Position numbers and translations under genes: made by a program | The notes under the pieces: generated by a model | Databases searched by the model: none | The model's input: only the letters and a program-made list of their open reading frames with translations | What the model was told of the DNA's origin: nothing | Assembly (NCBI GenBank): GCA_011109175.1 | Contig: RDEW01000009.1 | Span: 67,735-131,236 of the forward strand | Direction of reading: 5' to 3' | DNA length: 63,502 bases | Source: Dicyema japonicum | Lineage: Eukaryota > Animalia > Dicyemida | In this document: piece after piece, positions 1-63,502 of the stretch | Numbering within the stretch: position 1 is the first letter of the stretch | Layout of the letters: each line of letters begins with the position of its first letter

Positions 1-24
1 TTAATAAAAATATTAATTTATTTA

Positions 25-120
25 ATGGAAAACGAACGGTGTTATCTAAAATGTGTCGGTCCCCGAGAGCAACACCGGGAAAAGATGAGAACATTGCTGA
101 GAGATGCCGGGATCACCTGA
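25..120 (+). mobile_element. 5'-truncated 3' tail of Ingi/Jockey-like LINE
   Basis: Ends ...LLRDAGIT* (gagagatgccgggatcacctga). The same tail occurs at ~44750-44770 directly after an RT fragment, and at ~34840. Confidence 0.6.
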
Positions 121-1035
121 TGGCGTTTTCCTCTTATTTAGTTTGCCTGGTGATTTTAGGCTTATTAATAATAATAATTTTGATTTACTTTAACCCCAAG
201 CCTACAGGCCAGAGCATCCCTGTCGCTCTCTATGCAAAACCCCAAAAAAAGAAAAATTATTATGACAACCTGCCTTGAATGCTATCATCCATCCTTTACA
301 GCCACAATGACCGGAGTCGTCTAAAACAGATACACGGTTTTTTGTCCTGCAATGGAACAATCAAAATCTTCTTTTCCGAGGGACATTCGGGTAAACCTGA
401 CTCGTCTATGATGTGGGCACCACCCCCTCTCTACCGATGTACGATTTCCGTGATAATCATCGTCTAAGTTCCTTCAAATTTAACTCGGGAGAGAATCAAA
501 TCAAGTAATATATCGTACTCAATATCTCCGAGTGAGTCATTTCATATATAACACGAAAAGAGAAATGGAGGATGAATCCTTCATGAAGCTAAGTAACATT
601 TACTGGAAAAATTAGTCACGTGTTTACATTGAAAGAAACTGACTACTACGCCGACAAGACAAGTTGCTCCCAGTAATCCTCCACATAGAGTCTTGGTGAA
701 CCAAGGAAAGGAGATTTTCGCAACCCAAAATGCTATTATGTCAACACCGTATGCGACGAGTCCAACTCTGGCAGTCTTGGAAGCAACGATTCCATGACGT
801 TTACCTCAGCGGGTCCGCGCCCTAATATTTTATTGCCGTAGTAAGGCCATGTATGCAACCAGTAGACACCAAGTGTAAATTTTTACGAAAAAAAATACTA
901 CGGAAGTAAATAGTGGCCGATTAAATAATATAAATTTAATTTAATAGTATCAATTAATTTATTTATAAGTAAGATAGTCACGTGTCCGACAATTCATAGA
1001 GGCAAATCACACACAAGCACCTTTATCCACAGTGA

Positions 1036-1203
1036 TTAGTTATTTTCTTTAGCCATTTTTTTTCTTTTAATTCGGTCATATTCCTTGTATAATCCCTGTC
1101 TCATATAATAACGATCTGAATTTTGCTTGTATAACACAAAGAAACCAGTCCCAAACATAAACACGAAGGAAGAGACAAATATAGCCTTTGGAATATTAGA
1201 CAT
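1036..1203 (-). CDS. PET117: PET117-like cytochrome c oxidase assembly factor, 55 aa
   Basis: MSNIPKAIFVSSFVFMFGTGFFVLYKQNSDRYYMRQGLYKEYDRIKRKK follows the PET117 pattern as I recall it: MS..K, one hydrophobic helix, then Q..D...(L/M)R.G...(D/E)..R..KK. ATG is at 1203-1201. Confidence 0.7.
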   Translation of the reverse strand: MSNIPKAIFVSSFVFMFGTGFFVLYKQNSDRYYMRQGLYKEYDRIKRKKMAKENN

Positions 1204-1479
1204 TAACAAAACAAGGGTTAACCACGTCAATAGTTCAATGAACTATTTAAAATTAAAAAGAAGTATTAATTTTTATTTTCTAATTAGAATTATAAATTTA
1301 AAAAGAAAATAGCTGGTGCACTACCACTTTTCAGGAGTAATCTTGAGTTTTTTTAATTAAATAAATAATCAGCGTGTTTATTATTAGTCTTTTGTGCAAG
1401 AGGGCCATGTGCGTCAAGGAGGATGCCACTCAGTCTTTCTTTTATACACTAATCCAAGACCACTGTTAAAATCCCAGAA

Positions 1480-2170
1480 CTAAGTGATCCCAACACGCTC
1501 CAACAGTGCTTTCAGCTTAACACAGCGATACTCTGTTGAGCTTACAAGCATATAGTGGACGATGAACTAGAACGGATATAATGCACCCTTTATCTGTGTT
1601 AGTGACTCCAGAGACGTCAGTGGTGGGAATTTTTTTCGGGAAACCTACTTTTCGTCACTCTGTATGCTCTTTTCTGTGTGGCCGCGATCTTCTCGGAATT
1701 GGTCCAAGAGATGAAGGCCCAAGTAAGCTCATGGATCCAGATCACGTGAGTCCATGAAACGTATTTTGCATAAGTCATCATGACGTTGTTTTCATAAATA
1801 TGTTGAACATTAAAGTAAATTAGGGTGTGTCCTAGAGAAACCATTTGGAGGAAGTCGTGATGCCAATCTTCAAGTTTCCTCCGACCAATAGGAAAGTTAG
1901 CCAGAGTATAAGGTTTCAAGGGATTTTGGATTGGAATAATTTCCAAGTTAGGTTTCTCCTAGTAACAAATTTGAACAGTTATGAATATCCGCAGAACAGA
2001 GGACAGCCTTCATATTCTGGGTTTGTTTGAGAAGCCTGTTTGCTATATTTTTACTACGGCATTTTCTGTGAAATATGCAGGTTTTATTTCCTTCTTCGGG
2101 TTTTTTTCGAAAGATGACAGGACGATTACCTTGATGATCTATGTGGGGGATTTTAATATAAAATTTGTCC
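1480..2170 (-). mobile_element. Degenerate Ingi/Jockey-like LINE (RT C-terminal part and tail)
   Basis: Fragments MTYAKYV...WTNSEKIAATQKRAYRVT (post-RT region) and terminal KALLERVGIT*. Several frameshifts. Confidence 0.6.
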
Positions 2171-2349
2171 ACGTGTTTAAATCTTTATGTTGTAATCTTT
2201 TCATGCGTATTTTCGTCAATTTTCGAAACGTGTCTAATAAAACGTACTTTATCCAACTGCACACATTGTTTATTAAAAACCGCAAATATTTGGAAATAAA
2301 TTTTATTTTTAATTATTCCAGTAACACAAGAAAAAGTTATCTGTGAGCA

Positions 2350-2690
2350 ACCAATTATGTCTATCAATTTCCCCCGGTCTCATTTGAGAAAATACAACTC
2401 TTTCAAAGCACATGTTTATCATAAACACAGTTGAAGATACTCCAACAAAGATTGATTCAGCTGAATGGAAGGAGGAGAGACACTGGTTCTCTATGATGCA
2501 GATCTGACAATGGGTACCTCCTGACATAGGTGGATCACATTCACCACCCTTGTTGATTCAGCTGAATGGAAGGGGGAGAGACACTGGTTCTCTATGATGC
2601 AGATCTGACAATGGGTACCTCCTGACATAGGTGGATCACATTCACCACCCTTGTTGAACTAAGAAGGGAACAGAGAATAGGAAAATAACG
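2350..2690 (-). repeat. Dispersed LINE-tail-like repeat containing a 101-bp tandem duplication (2452-2552, 2553-2653)
   Basis: The two 101-bp units differ by one base. The sequence is alignable with 61905-62185 (shared aggtggatcacat) and 58550-58810. Confidence 0.65.
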
Positions 2691-3639
2691 TAACTAAGCA
2701 TTTTTCATTATAGCATCGTTCATCGGACCGAAAAACAGTAGTTTGGAGAACTTGGAGAATAAAGAAACCAATTACAGGAGGGTGTGTGATTCTGAAAAGA
2801 ATGACGAAGCACGTCAGTCGATCAGTCAATGGAAGAATACGAATGATTAACTACTTTTCCAGACACATACAGATCAGTCCAAATTCCAGGAATCTCGCTG
2901 CTGTCCATTCGGTGGAGGATTCACGCATCTCTATGCTTCTGGGTTGACGAGTGACGCCGTCATCAGTGTTTCATTACTGCAGAACTGCATTGTCTTATAA
3001 GGCATACACTAAAGAAGAGGTAAAGAGCATTGCCTTGGAATAATTTCTTCGATTAGTTAGCACGACTGTTTTTACTTCTTAAATAAAGTGGAGTTCTGCC
3101 TAAGCTGAGGTTAAATAATGGAGACATTACTACGCCTTGGCGGCAAGACTGTTTAGACGGTTCATTTTCAAAAATAGCATAGTTTTGAAACCATGGGGCG
3201 TAGTTGGTTTGTAAAACATTATTGGTTTAAATTATGTAAATAATTATAGTGGTTCTGCCAATAATTGAAAGTACGGACGGTCAGTGCATTGATTCCGGTT
3301 TAATAAGGTCAATTATATAAAATCGTTACAGTCTATCAGAAATCGATAAATACAAAATTATCTTATTTAGCCTATAAATTTGTTAAAATGAAAGTCCTTG
3401 AATATCCTCGTAATTGACAGTGTTCGAAAAATTTCTTTGAACAATAATCTTGATTAAAAAGATTGTAAAATTGAAAATACAAGACCCAATTCCGATTTGT
3501 GGAAAATGTATAAAATTCATAGCTTCTTCTCCCATGTGCCTTTTCTCACTCACTTCGGTGTATAGTTGACCCTTGTTTTCATAACTTATTTAATCAGAAG
3601 TCAGTCACGCTGATGCAATAACGTTATAAATATGCGATG

Positions 3640-3898
3640 GCGCCAGCTTGGCGAAAATGGATAGAGTGGGCTGATTTATAACTTTGTAGAGTAATTTGAG
3701 AAATCCGGGAGAAGGGCATTTGCATTTTTTCGAGAAGACATACTTCGAACTTTCCCCAACCACCTTAAATCCCAACTACCCCGAGAAGGAGAGCAATCCA
3801 TATTTGGAAGTCCCCAAGGAGTTAGTTGAAATGTTCACAAACAGGTCACATTTGATATCATTTGTAGGTTCTACGCCAACCCTGATTTTAGACTTTGA
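3640..3898 (+). pseudogene. Fragment of unidentified intron-containing gene, copy A
   Basis: Splicing GT-AG introns 3666-3689 (24 nt) and 3845-3867 (23 nt) gives AKMDR|SNLRNPGEGHLHFFEKTYFELSPTTLNPNYPEKESNPYLEVPKELVEMFTNR|FYANPDFRL*. Paralog at ~17990-18254. The upstream frame is broken. Confidence 0.6.
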
Positions 3899-4429
3899 TC
3901 GATTTAATAATTTTGATTAGCCTGACTAATAAATATTGTGTTTAATAATAATCCGTTAACCGCAATTTTGGCTGCGAGCATTTCATGGCTGACGAAGCCT
4001 CTCATGCTTTCGTGGCACCTCACGAGTGTCCCCAAAACTCGTAGGAAAGTCGTATTTGAGTATACATTTCTTTCGAAAGCGAATATAACTTTTATGGGAC
4101 TCGAAGGCGTTTTGATTTTTCTTCCGGATTCCAATGTAAATGTTTGGAATAAAAAGTATTCTGTCTGGGGGAGATATGGGTAACTAGATGTCGCGAATCG
4201 GAGTTTACTGGCTCATTCGTATGCAGCATAATAAAATTATCTTCAAGTTCAAGTTTTCTCAATCTCCTACCTAGGCAGTAAATCACTCTCAATTATGGAC
4301 TCCTTAGTATTTGAAGATACAAGTAAATGCAAAAGAGTCGCACAGTCGGGTAAACGTAAACTGCTATTATTTGTAGAAATTGGGTTTTTTGTGAATAATT
4401 AATACAATTAAGTTATCAACAAAGGTGGG

Positions 4430-4725
4430 CTTACTTGCCTTCTGGAACACGTCGGTCTTGACAGAGGTGATAACAAAAGGTCGGATGGCGTAACGACTAT
4501 GCTATGGAACCAAGGGAGGTGTCTTGACTGGGATTCACGTGCACAGACACTTTCTCTAATAGGAATTTACTCAAGTCATCAATGCACATGGGTCCTGTAG
4601 TGAGCACTGAGAGCCTAGAATGACACAATGACTCTTCAAGAACATTGGGATCGCAATTATAAGAGGTAACTCTTATTGCGTGCCCAATGCCTGTATGCCA
4701 CAATGTAACCTCGCCTTAACAACTA
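4430..4725 (+). mobile_element. CRE-like retrotransposon 3' fragment (RLE endonuclease)
   Basis: LLEHVGLDRGDNKRSDGVT...WD and GIAIIRGN match the CRE copies at 38.5-39.5 kb and 40.4-43.3 kb. Confidence 0.75.
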
Positions 4726-4965
4726 ACTTTTCTGGTTTCATAAAAATCGCCACAAATGTCAATAAAACGTTCAGTAATATTCACTAAAAACAAAAAATTA
4801 AAGTGATTATCCTTAATATAAATTTTTTACCAATAGAGCACCTAGTACTCCACTTATAAATTTCTTAAAGTAAAAGGGGGGAGAGGGATAAATATCCATA
4901 GTCCTCCATTTAGTTCATTCGCAAATTTATTCTCAAAAAGGAGGGAGATACTTCCGCTTCAGTAG

Positions 4966-5279
4966 ACCATTAGTCTTCCAAAATAAATCCTTTTATCATT
5001 GAGAACATATGAGTAGTGAGCATGTATTATTCAATGTAGCCAAATGTTTGAGATGGACAATAATTGATGACACGTGTAATTGGTGTATCCTAAACGCCAT
5101 CATCAGAATGATTCTGGAGCAAACCATTAGTCTTCCAAAATAAATCTTTTTATCATTGAGAACATATGAGTAGTGAGCATGTATTATTCAATGTAGCCAA
5201 ATGTTTGAGATGGACAATAATTGATGACACGTGTAGTTGGTGTATCCTAAACGCCATCATCAGAATGATTCTGGAGCAA
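4966..5279. repeat. 157-bp tandem duplication (4966-5122, 5123-5279)
   Basis: Direct comparison shows two units with two substitutions. Confidence 0.9.
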
Positions 5280-5764
5280 CACGAGGCCGTTTGATTTAGG
5301 ATACTTTTATTACTTCGGCACTCAAAGTCATCACAAAAGGTATAACCATATATAAACACGTGACAAATTATTTTTCAGAAATCAATATAATAAAATGCTA
5401 AATTTATGTGAGTCCAATTTTTAGGTGAAAAAAATAGCTTTGGTGTGAATTCAAAAACAGAGACACTGTGGAACCAAGCGCTGAGTTAGAAGAATTCGAA
5501 TTAGTGAACTAGAGTAAAGAGCTTCATTTCTAAGATTAAATCAAGGTTGGATACCGGTCTTAGATTTAAAGTGTTGAAGAATTAATTTTGCTTCTTTGTG
5601 GTGGCGAAATTGCCAAAAAGTTTTACGAAAATTTTTTAAGAACCAGCAAGATATCTTTAAATTAAATTAAATTCATTTTTTTTGCAAATTTATTTTTATA
5701 AATAATATTAAAAATTGTTAATAACTAATATTAAAAAATATGTTTGGTGCCGATTCACGTCAAA

Positions 5765-5945
5765 ATAACAATATTTCCCGCCGGCGGCTTTGTCCTCGTA
5801 ACTGAGGATGTTAAAGTCGGCGTACATTAATTGTTCATGTACTTACATGAACGGACATTATTACTGACATTATCTACATAAACTCATCAGGCATTAGTGA
5901 CAAGCTGATATTCGTTAGGAATAAGGGAGCATCAGACGCATTATT
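5765..5945. repeat. Dispersed ~180-bp repeat, second copy at ~15360-15535
   Basis: Shared blocks tgtcctcgtaacNgaggatgttaaagtcggc, gttcatgtac, ggcattagt and gagcatcagacgcat. Confidence 0.8.
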
Positions 5946-6249
5946 TTCTGACTCCAATTCACTTCAACCTAAAATTGGGGAAACTAAGTTAAGAATTGTA
6001 TCTAGTGCTTGCAGAAAAATCAATATACGACAATTATCAAATAATTTAATGACCCTGGATATACCTCGAAGGAGTTGAGTTAATCAACATCTATTAAGAA
6101 ATTTCGGAGTGAGACGCATTTTTTCATAAACCTCATCGTGGGAAATTCATAATGGAGTTGAAAAGATAGATATACTTCTCCGATGTCTGGGAGACACAGA
6201 AAATGTTATAAGACAGGTAAATCCTTTGAAGTCTTTTAGGATTTCATTA

Positions 6250-6530
6250 AGGCACAAAGCTAAGGGGATTAAGTTAACCATGGAAAATTCAAGAATGGCT
6301 TATCCTCATAGAGTTTGATTTCACTGAAGTGCACTTCTCAAATGTGTTAAGAAGTTAGTTCTTATGACGATTATTTCTCCCTGTCAGTGCCATTTTTCAA
6401 CCTGACTTCCTAATCAATAGATTTTCCACAACGCACTTGACAACTACATCGCAGTTTATCATAAACGGCTTTTAGGTTCCATATGCGTACAGCGTTGATT
6501 TCCAGAGCTGTTCAAAAGGCGTTCGAACCT
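6250..6530 (-). mobile_element. Possible highly degenerate R4/Dong-like RT fragment
   Basis: IWNLKAVYD and EVRLKNG resemble WVDVKKAYD and VKLKRG of the 58.9-60 kb element. Many stops. Confidence 0.3.
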
Positions 6531-6934
6531 GTCCTTACAAAAAATCAAAAAATATTTCAAATCTTAAAGTAATTCTGATTTTTTTTGAATTTTCGCACAA
6601 AGTCTCCAAAATCAGCCCAAAAGTGAAGAAATTAGCGATCAAACCGACGGGGACTGAGAGGTAGAATCCAAAGCATATGGCTAGTCCGTCAGCCAACATC
6701 TGCAGTCAATCACCACAGACAATTGCTGCAAATACAGTTGACCGTCTAAATAATTGAAGTTGGAATAAATTGAAGAACTAAAGTGCGACCCAAATGCATC
6801 CCAGCCACGCAAAGAGATTTTAGAAATATTCTCAGGAATCTTCGTCAGGATATCTTCAAACAGGTAGTAGAAGAAAACTCCTTCTACTTTCATCAAGTCA
6901 TGACTACAGGAAAGGTATGATGAAAAAGGAAGCC

Positions 6935-7001
6935 CACGACACCGCAGATATCTCCCCTTCGAAATTCNCACGACACCGCAGATATCTCCCCTTCGAAATT
7001 C
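6935..7001. other. Assembly junction: single N at 6968 between two identical 33-bp copies
   Basis: cacgacaccgcagatatctccccttcgaaattc-N-same sequence. Confidence 0.85.
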
Positions 7002-7394
7002 CAAGCCGAAAACGAATACTGGAGTCATGAAAAACATCGCCACACATGAATTCAAAAATTTGAAGGAATGAGAACTCTCATTTCTAAATGTTCGCTATCA
7101 TGAGTTTTTTACGATCAGTTCTATAATGAGCAGACAATTATCACGAATTCCAATATCAGAGAATTAGCCAGAGCCACGTGGTTAATAATAGAGATCAGAA
7201 ATATTTACTTAACAAGTTCTGTACATTTCAGTCGAAAATGTTACCTCTGGCACGTGGGTTGAACATTTTTTTCAATCTGACTTGTTTTTCTAATCAATCT
7301 GAAGTCAACTGCAAGTCAAAATTTTAAAAATTGAATTTCACAACCTGGGCACAGATTTAGAAAACCTAGGAATTTAAAGGTTATGACTTTATGC

Positions 7395-9914
7395 CGTGTC
7401 CATTCAAAATGGCCTCCATACAAAACGGCCTCCATTCAAAATGGCCTCCATTCAAAATGGCCTCCATTCAAAATGGCCTCCAATTAATTTTTTCAGGTTT
7501 TGGATAAGTTCATCAATAAACATCACGAGATTTTAGCGAAACGACATCTTTAGGTAAAAAAGTCATCTTTTTTAAATCTTATAAAAATTGATTTACCAAG
7601 GTCCTCGACATCTTTAGGTAAAAAAGTCATCTTTTTTAAATCTTATAAAAATTGATTTTAAGGAGTCCTATGGGTGAGCGGAACATTTTACCAAGGTCCT
7701 CGACATCTTTAGGTAAAAAAGTCATCTTTTTTAAATCTTATAAAAATTGATTTTAAGGGATCCTATGGGTGAGCGGAACATTTTACCAAAGTCCTCCAAA
7801 CCCTATGATTTTAAGATACTAATTGACTTTGGAATAAAAATTAATTATTTTTATTAAAACTAAATTTAATAAGTTATTGTCTCTTTTAATTTCTTTTATT
7901 ATAATAAAACTTTTGAATAATTTAATTAATTAATTGATTCACTATTGCATGCCGTTTCTTGTTAACCAAAAGGGAAATAGAAGTTTAGAACATGATGGAA
8001 ATCTTTATCATTTAAAATACAGGAAGGGACATATCACATATTGGAGGTGCTCAGATCGTACTTGTCCTGGATCTGTAAAAACTATTCAATCCTGTGATGA
8101 AGTTTGGAGTCTGAAGCAACATAATCATCTTCCAAGGAGTGAATTTGTCAAGAGAGCCTTAATACGGGAGGACATAAAGCAGAAATCACTCTTATGTGAT
8201 ATGGGTCCTAGACAGATTATTAATAATTCTCTGCTTGGACAAAATTTGACAACTATTGCTTTGACAGGGACTCATTCTTCTCTGGAACAACTGATTAATA
8301 GAACAAGAAAAAGTATCCCACACGAAAGTGATGATTCAGTTCTTAATATTGAGGAGAATTTAATGTATACCTTACGAGGGCATAGATTCTATCAGTTTGG
8401 ACACAGTTTTCGCCAAAATATTGGTATATTAATGATTAACTTATCAGATGTTGAGACAAATATGGTTATTTTTTTTAATTCTGAAATGACGACACCATTA
8501 AAAAATCATAAAATATGGTCTATTGATGGGACTTTTTCTGTCTGCCCTCTTCCTTGGAAGCAATTATTCACAATATCGGTAATAATTAATCACCATGTAA
8601 TTCCAATAATTTTCTGTCTTTTAACATCAAAAACTGAAAATGAATATGACACAATGCTTCAAATAATTAAACGTCTCATTCCGGATTTAGAACCAAGAGT
8701 TATTGTCTCAGATTTTGAAAAAGGAGCAATAAACTCTTTTCAAAAATCATTTCCAAACGCACGGATAAATTGCTGCATGTTCCATCTAGGACAAAATATT
8801 AATAAAAAAATATTGGAACTAGGAATTTTCAACGACATAAATAATGAAGATATAAATAGGTTAAATGTGATTTAAAATTAACGATAGATTTGTAAAACTG
8901 TTGAAATGCCTCTCCTTTATTCCTACACATACTGTAAAGAACACTTTTGATTGGATAGTGTCGAGATCAGATTTTCCTGTGATTCTAACTCCATTATATC
9001 AATATTTCTTGATCAATTATATCGGAAATCAAGAAAATGGATTAATTCCAAGATTTCCAATTAATTATTGGAATAATCTGGATAATCTATATGAGGACTT
9101 ACCTCGGACAAATAACTCCATTGAAGGCTGGCACAACGTTTTTAGAAGTACATTTGGGACACTAAACAAGACGCCAAGAAATTTTGTAAAGAAATTGATA
9201 AAAGAAGAAGGCATAATGATTAAATTCTTAAGATTACAAAATGGAGAAAAAATTCTTAGAAAAACTAAATATATCGCTTTATCTGAGAATATATTGAGAT
9301 TTGTTCAAGAACAAATATTACTTAATATGGATCCGACAGACTATATATTCAATTTAGTAGAATATGTGTTCTATTAACATTTATAATCATTTTCCTTTTT
9401 TTCTTTTGAAAATAAATATTTCATTTTAAACTTATATAAAAATATTAAAAAAGATGACTTTTTTACCTAAAGATGTCGAGGACCTTGGTAAAATGTTCCA
9501 CTTACCCATAGGACCTGTTAAAATCAATTTTTATAAGATTTAAAAAAGATGACTTTTTTACCTAAAGATGTCGAGGACCTTGGTAAATGTTCCACTTACC
9601 CATAGGACCTGTTAAAATCAATTTTTATAAGATTTAAAAAGATGACTTTTTTACCTAAAGATGTCGAGGACCTTGGTAAAATCAATTTTTATAAGATTTA
9701 AAAAGATGACTTTTTTACCTAAAGATGTCGAGGACCTTGGTAAAATATCTCGTGATGTCTATTGATGAACTTATCCAAAACCTGAGAAATTTAATTGGAG
9801 GCCATTTTGAATGGAGGCCATTTTGAATGGAGGCCGTTTTGAATGGAGGCCAGTTTGAATGGAGGCCATTTTGAATGGAGGCCATTTTGAAAGAGGCCAT
9901 TTTGAATGGGAACC
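7395..9914 (+). mobile_element. Apparently intact MULE (Phantom-like) DNA transposon with modular foldback TIRs
   Basis: 8-bp TSD CTTTATGC (7387-7394, 9915-9922). Inverted ends carry 16-bp CCATTCAAAATGGCCT arrays (5 left, 7 right) plus ~52-bp subterminal repeats (3 left, 4 right). Internal transposase gene. Confidence 0.92.
7949..9377 (+). CDS. FLYWCH-MULE DDE transposase, 458 aa after splicing
   Basis: Exons 7949-8423, 8448-8859 and 8888-9377 total 1377 nt = 459 codons with no internal stop. FLYWCH-like YWRC-x4-C...HNH, IDGTF (D1), VSDFE (D2), CMFH, RTNNSIEGWH (E). Confidence 0.88.
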
Positions 9915-11059
9915 CTTTATGCTGATGTCCCTGGTTTTTCATGGTCAAATTTTCGACGGAAAAATCAAAGAAGTTATCGAGTTCGGTCAAAATTTCGTAT
10001 TTCAAACGCAAAAGCCTTTAAAACTCTCCGATAAGGTCACCTCGAAGCCCATCAAGTTGAGTCACAAAATGTCTCAATTTGTTCAATTTCTTGATTATAA
10101 ACCATTTCCGTACATTCTCGTCAGTTTCGCTGAAAAATGTCTTTTTTTCTGTGCCAGTAGTCATAGTCACGTGTGACTTGTCTACTGGGCCTTTTCGTGA
10201 TCCTTGTTGAGAGCACTTAGTGAAATAGTTAGTAGCGAGCACTTCCCCATTACCATAAGCATATGAATACTTAGGGTTCCGCTTGTGCTGTGCTTTTCAC
10301 TATCCTAGACAAAGTAGATCTGTACCTTCTGTAGAAGGAGATGACTCTACTGGTGTAGCCTATATCGCTCTATTTATGTTGGGGGTAGTTTGCTATTCCT
10401 CGATATAGAGGGGTAAGGCATTGAACAACCGACTGGCATTGAGAAGGGGAATCTAATTGTGTGTAATTAATGACTGAAACAAACATGGTCTTACCTAGGG
10501 CGTTCCAAAATATCAACAGAACCATGTACGGGAAGGTGAGGTACTCGACTAGAAACTCGATGAAGGTTTTTCGGACATGTAATGAGAATAGACATGTAAT
10601 CCTTAGCAAGCGTAATTGTGAATACACTCTTGATTCCATGGAAAAACAGACTTGGACAAAAGATACTCGCTCTCAACACCAACAAGTATGAGGAACACAA
10701 AATCATAAAAAAATTTGACAATTTTATTTTTTATTAAAAATCGTTATTATGTACAATTTTGATGTTGGCAGTCAAAGCAGGTGAAATTTCTGATAACTAT
10801 GCATCGAAAATATGAAGATCTGAATACAAAATGGCCAACAACATACTTGACGGCAGTGGAGCGCTCTATTCAAGTATCTTCTATGTCATCCAATACAGGC
10901 TGGGCTTCTTCTGGAAAATCGTTGTAATCATACAATTGTTTAAAATAAGGGAAAACGTTTATTATTAAAGCACTTTCACGAAAGCCATAATGATTATGCC
11001 CCGCATGTGCAACACTCAAAGAAACAATATTTATAGTTAGTCTTTTCCATCTTCCTTGC

Positions 11060-13800
11060 TGATGTAAGAACACATACACTTGTTGTAGATACCAGTGGTT
11101 GATATTCTACGTGGCCACTCCATTCCGAGTAAGCTTCTTAGTTGCCTTCTATGGAACGAATCCAGTTTCAATAGTTCGTTGAAGGAACTTTCCCCATGTC
11201 CCAGCGTTATACAGTAGGATCGGTTTCACAAACGCGTTGTAAAGCCTGCATCTGATGTCAATTCCAAGTCCTTTGGCCCTTAGCCATCCTTTCTTCAGTT
11301 TAGCCATTGCCGCATTTGCCAGTGTTTTCCTCCTTAGTACATCTTCAGCGTCTCCTAGTAGAGAGCCGAGCTTATTAGTACGTCTCCATCTTTCTTGAGT
11401 AATATCGTCTTCTCTTTTGATTTCCGTAATTTCAGTTTTGTTAACATTTACGCTGAGAAACCATTTCTCAAGCTCCGCAGGTGCATTTTCTAGCAGGTGT
11501 TGGAGTGCGGTCACATCCCGTGATACAAAATCCACATCATCCGCATAAGATGTCTCTTCTATGTCTCCTATATAGCATTTACGGAGGTCGCGGAGTGCAG
11601 ATTCAAGGTATATGGTGAATAGTAAAGGGGAGAGGGAATCACCCTGGGGTGTCCCAATCGTTGTTTTGAAACTGCGGGAAGTTGCTCCTTCTGTCCTCAC
11701 AGATAGTCTTGTGTTCGCAAGTAGTAGTCTGATTATCCTAACCGACGATTCATCCAATATTTGCTCAAGCACATTCATCAGTTTCTGTCTGTTTATTGAG
11801 TCGAAAGCTCTGGAGAGATCTATTCCCAACACGGTTGTTGCGCTCTTGAATCTTTGGTGCGTTGCGCAGCGCCATCTGTGGCTCCATACAATGTCTGCCG
11901 TAGACCTCCCTTCTCGGAACCCACTTTGACTTGCTGGTAGGTATAGATTCGCCATACCCTTTATCCGGCTTAGTGCAATGTTTGCCAGCACCTTGCGTAT
12001 CGAATTCAGAAGTATTATCGGGCGGAGATTTTCTACTGGTCCTTTTGATTTGTTCGGTTTTTGTATGGGTATTAATAATCCATTTCCAAGTCCTAGATCG
12101 GTATTAGTTTCAAAGACGTCATTTAGGGTTTTTGCAATTGTGTCGCTAAGTTTTTTTGGCCCATATTTTAGGAGCTCAGGGCTTATGTTGTCCGGCCCAG
12201 CACTCTTGTTGTTCTTCAGTTTATTTATCGCTAATTCCACCTCTTCCACTGTGATTGGGATTTTTAGCGCCTTTGCTTTTCCTTGGAAAGGGGGAAAGTC
12301 ATTATTTTCTTTATTCAACAGTGTTTCGAAGTGTCGTGCAATCAATTCTGCTTTTTCTTTCGGGTTACCCACGAATTTTCCATCTTTGTCTTTGATGTGA
12401 AGGATGTTTTGTCCTTTCTTTGTCCGCAGCAGCCGCAAAGCCGCATACATCCTTGAATTGTCTTTTACATTCCACATCTTTTAATAGGGATGTAATAATT
12501 TCCCGTGAATGTTTTCTGTTCATCTTTTTGATTTTCCACTTTAGTTCCCTTTGTTGGATATTAAGCTCTTTTTTTTACTCTCGTCTGACGTGTTTGCCGC
12601 TTTTAGTCGTAGCTCTCTGCAATGCTTTGCCATATTTGGCACGTTCGGGTGGTGATCCAATTTTAGGGCGTGATGATTTCGGACTCCAAGGCATATTTTG
12701 GCCGACTTGGAGATTGCCTGTTTTGTTTGATCCCACAGAGTTCGTACTGATGATTCCGGTGCGGTTTTCACCATAAGAGTCTCGATTTGTTCGTGATATT
12801 TAGCTCTACAAGTTGGCTCTAACCACAATTTTTCTGTCTGAAAGTATATATTGGGTCTTTGTCTCGCCTTCTTCGCGTTTTCAATGTATTTTTTCCCAGT
12901 CAGGTGCTTTTTTACACAAAGTTTTGCAATGACGATCCTGTGGTCGCTGTCGGTTGTTGTTCCCTGGTAGGAACGTGCATCATTTATCAGGTGTTTATCA
13001 GACTTTCGGCAGATAATGTAGTCGATTTGATTATATATATTCACGGTCTCTCCGACAGAGTTTTTTCTTTGTCCGTGCCACGTCGTCTTGTGGCAAGCTG
13101 AGTGCGTAAAGGCCGTGTTGCACAGGAAAAGGCTATTTCGCCTCGCAGAAGTTTACCAGAGAGGCTCCAGATGCATTTCTCCTTCCGCGCCCGTGTCTTC
13201 CAATAGAGGATTCTTCGGGCCCCATTCGCATTCCGGCCTTTGCATTCATATCTCCCGCAACAAAGACAAGAGACGAGGAAGCATTGTTAGAGTATGTGCT
13301 TGATAGTTCTGAGTAGAATTCCTCGAGTTCACTGGGGTTCTTGATTACTCGTCCACAGTGTGGTGCATAGACATTTATGACGGTTAGTAGACTCTTGGAC
13401 GGGCATAGTTCATTTAGTTTGACTTGTAGGACACATATTCGGTCGTTGACTCTCCAAAGCGATATAATTTTTTGAGGTAATCCACGTGTAGGGCAAATCT
13501 TATGCCGTAGTGCTTGCATTCAGTTGGGAAGAGAATCAGTCGGTAGTTGTTCCATGTCTCATCGCGTCCATTTTCGATTTTCGTCTCTTGTAGGCAGCCA
13601 ATAGATATTTTGTATTTCTCAAGATCGTCACAAAGTACTTTCCTTGTCCAATCTTTCGATATTCCACGTACGTTGAACGTCATTAGCCTGAGTTCTCGAT
13701 TGTATGATGAGTGTTTTTCAGACATTTTTCTTAACCGTTGTACAGAGAAGAAACGAGGCACGTCACCACCTCACCAACAAACGTTTAATGTTGGAAAACG
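11060..13800 (-). mobile_element. RTE-like LINE, near full length (APE + RT), frameshifted
   Basis: APE motifs TFNVRG, CLQETK, NVYAPH, GDMNAK, DSDHR. RT motifs GTPQGDSLSP and YADD. Split over ORFs 13414-13761, 13133-13519, 12541-13044 and 11149-12477. Confidence 0.9.
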
Positions 13801-14379
13801 TTTAATGTTGGAATAAACGTAACCACGTGATTATAACGAATCAGGTGACTTGATCAAATTAAAACATCGTCGCGAGTGTGGTAGAGACATTATACGCAGC
13901 AGAAAATGCTGATGAAGAAACAAAGGACTCCGGACCAATTAACGTTCCAGGTTGTTGTTTTTTGAGTCAATTCGAAGAATAAGCGGAAAATCTTTCCATT
14001 TTCTCAAGAAACTAAAATGTCTGGTTACATTCAAAAACCAGACCCAATGGCTTTTCCATTTGATCTCCGTTGCCATCATGTGAGGAAACACTACGGCATT
14101 TATTTCGGAGGGGAGTAATTGACTAATTATTGATTAAATGATTGTTTAATACAAACAGGGAAAATTCAAGGACATTTTAACCACACGATAAACGGTTTGA
14201 CAGTTAGAATTAACAAATTTACATATCCGACCCGAAGATTTTGAGGTTTTCCCCAAAAATGAGGGTCTTCTCAGTCTTCTCAGAAGCAGAGCCTGGGTTA
14301 GTTGCTGTCATAAAAAGGTTGGAGGAAAAAAGACTGTCTACACAAATGGCAGACAATTAAGTCGCCTCAACTCCCCGAA

Positions 14380-14930
14380 CAATATATCCGTTGATTACGA
14401 CTTCTTGACTTGTTCCAGTACTACTCCAATAGGAAATAGCTTGAAGACTTTTCGCGTCAACTATTTTTCTACATCTACAGCAATATCGTCCAAACATCCA
14501 TTTCAGGACGTGCGGAAACCCCAATCCTCATCCGATAGTGTAGCAAGTGAAGTACATGGTAATGCTCTGAGCCAGGCACACTAAACTATGCTGTTCAAGC
14601 TCAGGTTTTATTTCGTGTATGATCTTTGAGCATAAAAGCTTGCTTTATTCAGTTGTTTATTAGCGTTCTTTGGGAATCCCACACTCAGTTGCGTCCAAAC
14701 TTCCCAAGCCATGCATGCACTGGTTCAGTGTCCGATCCGTTAATGTAGCGTAGGATCTGGCATATGGACTACTGGAAGCATATATCGAAAATAGAAAGCT
14801 GGAGAGGGCGCGGTCTAGTGATGAGCGTATTCCGATTCCTCCGTAGCAAAGCGGTATTTTGCATTGGATCCATCCAGTTTTATGAAAAAAATGTTGAGTG
14901 TTTTTTCACGTCAGTCCTCAGCATCGAATT
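14380..14930 (-). mobile_element. Degenerate CRE-like retrotransposon fragment
   Basis: WIQCKIPLCYGGIGIRSS and CAWLRALP...LSDE match WLQASLPVAYGGLG and GAWMNAYP...LLDDE of the 40.4 kb ORF. Confidence 0.7.
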
Positions 14931-15359
14931 AAACCCCCAAATCTGTCTACTTAGTTAAAGATTGATGAGAGCACATAGCTTTCTTCCCATGAGGATGGAA
15001 TGAGTGACGTAATGGGGAGACATAGGGAGCCCAAAGTTATGAACAAAAGGATTGTCGGAGACAAGTAGGATCCGAGTTTCAATCTAGTGAAAATTATAAT
15101 TTTGGTTTAAATCCAAAATGAAACCCGCTTGAAATCAGTCTTCGAGTTAGATGTCAGAAATTAATTGAGTCTTCTTGAGGAAGCAAGTTGACAAAAATGT
15201 TTTTTCCGTAATTTTTATCGAGAAATACTTATAATTTAATTAATTTATTTTTTTTAAATAGAATATAATTTATAAAAATATTAATTATGTGAATTTAAAT
15301 AAGATTAAGTGGGATTATTTGTACGATCTTGTGTTGTTTACCGAATTGCATCAAATTAA

Positions 15360-15535
15360 CTGCATTATCTGCCGATGGTGTTGTCCTCGTAACAGAGGAT
15401 GTTAAAGTCGGCATACATCAATCGTTCATGTACCCATATGAACGTACATTTCCCAATATTACTAACTTTATATGCATGATCTCACTGGGCATTAGTCAGA
15501 TATCCATTTGAAATGAGGAGCATCAGACGCATATA
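15360..15535. repeat. Second copy of the 5765-5945 repeat
   Basis: Direct sequence similarity. Confidence 0.8.
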
Positions 15536-17439
15536 CTTGGGTTTCTCATGTCTACCACAAATCGGAAGACTCTGCTTTAAGAATTATCGGTAATCTACGC
15601 AGACTGATTTACATAGTAATGTTAAACTCTGAAGTGATTAGGAGTATTAAACGTTCGCCAACGGTGAGGTTTCCATAGCTCCTAGGAATGACCAACAAAC
15701 GTGGCAATGTTTATTGTCTTTAACCGTTTGAGTATAATTTGTTACTAATTTATTTGTTCCACTACCAATAACTATAGTAATGTTAAATTAATTTGTAATT
15801 TTTATTAAAAACCCTTGATTTTTACAAGATGCTTTATATTTGAAATTCTTTTAGTAACAGGTACTCTAATGTCTTCTCTTGCAAATAATTAAATTTCCCT
15901 GCGACCCTCAAACTCTAATTTCATTTGTTTTTGATCGATAGTCGATTCAGGATTAAAATTATTCTGAACAAACTAATGATGACAACTGGTTTAGTAAAAT
16001 TCAGTCAAGTCTTGAAATTAAATTTATTTCATGTTTTCTAACATCTTTTCTGTTTTTTATTGATCTGCTCCACTGTAATAGCTATAATCGTCAACAAAGT
16101 TGATAAAACATTTATTTTAAAAAATTAACTAACTGAGTCAATAGAGCGGGTATCATTGATTCTTCTCTCCTTGAGACAGGCCTTCCCACACTTCGGCTCG
16201 TCGCAGCATACCGTTTGGAACGTCATGAATCGATTTTTTTTCATTAATCAGACTTTAGATCAACCATCATCCTTCAATAGCATGTCTTTTCAGGTTAGTC
16301 CCAATATTGATATTAGTCTCCCGTGAGCCGTCCGCTATGACCGACATGGTAGATAAAATACTAAATCTGTGCTTCTCTGTGTATGTTCCTGTTTGTGGCA
16401 TTCGATTTTCAGGCAAAGACAATTTTCAATACGTGTGCCTAGAACCATGTAAAAATGATCTTTATGGCATAAATGGCAAGTAAGTACGGACGAGAGACTG
16501 GTGACCGACTTAAAGGAGGTTGAAATTTCGATAGAAAATAAAATCCTGAACATTTGGGTTTATTTATGTATTGAAAGAGTTATAGACAAAATGATGTTGT
16601 CTATATTGGAAATCAAAGCAGATGATATTTCTGACCCCCTGGCGGCAAGTTCTGACTTCGACTTCAATGTCTGCTGGATCACTGTTCCTAGCTGATTGCT
16701 GTAGTGGAACGCCTCAGGAGCACGGGATTGGTTAGTTTGTTTTTACTGCTGGTCTGGCTATAATTTTTTTCATTCAACTAAAATATGAAAATCACTATCC
16801 CAGAGACTCTTTGAGTCTCCAATGACTAAAGAAACCCTTTGGATTTCTGCATTTAGTTAAAGCAGTACTAGAAAATTAGCATGACCTTCGTTTTTTGATG
16901 ATAATTGGCCGCCTTAAAATGAGTAAAGTTTTCACAAAAACTAATCCAATACGAATCCACGTGCGCATAAGCAAATTTCAAGTTATAAACAATTATACCT
17001 GTCAAACCAGTTAGTCTAGTGTTTTGTAGGTCTGAGGGTTGTGGTGACCTATTTCTATTTCACACGACGTCTACTAAGCTTCATGATAAGTGAATTATTA
17101 TTTCTGAGATGTAATTCCCCGAGTTGTCAATTTTTGGACGAACAAAATTCGATCCTGGATCCTACGAGCCTGGACACTTCCTTTGTTTAGAACTTCGGGT
17201 TTCTGATGTCTCTTCAAAAAACATAGACTCAATAGAAAAAGACAATACTTTCATCTATCGGATCAACATACTTAAGTAGAAATTTTACTCGATAGAGGTA
17301 CTTCACTTAAACCTTCGACCAATTGGCCACTCAGGTCACTGGTCCTAAAGTACAATCGAATACTCATCGGCTACATGTTAATCTTATGACAATTGGTTTA
17401 TCTGTCAGCTGACATGAATTTTTTAGGTAAATGTAACTT

Positions 17440-17572
17440 AGGGATCTATCCCCTTTGTAGTTTCTTAGTCAATATCTACGCTTATCAGGGATCTATCCAC
17501 TTTGTGGCTGCATAATAAATGCCCACCGTTTATCAAGGATCTATCCTCTTTATGGCTTCTTAGTAAATGTCA
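17440..17572. repeat. Three diverged ~47-bp tandem units beginning ggatctatcc
   Basis: agggatctatcccctttgtag / agggatctatccactttgtgg / aaggatctatcctctttatgg. Confidence 0.65.
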
Positions 17573-17989
17573 GTTAAATTTTGTATGAAAATGACCTCAA
17601 TCAGCCATTTTCTCCTCGGTTGTCCCTTCTCCTTTTCACTATAAATGATCCGCTGACACTTTGCAGGGAAAGGGATTTGGATTCTACAACCCAGAAGTTC
17701 CAGCTGATACGGGGTAGGAAACAAACTAACCTCCTAAGGTCCTGTATTTTTTCTTTAAGGGGTTCGATTCTCGCTGATGTTGATCATGTGCGAGTGACTT
17801 ACGAGACCATCTACACGAGAGGTGTCCCAAACCTGGAATTTGCCTCCACGGGAAAAGAGTCCCGTCAGGCCTTTTATTCGTGCTGTAAGTCAAAGCGGAA
17901 GTATCTATAATATTTAATAAATATGCTGATATATTAAAAGATAAAATTAAATATTTGATGATGCAATTACCGGTCGATTATATATATGC

Positions 17990-18254
17990 CGGTCACGCTA
18001 GTTTGACAAAAATGGATAAAGTTGGCTGATTTATTACTTTGTAGAGTAATTTGAGAAACCCTGCCGAAGGACACTTGCATTTCTTTGAGAAGACATACTT
18101 CGAACTTTCCCCAACCACCTTAAATCCCAACTATCCCGAGAAGGAGAGCAATCCTTATTTGGAAGTCCCCAAGGAGTTGGTCGAAATGTTCACAAACAGG
18201 TCACATTTGATTATCATTTGTAGGTTCTATGCCAACCCTGATTTTAGACTTTAG
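17990..18254 (+). pseudogene. Fragment of unidentified intron-containing gene, copy B
   Basis: Introns 18021-18044 and 18200-18223 (24 nt each) sit at the same positions as in copy A. Differences from copy A are mostly at third codon positions. Confidence 0.6.
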
Positions 18255-18539
18255 GTCTTAACTCTTTTGGGTCGATAAGTCTTTGTTTTGATTACTTTTT
18301 AACCACAATAAAAAATTAGGCCATCTTTGTTTACATTTCAGTCATTATTTTACACTTCAGCGATAACATTTGTTTCTTTCAAATGTCCTTTCTCGACCAC
18401 GTAAATGCGCGACTAAATCTCCCTCAAACGTCGCATTTGCCTAGAAAATTATTTTTCTTAATATGGCGTGACATCGTTCTAGTATTAATTTATGCATGAT
18501 TAATTTTCAATTAATAAATATGCATAAATCGGTTGATTT

Positions 18540-19250
18540 ATTTTTCCATCAGTTCTTCTTTAATTGCGGGTGCAGACTCTGCCCAACAAAAAAGTTGAAA
18601 AGCAGTAGGCTTATTTGGGTCTCTCCTGATCACGTTGGATCGAGCCTTCTTCGTTATTCCTTCGGATTAGGATCTTCAAAGGTGTCGGCATCATGTTCTT
18701 TTTATCCGAAGATCACTTCTCTGTCTTTACAAAAGCCTTTTTTGTGTAGCCGCGAGTTTCTGATCATTAGTCCAATAGATGTAAGCTTCCCATGAGGCAC
18801 ATGCATAGGAATTCCTTAGCTTAATAATTTGACAGTAAAGTTTTAAAAAATATGACTTTCCCCTTCCTACAATAGAAAAATAAAAATTTCTAATAATGAT
18901 GTAATAATTTGATTAATAAAGATTGTCCTTATCACATGTTTGCTTAGTGGTTTTTTGATTTTCCTTCCTAAAATAATCAATGCAACTCCTCGGGATCTTC
19001 GCCCAAAAAGGCCATATCCGAACCTCGGATTTTATCGGATGAACTTGGTTTTTATGATCCCGTATATGAACTGTGTCAGAAATCATGGGAGAGGGTTTTT
19101 ACAAGTTTTCCATCATAGAGTTAGAGAAGAGCCTAATCAACACCTCCTTGCTTGTGCGTTGAGAGTACCAGATATTAGCTCAATGCTTATTCACCCTCGA
19201 TTGTTGGAACTTTTGTGAATAATAAGAGTCTTCTTGTCAGTATTAGCTTC
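18540..19250 (-). mobile_element. Degenerate Ingi/Jockey-like LINE fragment
   Basis: WEAYIYWTNDQKLAATQKR matches the 1.6-1.9 kb fragment. Confidence 0.5.
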
Positions 19251-20109
19251 TATTTCGGACTTGACGTTTGCAATCGTCACATGAGTCGTTGCGGGGGGTC
19301 TGATGGACACACAGCTATATTCCTGATATTTAATCAAAAACATTGCCAGAACTATCGCGGCTCGGATTGATGAATATTAGTTAAAAAGAATTAATAATTA
19401 AATTTTTTACAAAAACTACAAATTTTAATTATTGATAATTCTCGGTGTCACATTTGTCAAAATTATTCAAATCTTACTTTCCTCAAACTTCCAAAAATAC
19501 AACAGCCATACTTCAACATTATCAATTTTTTTAAATCTTCATTTTTAAATGTCCTCTGTGAAGCAATTTGTATCGACGAGATTTATGAAAATTATTATGG
19601 GAGTTAAAGATAAATGTGCGACACGCTATCGTATTTGTTGGAGAAACATGGAACCGAGTAAATATGAGCACAATAAATAATTGTTGGAAGTAAATAGACG
19701 AATTTAGAAATAATGCTCACGAAATTTGTCCAAGTATTTAGTCTGATCTTCTGGAGACTCAAATATCAAGTTTAATGCTTGTCTTGAAGCAGCTCGAGTA
19801 TATTATGATTTCAGACTGAACGTCTCCAAGAAATTACGGAAAAATACAATATTGGGCGGAAAATTAGCGATTAATTTTATAATTAATAAAAAAAATGGGT
19901 TTTTTATTTTAAATTGCTATTTAATTTAAAAAAATAAAAAATAGTATATAAAAAATTGATAAATTATCTTACTCTGTATTTGGGGGGCTTTTCCATTGGA
20001 GCGGGGGCTGAACTGTATTATTATTAATGAAATGCGGAACGTGGGACTTCTGGAAAGTCTCCAATGCCTCTAGAATCCTTAATACTTAAGAACCGAAGAA
20101 CGTGTTGTT

Positions 20110-22290
20110 GCGGGTAAAAGGAACCAGTTATACGGCAAAGGCCTAATTAAATGGGTTCAAAGGAGAAACATCGTGCCAAGCTGAATCATCTTTCGGAGTG
20201 ATTCGTCGAAACTTCTTTCTGATCGGATTTTCTACGTTTACCGTCAAAAACTATTTTTGGAATATTTTCGGGAGCACATTGTATATTCACCTCAAAGTGT
20301 TCATATTATCTGATACAAAGTCCAGATCATCTTCACAGATAATCATAGTAATCGTTTTTTATATCTGATCTAAAGTCTCCCAGGGTGGCCTCAAGGTAAT
20401 CAATAAGATCACGGGGGACAGTCCACTTGCAGTAGACCCCACATTATGAGAAAATATCTTGATGTAGTTTTTCCGATTCATGCAGCAAGTTGTGTATTCT
20501 TGAGCAACTGATTTATCATTTTTGCTTCATCTTGTGGAGGAAACTGTTTAATACTTTCAACATGCCTCAGTGGATGGAGTCAAAAACTCGAGTCGTGTCG
20601 ACCTCAAACATTTCAACGCACCTTTTGTATTTTTGACATAAGACAACTTCCCATCTATGTGCCCAGATTACGTCCCCGTCGGTCTTCTTCCCGACATCCG
20701 TTTTGTACAGGGGATAAAAAACGTCCTTTTGGTTTTCCTGACATCGGTAGGAGAATTAACCACCCGCTGACAATATCTAGTTCTGGTCATCTTCAAGAGC
20801 TTTTTCAGTTTGTGTGATAACCTCTGCCAGCTCGAAGGCCCATATTTGAGCCCTTTTACTGTTAAGCTTCTTAATGGTGTTTCTGAGTCACCAATAGAAT
20901 GATATAAGGATGTTTTGAGCATTCGGATTATCTTGGATTTCATTTGTTAAAGATCTAAAAAATAGTCTGTTCCCCCCTAGTTTGTCATACACGGTAATGT
21001 GGTTGTTCTTTTTTTCTGTATTTACTAGTCGGACTGCTTTAAAAATTATCGTTCCGTCCTCATACTTTACAATTTCGGCCATGTTTTGTAAATCATTGAT
21101 TTTTTTAATATTCTTCCACAGAGTGTTCTTGGTTTTTTCTGTTTTGTTTTATTTACTTCGAGTCTCAGTTTGGTCTGTTCAGCAGAAATTGAAACAATCT
21201 TATGTTATTGTGTTTGGTTTCACTTTATGGAAAGTCCCCAAGATAGAGGATGAAGTTTTTTTCACTGCAAGAATAACCTTCTTACATGTGATGTTCGTCG
21301 ACTGATTTTTGTCTGATTTCGACTAATCAGACTATTTTCCTTTCTAAGTTCTTGGTTTTACTTGAGTCTCTTTGACTTGCCTTAAACAAGTTTTTCTGTA
21401 TCAATGATATCTGTGTACCTTGTTCTGTGCATACCAACTGTCCCGTGCAATCTCTTCTAAACAATCCAAGCCACAAATAGTTTATGGTCACTAATGTCTC
21501 AAGATCGTCGTAGGATCTGGCTTCGACAATGTGTTTTTCACATTTTTTCTTATGATGTAATCAATTTGGTGGTAAATTTTGTGAATGTTTCCATTTTTAT
21601 TTTTTCTTGAGCCTTTCCAAGCAGTCTTATGCCTTGCTCGGTGGTCGAAGGCAGTGTTCATTAAGACATAAGCCATGCAGAAGTGGATTAGCGACTCTCT
21701 AGGAGAATTTTGGCAATCTCTCCCATGCGACCCGAGGCAGATCTCTCCGTATTGGGCTCTCCCAGCTATCGCATTCAAATCACCAGCAATAAAGGTTAAA
21801 TTTGACGACGATAAAGTTGTATGTCTCCATAAGGCTGGAATAAATGCGTCCAGTTATTCAAGATTAGAATTGACTCGAGTTCCTGTTGGCGAATATATTT
21901 ATGATTTATTTGATGGGATTTTTTTTATCCCCAAAATATATTTGCATGAAAGACCGCTCCTATTGTTATCGCAAACGGCTCCGATCTTGTGACACGATTG
22001 TATAGGTGGTAGTGGACTGCGAACCCAAGTTCGTAATGCCGACATGTGCTAGGGTGTGATATATAAAAATTGTAGCCATTATAGTGCTTTCCGCGGTCGT
22101 CTTTGTTTCTTTGAGGCAGCAAACTCTGCTATGATGACTCAAGAGATTCCATAAAAGCTGATGCTTTTTGTAATCGAAATTCAGTCTTCTTATATTGAAG
22201 CTTCTAATGAAAACGTGGAAGAAAGTGTAAATCGCGAAGAAGACATATCTGTAGAACAGAGGCACGCCATCACCTCACCAATAAAACAAT
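20110..22290 (-). mobile_element. Degenerate RTE-like LINE, same family as 11.06-13.8 kb
   Basis: 5' UTR match (gaggcacgYcaYcacctcacca). Fragments HKIYHQIDYII, DVIWAHRW and EDDLDFVSD align with the first copy. Confidence 0.8.
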
Positions 22291-22313
22291 ATATCATTGA
22301 TTTTAAATTATTA

Positions 22314-23749
22314 CAGGGTTTTCCTATTTATTTAATAACTTTGTCATAAAATTTAATAACTTTGTCAAAAAATTTAATAACTTCGTCATAAATTTAATAA
22401 CTTTGTCAAAATGTTTAATAATTCGTCAAAATACTTAATAACTTTGTCAAAATGTTTAATAACTTTGTCAAAATGTTTAATAACTTTGTCATAATGTTTA
22501 ATAACTTTGTAAAGATTATTATTTATATTTTTGGGATTATTATTTATATTTTTGGGATCATTATTTATATTTATTGGATCATTATTTATATTTATTGGAT
22601 CATATCGTCAAAAAATACAAAAATACAGGAAGTTTTTGCTTCAACAAAAAATAATTGTGGACGAAAGAAAAAACTTAATTCATCGGACATCTTATTTTTG
22701 ACTAAAAAAAATTGAAGAAGATGCTTCATTTACTCTGAAGAATTTAAAAAATTCTTTATTTGATGTGCAAAGAAAAAATGTCTCTTTATCGACAATAAAT
22801 AGGACGCTAGATACATTTGGATATAGTTTTAAAAAGATTCAATTTGTACCTATGGCGAGAAATTCTACAATAAATATGGAAGAAAGATCTGCCAGAAAAA
22901 TAATTGAAGTTGATAATCAACGGCTTATTTTTATAGACGAAATGGGAGTCAATTGTTTGATGAGATCCAAATTTGGAAAATCTATAAAAGGAGTTACTTC
23001 GAAAAAATGTACTAGAAACACAAGAGAGAAAAATTTCTCTATTTGTGCTGCTATTTCTGTGGACGGCCTTTTACATTACGGAATCAATTCTCTTATCGCG
23101 CGGAGACGTTCATTGATTTTGTAATACAGCTTAATTATAAGCTTGAACATGCAGGGAAAAAAAGTATGGTTATATATTATATTTAAGACATGGTATTGAT
23201 ATGTGACAATGCATCAATTCACAAGAGCGAACAATTAAAAAAATGTTGTATTCGGAACTGGTATCCAATTAATTTTTAACGTGTATAGGGTATGAATTGT
23301 ATTTTTTGCCTCCTTATTCTCCTCCATTTTATCCAAATTAAGAGTTTTTTTCTGTTTGAAAAAATAACATCGAAAAGAAAAAATTGTAGGAACTCTGAGG
23401 AATTAATAATCGCAATACAAAACATCGGAGAAATTCCATCAGATGTGTGAAATAATTTGTTATAGCCACATGCGGAAATATTTAGTTAAAGCATTGGCTA
23501 ATGAAGAATTTTAATTTATAGTTGTTTTTTTCAATTAATTATAAAAATTGGTTTCTTTTAATTTGACCTTTGACAAAGTTATTAAACATTTTGACAGAGT
23601 TATTAAGTATTTTGACGAATTATTAAACATTTTGACAAAATTATTAAATTTTATGACAAAGTTATTAAATTTTATGACAAAGTTATTAAATTTTTTGACA
23701 AAGTTATTAAATTTTATGACAAAGTTATTAAATAAATAGGAAAACCCTG
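22314..23749 (+). mobile_element. Tc1/IS630-type DNA transposon, copy 1 (N-terminal coding deletion)
   Basis: TA|CAGGGTTTTCC...GGAAAACCCTG|TA. ~190-bp TIRs made of 21-bp arrays. FIDEMG, CDNASIH and LPPYSP motifs. Introns at 23164-23187 and 23261-23288. Confidence 0.92.
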
Positions 23750-23877
23750 TATAAAATGTCGCAAATGTACTCAATGTGGATCAAAAAAATTAAATAAAAT
23801 TATAACTTTATTATTTATTAAAAATATTTTTGGAAATAAATAAATTTAAACACACTTCTAATCTGTCATGTTTTAAA

Positions 23878-25075
23878 ATGAACGAGGAAATGGATTACAC
23901 TCCTGAAGTTTATGAAATGTACCGTTCCTCCGACACAGGCATATTTTCTTCTTACTTAAGGTGAATAATGTCTGTCATTTGCCTTTCTTGATTTTCATAT
24001 AAATCAGCCAATGACTTACCAATTAACGTTTATGATTGCTTGTTGGACGCAGGCACCCCACAATATCCAAACTACATCCACATTATGAAGATGACTAACC
24101 TTACAAATATCATACACGACTCAGAAGAAGAAGAGTCTGATGAAGACGATCCTATCCCAGAACTTTCTTCAGTTTCCATTTCTTATCAGGATTTCGTTAA
24201 CAAACTGAAGACTCACTCGTCATTTTCGTCAAACGCCTGCGTTTACTTGTATGACATCTCCCAATCTATTAAGAATTTAGAAAAGTTACTCATATATAAT
24301 AACCCTAGTTCACAAAAATCACAGAAAAGGGCAGAACAAATCAAACCCTTTTTCACATTTCACGGACATTTTTTCGAAGGGTACGCCTTGGATTGGTCGA
24401 AAATATCCCCCGGTTTGATAAAATGACTTACTCCTAGTTAGGATGCTCAGTGGAGACTGCAGTGGGAAGCTTTTTGTGTGGGAGTGGGTGTCTAATGGAC
24501 AGTTTTCAACAGTACCTCTGCAATGGTGCTGCCACAAGGACTCGGTTGAAGACCTTTAGTGGAGCAATCAAAGTTTATCCGTTTTCTATTCCCTTATTTT
24601 AGGTTTTCGTCACATGTTGACCGGTCCATTAGGATGTGGGAAATTCGATGCCATGATTTTTTCCTTGGTATCGAGGATGCTCATCCCAGCGATGTGAATG
24701 TGATCAGTATCTATCCGACTGAGACCTTTATAGTCTATGGAGGGGACGAGGAAGGTCTTCGAATGTGGGACACGAAGAATTCGAGGTTTCCTGTGTGGAA
24801 GTCGACCTACTATAACCAGGCGGTGACCAGTGTAGAGTGGAGTCATGTGGACCCTTCTGTGTTTGCAGCATCCTCTGAAGAGAACTCAATATCAATGTGG
24901 GACTATGAAGCTCAGTTGATTGAGGAAGAGGATGAGGACCCCAATCTTTTGATTGATCATAAGAGAATAATGGATATTAGGGAAGTTCATTGGTGGAAGG
25001 GACTTCCTGGTGTGATTGGGGAAATCTCAGCTGATGGTTTTGATATTTTTAAGACAATTCCTGCAAATTTTAACA
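23878..25075 (+). pseudogene. GRWD1: GRWD1/RRB1-like WD40 ribosome-assembly protein, intron-retaining pseudogene
   Basis: Motifs YEMY..CLSF, MKMTNL, EGYALDWS, SGDC, SVEDL*WS, DVNVIS, VTSVEWS and REVHW. In-frame TAA at 23966-23968 and TAG at 24557-24559, plus frameshifts. Introns 23939-23960 (GC-AG), 24413-24437 and 24581-24602. Confidence 0.82.
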
Positions 25076-25399
25076 TTTTTATTATTATTATTTTTTTATG
25101 TTGTTTGTTATGGTTGCCTATCGAAATGAGACATACCAATCAAATTGAGATATTTTCTATTGATACGAGACTTGTAGTACCCAAAATAAGATATTCTCTA
25201 TCGACAGGGGATGTAACGCTGATAGACCTCTTACATAGTAATCACTTTGACAAGGTTATATATTAATGGGAAAACTCTAACGGAAGTCAATAATAATTCT
25301 AGGAAGATGAATTAAAACTGACATTGGTTCTAGCAACACTGCGAGCTGCAACAGCCAAACAGCTGAGTTATCTTCAAAATGGGCGGGAGTATTATATTT

Positions 25400-28010
25400 T
25401 AGAAGATCTCTAGAGTCATTTATAAAACATCCGTAGACATCCTGATGCAGTTCAACGAAATAAGAGCTAAAACCCTTTCTGTTGTTAAGAGTCCAACTCG
25501 CTTTCCCCGTTTAAGAAAGACAACCACAAAATGGCCGAGATCCAAGTGAGACCTGTTGAAGTCGTGCTGAAGAGTTTGCCTCAATAAGCAAAAGAGTAAG
25601 GATAGTCACGGTACCAGTTACCGTGGATCTCCAACCTACATGGATGCATTGAGAGCTGCAATACGGCTTTACTCGATGAAATAGACCTACCACCACGTCT
25701 AGAACTCGTACAAGGACTTTGACTTCAAAAGTCAAATTCAAAGCTTCTCCAGAAGAATAAACTGTCAGTCGTCAGGGATTGAGACTATATCAAGGTTTTG
25801 ACATACATAATAGATCCCCTAGGTAAGGAATGCGTGATGGATCCGATATAAAAATACCCTAAAAGATTTTTGATAAAACATAAACTAGGATGATTTGCCC
25901 ATAAGAATCAACTTAACGGAATAAGGGGGCACTTAATTCCCACCGAAAAAAATCTATAGACACCACCCTCCCTTGGACATTCTCGCACGATGCATTGCGG
26001 AATATCGAGCCTTCCCGGAGGAAATCCTCAGCCCATACAAGAGAAAAGCACTTTACTGCTCTCCAGCTAAAGGTAAATGGAATTAAAGGGAAAATCAGGG
26101 AACTCACTCCTGGCAAGTCAAAAGATCAACGTGGCTATGATTCAAGAGACCAAACTCACTTTTAATGACCCTACCCCTATATTCCCCGGATACAAGACTA
26201 TCAGGATCTTCACTTTATTCAAAAAAAACTTGAAATGCAGAGACATCTCTCGGAAGTGAGGAAACTCGTTGGGGATGATGAGGTTACCGAAATAATTGGA
26301 GTCTCTCTCGGTACAACGAAAGGAAGATTATGCCTTGTGAATATCTACGTCCCTGCCCAAAGAGCTATGTAATGCCAAACCTATCAAGAATATTTTTCCT
26401 TCGATGAAAATCATCTCTTGTGGCTGTCAACTCAACTAGCTGACATGAGGAAACTATTGTTATCGCAAACGGACTCCCTAACGATATTTATTGACCCATC
26501 GATAAATACAAGGATACCACTGAGAGAGACAGATAAGCCTACCTCACCCGACGTAACACTGTGCTCATCGTCGCTTTCATCAAAAATTGATTGGTCAGCC
26601 GCCATCTACCAAGAAAAAAGTTAAAGTAAACAACTAGTTAAGTGTATCCAGTTTCCACTTCTACACCACATGGCGTCACGCTGAGATTTTCCGGCCATAA
26701 TCCGATTGTGGTGAAGATCAAGAGAGAGGCCAACGTGAGGAGAATTCATAACAGCCACAATTACTTGAATAATGAAATAAAAGCCAAAGAGCTCAGAGCC
26801 CAGAGGTTGAAGTAGAATCGTGTGCTTACAACAGTAACTCGAATCGTAGTACGGGAGAAGTGTAGAGAGCTATTCGAAACGTGGGGATGAAATTTCATCT
26901 GAGAAGGATAATGTTCAAAGAGATTTCTACACAAAAATTTCAAACAAGGAGCACAGAAAGTCGCATACAAGTTCTCGGAGGGAGATGTGAGGGATACACT
27001 ACATTTCTCAAAAACAGTATACTCTCACAGACCAGACAACACTCCGCTTATTCTATTGAAAAATGTTGGAGACAAGGGAGTTACCTACCTAACGTCGATT
27101 TTCTGCTATTCAATTAACCAAAATGTGATACGATATTACCTCCATTTTCCTCATTTTTATAAAAACATTAACAGTTTTAACATATTTTCCATTAATTTTA
27201 TCAATAAGTAAGTATTTTTATGAACATTTAAGCATGTTTTCCATTAATTTTGTTGATAACTAATGTATTTTTTTAAAACAGAAATTTTTTTAATCTATTA
27301 CACAAAAATAATCTGTTATTTTGTTTCCTGTTACAGATTTTTTCATATGTATGCCCAACATTTTTCTGAAATTGTGATAGTCTTTTAACGCACTGGGAAA
27401 CAAACCGTTAATATTCTCCTCAAGGTTTTTCATTGCTGTTATTGTGTCCAAATGTGAACAGTTGCATTCAGTTTGGTCATATAACAACTATTCATCATTT
27501 TCTTCCTTTATATTCGTGATATAGCCCCTAAAAACTGAAATTACTGAACAACCTTTACTAATTTGAATCTATGTACAAAATCTCGATCAGTAAAATGTTC
27601 ATTTTCACTTATTTCCTTAGCAATTTCAATCCTTAACTCAAGACTAAGCTGACTAGCCATAACCATAAGAATGCAAAAATTACACGAGGCTTCAAAATAA
27701 AATTTTATATAATTAATTTTAATATTAATAGCAGATCCACATCTACATACTTACAAACATTGACTGACTTCATTCGCCATACAAGCCGGGACGCTTAAAA
27801 AACTGTGCTCTCCTCGATCGACATATTCAAAGCGTTTGACTCAATCAAGAGGAAGATACTGTCGAGAAAAATATTTCATTCGGAGATCCCAGGAGAGATC
27901 TAGCTTTGAATCACCAACTTCCTAAGTGGACGAAGGAGCGTGTATGCATCAAAGGACTAAAATACATCTCACGTCTCCTCCCCAAAGGAGTCACTCAATA
28001 AATAAATTAT
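25400..28010 (+). mobile_element. Degenerate Ingi/Jockey-like LINE, interrupted at ~26610-26670 and ~27120-27780
   Basis: APE fragments INVAMIQETKL, NIYVP and PDVTLC. RT fragment SIDIFKAFDSI...NFLSGRR at ~27810-27940. Confidence 0.7.
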
Positions 28011-28746
28011 GCTTGAAAATCCAATGGCTTTCCCTGTCCTGAAAATAAGGTGTCCTTTATCATGAATGCACAATTGAAGAGATATTGCACGTGTCAGGCA
28101 ATAGTTACCACATTGAGATGTCGAAAATGACATGGAATCGTTAGTAACAACACCAACGGGTGACTTACGGCGGGCTGCTGAGTAAATTTTACCGAGGCGG
28201 TGAAGATGGTTTCATAATGGCGGGCAAGATCACAAGTGACTGGCATGAACACAGAATTGCAAATTGGTGTAGGAGAAAGGTTTCCTAGAAATGCATCAAC
28301 TGAGTTTTATCCCGGGTCTATCCTGCAGTAATTGTTTATTCTACCTCAGTTAAAAAATATCCAGGAACTCCAAGAACTTTCTAAATGTCATATGTCTGGA
28401 CATTTTTCAATAGCGTGAGCTTTCAATAGCGTGAGTCTCAGGTTCTCTATTTCCAATATCCCGCGCACGATATTGACAAAGCGCACATTCATTAATTCCA
28501 TGTAAAAAATTACTGAATTCAGTTTTTCTCGAATATGATTATCCTCTTCTTACATTGCCAATGATAGAATCCATAACTCTTTTCTTAAGAGTATTACTTC
28601 CTCCATCTTCAAATACCCGATATCCACTGACTCTCTCCCACATTTCCCGATTTAACATTGGAGCAGAATTTTCGGAATTCAACTCAAAACCAACAATCTG
28701 CAAGAATTTTAGATTGTCAGTGAAAATAAAATGGTAGTGAGATATT

Positions 28747-29028
28747 TCAACATATTAGGATCCTCCTGATTAATTTGAAGTCTTGGAACTTAGAGTTAAG
28801 GATCCTGCTCAGGGGTTCCATTACCATAACAAATAGTTGCGGGTATAACGAATCTCCTTGCAGAATTCCACGTCTCAGCTTTACAGAACCAAGTGGAGAT
28901 TTGCAGTCCACTTCTTTGACTATGGTCTTCACAAAGTTAGCATCCAATGGGGTACTCCAGAAACCGTCCAATACATTAAATAAAAATTCATGGTCAACAG
29001 AATAAAAGGCCTTCCTCATATCAACCAA
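28747..29028 (-). mobile_element. R4/Dong-like RT fragment
   Basis: DMRKAFYSVDH and VKLRRGILQGDSLYPQLFVMVMEPLSR. Confidence 0.75.
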
Positions 29029-29119
29029 TTCTCCCCTATATGTCTGCTTACCCTCTTAAAAATTGTGCGTTCAATAACCTTCTCGAAAGAACATATTAAG
29101 ATAATTAGCCTGTAACTTG

Positions 29120-31427
29120 CCGGATCTCTCTGTTTTTGGAATCATCTCACTACTGATTTTTTCCATTGGAAGGATCTTTGACTCCCAATGTAGATGATCG
29201 ACAAAAGTTGATCTGAGACATCCAGTAATTATCCTGAGCGCGATGTTTTGTACTTTTTGTAGTTTGTCAATAGAAGTAAGAGAGGCAGAGGTTGACCAGC
29301 AAGGGCTTCCATAGTTAATAGTTGTTCGAATGAATTGTTTATGATGGTTAGGGATTCTTTGCTTTGGCCAAAGAAATGACCTGACACAGCTTTAAGTATG
29401 TTGATCTTGTGAGAGACGTGAGGAATTCCAGATACAAGAATTTTGTTACTTAGCCGCGCCTTGATGTTCGATCGAACGCCTCGGTTAGGTCGATCGATGC
29501 GAAGATAGTCCGTTTGGGAGGATTATAATTGTTAAAACCATCAGCGATATATTGAGTTAGGGTAGAGAGATGTGTTAATGTTGAGTATTGTGGACGAAAT
29601 CCATGTTGAAAATCAGGGAAGATACTTAAATATTAGTTTCAGTACAACACGTTCAACAATTTTCGATACTACAGATAGTAGTGAAATTGGTCTGATAGAT
29701 CCCAGATCCGAAGGGTCTTTCTTGGGCTTCAGGATTGGGATTATTTTGGATTTTTTCCACAGTGAAGGAATTTTGCATGCGTTGATAGACACAGAAATTA
29801 TGTCTGTTATTGCTTTGAGTCCTTTCGTTCCCAGATGCTATAAATGCAGATTCCATCAAGCCCTTTGGCAGGAAAGTTTTTGGCGTTTTTGATGAGTTTT
29901 TCGACATCAGACGTACTGATTTCAATCGGTTTTTCTTGAGGAGTTTTAACGTTTTTCAATTTGCATGGACGAGAGCATTTGTTCATGTCTATGTGACTCA
30001 CTTTTGCGTAGTGGTCCATTATGACATCTGCCTGATGAGTAAAATCACGTGGTGTTTGATTCTTGTCAATACTGGTGGCGTGGGTTGTCTCCATTCTATT
30101 TTGTTTCGACTGAATTCCACGTAAAGTGCCCCAAAAATCCTTTAATTCTGTTTGGTGGTTGATTTTTGTGATGAAATTGTTCCAACGGTCCAATTTCCTC
30201 TTGTTGATTAATTCTGTAATTTCGCTATTAAGGTTGGATAGTTCGGCCGTATAAATTCTTGATTTTTTGAGTCGACGTCTTGTATAAATCTTTTCGATAA
30301 TTACCTTAGTGAAATTGGGATTATAGTCTGCAATGAGTCCTCTTGGAATGTATTTCTTGTCGGCACTGAGGATGACCTCATTAAAAAATTTCATTGCGGC
30401 GTCAAGCGATTTGAAATTCTCAACGGAAAAGTCGGATAGAAATTTTTCTGTTTCTTCTCTGAATGAATCCCATTTTGCACGTTTGTAATTCGTTATAGTT
30501 TTCCGATGCCTAACAATAGGCGAGAGTAGTTCGATTGACAGTAGAATAGGATTATGGCCCGAGTGTAGGTCATATACAATTCTCCAAGATATCGCCGAAG
30601 ATAGTGATGGAGAACATAGTGTGAGGTCAGGTGATGTATTAGAGTGTCCAGGTCTGGAAGCTGTTCGAGTGTGATTCCCTGTCATTGAGGATAACTAATT
30701 GTTATAGTTGAGAGAGGACCTGAAACCCCCTCTCATTACTCTTTTGGCCGATTAGCCAGAGAGGATCTTTTGCATTTAAGTCTCCGCAGATTATCACATT
30801 TTCAATCTTTTGAAATTCGGTTAGTTTAGGGGAGTAATGTTTCATACTGGGACTTGGTGGGGGGATGTAAATATTTACAAATGTATACCTTGTGTGGTTT
30901 ATTTTCACCCAAGACGGAAGTAAGTTCGATGTGATCGTCATCTTCAAACAGAGCTTATGTCTGAGCGGAAGTATCGGAGAATGGAATAGATTTGTGTATG
31001 AGTATGAGAACACCGCCTCCTCTGTTTGAATTTGGTCGATCACAATTGAGTAGTCTTCGTAGTGTGGAAACGTTGACTTTCTTGATAGTTTCGTTTCCTG
31101 TAGCATGGCAATATCAATTTTGTGGGAAGTTAGAAATGGAAAAAGTTCATTTGATTTGTGTGTAAGGCCATTTATGTTGAATTGCATGATATTGATAAAT
31201 TTCCCGTTTTTATGGGGCCTGGGGTTCTGTTCGATGTCCCCAGCTAGGATTAGGAGTAGCCAATCCGATCTTGGGGAGCGAAAGCTACGCGCCCGCTCAA
31301 TAGCCACCATCATCCAGTCCGAGGTCGTTGAAAAGGTTGACAGGGGAATAGAAGTGGTTCTTTTAGTTGCCAGTTTTAATACGGGCATCCAATTTTCTCC
31401 ACGTGAAGGTGAACCACATCGAAAATT
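29120..31427 (-). mobile_element. 5'-complete Ingi-like LINE (ribozyme, 2A-like peptide, APE, internally deleted RT)
   Basis: LLLILAGDIEQNPRP directly precedes APE (QFNINGL, MLQETKL, NIYIPP, GDLNAK, SPDLTL, HSGHNP). Downstream IDLTEAFD and LQKVQNIALRIITG. Confidence 0.88.
31354..31427 (-). ncRNA. Predicted HDV-like self-cleaving ribozyme at the LINE 5' end
   Basis: Manual fold: P1 AATTTTC/GAAAATT, P2 GTGGT/ACCAC, P3 TCA/TGG, L3 CCTTCACG, GG after P1 for P1.1, P4 TGCC/GGCA, J4/2 ACTAA with candidate catalytic C at 31366. Confidence 0.72.
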
Positions 31428-31532
31428 TCGAGATCACTTAATTAAATTCTCTTCGTAATTAATTGACCACTAAAAATAAATTAGGTAAATATTTATTTTT
31501 AAATAAGAAAAAGTAACTTAAAAAAACTATTA

Positions 31533-32855
31533 CAGGGTTTTCCTATTTATTTAATAACTTTGTCATAAAATTTAATAACTTTGTCAAAAAATTTAATAAC
31601 TTTGTCATAAAATTTAATAACTTTGTCATAAAATTTAATAACTTTGTCATAATGTTTAATAATTCGTCAAAATATTTAATAACTTTGTCAAAATGTTTAA
31701 TAACTTTGTCAAGGGTCAAATTAAAAGAAACCAATTTTATAATTAATTGAAAAAAACAACTATAAATTAAAATTCTTCATAAGCCAATGCTTTAACTAAA
31801 TAGCTCCGCATGTGGCTATACAAATTATTGCACACATCTGATGGAATTTCTCCGATGTTTTGGATTGCGTTTATTAATTCCTCAGAGTACCTACAATTTT
31901 TCTTTTTGATGTTATTTTTCCAAACAGAAAAAAACTCTTCAATTGGATTGAGTTGAGGATCTTCCAAATTTGGATCTCATAGAACAATTGACTCCCATTT
32001 CGTTTATAAAAATAAGCCGTTGATTATCAATTTCAATTATTTTTCTGGCAAATCTATATATTTCTTCCATATTTGTGTAGAATTTCTCGCCATAGGTACA
32101 AATTGAATCTTTTTAAAACTATATCCAAATGTATCTAGCGTCCTATTTATTGTCGATAAAGAGACATTTTTTCTTTGCACATCAAATAAAGAATTTTTTA
32201 AATTCTTCAGAGTAAATGAAGCATCTTCTTCAATTTTTTTAGTCAAAAATAAGATGTCCGATGAATTAAGTTTTTTCTTTCGTCCACAATTATTTTTTGT
32301 TGAAGCAAAACTTCCTGTATTTTTGTATTTTTTGACGATAGAAACAACTGTCTGATAGTTAATACAGATGTCTTCGCTTATTTTTGAATAAGCCAACCCT
32401 GCTTCATATTTATTTATAATAAGTTTTCGGTTATCCTCGGATACAGTAGTATTTTTGTTTTTGTAACTATTCATTTAATTCAATTTGCGCTAAAATTTGT
32501 ATTTATAGGAACTTAATAATCCAATAAATATAAATAATGATCTAATAAATATAAATAATGATCCAATAAATATAAATAATGATCTCAAAAATATAAATAA
32601 TAATCCCAAAAATATAAATAATAATCTTTACAAAGTTATTAAACATTTTGACAAAGTTATTAAACATTTTGACAAAGTTATTAAGTATTTTGACGAATTA
32701 TTAAATTTTTTGACAAAGTTATTAATTTTGACTATTAAATTTGACAAAGTTATTAAATTTTATGACAAAGTTATTAAATTTTGACAAAGTTATTAAATTT
32801 TTGACAAAGTTATTAAATTTTATGACAAAGTTATTAAATAAATAGGAAAACCCTG
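31533..32855 (-). mobile_element. Tc1/IS630-type DNA transposon, copy 2 (DDE core deletion)
   Basis: Same TA-flanked CAGGGTTTTCC termini and 21-bp arrays. Intact N-terminal HTH region (MNSYKNKNTTVSEDNRKLII...) and QLNPIEEFFS...EEF* end. The middle is deleted. Confidence 0.92.
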
Positions 32856-32879
32856 TATCTCTAAAAATCTTATTCGTCC

Positions 32880-32975
32880 TTATTTACCTCAGACCGCCGG
32901 ACTCGTCCTCTCATTTGTCGGTTTGGGATCACTTAGTTAGATGAGAACTTTTATTTCTTTCTCTTTGACCCAGCG
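32880..32975 (+). mobile_element. 5'-truncated Ingi-like LINE tail
   Basis: ~80 bp nearly identical to 38090-38165 (ctcgtcctctc...gggatcacttagtt...tttgacccag). Confidence 0.7.
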
Positions 32976-33739
32976 ATCCCCATCCACAGAGAAGTTGTGT
33001 TTGATCCCAGAAGGCGCACGAGGAGAAATGAGAAATCTGATAAAGGCCTTCTAGATCACTTAATTAATTTAGTAATTAAATTAACTATTGGTGTTCTTGA
33101 GTTAATAATAATAAGGTCATACATGCAGAGCTTCTGCATCAGATCGATAAAACTTATCACTTTGATCTCTATGGAGTTATGGAAAGTGTAGTCACAATAA
33201 TTGATCACAATAGTCAAAAAGGGGATAGATTTTGTGTTTGAGTTATTTCCTAAGTAGTCACTTTTCCTTCTTTGAAGGTTAATACTAATTAAAAGAGAGG
33301 AGTTCGTGAAAGTTGAGCTAATTTATCATAGATATTCTCTGTCGAAAAAATCGGTGGCCATAAAAATGCGACCTTTAGCTGTCAAACCAATTCAAGTAGT
33401 TGTATTTTGTTGTTTTTGGAATTTCTGAAAAGATCGGCAACATCTACATAAGAACATGTGTCACATAAATCAAGTCCCCTGCTATTTACATTGGGAGGGC
33501 GCTCGGCAGCTAATAACTCATCATTACCTCGTTCCACCTCCAACCCGAAACCATCAGGATTTTGTCCGGAACTTATAACACTGCGTCATCCACGCCTAGA
33601 GACCAAGGAATATATAAATGATAAGAAAACCTGGAAAAGAATCCAACCCTCATATTAGAACTACCTTACGAACTTTCTTAATTTGGGATTAAAATAATTA
33701 TTTTCGTTTTTTTATGTTAAGTATTTTGGAAGAACTTAA

Positions 33740-33860
33740 ACTCTCTCCCTCTACGATTAGTTATAATAACTGTTCTTACTTAAATAGTGTGTGTTCAGCA
33801 CGAGCGAAACCTCAGGCATCTTACGTGCTTGTGGCAACGCGGGAGTGCTTAATTATTATT
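33740..33860 (+). repeat. Dispersed ~120-bp non-coding repeat (copies at ~45190-45300 and, weaker, ~3020-3120)
   Basis: ctccctctacgattagtta...gcacgagcgaaacc...cgtgctt.tggcaacgcgggag is shared. Confidence 0.8.
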
Positions 33861-34299
33861 ATTACGCACACGAAAAGCTACGAAAAAAGTCATATCCGTT
33901 ATCTTCTGTATAGAAAAAAATACGTTTTTGTGTGTCTGTCGATTAGGTAAGCCATACGATCTTTGAGAGTGAGGTCTTTTGAGGAGAACTGGAACCATAA
34001 TGGCACCTCCATAGTTTCCAAAAGTAACACAAGCGTACAATAAGTGCGTCGGATTTAGGATGAACACTGAAAGGCGAAATGGATGCCAATGGACTCCTGG
34101 ATCACCTACGGCTGTGTTTTCCATCCTAATTTGTTGGTGATTCTTGGGTTTAAATTAATAAAGGAGATCTTTTATTCTTGAATTTTCTGACTTCCAACAA
34201 CTGCGTGTGCCTCGTCGAAATCCTCTTACGTTAAGATGTATTGTGATCTTGTGAAAGACCATAATTAACTTTCAATGTAATAAGTCCCCCTAACAAGAG

Positions 34300-34852
34300 G
34301 GAGCATATTGATATATCTGGAGATGTGCGGGCGTCTTTGGTGCTTAATGTGGATCGTGTGGACTTTAGGATTATTCAAGAAAACAAGGAAAAGTAATTTC
34401 AATAGTCCACACCGCTGTCAGAAGACTACGAGGTAAGCTAATGTTGATGTTTTGAGTTGAGGCTGTCACATATGATTTATTTCTTTAATATAGAAAGGGT
34501 TGATAGTTTTGGGTGTAGGAAGTTGAGCATTTTCCTTGCGGGGGATATCTATGTTTGAAAGAGTTATCCAAAAAGAGAAGTGATCTACGAGCTTATATCC
34601 GTAAAAGATAATCCGCTATTCAGAATGTTTAGAAGACCACCACGGTCCTTGCCAGCAATTTAAAAAATTATAGAGAAAGTCAGAACTTTGAATCCTGGGA
34701 TTAAGCCATGGTCTACGTGGTTTTTAGTAGCAAAAATAGCATGTTCAAGATCTTCTTCCTGATTCTCTGACATTTCGCTGTAGAATTGATAAACAAAGGG
34801 CTTCCTTCAAGTCCAAGCATGCGAAGACTGCTGAGGGAGGCCGGGATCACCT
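34300..34852 (+). mobile_element. Degenerate Ingi-like LINE remnant
   Basis: Ends LLREAGIT*. Upstream IIQENK resembles the APE QET motif. Confidence 0.5.
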
Positions 34853-36989
34853 GAATTTTTTCACTCTTGGTATTTTTGGTTAAATAAATTAAAAAAATTC
34901 ACAGTCGATTCTATCCACAAAAAAGGGCTCTCAAAAGCATGCTATTTGAACACAAAACGGAATGAAGATTTCCGATGAAGAGTACACCTATGCAACCTCT
35001 CAACCTGGAACAAAGATATTTTGACTGACTCTGAAGTGGAGATAAGGAATAACTGGGAGTATATAAGATATCAGACGTTAACCAAAGCCTTATTCCAAAT
35101 GTGCGACTAAAAAATTTTATACGAAAATCTGATATCAATCATATCTACAAGATCAGGACTAATCAATCTTGAGGTATAAGGACTATGAGCTATTTGTCAG
35201 GGTGAGATTCTTTATATTTTTTGTTAAGTTAATTTTAGTTTCAAAAATATCAAATTATGAAAACAGTTTAACCTAATTTTACTAAAAAATTCAAATATGA
35301 AAAGCTAGCTTATAATAGCTCTCAAGGTCATCTCTCTGGGGTCTCTATCACCAAGTCATTACGTAATAGCACATATGAGGCAGATCACAGCCATTCAGAC
35401 AAAAAGTCGCTATTTTCTAATCCACAGTCACACATATCCTCATAATAGTTTCTCCTGGTCTTTATTTAACCTTGCTTCAAACTTAATGCAGAGAGCAACT
35501 TTCTACATCACAACCATAATATAAAATCCTAAAAAAGAAATTAAAAATTAAAAAAAACTGGATCACAAGAAAATGTTATAAAGACTCAAGTCTCGCTTCG
35601 ATTTACCTCTCTAAATTCCTGCTAGTTCTCTGTTGGAAGAAGCAATTGGTTCTCAGGGTAAGATGCTATATCTTTTTGAACATTTGTGATTGTTAACTCA
35701 CTTTTAGTTTCCAATGAAAATTAAAATATTAGAACAGATTGACACATTTTTATGTAAAAAATTCAAATATGAATAATCTAACTTAAATAAAAGAAATTGA
35801 ATTGAATATTTATCAAAACCAAAAATAACCCCCAAAGAGAAACCAAGCTATCTAAGGTTGGAGCAGTCACGTTAAAATATTTTTGGTTTCAACTATAACG
35901 AAATAATATTAATCATTACAAATCAGGTCTAACAATCCCTGAAAGTTTCTCCACGTGATAACTTCGACGGTATATCTATTCCAATATAGGTAGGATGTAC
36001 TGTTCTACATTGTACTCAAATGTAAAGTTACGCTGAGTTTAGAATTTGGGAAATTGTTGATGCAATCACCTATACTCTGGTGAGTAAAGTCCTGATTGAC
36101 TGGAAGGTACCGACTGACTTTGTGGTTGTCTCCTCCTATGTCGATAGCGACCATGGTGGGATAATAATGCACTTTGAAGAAACTCGAGAAAAATTCGAAA
36201 TGAGAATCTTTCGCATCCAAAAAACAAACTTCCACCTAAAATAAAATTACAATTTCAACATCTTTAAGGTTTTCGATGACATTTTTCGTTAAATTAATTA
36301 ATTCATTTATTTTATGTGATTTTTTATTAACCAATATAACAACAACTTTTTTATTCCTCTGAAATATATCTTTATAGTTGAATTTACTCAGCCAATGTTG
36401 ACCTGTTATGCCTTCAAGGTAATTTCTCACACTATCGATATTTATTTCTCCTAAAATAGATTAAATTATGAGCTAACGATAATATATTTCAACGATTTCC
36501 CCATTTTTAAATAAGACATATGCTGGAACCTCTCTGATGCCGAATTTGTCGATTAAAATTTCATTATGATTCGCGTTCACAATTCCAAACTTCATTCTTT
36601 GTTGTGTCGGTTCTTTAGAAAGTAGGTGAAATTTACGACGTAGACTCAAATGATGAAAGGTTGCTTTAAAAAATTTTAGCTATAATTGTAGCAGAAATGA
36701 ATACTGAATTCAACGATATACCAATCTGCTGGACTAACTTCATCATAGAAATTTTGATGATCTAGACGTTTTACTTCCTGGAAAGTAAGGTCAATCAGAA
36801 AAAGATAAAGTAGATCATTATTACCTACTTTTATCAATTATCTATTATAAAGTTTGGTTTACCAATTTAATCTTAAAATAATTAATAAATTTTTATAATT
36901 TATTTTATAAAACATAAAAAATAAATCTGAAATTTGTTAGGTTTAAAAAATGTCATGCGGCTCTCCGACGACAACATGGTGGCATTTAG

Positions 36990-38170
36990 AAGAAAAGAGC
37001 CACACTCCCTTCTAATATGCTAAGTGCGGACCTTCACTGCATCTGCATACTCAACGATCCGGCTTTCCATACAAGAACGCCTACTAGACTTAACGATGAA
37101 CCTTCATCCATTGACATCTCACTATCCTTGGCCCCTCTTATTGACTGGTCAGTGAAATATGACACCAGTAGTGACCACAATCAAATATTTTTAGCAGTCA
37201 AAACGAGGTCACAGATAAAAGGATAGTGCCTGACGATAATTAATTACAGCTTTGCGAACTGGAATTACGTCGATACTTGCATTGGACTCTTGAATTTCCC
37301 CACTTTTCCCTCCGTCGAACAATTATTAAAATGGTTCAACTCTGCGAAAAGGAAGTACATTCCAATGGGCAGGCAACCTACGTCATCAAAACGTTTCAAC
37401 ACGACGACGAAACGTTTGATCAGAAAACAAAATAATCCAAAGATTATAAAATCGCCAACAGAAGAGAACATAAGAAAAATACGAGAACTGAACAGAGAGA
37501 TCGACAAAAACATCATGCAGAAAATGCTAATAGATGGCCGAGACTATCAAAATGCATGAACCCCCAATGCAGAAATTCTGGAAATGGATCAAGAACATCA
37601 AATGATTCTCCCCAGTGAGAAAAGGCGAAGTCTACATAAAACCCGACACTCAGATAAAATATTATACATCTATTTCCTACAAGAAGTTTTCAAACCAACA
37701 CTAAGTATTCCTGAAAAAGATTGATCCTCTCCTATGCCGACGATATAATTCGTGCCTCCAAAGACAAAAACATTCAATCAGCGACTCACTCCGCTCAAAA
37801 ATTTCCTGACAAGCTGGAACAAGGCTCTCGAAGCGGAGGTTCGACACATCAGAAACAAAGTCCTCTGACACGCTGTTTACCACTTACAAAATACAGCTCT
37901 GTCGAACCAAAAATCCTTATAAAGAACGAGGCTATTTATATTAACAAAACACCGAAGATTCTGGGAGTCTCCTTTGATCAAGGACTCTCCTTTATCCGAC
38001 ATGTTGAAAACAAAGTAACAAAATCTCATTTTCAGTTTAAAAAAAATTTTTTTTCTGCTCTGAAGAAACTCGGGATTCTCGACTATACTGACTCGTCCTC
38101 TCCCTTGTCGGTCTGGGATCACTTAGTTGGTTGATAACTTTTATTTCTTTATCTTTGACCCAGTGATCCT
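36990..38170 (+). mobile_element. Degenerate Ingi-like LINE
   Basis: SSIDISL...SSDHNQI (APE end), LSYADD, PKILGVSFD, and the family tail. Confidence 0.75.
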
Positions 38171-38529
38171 GGAGGTAATAATAATTATGATTAAAATACA
38201 TATTACTACTGACGTTGGAGACAAAACTGCAACTTTTCCTCAAGAATTAATGGAGTGTGCACGCAGTCATTATTCATTAACAAAACCGTTATTCTATTAG
38301 ATTAACAATCAAAACTCAAATTTGAAAATATAAGGCAATTTAAGATAATTGGATTAACTTTGGATTAAGTACCCGGGGAATCAACTATTTTACTAGTTCT
38401 TTGAGCGAATCTTTACTTGACATCCTGAGAGGGAATAGTCACGCTGTTAGGGCGGCTATCGTATGAATATGACTAGGGCAAACAGAAAATTGGTATTTTT
38501 TTAATAAAAATTACAATAGCGCTTCGGAG

Positions 38530-39460
38530 GAACACGTCTTAGGTCGGCGCTGGAGATCGCCTTTCCAGCATATGTGTTATCGCTCTCAAGTGGAAGCCTT
38601 TTGGTTCAAGATATCTTACGTTTTCCAACCGGACTTTCTTGAGAAAGAGTCTTCGACGAAGCTTGTCGCGAATGGTGTGAAACTGGTTTGGATATGCCGA
38701 ACGATCCTTCGAGGCAACGTGACTGGGATGATATCTACTCCAAGAATATCTTCGACGTGCTAAAGTCTGAGGCCAACCATGGGAGCGGAGCGTGGCTGGA
38801 TGCACTCTCGTGTTTTTCCTGGGGACTCTTTTGGACGATGACTTTATTCGGATTGCGATCGCACAACGCCTGGAAGTTTATGTTTGCGTCGAACACCTAT
38901 GTCGATGTGGAGGGATCGTCGATGCCAAAGGGCTGCACCCGCTCTCGTGCAAAAGGAGTGCAGGCACAGCACCCCGCCACGCTGCTATGAACAAAATTGT
39001 CATGCAAGCTCTTGAAGCGGCAGGCTTCCCGACAGTACTGGAGCCTGTGGGATTGGACCGCGGAGATAAGAAAAGACCGGATGGGTTAACTATCTTTCCG
39101 TTCACCAAGGGAAAATCGCTCGTATGGGACTGCACTGTTGTGGATTCATTCTCGAACTCGATGATACTCAGCTCGGCGCAGTCTGCTGGATTGGCAGCCG
39201 ATCTGGCTTAGAAAATCAAAATTAAAAAATATGTTGAAATACCGTTTTGTACTGGTGATAATCGAGACGTCTGGTGCGGTCGGAAGTATTACAGCCTCTT
39301 TCCTGAAGGAAATCAGGGGAAAATTAGCCCACCGCAAGGTAGACGTGCGGGTAGCGGTCTTGCTGAGAAACGCATTGGGATTGCAGTTATCCGAGGAAAC
39401 GCTTGCTCCGTAATGCCAGCAGCAGCTCTCCCCCATAGTTAATAAATAACATTTTATTGT
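38530..39460 (+). mobile_element. 5'-truncated CRE-like retrotransposon (subfamily B)
   Basis: GAWLDAL, LCRCGGIVDAKGLHPLSC...RH, LEPVGLDRGDKKRPDG, VWDCTVVD, ETSG, and end GIAVIRGNACSVMPAAALPHS*. Confidence 0.9.
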
Positions 39461-40159
39461 TAAATAAATTAATCCATTGAGAAAAAAGGTGGTAATTTAA
39501 TTTTTAAATCAAGCAAGCCAATCCTTGAAAACCATAAATTATGAATGGTTCAAGCTACTTCAACATCTTTGTTGCTTTCTTCCTTCTACCTTTGATATAA
39601 TTTTTCTAAGATCTCTTCTTTATATACAATCATTAATTCTCTTCCAATTCTTCCAAACCAAGAAACTATAAACTTTCCCCGAGACAAGGATAAACTTCTA
39701 TATCTTAAAATCATTGTGAATTTTCCATTCATATTTATAGTTGAGAAGCAATGTGTCAATGCTAAAACCATTGTGGATTTTTTATTGAGTCAAAGTACTA
39801 CAGGAAGACACGTTAATTTGTGTTTTTAGAAACAGTTATCATTCATAAATTGTTTCCAAAAGATAGGAACTTGATTAATTTGGGCCTCGATTTGTTAATA
39901 AATGATAATACTTTCAGTTCTCCAGGCTGAGTTTTTATGTAGTTCTCTTAGTAGATAGTAAATTTATTAATACTGGTTTATTCGGTTCTTCAACATTGAT
40001 TATTTAGTATCTTAATTTACGAAATTTCACATTGAATATACCTGGGGTTGTACTTACAATAAAAAATTATAACCACTCGGACTGTAGACCAATGGACTAA
40101 TATCGCGACACAAAGCCTCCAACAACTTCTCAAACTTTGCCATCAGAGACTTCATAACC

Positions 40160-40235
40160 TCATTATCCGCGGAACGCTTGCTCCGTGATGTCAGCAGCCG
40201 CTCTCCCCCATAGTTAATAAATAATATTTTATTGT
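40160..40235 (+). mobile_element. ~75-bp CRE subfamily B 3' tail
   Basis: Near-identical to 39385-39460 (IIRG.ACSVMSAAALPHS*). Confidence 0.8.
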
Positions 40236-40339
40236 TAACGGAATAACATGCAACGTGCTTTATTGTTAATAAAATTAAATAATTTTTTAGTTGCAAAAAA
40301 TTGTATTATGAAAAAACGAAATTATTATTGTAAAACAAA

Positions 40340-43330
40340 ATTTTTTTTTATAAATATTATCAAATGAATAAAAATTAAATTAAGGCATCTGAATGGCCAT
40401 GCTATTTCCCCTAACAATAGCCAACGAGATACGTTCTCGGAACCAACCAGTCTCTCGCGGATCCTTGGTCACAGCTTGAATCATGGAGCCGATCTTACGA
40501 ACCAACTCATCTGCTTGGGGGCCAAGGATTCCTGACGTTTCCACCGCGAATGGAACAAAAAGATACTCCTCCGAAATTCTCTGGTACTTCCTCCTCTTTC
40601 GTTCCTCGGCCTGCTTTGAAGCATGTCCTGGGTCTGAAGCAGAAGCAACCAAATTAGACGGGGAATAAGTATCAACACACGTCGCGTCCCAGATCAGGTT
40701 TCGTCCGTTGGCGAATGGAAAAGTCGTCATCCCATCAGGGCGTTTTCCATCGTTTCGGGAAAGACCAGCAGGTTCTAACAGGCAATGGTGTCCAGCAGAG
40801 GCAAGGGAATTCTTTAATGTCATGTTAAGACAGGAGTGCCTGGGGAAACGACCCGCACTCATCTTGCATGACAAGGGATGATAACCAAAAGGATCGATCC
40901 AACGTCCACAGCGGCATTTTCTTTCGGCACACAATTTAAGACCAAGACGAAGCGAGGTAGCTATTCTCACAGCCTCATCATCCAACAGGTTTCCAATTTC
41001 GGCAGATGGATAAGCGTTCATCCAGGCCCCCGTCGAGTGACAACTGGCTGTTTTGAGGCAGGCAAGCCTTCTTACATCTTCCGTCTTTTCAAGGGACTCT
41101 TTCTTCTTTTCGAAGACACAAAACAAATAAGACTTTTGCTTATCACAATTGGCCGGAGCATTCAGATACAAATTCATCCATTCATCCCAGGCTCCCGACG
41201 GTGTCAGCGGTACGTTTATTCCGGAAGTAGAGTGAAGGACCGTATCCACTAAACGCCTTGACGAGCCGAACGAAGATAAATAGGCGCCCAAAGCAACGTC
41301 CGAAGGAAGAGAAAGACCCAAACCACCGTAGGCTACAGGGAGTGAGGCCTGTAACCATCCGAAATCATCAAAACAAACATTAAGAATGGACCCCATCGTT
41401 GACCGGATATCCATATCAATTAACGATAGAAGATCTTTTTCGGCGTAGCATGGGGATCCCCGTAGAATAAAAAGGAGTCTTGGGAGAAGGAGACAATTCT
41501 TCAGCATAAAAAAGGCGACATGACGGTCCAAAAAACTCATCCTGTCGGCATACTGACGTAAATTAGTCCTCTTGCCTTCCAATAACTCCCTCACCCGGTT
41601 TACCAAAATCCCACACCCAAGGAAGTCGAGAGAATCAATATGAGTCTCCTTAACCCCTGGGATGATATCGCAGAGTTTTCTATGAAAAAGGTAGAATGAA
41701 TCGGAACTCAAATTCAGATTAATTGCTTCGCACTTTTCATTGTTAAATTCCAGACCGATTTTTCCACACAAACGTCTGATCGATGCAACTTTGGAGAGAA
41801 TATCATCGGGACTTCCACCGAGAATACAATCGTCCAGATACCAGACGTTTAGTGGAGTGCAACGGTCCTGGGCAATATGGTCGATAGACAAGGAAAATAG
41901 AAGAGGACCGAGTGGGTCCCCCTGTTGAACTCCGGATCCGGACGAAATAATTCCACTGCCAAAAACAAGAGGGGATGGATCCGAATACGCGAGATATACA
42001 AAGGGATAAATCTGAGGAATCCTCCTCCTACAGGTATCAAGGACGGTGTCCCTTCTGACTGAATTGAAGGCATTCCGGAGGTCCAATTTGAATAAAACTC
42101 TGTCCTCAACATTCAATTCAGCTGATTGTGACGCAAATTCTCTCACTGCGTGGATCCCAGCTTCACAGCCGCCATTGATTCCGACACCAAGCTGCGAAGG
42201 ACAAAATTCGGCTGAAATTCGGGAGATAACAAAACGACAAGCCATTTTTGCGGATAAACGTCGAAATACGTTTCCAATTGCAATGGGGCGAATACCACCA
42301 TCTTTCTTTCCAAGGCCCGTTAGATTCGCCGAAAAGAGGAGATTCCGACCAAAATCGGAAACGTTTCCGGAAAGCATGCGAGCTACGAGATCCCGGGTTC
42401 GCTCCAAGAGTAGCGATCCAGGCGTGACGACAGAATGAGTCACCAAGTCTGACAGATGGCCAGGTTTGAGACCGTCAACTCCCCTACTGCTACTTTTTCG
42501 GAAATAACGAAGAGCGTAGTAAATGGCTGAAGTGGAAATATCATGCATAGATTGTTCTGGACGAACAGGTTTACAAAAGTCTTATGGTTCAGGAGGATGT
42601 TTCTGTCCCAACATACAGAGTGTCTCCTGAGTGGCTTTCACCGGGTCAGAATCCGTACAAACAGTTCGAACTGCAGCAGTAAGATCGCCTTCCATCAATT
42701 TCCTCCTGACACGAGAGCGAAGCCTCTCAGGAGCCATACTGGATTGTGTGGAATTGGACTTTGGGAAGTAATCAACTGGGGAAACAAATAATTCTTCAGC
42801 CAGGGACTCCCATGAATCCATAAAGGCACTCACGCGCTTCTTCAGGACATGGGATAGAGAGGGTTTCCGAGAAGATGGGGCAGGCTTACGCTCTAACCCC
42901 ATAGCCAGGACAGGGAAAGAGAAAAGAACCATCCAATCCTTTTTCGAGCCATTGGACACAGCTTTCTCAATGCAAGAAGAAAGGGCAGAAGCAATTGAGA
43001 TCCGGGAAGCCTTGGGGATCCTGACAGGGATAATCTTCCTTTGTCGCGTGTTTGATAATAAAACCAGAAAATCCTCCGGAGACATGGCTTCCAGAAGATC
43101 TGATACAGATGATGATGACACAAAATGATCATGAGGTTCAATTTTAGTGAGTTCCAGACGGCACGACCACGAGGGAAGTGATCAAGCAATTTTCTTGGAT
43201 AGTTTTTCACAACCTATGTGGTAGTTACCAACACATACAGAGCATCGAATCCCGCACTTGCGAGAATTGGATACTCTGCACCCTTTGCATGAGGTGTCTT
43301 CGTGTAGTACATCATAAAAAGACATGAATA
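40340..43330 (-). mobile_element. Near-intact CRE-like RLE retrotransposon
   Basis: A single frame runs 43325-40380 (982 codons) with only two internal stops (TGA 43184-43182, TAA 42584-42582). N-terminal PHD-like finger, RT (GVQQGDPLGPLLF, WYLDD), C-terminal zinc knuckle (CRC...HPLSC...RH), RLE (RPDG, WDATC, ETSG). A-run after the 3' UTR. Confidence 0.93.
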
Positions 43331-43399
43331 GATAATAGGAGAGAAACTGTATATATTAACGACGACAACAACGACCGATAATTAGCACTAGGTTAATAC

Positions 43400-44790
43400 A
43401 AAATTAACTTGATTTATTTTCTCCCTAAAGATGTATCCAAAGCAATATCAAATCAGAAAAAACAAACTCATGTGCCCAGACGGAATTCCTTTTATTCTGC
43501 TGAAACACTTGGGCCCAGCATCAATAAATGCATTATCAATCATCTACAACACATCGCTGAACATAAATACCATACCGACTCTATGGAAACTATCAAAATT
43601 CGACCAATATTGAAGCCGGGAAGACCGAAGAACGATCCCGCCTCTTACAGACCAGTTTCCTTTATATGTGTTTTGTCGAGGATCCTGGAGAAACTGGTCC
43701 TAAAAGTTATTCGCCCTTCTCTCTCACAACCTACATTCCAACATGGCTTCAAGGAAGGATTATCAACAACCTCCTTCCTAACAACATTAATGAAGTTCAT
43801 AACTGAAGGACACAAGAACAAGCCAAAACAGGAAAAATCGGTCATATGTACGATCGACATTCAAAAAGCTTTCGACCTGTCCCAAGGAAGATCCTCTTAC
43901 GAAAAATATTTTTGACAAAAATTGATGCACCATTAAAGTTATGGTTAGCAAATTTCGTAAGTGGACGCCGAGGGAAAGTATCCGTCGGAAACAAGAGTTC
44001 CAGATCGGGATTATTACCCAATGGTGTACCCCAAGGATCTCCTCTGTCACCAATCCTTTTTAATTTGTTTTTGAGTGATCTCCCGTACCTATGAATAATA
44101 ATGACATGCTACTTTCTTATGCCGATGACATAGTTGTCGCATCTAGAGACGTAAATGTCGAACATGCTAAAGAAAGGACTACAAGGAATACTAAATAACG
44201 TTGTGCGAAAATCGATTAAATGCATGTTCCGAAAAGTCAGCAGTCATTCTATTTACTAAGAATAGAAAGATGGGAACGCAAACAATTGATGTCACGTTAA
44301 ATGGAGTACCTATACCACAAAAGAAATCGCAGAAGATACTGGGAGTAACTTTTGATACTTTCCTCTGCTTCTCAGCCCATGTGGAATCTATCATATCAAC
44401 CTGTGCAAAGAAGATCAATTTTGCAAAGGCCTTCCTTTGGAACTGTGGAGGAATTTATCCGCCAGGTATCGGGACCCTCTACAAGCAGTATGTCGAGCCA
44501 ACAATAGGCTATGCATGTGCTGCATGGGGATCTAACCTGTCGGCAACAAACCTAGCAAAAATTCAAGAGATCCAGTCAAGAGCAAAAAATTACTAGAAAA
44601 ATATACAGATAAAAAATTGCCCCCAGAGCACTCGAGTCTATCATAGAGGCAATGGAGGCAATTTCAGAAGAGGAAAGGAAAAAGACCGCCCGTATAGAAA
44701 ATGCGTGGGATCACGGTCAGAGCATCGAGAAAAAATGGCCCGATTATTGAGAGATGCCGGGATCACCTGAATATTAGTTATTGGTTAAGA
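43400..44790 (+). mobile_element. 5'-truncated Ingi/Jockey-like LINE (RT), frameshifted
   Basis: DPASYRPVS, QHGFK, IDIQKAFD, GVPQGSPLSP, tatgccgatgac (YADD), KILGVTFD, and the GIT* tail. Confidence 0.85.
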
Positions 44791-45169
44791 CGGTGTTTCT
44801 TTGGCTTAAATAATAATAATAATAAAAAATATTCCTGAATATTTTCAGGTTTAAACTTTCGATCTTTAGAATTTTCGTCAAAGAGATATCCTTTCAACTA
44901 AGGCTGAGCTTCCGCAACAACTTCGAAGGTATGAGTAAATTTCTAGAGAAAGATTTTCATTTGAGAAATCGAGAATAGTTAGTATACCAGATTATTGAAA
45001 CTTTTTGACATATAATTTTTTATATTGCACCGATCTGATGAAAATTCTAAGTTTTTTAATTGAATAATCGAATAGTTAGGTATTTGAAATCATTTCAATT
45101 AAAATCAAATCGTTTGAACTGATTTCGGTTTAACAGGATAACAACGACATACACCCAAGAAAAAAAAGA

Positions 45170-45300
45170 AGTGAAGAGCATTCCTTGGTTCTCCCTCTAC
45201 GATTAGTTATTATAACTTTTCTTTACTTAAATAAAGTGTGTGTTCTGCACGAGCGAAACCCTAGGAATTTTACGTGCTTATGGCAACGCGGGAGGACTTA
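45170..45300 (+). repeat. Copy of the 33740-33860 repeat
   Basis: Direct similarity. Confidence 0.8.
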
Positions 45301-45384
45301 CTTTTATTAAGAAAACAACATGGGAATATTTACTGATTCTTCGTCCTAAAAAATTCAAAATCGAAATTTTAATAATTAAAAATC

Positions 45385-45960
45385 GAATTAAAAGCTCTTA
45401 GGATATGTCTAAAGAGCTGCCATTTCGCCGAAGTAACTTTATTCCCAATCTTTGTTGTTTGAGTAATTCTATATAGCTCGTTGTTGGTCACTTGGTTTGG
45501 CCAGTAGACTCCCAAAAGAAGTCGTAGTTGTTTTCTGTGGAAAGAGTTGAAGTTTTCCAGTTTTTTGGTGGTTAGGCCCCAGGTCCCCGCGTTATAAAGT
45601 AGAATTGGTTCGATAAAGGAGTTGTACAACCGAATTCGAAGGCGAATGCCTATGTACTTTCGTCGCATCCAGATCTCCCACAATTTTTTGAAAGACGATC
45701 GCCAAAACTTTCCTGTGAATAACGTCCTCCGAGTCCCCGAGGAGAGATCAAACTTTCTTGCATATTCTCCACTTTTTCTCGTTTCTCGTCGTGCAACAGG
45801 ATATGCTAGTTCTTTCCGTTTTGTCTGGGTTTACTACCAGGGACCAGTACTCCAAGCCTTGAGGGATCACTTTTAGTATGTTTCCAGCGTATCCCTATCT
45901 CGGCAGACAAAATCAATATCATCGGCGTAGATTACCTCCATCACGTTAGAGAAACAATTT
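45385..45960 (-). mobile_element. RTE-like RT C-terminal fragment
   Basis: YADDIDFV and ILLYNAGTWG...FHRKQLR. A short second copy lies at ~58330-58410. Confidence 0.8.
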
Positions 45961-46019
45961 TTCGGCCAGGTCTGAATCCACTGACGTGGAAAAGATTTGG
46001 ATAAAAAAATTTCATTGAG

Positions 46020-46920
46020 GTCCCAGCCAAAATTAGATTTATTCCTACTACTTGTCATATATCTTGCGGCATCTGTGATGAATAAGACTAACTTTTTTCG
46101 AATCAGAGTAATTAAAAAGCGAGTTCCGTTGACTTGAGCTTTATCGCAAACCAGAAAAACATATTCCCCACTATTAAATAACTTCAAAAAATAACATTAA
46201 TTAATTCTGAATAGTATTTACTTCATATTTTGATATTTGGTTTTTACATATAGATTAGGATGACAATTCATTTGTATCATCTTGAAAAAGGCGTATGGGA
46301 GAAGGGTGTCATCTTGTAAATTGGAAAATTTGCCTCTTGTTACTTTCATAGCCCAACTTTTCAGTGTCGGTTATCTATGAAATGTTTGTGAACTCTGAGA
46401 AGGGCTGTTATGTTATGTTGTCCAATTAAGTCGCGTACGACCCTTGGAGATCTCATGAACGAGTTTCCTCCACTCTCCCCGATCCGTTGCAATTTGGAAT
46501 AGCCTTGATATAGGTATTCCCGTGACGTCTTCCACCGTGGATAGCCACCGAGTCCTCGGTCGGCCAGGTCTTCTCTTCCCAGTAATATTGTTCAGCATAA
46601 TGGTTCTTTCCAGGGAATCAGAGCAGACAACATGCCCAAAGTACGGCAATCTGTGTTTTACGATTCTTCCTTCTAGCGAAATGTTTGTCTCCAAGAAGGG
46701 CTGTACGTTTCTATAATTTTAAACTCAAAAAATACTGTGCCCTTTTGAATGTCTTTTTGTAGAACAATGTTCATCAACAAAATTTTTTTTCTTAGAGAAC
46801 AACAGTCGAGCAATTAAACAAAATAAATTCCTCTCCCCGTCAATAAAAAACTCTGGGATTTTTTTTGCATAAAAAAAATTTTCTGTGAAATAGTCCTTTA
46901 CCCATACAACATACAATGCA
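46020..46920 (-). mobile_element. Degenerate hAT-like (DUF659/CGGBP1-type) transposase remnant, interrupted by an RTE tail
   Basis: FFIDGERNLFC...DEHCSTKRH (BED-like finger) and LVLFITDAARYM (catalytic D region). Confidence 0.5.
46410..46700 (-). mobile_element. RTE (BovB-like) 3' end fragment
   Basis: RLPYFGHV, GKRRPGRPRTRW, DRGEWR and RTRLN are typical RTE C-terminal motifs. Confidence 0.85.
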
Positions 46921-47215
46921 CGTCTTTTATAAATTTTTATTCTTAATTAATTTTAAATCATTTTATTTTTTTCAGCATGAAAATATTATGAAAGATAGGA
47001 AATATCAAAATCAACAATTAATATATCAACAACTTTATTTCCAAAAAACAGGATAAATATGAGTAGTTGTTACTTTTTTCACGTATTTGATTACCGCTTT
47101 TATGTAAACCAAAGAACTCTTAACAACTAACAAAGTAAAGTAATTTCACTGTAGGATTTACAACAAAAAGTAATATAAGGGAAACTTTCTAGAAATGTAT
47201 AGTTATAGTCTATAC

Positions 47216-47270
47216 CTGGGGTCGGCAACCGTGGCTCTTTGAGTTTTTATGTGGCTCTTTAAGTTATCAA
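47216..47270 (+). mobile_element. Possible solo hAT terminus
   Basis: c(t)ggggtcggcaacc..ggctc resembles hAT TIRs and is preceded by gtcTAtac. No partner end was seen. Confidence 0.35.
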
Positions 47271-47559
47271 AATTGATTATTTACACCACCAATAAAAACG
47301 AAAACATGAAAGCCACACCTTGGCTATAAAATAAACAAAGAAGGCACACTATTTTGAAAGCAAGGGATATTCACTACCGAAACGTTATATTGATGTTGTC
47401 CATTCTTATGATTTCGGTTATTTCGGGTTTATCTTGGTTTATGATTTTGAACCATTTACCCAATTTGTTTAGTGTATTTTTCACTATAGATCACAGGTGG
47501 CATTTTTTTATTTTTGAGCTGTTGCACACCGTTACCTATGGTCCACTATCGACCTTACT

Positions 47560-48400
47560 CCACAAAATCCGAATGGCTGGCTGACAGGTAGTTTCCTGCG
47601 GGATTTTTTAAGCGGTCCAAAGCGACAAATTCAAAACTTTGCGTATGTGCTTAACAATATGAGTGGACGTAGGCTTTTTAGTGATCCTTTTGGTTTGTTA
47701 GGATTTTGTATAAGTGTCAATATCCCGTTTCCCAGTGGTAGGACCTAGTTAGATGTAAACATTCCATTAAATATTGTCGTAATCGTTTCGAAGAGACGTA
47801 TAGGTCCATATTTCAGCAGTTCCGGGGAGATAACATCCGATCCAGCGCTCCCTTGATTCTTTAGTTTATTTCGCGCACTCAGAACTTCCTTGGATTTGAT
47901 AATTGTTTCCAGCATCAACGGTTCTCAGATGAAAGGGCCTAGTTCATAGCCGTTCACATCGAGCAGTTTTTCAAAATGAAAAGTAATCAATTCGATCTAA
48001 TCGTCTGCATTTGAGATAAATTTCCCCTTCCTATCAATAACATGTACTGTCGGTTTTTTCTTTCCTCGCATGAGTCTGACTGCAGCGAACAATTGTGCAT
48101 TGTCCTTTAGTGGCTCCAGCTCATTTAAATGTGCTTTATTAAGCCTCAATTATTTTCTTGATAATATTTGTCCGCTCGAAGTTTGTCTTCGATGTGCATA
48201 TCCGTCGTATTTAGTCTCTGTATACATAATTCTCGTAGTTGTTCTGCCAGTAATAAGGAGTCTTGGTGGGCCAGTGACATGTTTCCAGCTGTCCGCTGTC
48301 TCATTCCATGGTGGGTGTTTGCAGGAAGACAAATAATGCTTTTACTCTGGCCTCATAGGTCTTTTATAGTCATATTAGTCGGTAGTGTATTTAGATGGCT
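47560..48400 (-). mobile_element. Degenerate RTE-like fragment (APE end to RT start)
   Basis: Conceptual fragments such as SELLKYGP and LRPLILLS match the 11-13.8 kb element. Confidence 0.55.
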
Positions 48401-49056
48401 CTCAATTTGCTTTTGGTAATTTATCCCCAGCAGCGGCTGAGACCCAAGCTTCTCAATCATGGGTATGATAGGGTGATGGCATTTTGCTTAGGTTTGGGTT
48501 CTTCTTGGAAATGTAGTATTTCTCAGGGAAAACTTGCCAAGAGCATATATACAGACCATTACACTAAAGAAAACTCTTGAAAGTATGTGTTGACTAAACA
48601 TGGAATTAAAATTCAAGATAGCGAAATTTTCCCAGATGATTTATTTTTTTCCTGATCATGAGACGGAGAAATGGAAATTTAATGACGAAGCTTTGGATGA
48701 GAATACATATCCTCACAATATTTCTGATAAAACCGAGGAACAGGAGGACTATGAAATGATCCCCACTGAGACTGATAATGTGCTTGAAAATTCGAACAAT
48801 GAGCTAGAGACGAGTGATGGAAAAAAAGATCTTGGGAATTGACCAATCCTGGAGCCAAAAGAAGATGTTAAGCTTTGTTTACTCTTAATTAGATGTTAAT
48901 TAGTTTTCTAATAAAAATGGGCACTATTTATCATCGACCCGCCATAAGAACAGGAATCATGCAGTAGGGGTTTGTCCTTAGTCCCACAAATGTAGTCAAT
49001 TTGAATGTATATTTTGACACTTTCGTTTGACTCCTGTAGCGACTGAATATATAAAG

Positions 49057-51345
49057 GGTTCCCATTCAAAATGGCCTCCAATTAATTTTCTCAGGTTGTG
49101 GATAAGTTCATCAATAAACATCACGAGATAATTTACCAAAGTCCTCGACATCTTTAGGTAAAAAAGTCATCTTTTTTAATATTTTTATTTAACTTTGAAA
49201 TGAAAGATTTATTTTCAAAAGGAAAAAAATAATTATAAATGTTAGTAGAAAATAAATTCAACTAAATTGAATATATATTCTATCGGATCCATATTAAGTA
49301 ACATTGTTCTTAAACAAATCTTAGTATATTCTCAGATAAAGCGATATATTTAGTTTTTCTAAGAATTTTTCTCCATTTTGTAATCTTAAGAATTGTATCA
49401 TTATGCCTTCTTTATCAATGTGGTATGTCCTCATATAAATTATCCAGATTATTCCAATAATTAATTGCAAATCTTGGAATTAATTAATTTTCTTGATTTC
49501 CGATATAATTGATCAAAAAATATTGATATAATGAATTTAGAATCGCAGGAATATCTGATCTCGACACTATCTAATCCAGAGGTTGTCAAACGGTGTGCCG
49601 CCTGCCAAATACAAATTTGAATAAATTTATATACATTTTTTGACCTAATTAATTTAAAAAGATAAATAAATTAAAATAATCATTTTTTATTATATATTAA
49701 ATGACATTTACATTGGTTAACCATTATTTAATAATTTTTTAATAACGTGCGCATCAACGGTTATGGGTAAATCAGTTCGTCTGTCTTATAAAGATTCTTA
49801 TTTGTCATTTGGATTTATATGCATAGATAAAAATAAACTACCTAAATGTCTAATTTGCATGGAAGTTTGGCAAATGATGCTATGGTTCCTAGCAAACTAA
49901 AGAGACATTTTACTTCCAAGCATCCGGACTATTCCGAAAAATCTGTGGATTATTTTATCCATTTGAAAAAACAACACAAGTATTATTTAGTTTTTACTAT
50001 GAATCGCAGATCTAGTCAAATGATGTTCAGTGAAACTTTTGTAAACACAAAGGAATCATTGAAATGTTCATACCTGATCTGAGAATTGATAGCAAAACAA
50101 CTAAAACCTCACACTATTGGTGAAAACTTGATAATCCCTGCTTGTCGTATTATTGCTCGGACAATGTTTGGTCTTAAATATGAACAAAAAATTAAAGAAA
50201 CTCGTTTTCATTACAACTTGATGAATCCACGGATATTGGTTTATTTTATATTTTAATTATAATAAGGATATAATGGTGAATTGTTACAGGGACTGATTAA
50301 TGAACATTTAATAATTTTGGAAAACAAAATGGATGCTTATTTTCCAGACTTAGAAATTGGAAAATTCGATTGGGTTATTGTTTTTTAAATATTTTTTAGA
50401 TACGAAATCCTTTTCTTGTGTCAGAATCAAAACACTTATCTGTTAAAGAAAATGAAGAACTTATTGCACTGTTTAATGATCGATCCTTAAAATTAATGAT
50501 GACGGAGTTAGACATTGGAGAATTCTGGATATATATTCGAAACATATATCCCAGTTTATCAAAACAAGCAATGACCATAATTTTACAGTTTTCAACGACC
50601 TATTTATGCGAAACAGGTTTTTCTACGATGCATAATATGAAATATAACAAACGTGAAAGTTTGAGAAACATTGATGCTGAAATGCGGGTGGCTTTGTCAA
50701 CCATTCGACCTGATATTGATGATATATGCAAAAACAATAATAATTAAGATTTCATTTCTATTATTAATAAAAATTTGGGCATTAAATTACCAATTTTTTA
50801 CTTAGTTTTACACATCTTAAAAATTTAATTTTTTAATGTGTGCCGTGGATTATTTTTTTTACGATTAGTGTGCCGCGGGAATTATTTTTTGAAAAGCTCT
50901 GATCTAATCAAAAGTGTTCTATACAGTATGTACAGGAATAAAAGAAAGGCATTTCGACAGTTTTACAAATCTATCGTTATTTTAAATCACATTTAACTTA
51001 TTTATGTCGTTGAAAAGTTCTAACTCCAATATTTTTTTGTTAATTTTTATCCTATATGGAACATGCAGCAATTTATCCGTGCGTTTGGAAATGACTTTTG
51101 AAAAAAGTTTATTGCTCCTTTTTAAAAATCTGAAACAATAACTCTTGGTTCTTAATCCGGAATGAGACGTTTAATTATTTAAAGCATTGTGTCATCAGGT
51201 ACGACCTGAGCACCTCCAATATGTGCTTTGTCCCTTCCTGTATTTTAAATGGTGCAGATTTTAAACTAGATTTACCTATTGGTTAACGAGAAACGGCATG
51301 CAATAGTGAATCAATTAAATAAAATATTCAAAAGTTTTATTAAAA
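49057..51345 (-). mobile_element. MULE copy 2, internally deleted, one end lost, carrying a hAT insertion
   Basis: Begins ggttcccattcaaaatggcc. Antisense transposase pieces align with 7950-9377. Retains a 27-nt version of the second intron (50971-50997). Confidence 0.88.
49577..50901 (+). mobile_element. Buster/Charlie-type hAT, internally deleted, nested in MULE copy 2
   Basis: TIRs CAGAGGTTGTCAAA / CAGAGCTTTTCAAA. 8-bp TSD ATCTAATC (49569-49576, 50902-50909). LANDAMVPSKLKRH and FSTTYLCETGFS dimerisation motif. Confidence 0.93.
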
Positions 51346-51346
51346 C

Positions 51347-51790
51347 GAAATCCCACTTTATTTAACAAACAATAAAAAGTTAATATATTTAATCAACAAC
51401 CTTCCTCGCCTGCCTGTTCGCCAGCATCCTCAGGCAGGTTCGATTCTGGTTGCTGAAACAACTCCGAGAGCGCCTTGTCTAATTGAACCCTCTGCCCATA
51501 TGGCATCTCAGGGCTCTGCCTCCTATACTCCAATGTCAGGCTCTCTAGGGTCCGCTTTAACACAGTGGACTGTAGACAGGCCTGGAGCTTCCTATCTACC
51601 CCAACTGCTTAAGATAACCCTTGTGGTACTTTGTTGCAATTCCTTCCCACGTCATTACTATAGAAATAACGAGGACCTTGCAACCAAGCACATCTCGTTT
51701 GCAAGAAAATCATACTTCCTTTTTTTCTCCACCTCCACAGTCTGCAAACGGTCTTGAACGTGATGTCAACTTCTATGATAAGGACTTGGC
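51347..51790 (-). mobile_element. R4/Dong-like 3' end (RLE domain)
   Basis: IIEVDIT...KYDFLANE...MTWEGI.TKY. Same family as 62560-63058. Confidence 0.8.
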
Positions 51791-52200
51791 CAGTTTTTAA
51801 AAATCTAGCACTATGTGGAGCGTACACGTTAATGATTTTCATGTATCTATTAGAAGGGCACATATTATACATCCTGATTCGCAGGACACTGATCCTGTCA
51901 TTGACTTTCGAAAAATGATGTATTCAAGAACAAGATGGGCATGGACTGCAAAACCTTGTCCGTAACCGGGAAGAGAATTAGTTTGTAGATCCCATAGTGC
52001 TCACAGCATTCTTCAGACACCTTTGCTATGCAGGCATCCGATAGATATGTGGTACCTCTTTAAATCATCGCACTGTGTTTTTCTCATCCTTGTAATTGAG
52101 ATCCCCATGACGTTAAACGAAAGTAATTTAAGGCCGTCCAACTGAATCATATGTTTCTCAGACTGCAATGTAAAGATGCATGTCAACAGCTCAACCAAAA
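51790..52200 (-). mobile_element. RTE-like 5' (APE) fragment
   Basis: LLSFNVMGIS...ISIGCL and IINVYAPH match the 13.1-13.8 kb region. Confidence 0.8.
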
Positions 52201-52299
52201 AGCAATTATCCTTGGAAATAACCTGAATAGACTGTAGAAGAGTTGAAATTCGAAGATGACCTACACTTATTAGAGTCAGAAGAGTACGACATCCAAAAT

Positions 52300-54300
52300 T
52301 GTGTCTTTGCTGTTCATGTGGAGCTATGAGTATTATGACTCTCATAAAGTGCTATTTAGCTGATTTTACTTAATTCTGTCCACGAGAGACTCCTACTCCA
52401 TTAAGGTCTCTATACTACACTTGGAATTAAAGTCACCGATATTTTTCCTATCAAAACGACTTTGCTCTCATAACCGAGTTGTGTTTATATTTTCAAGTAA
52501 GAGATAGTAAAGATTCTTCAACTCAGTTAAAGTCAGTCACGTCGTCTCAATTTTCGTTTATTAATCTTTCCATATGTAATTTTTAACAAGAATTGATAAA
52601 ATCGAGCATTATTGACTTTCTTTGAATATCGGGGCAATTTCTTTTAAACTTAACAGATTATGTTGTCTCTGATTTGACTTAACGGCAAAAGTAGAAAATC
52701 TATAAATCCAAAAAAGATCTCTGAGTTCAACCCATTCTACCAGACAGAAAAGACGTTAGCCATTTCTGCAAAATTGGTGAGATTTCCGATGAAATAATCT
52801 TCTTGCTAGCAGGTGTCACAAAGTTCTACCAAAAACATTGTTTATGTCGATTTTCGAAGATCCTGAATGACATGGATCCTTTTGGTTTCTGAATAGGAAT
52901 GACTGGTTACTGTTTCCGCAAAACAAAGGAAAATCCAGAGTTTGAAAATTTCCATAAGGCTTCTTAGCCCCTCTGGACTTGATTCTTAGATGGTAACTCA
53001 AATCCATTCGACCTCTTTCGATGATTTTTTACCTCCTGGCCGTATGAAGATGTGCTTTTCGTCTGCGCATTCTAGATATATTTTAGAACTTTCCAGAACT
53101 ATGAAGTTTTTTGAGTTTTTGACTAAAGACAAATTCGTTCCATCTATTTCTTTATATCTAAAATAAAAGAGACAGTTTGATCTGAGCCGAGGTTTTCAGA
53201 AAATAACTAATCGTATAAAAATTAATCCCGGCACTCATTAAAAATAAAAAAATTCAATTCTTTTCGGATACGTAAAAAGTGAGGAGAAAAATTGGTAAAT
53301 TTAATGGGCAATTTTTATCAATTTTCTAAAATAGAGAATTCGTTAATATGCAACAATGTCTAAGGATTCATCAAGTTGTAATAAAAAACGAGTTTTCTTA
53401 ATAGAAAATGATACATTGTTTTCAATATTCTCCGACAAAGAACCGACGAGAAACAGTGTTATCTGACAAAGGTATCTTTTTATTTTTTGTTCATATTTAG
53501 ACCAATCATAGTCCGAGCAATGATATGGAAAGCAGTGATTATCAAGTTTTCGCCAATGGTATGCGGTTTCAGTTCTTTTGCTATCAATTCAGAAATCAGA
53601 TGTGAACATTTCAATAATTCTGTTGAGTCCACAAAAGTCTAACTAAACAACATTTGGCTGGATCTACAATACATAGTAAAAACTTAATAATACTTGTGTT
53701 GTTTTTTTCAAATGCATAAAATAATCCACAGATTTTTTAGAATAGTCCGGATACCTGGAAGTAAAATGTCTATTTAGTTTGCTAGGAACCATTGCATCAT
53801 TTGCCAAAACTTCCAGCAAAATTAGGCATTGAGGTAGTTTCTTTTTATCATGTAAATCCAAATGACAAATAAGAATCTTTATGAAAGACAAACTTATTTA
53901 TCCATTTAAAAAATAAATATAAATTTATTCAAATTTGTATTTGACTGGTGGCACACTGATGACAATCTCTGATCTGAGCGAATATTGTGGTAAAACACAG
54001 TTTCCTTGCTATAGTGGTTTTAAATTGGTCGGTCAATGGAGAAGGGGTTCAAATATCTCATTTGACTTGCCTAACTAATCCCTCAAGCGTTGATGTGAGA
54101 GTGGATAGCTTTTAGCTCCGAAAGCTGCACCCAACAAAAGAATTCGGAAATCTTCATATTTAAGGTATATAGTTTATTGCAGAAGGTGTCTCAGAGGTAT
54201 TGCTTTTTTTCATATTCCATCTTTGTTTCACCAGGGCTATGATATCGCTACTGAGAAACGGCCAGCACGGGAATACACCACCTTGGGATGGATTTTCGAT
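52300..54300 (-). mobile_element. Degenerate Ingi/Jockey-like LINE split by a hAT
   Basis: KIDINNVF (cf. IDIQKAF) and SPILQKWLTSFLSGR. Confidence 0.5.
53188..53971 (-). mobile_element. Buster-type hAT copy 2, further deleted
   Basis: 8-bp TSD ATCTGAGC (53180-53187, 53972-53979). Ends align with the 49577-50901 element. LEVLANDAMVPSKL. Confidence 0.88.
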
Positions 54301-54919
54301 CAGCGGAAATTATAATAGAATTAAAAAATGTCAGAGTAGTCTCAATTGAATTAAAATTTGTTACATCTTTGAAATTAACAACATTACTATTGAAATATAC
54401 AACATTTCCCACAGGTAAAGATAAAAATATTATGAAAAGCTCACAATTTTTATCGAAAGTATGAGAAATTACCTAAAAGATATAACAGGCCAAAGATATA
54501 GACAACCTAGACACATCCTAAAATTGGAAACCTCGAGAAAAGTATAAAGAAATCTAAAAGACCGGATAATCTGGTAAACGAAAATATAACTTTTTGTTTG
54601 AGTCTGCATTATAGTAATTACAGCATCAAGCCAGATCTCTATATCAGTACTATAACAATCCAAATCACACATCAATTTTATAGTCGCAGTTGACCAAGGA
54701 CTATCTTTCGCTAGAAAATTAAATAATAATTAGTATTATTGCCACAGGATAACTGGGTTAAAGAAAAAGAATCTCCCATCTAACAAATTAATTCAAGGCC
54801 GTCAAGGGGGAGAAAATTCAATAAATTTAATTATCACAAAATAATTTATTTTTTATAAAAGTCATGAAATATTTTATTTGAAAATTAATTTAATTATAAA
54901 TTCAAAATCTTGTTAGAAA

Positions 54920-57265
54920 ATGGAAATTCCTTCACTATATGCTCATTGCATGAAAACTATTCGAGAATACATTAATGGGACAAATTATCAAGCATTAAGC
55001 GAAAAAACTAAAAAAATGATTTCTAAAAGATTATCAGAAGATCCAAGTTATTTAGAATATCTATTTGCCGGTGAAAATCGAAAAGAACAATATTCACGTA
55101 TATACAAATTCCAGATGTAGTACATAAGAATATTTTCTGCGTTAAATTGATAAATGAAAAAGTTGACATTAAAGATGTTGTCAGGATGATTCAAGTTTAT
55201 CCGAATTTATCGAATATTAAAATATGGCAAATAACTTCAACAGAAAAGCAGCCTTTACTACCATTTTCACCTAATAACGTCAAATCATTCTCACTTCTAG
55301 AATATAATGACCCAGATTTGTTACATTCCCTATTTATGACTGGATTTAACAAAATAACATGCCTTGAACTTTTTCATGACGAACGTGAAGTGTCAGTAAT
55401 CCTTAAAAGTACCACATTGAAAATAATGGAGAAACTGGAACGCATAGAATTATCTAACGTTATGATTATCGACTTTGAAGAATTTTTGGCAAACCTAAAC
55501 AGTCCAGAGTCCTTGTGGTTTGTTTTTTTATAATTCAGTCATTTTGCACTCGTGCATACTGGACTTTGGAATCGTAGAAGGTTGGATGTGAACGATATAT
55601 GTTGTCTTTTTGAAAAAGCAAAGAACCTTACTTTTCTAGATTTATCAAAGTCTCTTATCGATGTACAAAGACTCAAATAGTAATTTATTTTAATAATCTT
55701 AGTCAAATGCTGAAATACGGATTGAACAAACATCAAGATGAGAATACCTTATTTTTCATTCAAAATATAAACGAATGGGTAAATCTGAGAAAATAAAATA
55801 GATTGATCGAGAATTGGCATTAAATAACTTAGCCAGGTTTGTTGTAACTACAAGAACTATTGGATGAAACAATCTGTAAGTTTCGCAATAAGAAACTTCG
55901 AAATAACTTTCTAAATCGATTTTTGAGAGTATTTTGAAAATATTATTGTAGATTTTATATCATAAATATAACGTCAAAGATTATAGATACCCGCGTTATT
56001 CTATGTAACTTATTATATTACTTCAGAAATATTCTAAATCATATTACCAAAACACACGATATTTCGTATTTTAATCGTCGGTATGAGTTGATCTTATTCG
56101 TAGTTTAATTTATGATATTTTTCTCATTGTTCTTATGTTTTGCATATGTAATAGAAAATTGGTAATTGAGATTTTAAATTTGTAGCATATTGCTCTTGAT
56201 TGTTCAAATTTATTATTCAATTTAAAACCATGGAATACGCCAATTTTCGTTGATTACTTTTTATTTTAGATCAATGCGTTGTCATGCATGTTTATTGCAA
56301 TAGCTACATCTCCCGACCCTAATAATAGAATATATAAAAACTGTCGATTTGTCATGAAACGTTTAAATATCGGATTTTTATCTTATTTTGGGCATTCTGG
56401 ACTTGTCAAAGTTTAAAATTTTGTATTTTTAGTACTGCCTTGAATGTATCAAAACATTATCTGTCGGAGTTGGTGGGTTTCTATTTATATTGGGCTGGCT
56501 ATTAGGTATTTGAAATACGTTTAGTTAGACGAAAATAAAATGAATGTGAATTTGTTTATTGATTTTGGCGGAATTGAAATTATTTGTCATATTGATGATA
56601 GATCCCGGTTCAAAAATTCCAACTTAAAGATTATGCTTTCACTCGTTGAAATTGCGGAAAATCTTGCTAAATTCCCGAAATCTAGACGTTTACTGGGGGC
56701 TTGTAGACTCGTAGAATTTTTATTGTAAACTTGTTAACTTATTAAAAAGGATCCAACTTACGACAATTGGGAATTCTATCTGCCCTATAGAATCAGGCGG
56801 TGCATGTGTATTTTATTGAGTGATTCTCATATTTCCCCTACATTTATAAATTTGGATATAGGTGATATGAGCCCCCGAGAAATGATTCTAGATAAAATTT
56901 TTCAATTTGTAAATAAATATACTTTTGCAGGATGTCATGATATTATTGAATGTGATGCTGATAGAAGGTTATTCCATTTTATATGTAAGGTCGTTTATGT
57001 CAACAGTAAATCTATTATGCGTAAACACAGATGAGCGAATTTGGCTTTGGGCTGTGTGGGAATGTGCTAATATATCATTTACATCTCGTTAATATTTATT
57101 TTTATAATAGCAAATGTACTTATGTTCAAATTGATGGACTATTATATTCTTCCGAAAATTAGCAATGTATGTATAAAATCTAAAATGGAAGAGATCCATC
57201 ACTATTTTTGGACTTTTAGAATAAATTACTTTGTTGCTATTTTTATAATTTTAGGAATTCATTAG
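54920..57265 (+). CDS. ZYG-11/ZER1-family protein (BC-box, LRR-like, armadillo-like); intactness unresolved
   Basis: N-terminal PSLYAHCMKTI fits the BC-box SLxxxCxxxI. LTFLDLS. After splicing: GWLLDENKMNVNLFIDFGG...IAE and FHFILNLL...LWAVW, matching ZYG-11/ZER1 C-terminal motifs as recalled. Twelve GT-AG introns of 21-24 nt restore frame. Junctions near 55114, 55845 and 56725 are ambiguous. Confidence 0.78.
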
Positions 57266-57559
57266 AAGTCAACTTAGAAGTGCGAATTCTTTAGTTATTT
57301 CAATTTCTCATTAACAAATAATTAATTATTATTAATTGCAATGTCCACGGAACCAGAAAAGTTAGCTAATTTGAGATTCCAATTTTGCCATGCATCTCTG
57401 GATTTGCGTTGTAAGTAGTTTCCATCCTCCCCTTTTTTTCGTAACCGCTTTCAGATCATTCAGATCTCTCCTCTCCTGTTTTCAGTTTTCTTCTATGTAA
57501 GTGATATCTTTTTCAAGCGTCGACGGCAACGTTGTTCTTTGTCGACCTCGATACGTTGT

Positions 57560-58203
57560 TATGTCTAATATAGGAAATTATGATTCAATGGACGAATGAA
57601 TAACTCACTCAAAGAGAAATGGAGTCACACAAAGAAACTTGGCTTCCTATTAGGAGATAGTGAAGATATCATACGGAGAAAAACCATGGCAAACGCGGCA
57701 TTACACAGGCTGAAAAACCTATGGCTAAAACGGAGAGGGAACAACATAAAACAAAAGATAATGTTATACAACACTTTTATCAATCCAATCCTCCTATACA
57801 ACTCTGGGACCTGGGCCACCTCAAAAGAGGATTTGGAGAGGCTAGACTCGTTTCACAGGAATCATCTAAAAACATTACTGGAATGTCCTGGCCATCCAAA
57901 TTTTGCGGAAAGGACTGTACAATAAGTGTGACTGTACACCATTAAGTCACGAGATCATTAGCTCTTGTTGGAGACTTTTTGGACAAGTCCTGAAATTGGA
58001 CCCGATATTCACCTTTCCCCGAATATCGCAATGGAAGATTATTACTCTTCTCCAATGTAAAGCGATATAGTGGAAGACCGAGAACAACCCTACCGGTCGT
58101 TTTACAAAACGATTTGAAAGCCGTAAAGAAAACATTGGCATCTGGTGACGATCTGGACTCACTGAGGGGTCTAGCTAAGAACAGAAGAGCTTGGAGCAAC
58201 TAA
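57560..58203 (+). mobile_element. RTE-like 3' fragment with intact C-terminus
   Basis: KKLGFLLGDSEDI..RK..ANAA, ILLYNSGTW, and end SLRGLAKNRRAWSN*. Confidence 0.85.
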
Positions 58204-58549
58204 CTAATTCTCTTATATTTTTTGCTGCACATGCGGGGCTATAAATATTATGGCTCTCGTAAAAGTGCTAATAATAATAATGATTCCACGGCCTGATTGG
58301 CCGGTGCCATTTCCAAAACTCTTGTGATATATCAAAGAGCTGCCATTTTGCCGAAGTAACTTTATTCCCAATCTATGTTGTTTGAGTAATTCTGTAGAGC
58401 TCGTCGTTAGTCATCCGTTTTGGTCAGAAATAATTTTCATAATTGTATTTTTGACCGGCATTCTCAATCAATTGATATTAATTTAATCTTATTAATTTAA
58501 CTTACATATATTTTACTGATCACGAGGTCAACCAAATGTTATTAAATCT

Positions 58550-58810
58550 TAATTTATTTTATTATCCCCCTATACACTAAGAAGGAAGTTAAAAGTGAAA
58601 AACTAGTTAAGTGTATCCAGCTTCCAATGCTACGGAAACAGAGTCCATTCGGTACCAGTATAAAAGATAAAAGACCTCCATTAGTTGCAGTTGTGGAAAA
58701 CTTTCCCATGGAGTGGGGGAGAGCAAATGAATTTTTTTAGTGTCGTCTGGTACTGGGCGCCATTCTATTAAAAACGGAAAGAGAAGGAACAGACAAAACA
58801 AATAAAAACT
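58550..58810 (-). repeat. LINE-tail-like dispersed repeat ending ...MDSVSVALEAGYT*
   Basis: Alignable with 61905-62185 and 26610-26670. The GYT* end and following ttagtt 3' UTR parallel the GIT* LINE tails. Confidence 0.6.
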
Positions 58811-58899
58811 TCTTTTATTTGTTAAAAAATTACATTTAATAATTAATTTTTGTATTTTTCTAAAAATAAATTGCAATTTTTTGATATTTTTATTTTTCG

Positions 58900-60000
58900 G
58901 TTGTCCAACAAGTGCCTTTGTGTCTCACGGAAACTCACTTTTGTCTATGTGGGTGGATGTGAAGAAGGCTTACGATTCAGTTGATCATTCTTACCTTGTC
59001 GAGTCGTACACACTCTGTTTATGTTTGGTTCATTAGCTTTGTAGTGGATGTGATAAATATGTGAAATCTGAACTATAATAGGCACCGGATAGGCGAGGTA
59101 AAACTCAAGAGGGGAATCCTTCAGGGGGGTCGCATGTCTCCGCTGCTCTTTTTTCTATGTTTGGAGCCATTGATTCGCCGCCTCAATGACCGTTTTGAGC
59201 AAATACCAGTTCATTGTGAAAGGGTTTGTTTCAGTACAAATCACCTTCTTTTTATCGATGACCTGAAGGTGTATGCTCGAACAGCCAAGGATCTCTCCTT
59301 GGGGGTCTGTGCCAGGGAATTATTTGAGAGTATAGACTAGATTTGAATTATTAAAAGTCTGCGAATAACACGCATGTAGCGAGTTGTAAGAGTCCTAGAT
59401 GAACACGAAGGATATAAGTATCTGGGTGTTACCGAAACTCCAAAGTCCCTTATAATGTTTGAGACAAAGCGACAAATTATTATTATGACGTCTCTAAATG
59501 CAAGGAATTTGTTACTAGCATTAAATGAGTATGCTGTCTCGCTGCTAAACTACTACATAGGTGTTGTGGAGTTTGAGCTACATGAGTATGATGAGATGGA
59601 TGTTATGATCCGTGGAGTACTGAGGGAAAACCATGTCCATGTGCTGGCAGCCAATAAGGAGAGACTACATTTCCCCCGTAATAAATTCGGCCGTGGACTG
59701 TGTGGAGTAGTCCAACTAAGTGAGCGCATCCTAATGCGAATGCACAATACCCTGATAGCTGGGTCAAGTGTGTCTGCTAGGAAGCACTCCATAATAACTA
59801 CCGAGAAAACACGGGCAACCCACCTAGGCACTATCAGACCTTTTTGTCTGCTAAGTATGGTGTTGATGATGGTGGGCTAGTAAATGTGATGGCGTTGATC
59901 GAATTACAATATAATAATTTGATGGAAAAGATCAACTTAAATAGACTTCACAAGGTCCTCTTCAGAGCATTGGACAACCCCCCGTCGACAATATGCATTG
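58900..60000 (+). mobile_element. R4/Dong-like RT fragment, frameshifted
   Basis: WVDVKKAYDSVDH, VKLKRGILQG, HLLFIDDLK, YKYLG, LNARNL...NEYAVS, KERLHFPR..FGRGL. Confidence 0.85.
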
Positions 60001-61050
60001 TTAGAGAAATTATAATTTAGTATTAAATATTTTTCAATATTGTTTTCTTTGAAATTTCTATCTTTAGACATCTGTTTTTTTCAAACGTGAGAAATATTGT
60101 TTCACTGGAATTTAACAGCAGGATATTTTGTAACATGTCATTGGATTTATTGATTTGTTAGTCATTTTAGCAACATCCATTAAATCATTCTTCTCATACC
60201 TTTCAATAAAATAATTTTCAATATCTCCTTTTCAGAAATAGAACTAAAATTTTCAAAATTCAAAACTTTTACGATTGAAATATAAATTTTTTTTCAAATT
60301 AGTTTTTAGCCATTGTATTTAGTAATTTTGGAGTTCATGAAACAAATTTTTATTCATTGTCAATTGCTTCGCATTCGTAACATTAATCCTATCGTTTTCA
60401 AAATTTTTCACTGTCTTTTATTGCAACAAAATTTTCGGAATAATAAAATACGCTTCTAAGAAACCCTCACATATTGAGAAAATTACATCTGGAGGTAATC
60501 TAATCCCATGAAACATAGCTCTGCGCTTAATTAATTTCGAAAGATGATATAAGGCGCCGGATCGTTAATAAATAATTTCAAATTTAAAATTTTTAATAAG
60601 AATCCATCAAAAACATTAATAATTGTTTGAATTATATCATTCGAATACGAATGTAATTTATACCTGATTTCACAATGCATAAAGTTTCTGGATTACAAAT
60701 TGTCCAGAAAATTACAGTTAATATTATTTTCCTGTTAGTGTTAATTTCATCAATAATAAAATAGAATCATTTTTTTAAATATTTTCTGTAGTTCAATAAT
60801 GTGTCGATCATAAAGTTTATGTATATTTTTTGCAGTGGTATAATTGAAAGTGATATTATTTTTAACAAATAATTTTTTTTAATAGAACTATTCACTAATC
60901 CGCCAAGTTTATTTAAAAATGCTTTAACAAAAAAAACATTCAGTTTTTTCGTTATCTTTAATAAGAAAAAATGAACGGTGTCTATACATTTTTGGCATTC
61001 TGTCTGATTTCGTTTTCCTTTAAAATGTTGATCGATGTAGTATTGTTAAG
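60000..61050 (-). pseudogene. Possible decayed LRR-like gene remnant
   Basis: Fragments LKILNLKLF, GIRLPPDVIFSICEGF and KVLNFENFSSISE, separated by stops. Confidence 0.3.
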
Positions 61051-61120
61051 ATGATTTTACTATCTTAGAGCATTTTTGGCAAAATAAATTTTCTTTAAAT
61101 GTTCTTGTAAATATTTATTA

Positions 61121-61704
61121 GTGTTTCCTTTCAAAATGGCCTCCAATTAATTTTCAAGTTTTAGACAGGTTCATCAAAACCATTACGAGATTTACCAAAA
61201 AAGACATCCTTAGATAAAAAATTCATCTTTTAAATCTTATAAACATTGATTTTAGTGAGTACTCAACATTTTACCAAGGTCTTTCAAATTTTTAGAACAA
61301 ATGTTACTTAACAAGAATCCGACAGAATATATATTCAATTTAATAGAATATGTATTCTATTAACTTTTTTAATTATTTTACTATTTTCCTGTTTAAAATA
61401 AATCATTCATTCTAAAGCTGTATGAAAATAAAAATATTAAAAAGACGACATTTTACTTAAAGATGTCGAGGATCTTGTTAAAATGGTCTACATACCCATT
61501 AAAATCAAATTTTTATTAGATTTAAAAAAGATGACTTTTTACCTAAAGATGTCGAGGACCTTGGTAAACTGTTCAATTTACCAATATGACCCATCAAAAT
61601 CAATTTTGTAATATTTAAAAAGATGACTTTTCTATCTAAGGATGTCTTTTTGGTAAAATCTCGTGATAGTCTTGATGAATTGTAGGCCACTTTGAATGGA
61701 CACG
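61121..61704 (+). mobile_element. Non-autonomous MULE derivative (~580 bp)
   Basis: Both degenerate TIR types plus only the last transposase codons (..NPTEYIFNLIEYVFY*). No clear TSD. Confidence 0.82.
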
Positions 61705-61904
61705 TTATCAATTTTTGGGTATTGCTTTTAAAATTCGTTCCTTATTTTTGCCTGAGTTCTAATAATTTTAATAATTGAGAAAATACAAACCTGTCATTAA
61801 GTGAAGACAGCTAATACACGACAAAAACTATTTATTATTTCATTTTGAATCATTTTTGCCACGTGGCGACATGTGGTGCTGCGTGGTTAATTGGTTTAAT
61901 TTTT

Positions 61905-62185
61905 CTGCTTGCTTGTCTGTTCCTCCTCTCTCTTCCTAATAGAGTGGCGTCATGTGATCCACCTGTCTAGGTGACGCCCAATGCCAGGCCTGCATGAAAA
62001 AGGATCATTTGTTCTTCCCACTCTAGTGAAGGAGTTTCCACAACTGCATGTAATGGACGTCTTACCCTTTATGCTATTTCCGGATGGACTCTGTTTCTGT
62101 AGAAGTGGAAACTGGATACACTTAATTAGTTGTTTACTTTAACTTCTTTATCGGTGTATCCGGGGTTAATAAATAAATAAATATT
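61905..62185 (+). repeat. LINE-tail-like repeat ending ...DSVSVEVETGYT*, then (TAAA)n
   Basis: Homologous to 58550-58810 and 2350-2690. Confidence 0.6.
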
Positions 62186-62259
62186 ATTTCTATAGGCACG
62201 TATGAGATTCCAAGATCAAGACAAAGCATGTGCAAAACGAAAAAGTTATTAATCTAATT

Positions 62260-62490
62260 AACATAGCCCATCACCTTTTATCCGTTGCCATGTTCCGCAT
62301 ATCTAGATCATCCCCATTTTTAAGGCACTTTCTAATCCTACTGAGATCTTTATCTAAGATTACTAGCAGTTTTGTTTTTGGCCGACCGCGGAAAGCGAAA
62401 CCTCTAAGAAAAAATACTTCTCCAATGCTATGTTGGCAATGGTCCCCATATCGTGACGGAATATGTATCCAAACAGCCTCCATCTTGAAT
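62260..62490 (-). mobile_element. RTE-like 3' fragment
   Basis: RGRPKTKLLVILDKDL...GDDLD matches the end of the 57.6-58.2 kb copy. Confidence 0.7.
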
Positions 62491-62559
62491 CAATAATTTC
62501 ACATGCTATTGGCTCAGTTCCTGTTATCTTGTACAAGATTTTGGACGGCTATTTGAAAA

Positions 62560-63058
62560 AGCTTCGAAAAGAAAGGATTGCTCGGAGATTGTGGTACACG
62601 ATAAGGAGTCTAGCCACGTCCTTATCATAGAGGTTGACATTACGTCTCAAAACCGTTTGCAGAGTGTAGAGGTAGAAAAAAGGAAGTATGACTTGCTTGC
62701 AAACGAGATGGGGCAGATGCTTGTTTGTTAGGTCTTTGTTATTCCAATAGTAATGGCGTGGGAAGGAATTGAAACAAAGTACCAAAAGGGTTTTCTGAAG
62801 CAGTTAGGGGTAGATAGGAAGCTCCAGGCTTATCTACAGTCCACTGAATTAAAGCAGACCCTAGAGAGCTTGACACTGGAGTATACGAGGCAGAGCCCGG
62901 AGATGTCATATGGGCAGAGAGTTCAATTAGACAAGGCGCTTTCGGAGTTGTTTAGGCAACCAGAATCGAACCAGTCTGAAGAATCTGGAGAACAGGAAGT
63001 GTTCGACTGTTTATCTTTGCAATTATACAATACTTACTTGTTTCCAAAAACTCGATAG
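62560..63058 (+). mobile_element. R4/Dong-like 3' end (RLE domain)
   Basis: KYDLLANEMG and MAWEGIETKYQKGFLKQLGVDRKLQAYLQS. Confidence 0.82.
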
Positions 63059-63502
63059 TTTAAGATATAAAGCCGAGAATAATCCTATCTCGTGCTAACA
63101 ATCGCTCCCTGCGTGAGGGCATGAGGATTTTATCAAAAGAAAGCCAGTCTACTTCATAAAAAAGCATTCTCGCGCAGCCGAATCACTTACGAAGGAAAGA
63201 GATTGCCTAAAAAGCTGACATAAACAGCCTTGGGAAACCAGGGCGAAAATCCGAGTCTTGGAGAGAGATCAGATACAAGGCTAAGATGAAAAAGGAAAGA
63301 GATAGAAATAACCTTATTTACACCGTAAACAAACAGTCCTCCCACACGAGGATGTGGGATACTCTTCTGGGCTTTACCAACTTTTAGAGACTGGCTCCTT
63401 GTGAAGACCTAGAGAACAAGAACTTTTTAAACAAGATGATAAAATTTTACTCCTCCGTGAGCTTCATTCCACAAAAAGAAATTGAGGTATTCCCACATCC
63501 TC

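What the first reader, a model, noticed from the sequence alone, without database searches (positions are those of the whole stretch)
7949..9377. MULE transposase with host-style miniature introns: a possible splice-controlled transposase/repressor switch
Seen: two GT-AG introns, 8424-8447 (24 nt, in frame, stop-free) and 8860-8887 (28 nt), both containing TTAAC. Splicing both gives a clean 458-aa ORF. Retaining the 28-nt intron stops translation at 8873-8875, leaving FLYWCH, D1 and D2 but not the catalytic E (RTNNSIEG). The decayed second copy keeps this intron at 27 nt with GT/AG intact (50971-50997). Known: retention of the last P-element intron yields a repressor in Drosophila soma. Inference: ultrashort-intron retention could act as a tissue- or stage-specific brake on this apparently intact element.
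Basis: partly seen in the sequence, partly recalled or inferred. Interest (0 to 1): 0.82.

Follow-up and report, generated by a model that had tools for sequence, protein, structure and literature searches.

The report
Jumping gene with two tiny introns
This is an intact-looking, high-copy MULE "cut-and-paste" jumping gene, probably of the octopus parasite Dicyema japonicum, whose enzyme gene has picked up two 24- and 28-base introns of the host's ultra-short type; the idea that leaving the second one in acts as a brake is possible but nothing tested here supports it.

Summary
A 2.5-kb FLYWCH+MULE DNA transposon lies at about 7395-9914, with roughly 400-470-bp repeat-rich inverted ends. Its transposase reads as 458 aa only if 8424-8447 (24 nt) and 8860-8887 (28 nt) are removed.

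Both segments are GT..AG-bounded, 21% G+C and contain TTAAC. Both are exactly the extra DNA relative to relatives: 14 homologues (434-492 aa full-length ORFs plus the N-terminally short 362-aa P0005) have no gap at either junction. So they are lineage-specific micro-introns, inferred from comparison rather than seen in RNA.

All four reachable runs are genomic DNA. They show a very high-copy family with many deletion derivatives, no copy lacking either segment, and an excess of synonymous differences between copies.

Relatives from marine metagenomes carry micro-introns at other sites. One shared site lies only 20 nt downstream of intron 2. A Tc1-like element in this window has 24- and 28-nt candidates, and earlier scan notes report the same for Buster hAT elements on other DNA of this genome. 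Micro-intron gain in transposase genes therefore looks general here.

Retaining intron 2 would give a zinc finger plus RNase-H core without the catalytic Glu. A regulated P-element-like switch is untested, and I rate it at about 7%.

The parts
7387..7394 (.). Candidate 8-bp target-site duplication CTTTATGC (left)
   Evidence: Same 8-mer at 9915-9922, read. Uncertain, because the right end of copy 2 also continues ...GGGAACCCTTTAT.
7395..7796 (+). Left terminal inverted repeat, about 400 bp, containing 16-nt and 95-nt tandem sub-repeats
   Evidence: the repeat finder: arms 7399-7534/9744-9879 (94%), 7591-7734/9445-9588 (97%), 7687-7796/9478-9587 (95%); direct-repeat families D3 and D4.
7797..7948 (+). 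AT-rich leader / presumed promoter and 5' UTR
   Evidence: Lies between the inner TIR end and the ATG. No transcript data.
7949..8423 (+). Exon 1: FLYWCH zinc finger and helical linker (codons 1-158 plus the first base of codon 159)
   Evidence: Pfam FLYWCH 4.8e-9. Collinear with homologues.
8424..8447 (+). Micro-intron 1: 24 nt, GT..AG, phase 1, in frame and stop-free, TTAAC at 8436-8440
   Evidence: Exactly the 8 residues missing in all homologues (7, 14). 21% G+C against 31% in the exons.
8448..8859 (+). Exon 2: RNase-H-like core with D185, D247 and C268xxH271
   Evidence: Pfam MULE 1.8e-14; invariant columns; strands 190-276 in the model of homologue P0009.
8860..8887 (+). Micro-intron 2: 28 nt, GT..AG, phase 2 (AG|A), TTAAC at 8878-8882. 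If retained, stop at 8873-8875.
   Evidence: Its removal restores the frame and a gap-free junction against 14 homologues. It is the only GT..AG pair I found by eye that does so; the two frames overlap open only at 8871-8872. Kept as 27 nt in copy 2.
8888..9377 (+). Exon 3: all-helical C-terminal domain with catalytic E375 (RTNNSIEGWH), then stop TAA
   Evidence: 48-57% identical to the C-terminal ORFs P0038, P0039 and P0040. E375 invariant in 15/15 sequences.
9411..9416 (+). AATAAA, candidate polyadenylation signal 34 nt after the stop
   Evidence: Read. Conserved in copies 2 and 3.
9445..9914 (-). Right terminal inverted repeat with the same sub-repeats
   Evidence: the repeat finder, families D1 and D2; inverted pairs I1-I4.
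9915..9922 (.). Candidate 8-bp target-site duplication CTTTATGC (right)
   Evidence: Same caveat as the left copy.
49051..51342 (-). Copy 2: decayed deletion derivative. It lacks the equivalent of 8065-8645, has stops and indels, and is split by a roughly 1.3-kb hAT-like insertion flanked by the 8-bp duplication GATTAGAT.
   Evidence: blastn (83-95% identity); alignments.
50971..50997 (-). Intron 2 of copy 2: 27 nt, GT and AG kept, one base deleted inside
61126..61700 (+). Copy 3: MITE-like remnant (TIR sub-repeats plus the last ~70 nt of the ORF and the 3' UTR)
   Evidence: blastn (81-94% identity).

Best explanation
An autonomous Mutator-like (MULE) DNA transposon of the FLYWCH-finger type, most probably in Dicyema japonicum. 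Its single transposase gene has acquired two spliceosomal introns of the host's ultra-short kind (24 and 28 nt).

Inferred mechanism: the host spliceosome removes both introns. Removal of the 28-nt intron is obligatory, because it breaks the frame. The result is a 458-aa DDE transposase (FLYWCH DNA-binding finger, helical linker, RNase-H core with D185/D247, C-terminal helical domain with E375). This enzyme cuts and pastes the element through its long repeat-rich TIRs, probably making an 8-bp target duplication.

Shown here: the anatomy; that the introns are absent from relatives; that the family is high-copy, carries the introns in all copies seen, and has diverged with an excess of synonymous changes. 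Inferred, not shown: splicing itself, current activity, and any effect of retention. I take occasional retention to be ordinary splicing noise rather than a regulated switch.
For: Anatomy:
- Pfam FLYWCH and MULE domains.
- TIRs 94-97% complementary.
- 8-bp direct repeat at both ends.

Introns judged by comparison:
- The spliced 458-aa product aligns over 407-458 residues with 13 uninterrupted full-length ORFs of 434-492 aa, and over 354 residues with the 362-aa P0005. There is no gap at either junction; the only difference is a 1-aa gap eight residues before junction 2.
- Locus L002 reads through both sites in one frame.
- In the tree, the window sits in a 99/97-supported clade that holds both intron-less and intron-bearing members, with intron-less outgroups. 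The introns are therefore derived.

Host style:
- Only D. japonicum and myxobolids have introns this short. Their signals are reduced to GTa...AG plus upstream A residues (PMC13644364).
- A host gene in the window shows GT..AG segments of 21-28 nt, among longer predicted ones.

The family needs these copies:
- In four DNA libraries there are hundreds to thousands of unitigs over the gene. Many internal-deletion joints are listed, some at depths as low as 7-15.
- No joint 8423>8448 or 8859>8888 appears, so no intron-less DNA copy was seen.

Selection:
- 16 of 34 listed coding variants between copies are synonymous, against 20% expected (p = 4e-4).
- Among the common variants the count is 14 of 24 (p = 5e-5).

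Fold:
- The AF2 model of homologue P0009 has pLDDT 87.5.
- It matches the ISCth4/IS256 transposase, integrase cores, Hermes and a FLYWCH domain.
Against: - No RNA evidence at all. The only runs reachable are DNA (Nextera mate-pair adaptors, even cover of non-coding flanks).
- Logan contigs show presence, not absence, so a rare intron-less master copy cannot be excluded.
- The synonymous excess is clear for exons 1-2 (10 of 19) but weak for exon 3 alone (6 of 15, p = 0.06). One common variant in exon 3 is a stop codon (Q436*).
- The variant list was truncated by the tool (16 variants not shown).
- Intron 1 is in frame and stop-free, and it lies in a loop that tolerates insertions in P0024 and P0032. 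It could simply be translated.
- The 5' site of intron 2 is GTT, not the GTa consensus.
- The exact element ends and the target duplication are ambiguous.
Confidence: 0.72

Rival explanations
1. P-element-like switch. Splicing of the 28-nt intron is controlled by cell type or life stage. Retention yields a roughly 300-aa protein (FLYWCH finger, linker and RNase-H sheet, but no catalytic Glu) that still binds the TIR sub-repeats and represses transposition.
For: - The truncated product would keep the whole DNA-binding part and end just after the RNase-H core. This is analogous to the 66-kDa P repressor made by IVS3 retention (PMC7776569).
- The donor is GTT rather than GTa, so it may be weak.
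- An independent 30-33-nt intron in relatives L001, L004, L005 and L006 lies only 20 nt downstream, and on retention would truncate at almost the same point.
- The TIRs carry many tandem sub-repeats that could titrate a DNA-binding fragment.
Against: - No RNA data and no protein data.
- Any frame-breaking intron gives a truncated product when retained, so the anatomy does not discriminate between the readings.
- Micro-introns lie at several other positions in relatives, and candidates occur in an unrelated Tc1-like element. This fits unselected gain.
- With about five intron positions in the clade, one pair falling within 20 nt has roughly a 25% chance (my estimate).
- GTT donors also occur among the predicted introns of a host gene.
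Confidence: 0.07
2. Pseudogene. The 28 nt is a disabling insertion that is never spliced. This copy, and the family, are dead or are moved by some other transposase source. The GT..AG ends are coincidence.
For: - No spliced RNA has been seen.
- Copy 2, copy 3 and many unitigs are deletion derivatives.
- A stop variant (Q436*) is common among copies.
- Purifying selection on exon 3 alone is not significant.
Against: - Both flanking ORFs are fully open; exon 3 staying open by chance is 8e-7.
- The insert is exactly GT..AG-bounded, AT-rich and TTAAC-bearing, like the second one 412 nt upstream. Joint chance is about 1e-4.
- The insert is shared by a copy that is 12% diverged and by every unitig laid. 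The family therefore amplified while carrying it, and copies differ mainly at synonymous sites.
- Relatives have same-site GT..AG inserts of different sequence and length (30-33 nt), the signature of real introns.
Confidence: 0.12
3. Only intron 2 is an intron. The 24-nt segment is an in-frame 8-residue insertion (GILMINLS) that is translated as part of a surface loop.
For: - It is in frame and stop-free.
- It maps to a loop before the first core strand, with lower model confidence.
- P0024 and P0032 have insertions at that point.
Against: - Exact GT..AG ends.
- 24 nt is within the host's intron range.
- 21% G+C against 31% in the exons.
- TTAAC lies 8 nt before the AG, as in intron 2.
- The segment is absent from all 14 homologues.
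Confidence: 0.2

Closest known systems
Phantom/Muta-type animal MULEs (Mutator superfamily), e.g. Muta1 of Aedes aegypti; classification of Dupeyron et al. 2019 (PMC6446971)
   Same: A single transposase ORF with an N-terminal FLYWCH (WRKY-GCM1 type) finger and a DDE core with CxxH. Long TIRs and a target duplication within the 8-11 bp range. MULEs of this kind are greatly expanded in parasites such as myxozoans (bioRxiv 10.64898/2026.02.11.705288).
   Different: I did not place the window's protein in a tree with named Phantom references, so the sub-family is not assigned. Its nearest relatives are unnamed metagenome ORFs and microsporidian proteins, at 26-59% identity. The transposase gene has two ultra-short introns that all intron-less relatives lack.
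Drosophila P element IVS3 retention (66-kDa repressor)
   Same: A DNA transposon whose last intron, if retained, truncates the transposase to an N-terminal DNA-binding fragment that lacks the catalytic part.
   Different: A different superfamily (THAP/P versus FLYWCH/MULE). For P, tissue-specific control, the exonic silencer and repressor activity are all demonstrated (PMC7776569). Here none of them is tested, and the intron is 28 nt.
Maize MuDR mudrA (own knowledge, not checked here: three introns, with retention of the third reported to give a shorter MURA form, Hershberger et al. 1995)
   Same: Same superfamily. A transposase gene with spliceosomal introns of host type, and possible retention isoforms.
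   Different: Plant-size introns at other positions, and a two-gene element (mudrA/mudrB).
Related MULE locus L006 (ENA metagenome GARB21-1, scaffold_1203) and its kin L001, L004, L005
   Same: Same clade (48% identity). L006 is intact but for one 30-nt GT..AG micro-intron with a TATAAC motif. The 313-aa + 150-aa ORF pair mirrors the window's 313 + 158.
   Different: That intron sits in the Cys codon of KC|LSFIP, 20 nt downstream of the window's intron 2. There is no intron at the window's two sites, and the host is unknown.
Bacterial IS256-family transposase ISCth4 (PDB 6xgx/6xg8)
   Same: Best full-length structural match of the homologue model (TM 0.31-0.37, probability 1.0). IS256 is the prokaryotic counterpart of Mutator.
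   Different: No FLYWCH finger, no introns, about 11% identity.

Membership tests
MULE / Mutator superfamily DNA transposon | Transposase with the MULE DDE domain (D, D, CxxH, E) | tested here: met
   Pfam PF10551, 1.8e-14, 54.4 bits against a cutoff of 27.6. D185, D247, C268, H271 and E375 are invariant in 15/15 sequences. RNase-H fold in the model of homologue P0009.
MULE / Mutator superfamily DNA transposon | Long terminal inverted repeats | tested here: met
   Arms of 110-144 nt at 94-97% complementarity within roughly 400-470-bp terminal regions.
MULE / Mutator superfamily DNA transposon | Target-site duplication of 8-11 bp (PMC6446971) | tested here: inconclusive
   CTTTATGC flanks both ends (7387-7394 and 9915-9922). 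However, copy 2 shares CCTTTAT after its right end, so the true terminus is uncertain.
MULE / Mutator superfamily DNA transposon | N-terminal zinc-finger DNA-binding domain (WRKY-GCM1/FLYWCH class in several animal MULEs) | tested here: met
   Pfam PF04500, 4.8e-9. Foldseek match of the homologue model to FLYWCH structure 2rpr, TMt 0.75.
Spliceosomal micro-introns of the host (D. japonicum type) | GT..AG ends, length about 20-30 nt, AT-rich, A-rich or branch-like motif shortly before the AG | tested here: met
   24 and 28 nt, GT..AG, 21% G+C, TTAAC 6-8 nt before the AG. Host features taken from PMC13644364 and from the host gene.
Spliceosomal micro-introns of the host (D. japonicum type) | Removal restores a conserved, collinear protein | tested here: met
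   No gap at either junction against 14 homologues.
Spliceosomal micro-introns of the host (D. japonicum type) | Spliced out in RNA | not testable with these tools
   The four runs that hold the sequence are DNA libraries, and no RNA run was served.
P-element-like splice-controlled transposase/repressor switch | Cell-type- or stage-specific retention of the intron | not testable with these tools
   No RNA data reachable.
P-element-like splice-controlled transposase/repressor switch | Retention product keeps the DNA-binding domain and loses catalysis | tested here: met
   A stop at 8873-8875 leaves residues 1-295 plus RLNVI. That keeps FLYWCH, D185, D247 and CxxH and loses E375. This follows from the sequence only; no protein has been shown.
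P-element-like splice-controlled transposase/repressor switch | Truncated protein represses transposition; a cis-acting splicing silencer is present | not testable with these tools
   Needs binding and excision assays.

The most novel reading that the evidence does not exclude
Retention of the frame-breaking micro-intron is a selected brake. Two independent micro-introns, the window's at codon 296 and the one shared by relatives L001, L004, L005 and L006 20 nt downstream, both sit at the boundary between the RNase-H core and the Glu-bearing helical domain. Each MULE lineage would then make a FLYWCH-bearing, catalytically dead TIR-binder whenever splicing is withheld. This would be a P-element-like soma/germline or stage switch, evolved convergently in an animal of about 30 cells with the shortest introns known.
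Probability: 0.07. Interest if true: 0.8.

Novelty: new member of a known kind. Interest (0 to 1): 0.4.

Why it matters
Transposase genes with host-type introns, and intron retention as a transposon brake, are both known (P element, MuDR, Ac). The element itself is therefore a new member of a known kind.

What is worth keeping is the wider pattern. In a genome whose splice signals are reduced to GTa...AG within 20-30 nt, a MULE here and, as candidates, a Tc1-like element carry micro-introns; earlier scan notes report the same for Buster hAT elements. Relatives of this MULE in unknown marine hosts carry micro-introns at at least three other positions.

A high-copy transposon family has datable copies, so it would be a convenient system for asking how and how fast new spliceosomal introns arise. 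It could also show whether minimal splice signals let small insertions be "intronised" instead of killing the gene. Only RNA data can show whether retention has been put to use.

Tried and rejected
1. RNA test. The look-up of sequencing runs served only runs of one 2019 sample. Read laying (the single call allowed) showed these to be DNA: Nextera mate-pair junction adaptors in loose ends, equal cover of the non-coding leader, and 350-1700 short unitigs. This matches the libraries described for D. japonicum in PMC6736024. There is therefore no splice evidence either way. I laid only 7790-9450 to keep the TIR repeats out of the call, so the element ends were not examined in reads.

2. Origin of the introns by tandem duplication of flanking exon. 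Local alignments against 80 nt on each side were no better than shuffles. One 15/17 match of intron 1 (reverse strand) to the left TIR region reached 5/300 shuffles, which is not significant after 12 tests.

3. A cleaner host-intron set from the ZYG11-like gene, with introns capped at 36 nt. No stop-free path was found, so I relied on the looser path and on PMC13644364.

4. Solved structures by sequence: nothing.

5. Looking up the metagenome samples in papers. Only SRR10156264 was found, listed in an Antarctic deep-sea microbial dataset paper. The hosts of the related loci remain unknown.

6. Alternative splice pairs for intron 2. By eye, the only other GT (8867) gives a 21-nt segment that does not restore the frame.

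7. Considered and rejected: a ciliate-type genetic code (the ORF has no internal TAA/TAG and ends in TAA), and a programmed frameshift (the two frames overlap open for only 2 nt, and the 28 nt are extra relative to all homologues).
Full report
**1. What is there**

The region 7949-9377 holds two open frames. ORF 7934/7949-8875 and an ORF in another frame, 8901(8889)-9377, are separated by a stop at 8873-8875.

Pfam finds a FLYWCH zinc finger (aa 3-60, E = 4.8e-9) and the MULE transposase domain (aa 189-283, E = 1.8e-14) in the first ORF. It finds nothing in the second.

The gene lies between long inverted terminal regions, about 7395-7796 and 9445-9914. Their arms are 94-97% complementary, and they are built from 16-nt and 64/95-nt tandem sub-repeats.

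An 8-bp direct repeat, CTTTATGC, flanks the two ends (7387-7394 and 9915-9922). The right end of a second copy also continues with CCTTTAT, so I treat the exact terminus and the target duplication as probable, not settled. AATAAA lies 34 nt after the stop.

**2.

- 8424-8447 is GTATATTAATGATTAACTTATCAG (24 nt, in frame, no stop).
- 8860-8887 is GTTAAATGTGATTTAAAATTAACGATAG (28 nt).
- Both contain TTAAC shortly before the AG.
- Joining the three exons gives 1377 nt, that is 458 codons plus stop.
- The decayed second copy keeps the second segment as 27 nt with GT and AG at 50971-50997.

**3. Are they introns? Comparative evidence**

The word-indexed protein search found only distant relatives, at 41-59% identity. 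All seven of them lack exactly the eight residues encoded by 8424-8447 (alignment A1).

A second search, started from the homologue P0005, found many full-length relatives encoded by single uninterrupted ORFs of 434-492 aa. Aligned with these and with the 362-aa P0005, 14 homologues in all, the spliced window protein is collinear over 354-458 residues. There is no gap at either splice junction. The only difference nearby is a one-residue gap in a variable loop eight residues before junction 2.

Locus L002 (a 13-kb ENA contig) reads through both sites in one frame. The two segments are thus precisely the DNA that this family has and its relatives lack.

Each segment can be placed in only two (intron 1) or five (intron 2, flanked by ATAG on both sides) equivalent ways. 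One placement of each is GT..AG. I estimate the joint chance for random inserts at roughly 1e-4.

Other sequence features agree:
- The segments are 21% G+C against 31% for the exons.
- Exon 3's 163 codons would stay open by chance with p = 8e-7 at this composition.
- The two frames overlap open for only two bases (8871-8872), so a simple frameshift reading does not fit either.

**4. Host and host style**

Earlier notes of this scan name Dicyema japonicum. My own checks are indirect but consistent:
- Only D. japonicum and myxobolid myxozoans have introns this short (PMC13644364).
- The window's G+C (about 36%) matches D. japonicum (36.7%), not Henneguya (29%).
- The window is full of LINEs and other repeats, as described for D. 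japonicum, where repeats make up 49% of the genome (PMC6736024).
- The reachable 2019 runs carry Nextera mate-pair junction adaptors, as in that genome project.

PMC13644364 reports that the splice signals of D. japonicum are reduced to GTa at the 5' end and AG at the 3' end, with a few A residues upstream. Both segments fit this, although intron 2 starts GTT.

A host gene in the window (ZYG11-like, 54920-57265) yields stop-bridging GT..AG segments of 21-28 nt, among longer predicted ones. Some of them start GTT.

**5. What the reads show**

The single read-laying run showed that X1-X4 are genomic DNA. No RNA test was therefore possible. The DNA is still informative:
- 350-1700 short unitigs per run lie on 1.66 kb, more than half of them at least 99% alike.
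- Summed word depths are very large, so the family is high-copy and at least partly young.
- Many joints are internal deletions (8156>8549, 8059>9002, 8179>8968 and others), or TIR sequence abutting internal sequence. These are non-autonomous derivatives.
- No joint 8423>8448 or 8859>8888 was listed in any run, although joints of depth 7-15 were. No intron-less DNA copy was seen, with the caveat that contigs show presence, not absence.

Of the 34 coding variants listed among copies, 16 are synonymous against 20% expected (p = 4e-4). Of the common ones, 14 of 24 are synonymous (p = 5e-5). The signal is weak for exon 3 alone (6 of 15, p = 0.06), and one common variant there is a stop.

Copy 2 (49051-51342, minus strand) is 83-95% identical across its blastn segments (about 12% diverged over the intron-2 region). 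It is internally deleted and is split by a hAT-like insertion with an 8-bp duplication, yet it shares intron 2. The family therefore amplified and diversified while carrying the introns, largely under purifying selection. That requires a functional, and hence spliced, transposase. This last step is inference.

**6. Relatives also have micro-introns, at other places**

- L003 has a 28-nt GT..AG segment just after the FLYWCH domain. Its removal restores frame and collinearity.
- L001 has a 31-nt GT..AG segment after NYIG.
- L001, L004, L005 and the otherwise intact L006 share a 30-33-nt AT-rich insert, of differing sequence, in phase 1 of the Cys codon of KC|LSFIP. It is GT..AG-bounded in L004, L005 and L006. 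In the decayed L001 the frame needs 32 nt removed, while the GT..AG pair spans 33. This site lies 20 nt downstream of the window's intron 2.
- None of these loci has an intron at the window's two sites.

In a maximum-likelihood tree the window falls in a 99/97-supported clade with these loci. The same clade holds the intron-less L002 and P0009 and proteins of the microsporidian Enterospora canceri. The outgroup clades are all uninterrupted ORFs. The introns are therefore gains within this clade. The order inside the clade is unresolved, so the number of independent gains is a minimum read from positions, not from the tree.

In the same window a Tc1-like transposase has candidate 24- and 28-nt GT..AG segments around the exon with its second Asp. 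Earlier notes report three micro-introns in Buster hAT elements elsewhere in this genome (not re-tested by me).

**7. What retention would do**

D185, D247, C268/H271 and E375 are invariant.

An AlphaFold model of homologue P0009 (pLDDT 87.5) shows the finger, a helical linker, a five-stranded RNase-H core (strands 190-276) and a C-terminal all-helical domain, with the Glu on helix 382-394. Foldseek matches it to the IS256-family transposase ISCth4, retroviral integrase cores, Hermes and a FLYWCH domain.

Intron 1 maps to a loop before the first core strand. Retaining it would add eight residues. Intron 2 maps to the start of the first helix after the core. Retaining it gives residues 1-295 plus RLNVI, which has DNA binding and the sheet with both Asp but no Glu. 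This is formally like the 66-kDa P-element repressor (PMC7776569).

Any frame-breaking intron does this, however, and nothing here speaks to regulation. That two independent introns lie 20 nt apart at this domain boundary is suggestive. With about five positions known it is not improbable by chance (about 25% by my estimate).

**8. Verdict**

The reading as host-type, lineage-specific micro-introns in an intact-looking, high-copy MULE is well supported by comparison but not verified in RNA (confidence 0.72).

The regulated transposase/repressor switch remains a hypothesis with no supporting data (0.07). A dead pseudogene reading is at 0.12.

The more robust point of interest is the apparent repeated gain of micro-introns by transposase genes in ultra-short-intron hosts.

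Noticed in passing
window 22765-23450 (+): A Tc1/IS630-like transposase with candidate micro-introns 23164-23187 (24 nt) and 23261-23288 (28 nt, with TTTAAC). They flank the exon that encodes ...CDNASIHKSE... (second catalytic Asp).
   Followed up: partly
window 49584-50894, inside MULE copy 2: A roughly 1.3-kb hAT-like element inserted into the decayed MULE copy, flanked by the 8-bp duplication GATTAGAT. Its coding pieces also look interrupted by short AT-rich segments.
   Followed up: no
L006 1678-1707 (ENA GARB21-1 scaffold_1203): An otherwise intact related MULE (48% identity) with a single 30-nt GT..AG segment containing in-frame stops, in the Cys codon of KC|LSFIP. The same site is occupied in L001, L004 and L005 by 30-33-nt segments of different sequence. 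The host is unknown.
   Followed up: partly
L007 about 1019-1090 (JGI 3300034975): A tandem duplication of about 46 nt covering the RFVKLLKC-coding stretch, in another related copy, at the same hot-spot region as the introns.
   Followed up: no
P0004, P0011, P0040: The same MULE clade occurs in assemblies of microsporidian parasites of crustaceans (Enterospora canceri, Cucumispora dikerogammari). The other relatives come from marine metagenomes, one run of which is listed in an Antarctic deep-sea dataset. This hints at horizontal spread among marine parasites, or at contamination.
   Followed up: no
window 7399-7503 and 9774-9932: The outer part of each TIR is an array of 6-8 copies of a 16-nt unit (TTTGAATGGAGGCCAT and its complement), and the inner part holds 64/95-nt repeats. 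These are likely multiple transposase-binding sites.
   Followed up: no
window 11149-13761 (-): A LINE-type retrotransposon (reverse transcriptase and endonuclease ORFs) lies immediately downstream of the MULE. The neighbourhood of the finding is made of transposons, not host genes.
   Followed up: no
window 9306 (variant among copies): About a quarter of the family's depth in run X2 carries C>T at 9306, which turns Gln436 into a stop. A sizeable subfamily therefore encodes a transposase lacking the last 23 residues.
   Followed up: no

Follow-up and report, generated by a model that had tools for sequence, protein, structure and literature searches.

The element at positions 22314-23749 of the window (the whole 63,502-nucleotide stretch of Dicyema japonicum DNA analyzed here) is very likely a decayed copy of a three-exon, Tc1-like DD34E transposase family with two spliced, probably gained micro-introns. 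In the functional form of the family, the transposase gene is predicted to have three exons with two spliceosomal GT-AG micro-introns between them, one of 24 nt and one of 28 nt, both of which the host spliceosome would remove to give a 332-codon enzyme. The introns would have been in place before the family amplified; since its nearest known relatives lack them, they were most probably gained on the lineage that gave rise to this Tc1-like family.

The element and its ends

As judged from its sequence, the interval 22314-23749 is a TA-flanked Tc1/IS630-type element of the Tc1-like DD34E kind, belonging to the IS630/Tc1/mariner superfamily. The first-pass annotation had recognized a Tc1/IS630 transposase here, and this identification is borne out by DDE_3 matches, TA flanks, inverted repeats, and the DD34E arrangement. 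The parts of the element outside the coding region are as follows.

22312..22313, no strand: left TA target-site duplication (from the sequence)
22314..23749, plus strand: entire element of 1436 bp, dead and 5'-deleted, with termini CAGGGTTTTCC...GGAAAACCCTG
22314..22513, plus strand: left inverted end, about nine tandem 20-21-nt units (TTTAATAACTTTGTCAAAA-like) (repeat family D1, inverted pairs I1-I6)
22514..22602, plus strand: second 21-nt tandem array, on the left side only (families D3-D6; alignment with full-length copies)
23569..23749, plus strand: right inverted end, the same 21-nt units reversed (family D2, inverted pairs I1-I6)
23750..23751, no strand: right TA target-site duplication (from the sequence)

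The terminal inverted repeats are 98% complementary over the arms 22312-22395 and 23668-23751, and 73-98% over the longer arrays. Among the family copies that we fetched, TA flanks were found at 34 of 34 termini, and the alignment indicated that the element termini are kept in all full-length copies, which are 1.5-1.75 kb long. The number of 20-21-nt units in the inverted ends differs from copy to copy (window ends 22314-22602 and 23569-23749; loci L002-L020), and these tandem units may serve as multiple putative transposase binding sites. Besides, the second 21-nt array that occurs only on the left side varies from 4 to about 10 units across copies, with the maximum in L004.

Coding remnants and lesions of the window copy

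Alignment with the full-length copies divides the coding region of the window copy into three exon pieces and two intervening segments.

22603..23163, plus strand: exon 1 remnant with the second helix-turn-helix and the first catalytic Asp (22936-22938) (alignment, translation, and Pfam)
23164..23187, plus strand: putative intron 1, 24 nt, GT...AG, phase 1, with an in-frame TAA at 23184-23186; GTATGGTTATATATTATATTTAAG
23188..23260, plus strand: exon 2, 72 nt in intact copies and 73 nt in the window copy, with the second catalytic Asp at 23205-23207
23261..23288, plus strand: putative intron 2, 28 nt, GT...AG, phase 1, not a multiple of 3; GTATCCAATTAATTTTTAACGTGTATAG
23289..23514, plus strand: exon 3 remnant with the original stop at 23512-23514 (alignment and translation)

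In a six-frame translation of 22314-23749, pieces of a Tc1/IS630-type transposase were spread over three frames, and Pfam matches to HTH_Tnp_Tc3_2 and DDE_3 fell at 22702-23121, within the exon 1 remnant. The second catalytic Asp lies in the motif MVLICDNASIH, on the short coding piece between introns 1 and 2, both of which begin with GTAT. The first-pass annotation had placed segments of 24 and 28 nt on either side of this Asp, and we found them at the same coordinates and with the same sequence, each running from GT to AG; it had also predicted that retention of the first segment introduces a TAA ahead of the second Asp, which is the case. The 1-nt insertion that it had postulated in the A run at 23237-23243 was confirmed as private to the window copy, which has seven A residues, whereas 23 of the 25 aligned rows have six and one row has five. 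Its peptide reading, GYELLFLPPYSP, needs correction to GYELYFLPPYSP.

The window copy is dead, as it has no ATG, five or more frameshifts, one of them caused by the extra A, and a TAA in place of the catalytic Glu codon. The array at 22514..22602 stops at a deletion junction where about 160 bp are gone, among them the ATG together with the first 45 or so codons, and the first helix-turn-helix is missing as a result of the deletion. In comparison with full-length copies, the exon 1 remnant shows deletions of 6 nt and 4 nt as well as two +1 insertions, and in the exon 3 remnant the catalytic Glu codon has become TAA at 23339-23341, together with two further +1 insertions. Much of this damage, i.e., the loss of the ATG and about 45 codons, four more coding frameshifts, and the changed Glu codon, had been overlooked in the first pass.

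Intact copies and the predicted transposase

Two copies, L002 (G000:C157) and L003 (G000:C331), are open in all three exons under the standard genetic code. A ciliate origin, with TAA and TAG read as Gln, was also considered and was rejected because the exons are intact under the standard code and the assembly statistics agree with D. japonicum. In L002 (G000:C157:378470-380064), whose copy length is 1595, exon 1 has 703 nt (234 codons plus 1 nt) and is followed by a 24-nt intron 1, a 72-nt exon 2, a 28-nt intron 2, and an exon 3 of 2 nt plus 73 codons and the stop; the exons total 999 nt, i.e., 332 codons plus the stop. L003 is open likewise, and its first split codon differs by one change. 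At this locus (G000:C331:243506-247454), the first ~58 codons are also present as a partial duplicate farther upstream (C331:246175-246348), and the element measures 2012 bp.

The exons of the intact copies contain the motifs DEMG, CDNAS, and NPIEE, and in homology searches run exon by exon the Pfam profile DDE_3 was matched colinearly, by exon 1 up to profile position 72 (residue 225 of 234), by exon 2 at 81-100, and by exon 3 at 108-146, the last with a score above the Pfam cut-off (33.4 versus 28.6 bits). The N-terminal region contains a bipartite helix-turn-helix, for which HTH_23 scored above its cut-off, while HTH_SB (E value of 1.6e-8) and HTH_Tnp_Tc3_2 (E value of 6.7e-7) were both under their curated cut-offs; its best PDB match was the PAI subdomain of Sleeping Beauty (E value of 4e-4). 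Counting through exon 2, the split codon, and exon 3, one finds 34 residues between the second Asp and the Glu, so that the DD34E reconstruction made in the first pass holds on intact copies. If intron 1 were retained, translation would stop after 241 codons, and retention of intron 2 would shift the frame ahead of the catalytic Glu.

Copies, derivatives, and probable past activity of the family

In the genome searched (G000; 67,542,437 b in 377 contigs), a DNA search gave at least 57 matches to the element at 85-96% identity, and searching with the exon 1 protein yielded 157 matches; only 2 of the at least 57 copies are open. The assembly of Dicyema japonicum has been described as 67.5 Mb in 377 scaffolds with 36.7% G+C (PMC6736024). 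Both intron segments were present in all 25 aligned rows spanning the region, barring copies with later deletions; these rows correspond to 24 independent copies, since L025 and L027 are one overlapping place. The GT...AG boundaries of both introns are kept in nearly all copies. A copy reading through these positions, which the first-pass annotation had named as a finding that would speak against splicing, was not encountered: all 24 independent copies keep both segments, and no copy of the family free of introns came up in either the DNA or the protein search of the genome. Being present in every copy, the introns would be older than the amplification of the family.

We considered whether weaker protein matches on C332 (two) and C13 represent an older sister family, and rejected this since they are decayed copies of the same family (88-92% DNA identity). 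For this reason, the introns can be dated only as preceding the amplification. A further weak protein match, on C333, is a 46-nt fragment only.

The window contains a second copy of the family.

31533..32855, minus strand: second window copy with a 340-bp internal deletion that removes both introns along with the second Asp, whereas the ATG (32474) and QLNPIE (31955) are retained

Derivatives with the same deletion breakpoints occur at at least four loci (window 31533-32855, G000:C331:185558-186164, C312:725247-725852, and C359:14601-15210), and the copies in the window and in L029 have different flanks. This derivative looks like an amplified nonautonomous form, and its being shared by at least four loci points to mobilization in trans.

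Copies lie 1.2-5% away from the majority consensus. The ratio of nonsynonymous to synonymous changes (N/S) was 1.9 for variants found in three or more copies versus 3.5 for singletons (Fisher P = 0.068), which weakly hints at purifying selection on a master lineage. Divergence among copies is equal in introns and exons, as expected for dead copies, and gives no independent support for the introns. Taken as it appears in the genome, the family would be a young, many-copy cut-and-paste transposon that was probably active in the past and whose present-day activity is uncertain.

Comparison with intron-free relatives

The nearest known proteins have 41-47% identity to the transposase. A word search retrieved two uninterrupted sequences, P0001 and P0002, of 336 and 338 residues with 44-47% identity, and a contig of metagenomic DNA, L043, carries an uninterrupted open reading frame of 335 codons. 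When relatives were compared with L002 by tblastn, intron 1, if read through, showed up as exactly eight inserted codons, one of them a stop, and the frame switched after intron 2. Exon-wise BLASTP placed the exon ends, split codons, and exon starts on residues 236, 237, and 238 of L043 at the first junction and on residues 260, 261, and 262 at the second. The first-pass annotation had directed attention to foreign relatives of the family, and in P0001, P0002, and L043 there is indeed zero gap at both junctions; the Asp-to-Glu spacing of the intact copies also equals that of P0001 and L043. P0001 and P0002 are Logan contigs and, if they are RNA assemblies, are uninformative on introns, leaving L043 as the sole DNA-level relative free of introns. 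L043 and L046 (metagenome Ga0307474) are the closest DNA-level relatives and are AT rich (27-35% G+C).

Two other Tc1-like families were found in the same genome, with about 28% identity to the present one.

L031:1427-2524 and L032:1117-2223 (minus strand): intron-free Tc1-like family, 366-369 codons, open frame
L033:1332-2363 and L034:1382-2404: intron-free Tc1-like family, 341-344 codons, open frame

Both are uninterrupted through the D, D, and E residues, and several of their copies are near identical; judging from such open copies, these two families are possibly still active. Since both are uninterrupted, introns are not general to Tc1-like elements in this host. The region adjoining the L031/L032 family consists of short tandem repeats (L032:2144-2818, minus strand, and L036; KSKVGLTKSKV... 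in one frame), and repeat-built ends may be common among the Tc1-like elements of the Dicyema japonicum genome.

The two segments as probable host-type introns

The segments at 23164-23187 and 23261-23288 are very probably real U2-type introns of the host kind, specific to the lineage and most likely gained. Given the dinucleotide content of the element, the chance that two inserts defined by homology would both run from GT to AG is about 4e-6; allowing each boundary to slide by 3 nt raises it to about 2e-4. Introns in Dicyema sp. have a median of 27 bp, and two-thirds of them are below 30 bp (PMC6543705), splice signals in D. japonicum are reduced to GTa and AG (PMC13644364), and intron shrinkage in the host is genome wide (PMC6736024, PMC6543705). 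The lengths of 24 and 28 nt fit the mode of host intron sizes, which is about 26-27 nt. We also identified two 26-nt GT...AG introns in an HSP70 gene of the host (contig C73), where conserved HSP70 sequence sets their positions. To our knowledge, the introns of dicyemids and myxobolids are the shortest known among animals.

The HSP70 introns were read by inspecting junctions under the guidance of sequence conservation; a generic search for host introns by stop-free paths had been dropped because it over-called spurious introns. At the first exon junction of HSP70 locus L096 (G000:C73:24200-26400, minus strand), the frame changes at ~505-525 of the reverse strand, and no GT...AG candidate was found between the conserved YKGQQ and TPEEVSS. 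This junction could be a noncanonical intron, an assembly frameshift, or a mark of a pseudogene.

We also weighed the view that the segments are not spliced at all, in which case old insertions would have killed the transposase and the family would be nonautonomous, moved in trans by an intron-free transposase. That nearly all copies are broken fits this view, as do the deletion derivatives, by which the family can evidently be moved in trans. However, it would leave to chance, at about 4e-6 to 2e-4, the exact GT...AG ends, the host-mode lengths, and the zero-gap colinearity, and it would not lead one to expect two copies, L002 and L003, open over 332 codons in a long-dead gene. Moreover, the genome searches found no intron-free copy of the family that could supply such an enzyme, and the other Tc1-like families are only ~28% identical and have different ends. 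We therefore regard unspliced insertions as a most improbable account, and splicing of the two segments as the preferred one.

If the segments are spliced, they might act as a control device, with retention of intron 1 giving a 241-codon DNA-binding fragment and skipping of exon 2 giving an in-frame protein without the second Asp, either of which could damp transposition, much as retention of the third intron does in the P element. The geometry is suggestive: both introns are in phase 1 and exon 2 has 72 nt, so that skipping keeps the frame, and intron 1 is a multiple of 3 yet has an in-frame TAA. Equal phases nevertheless arise by chance in one case of three, the splice sites (GTA...AG) are of the usual host kind, the two other Tc1-like families in the genome do without introns, and a 3n intron with a stop beside a non-3n intron is also expected if transcripts with retained introns are simply cleared. 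Such a control function seems to us quite unlikely. The related proposal of the first-pass annotation, i.e., convergent splice control of DDE assembly, finds no backing either, because the other Tc1-like families assemble the DDE triad without introns and the splice sites are ordinary.

Origin of the introns

Gain or shrinkage after long residence had been offered as alternatives in the first pass. Gain is favored, since the relatives and the two other Tc1-like families are intron free. The competing history, in which the introns were inherited in a longer form and shrank with the miniaturization of host introns, while the sampled relatives either lost them or are assemblies of spliced RNA, is possible but unlikely in our estimation. 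It accords with the genome-wide shrinkage of host introns (PMC6736024, PMC6543705), with the possibility that P0001 and P0002 are RNA assemblies, and with the existence of Tc1-type elements that have an intron, such as Minos with one of 60 bp (PMC2874221). Nevertheless, the open reading frame in metagenomic DNA L043 is uninterrupted across both sites, and the exons are colinear with the DDE_3 profile, which derives largely from genes that lack introns. The intron-free state is also the usual one in the IS630/Tc1/mariner superfamily, which counts further against inheritance. Thus, gain in this lineage rather than loss elsewhere appears to be the better reading of these comparisons.

As to the mechanism, an origin by tandem duplication received no support in our test, in which similarity between the introns and the flanking exons was not significant (P = 0.15-0.65 versus shuffles); for the downstream flanks, 7-28% of other windows of the element scored equally. 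We also examined whether the introns of the Tc1 and MULE elements go back to one source and rejected this, as no similarity to window 7900-9450 was detected. The matching 24/28-nt sizes in the MULE of the window look like a coincidence within the host size mode, because the intron sequences are unrelated.

A more far-reaching reading is that the transposons of D. japonicum record recent intron creation, i.e., that this Tc1-like family gained its 24- and 28-nt introns de novo once it had entered the dicyemids, in parallel with unrelated transposon superfamilies in the genome. We hold this tentatively, as a possibility somewhat short of a probability. If it is true, intron gain and its mechanism could be studied on dated, multicopy genes in an animal with ~26-nt introns. 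A bolder addition to it is that the symmetric 72-nt exon with the second Asp might work as a cassette for a catalytically dead regulator.

Relation to known systems and significance

Introns in the genes of DNA transposons are well known; what is notable in the Dicyema family is the size of the introns and the contrast with intron-free relatives. The family shares with Tc1-like DD34E elements of the Tc1 and Sleeping Beauty type the TA duplication, terminal inverted repeats, paired-like helix-turn-helix, DDE_3 domain, and DD34E signature, but differs from them in that its transposase is split by introns of 24 and 28 nt and its ends are 200-290-nt arrays of ~21-nt tandem units. In the literature that we searched, no paper on the genes of dicyemid transposable elements was found.

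The closest named analogue is Minos of Drosophila hydei, a Tc1/mariner element with 254-bp inverted ends, whose transposase gene consists of two exons and an intron of 60 bp (PMC2874221). The two are of similar size, and both combine long inverted ends with a transposase gene that is interrupted by spliceosomal introns; Minos has that single 60-bp intron and the Dicyema family two, of 24 and 28 nt, bracketing a 72-nt exon with the second Asp. The P element is likewise a DNA transposon that yields an active enzyme only after splicing (as is predicted here) and in which a retained intron leads to a truncated protein. It belongs to a different superfamily, and regulated retention of its third intron was reportedly demonstrated by Laski, Rio, and Rubin in 1986, whereas in the Dicyema family such retention would be a prediction from intron geometry.

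There is a practical lesson for annotation, in that repeat and gene pipelines that ignore introns below 30 nt score such transposases as dead. For the family itself, the predicted gene structure implies a dependence on the unusual spliceosome of its host. This would restrict its horizontal transfer into ordinary animals, which are not known to splice introns of 24-28 nt. Among animals, the gain of an intron is a rare event and difficult to catch, and this Tc1-like family of Dicyema offers a clean and datable candidate case of introns acquired by one lineage, in a host whose introns are about the shortest known.
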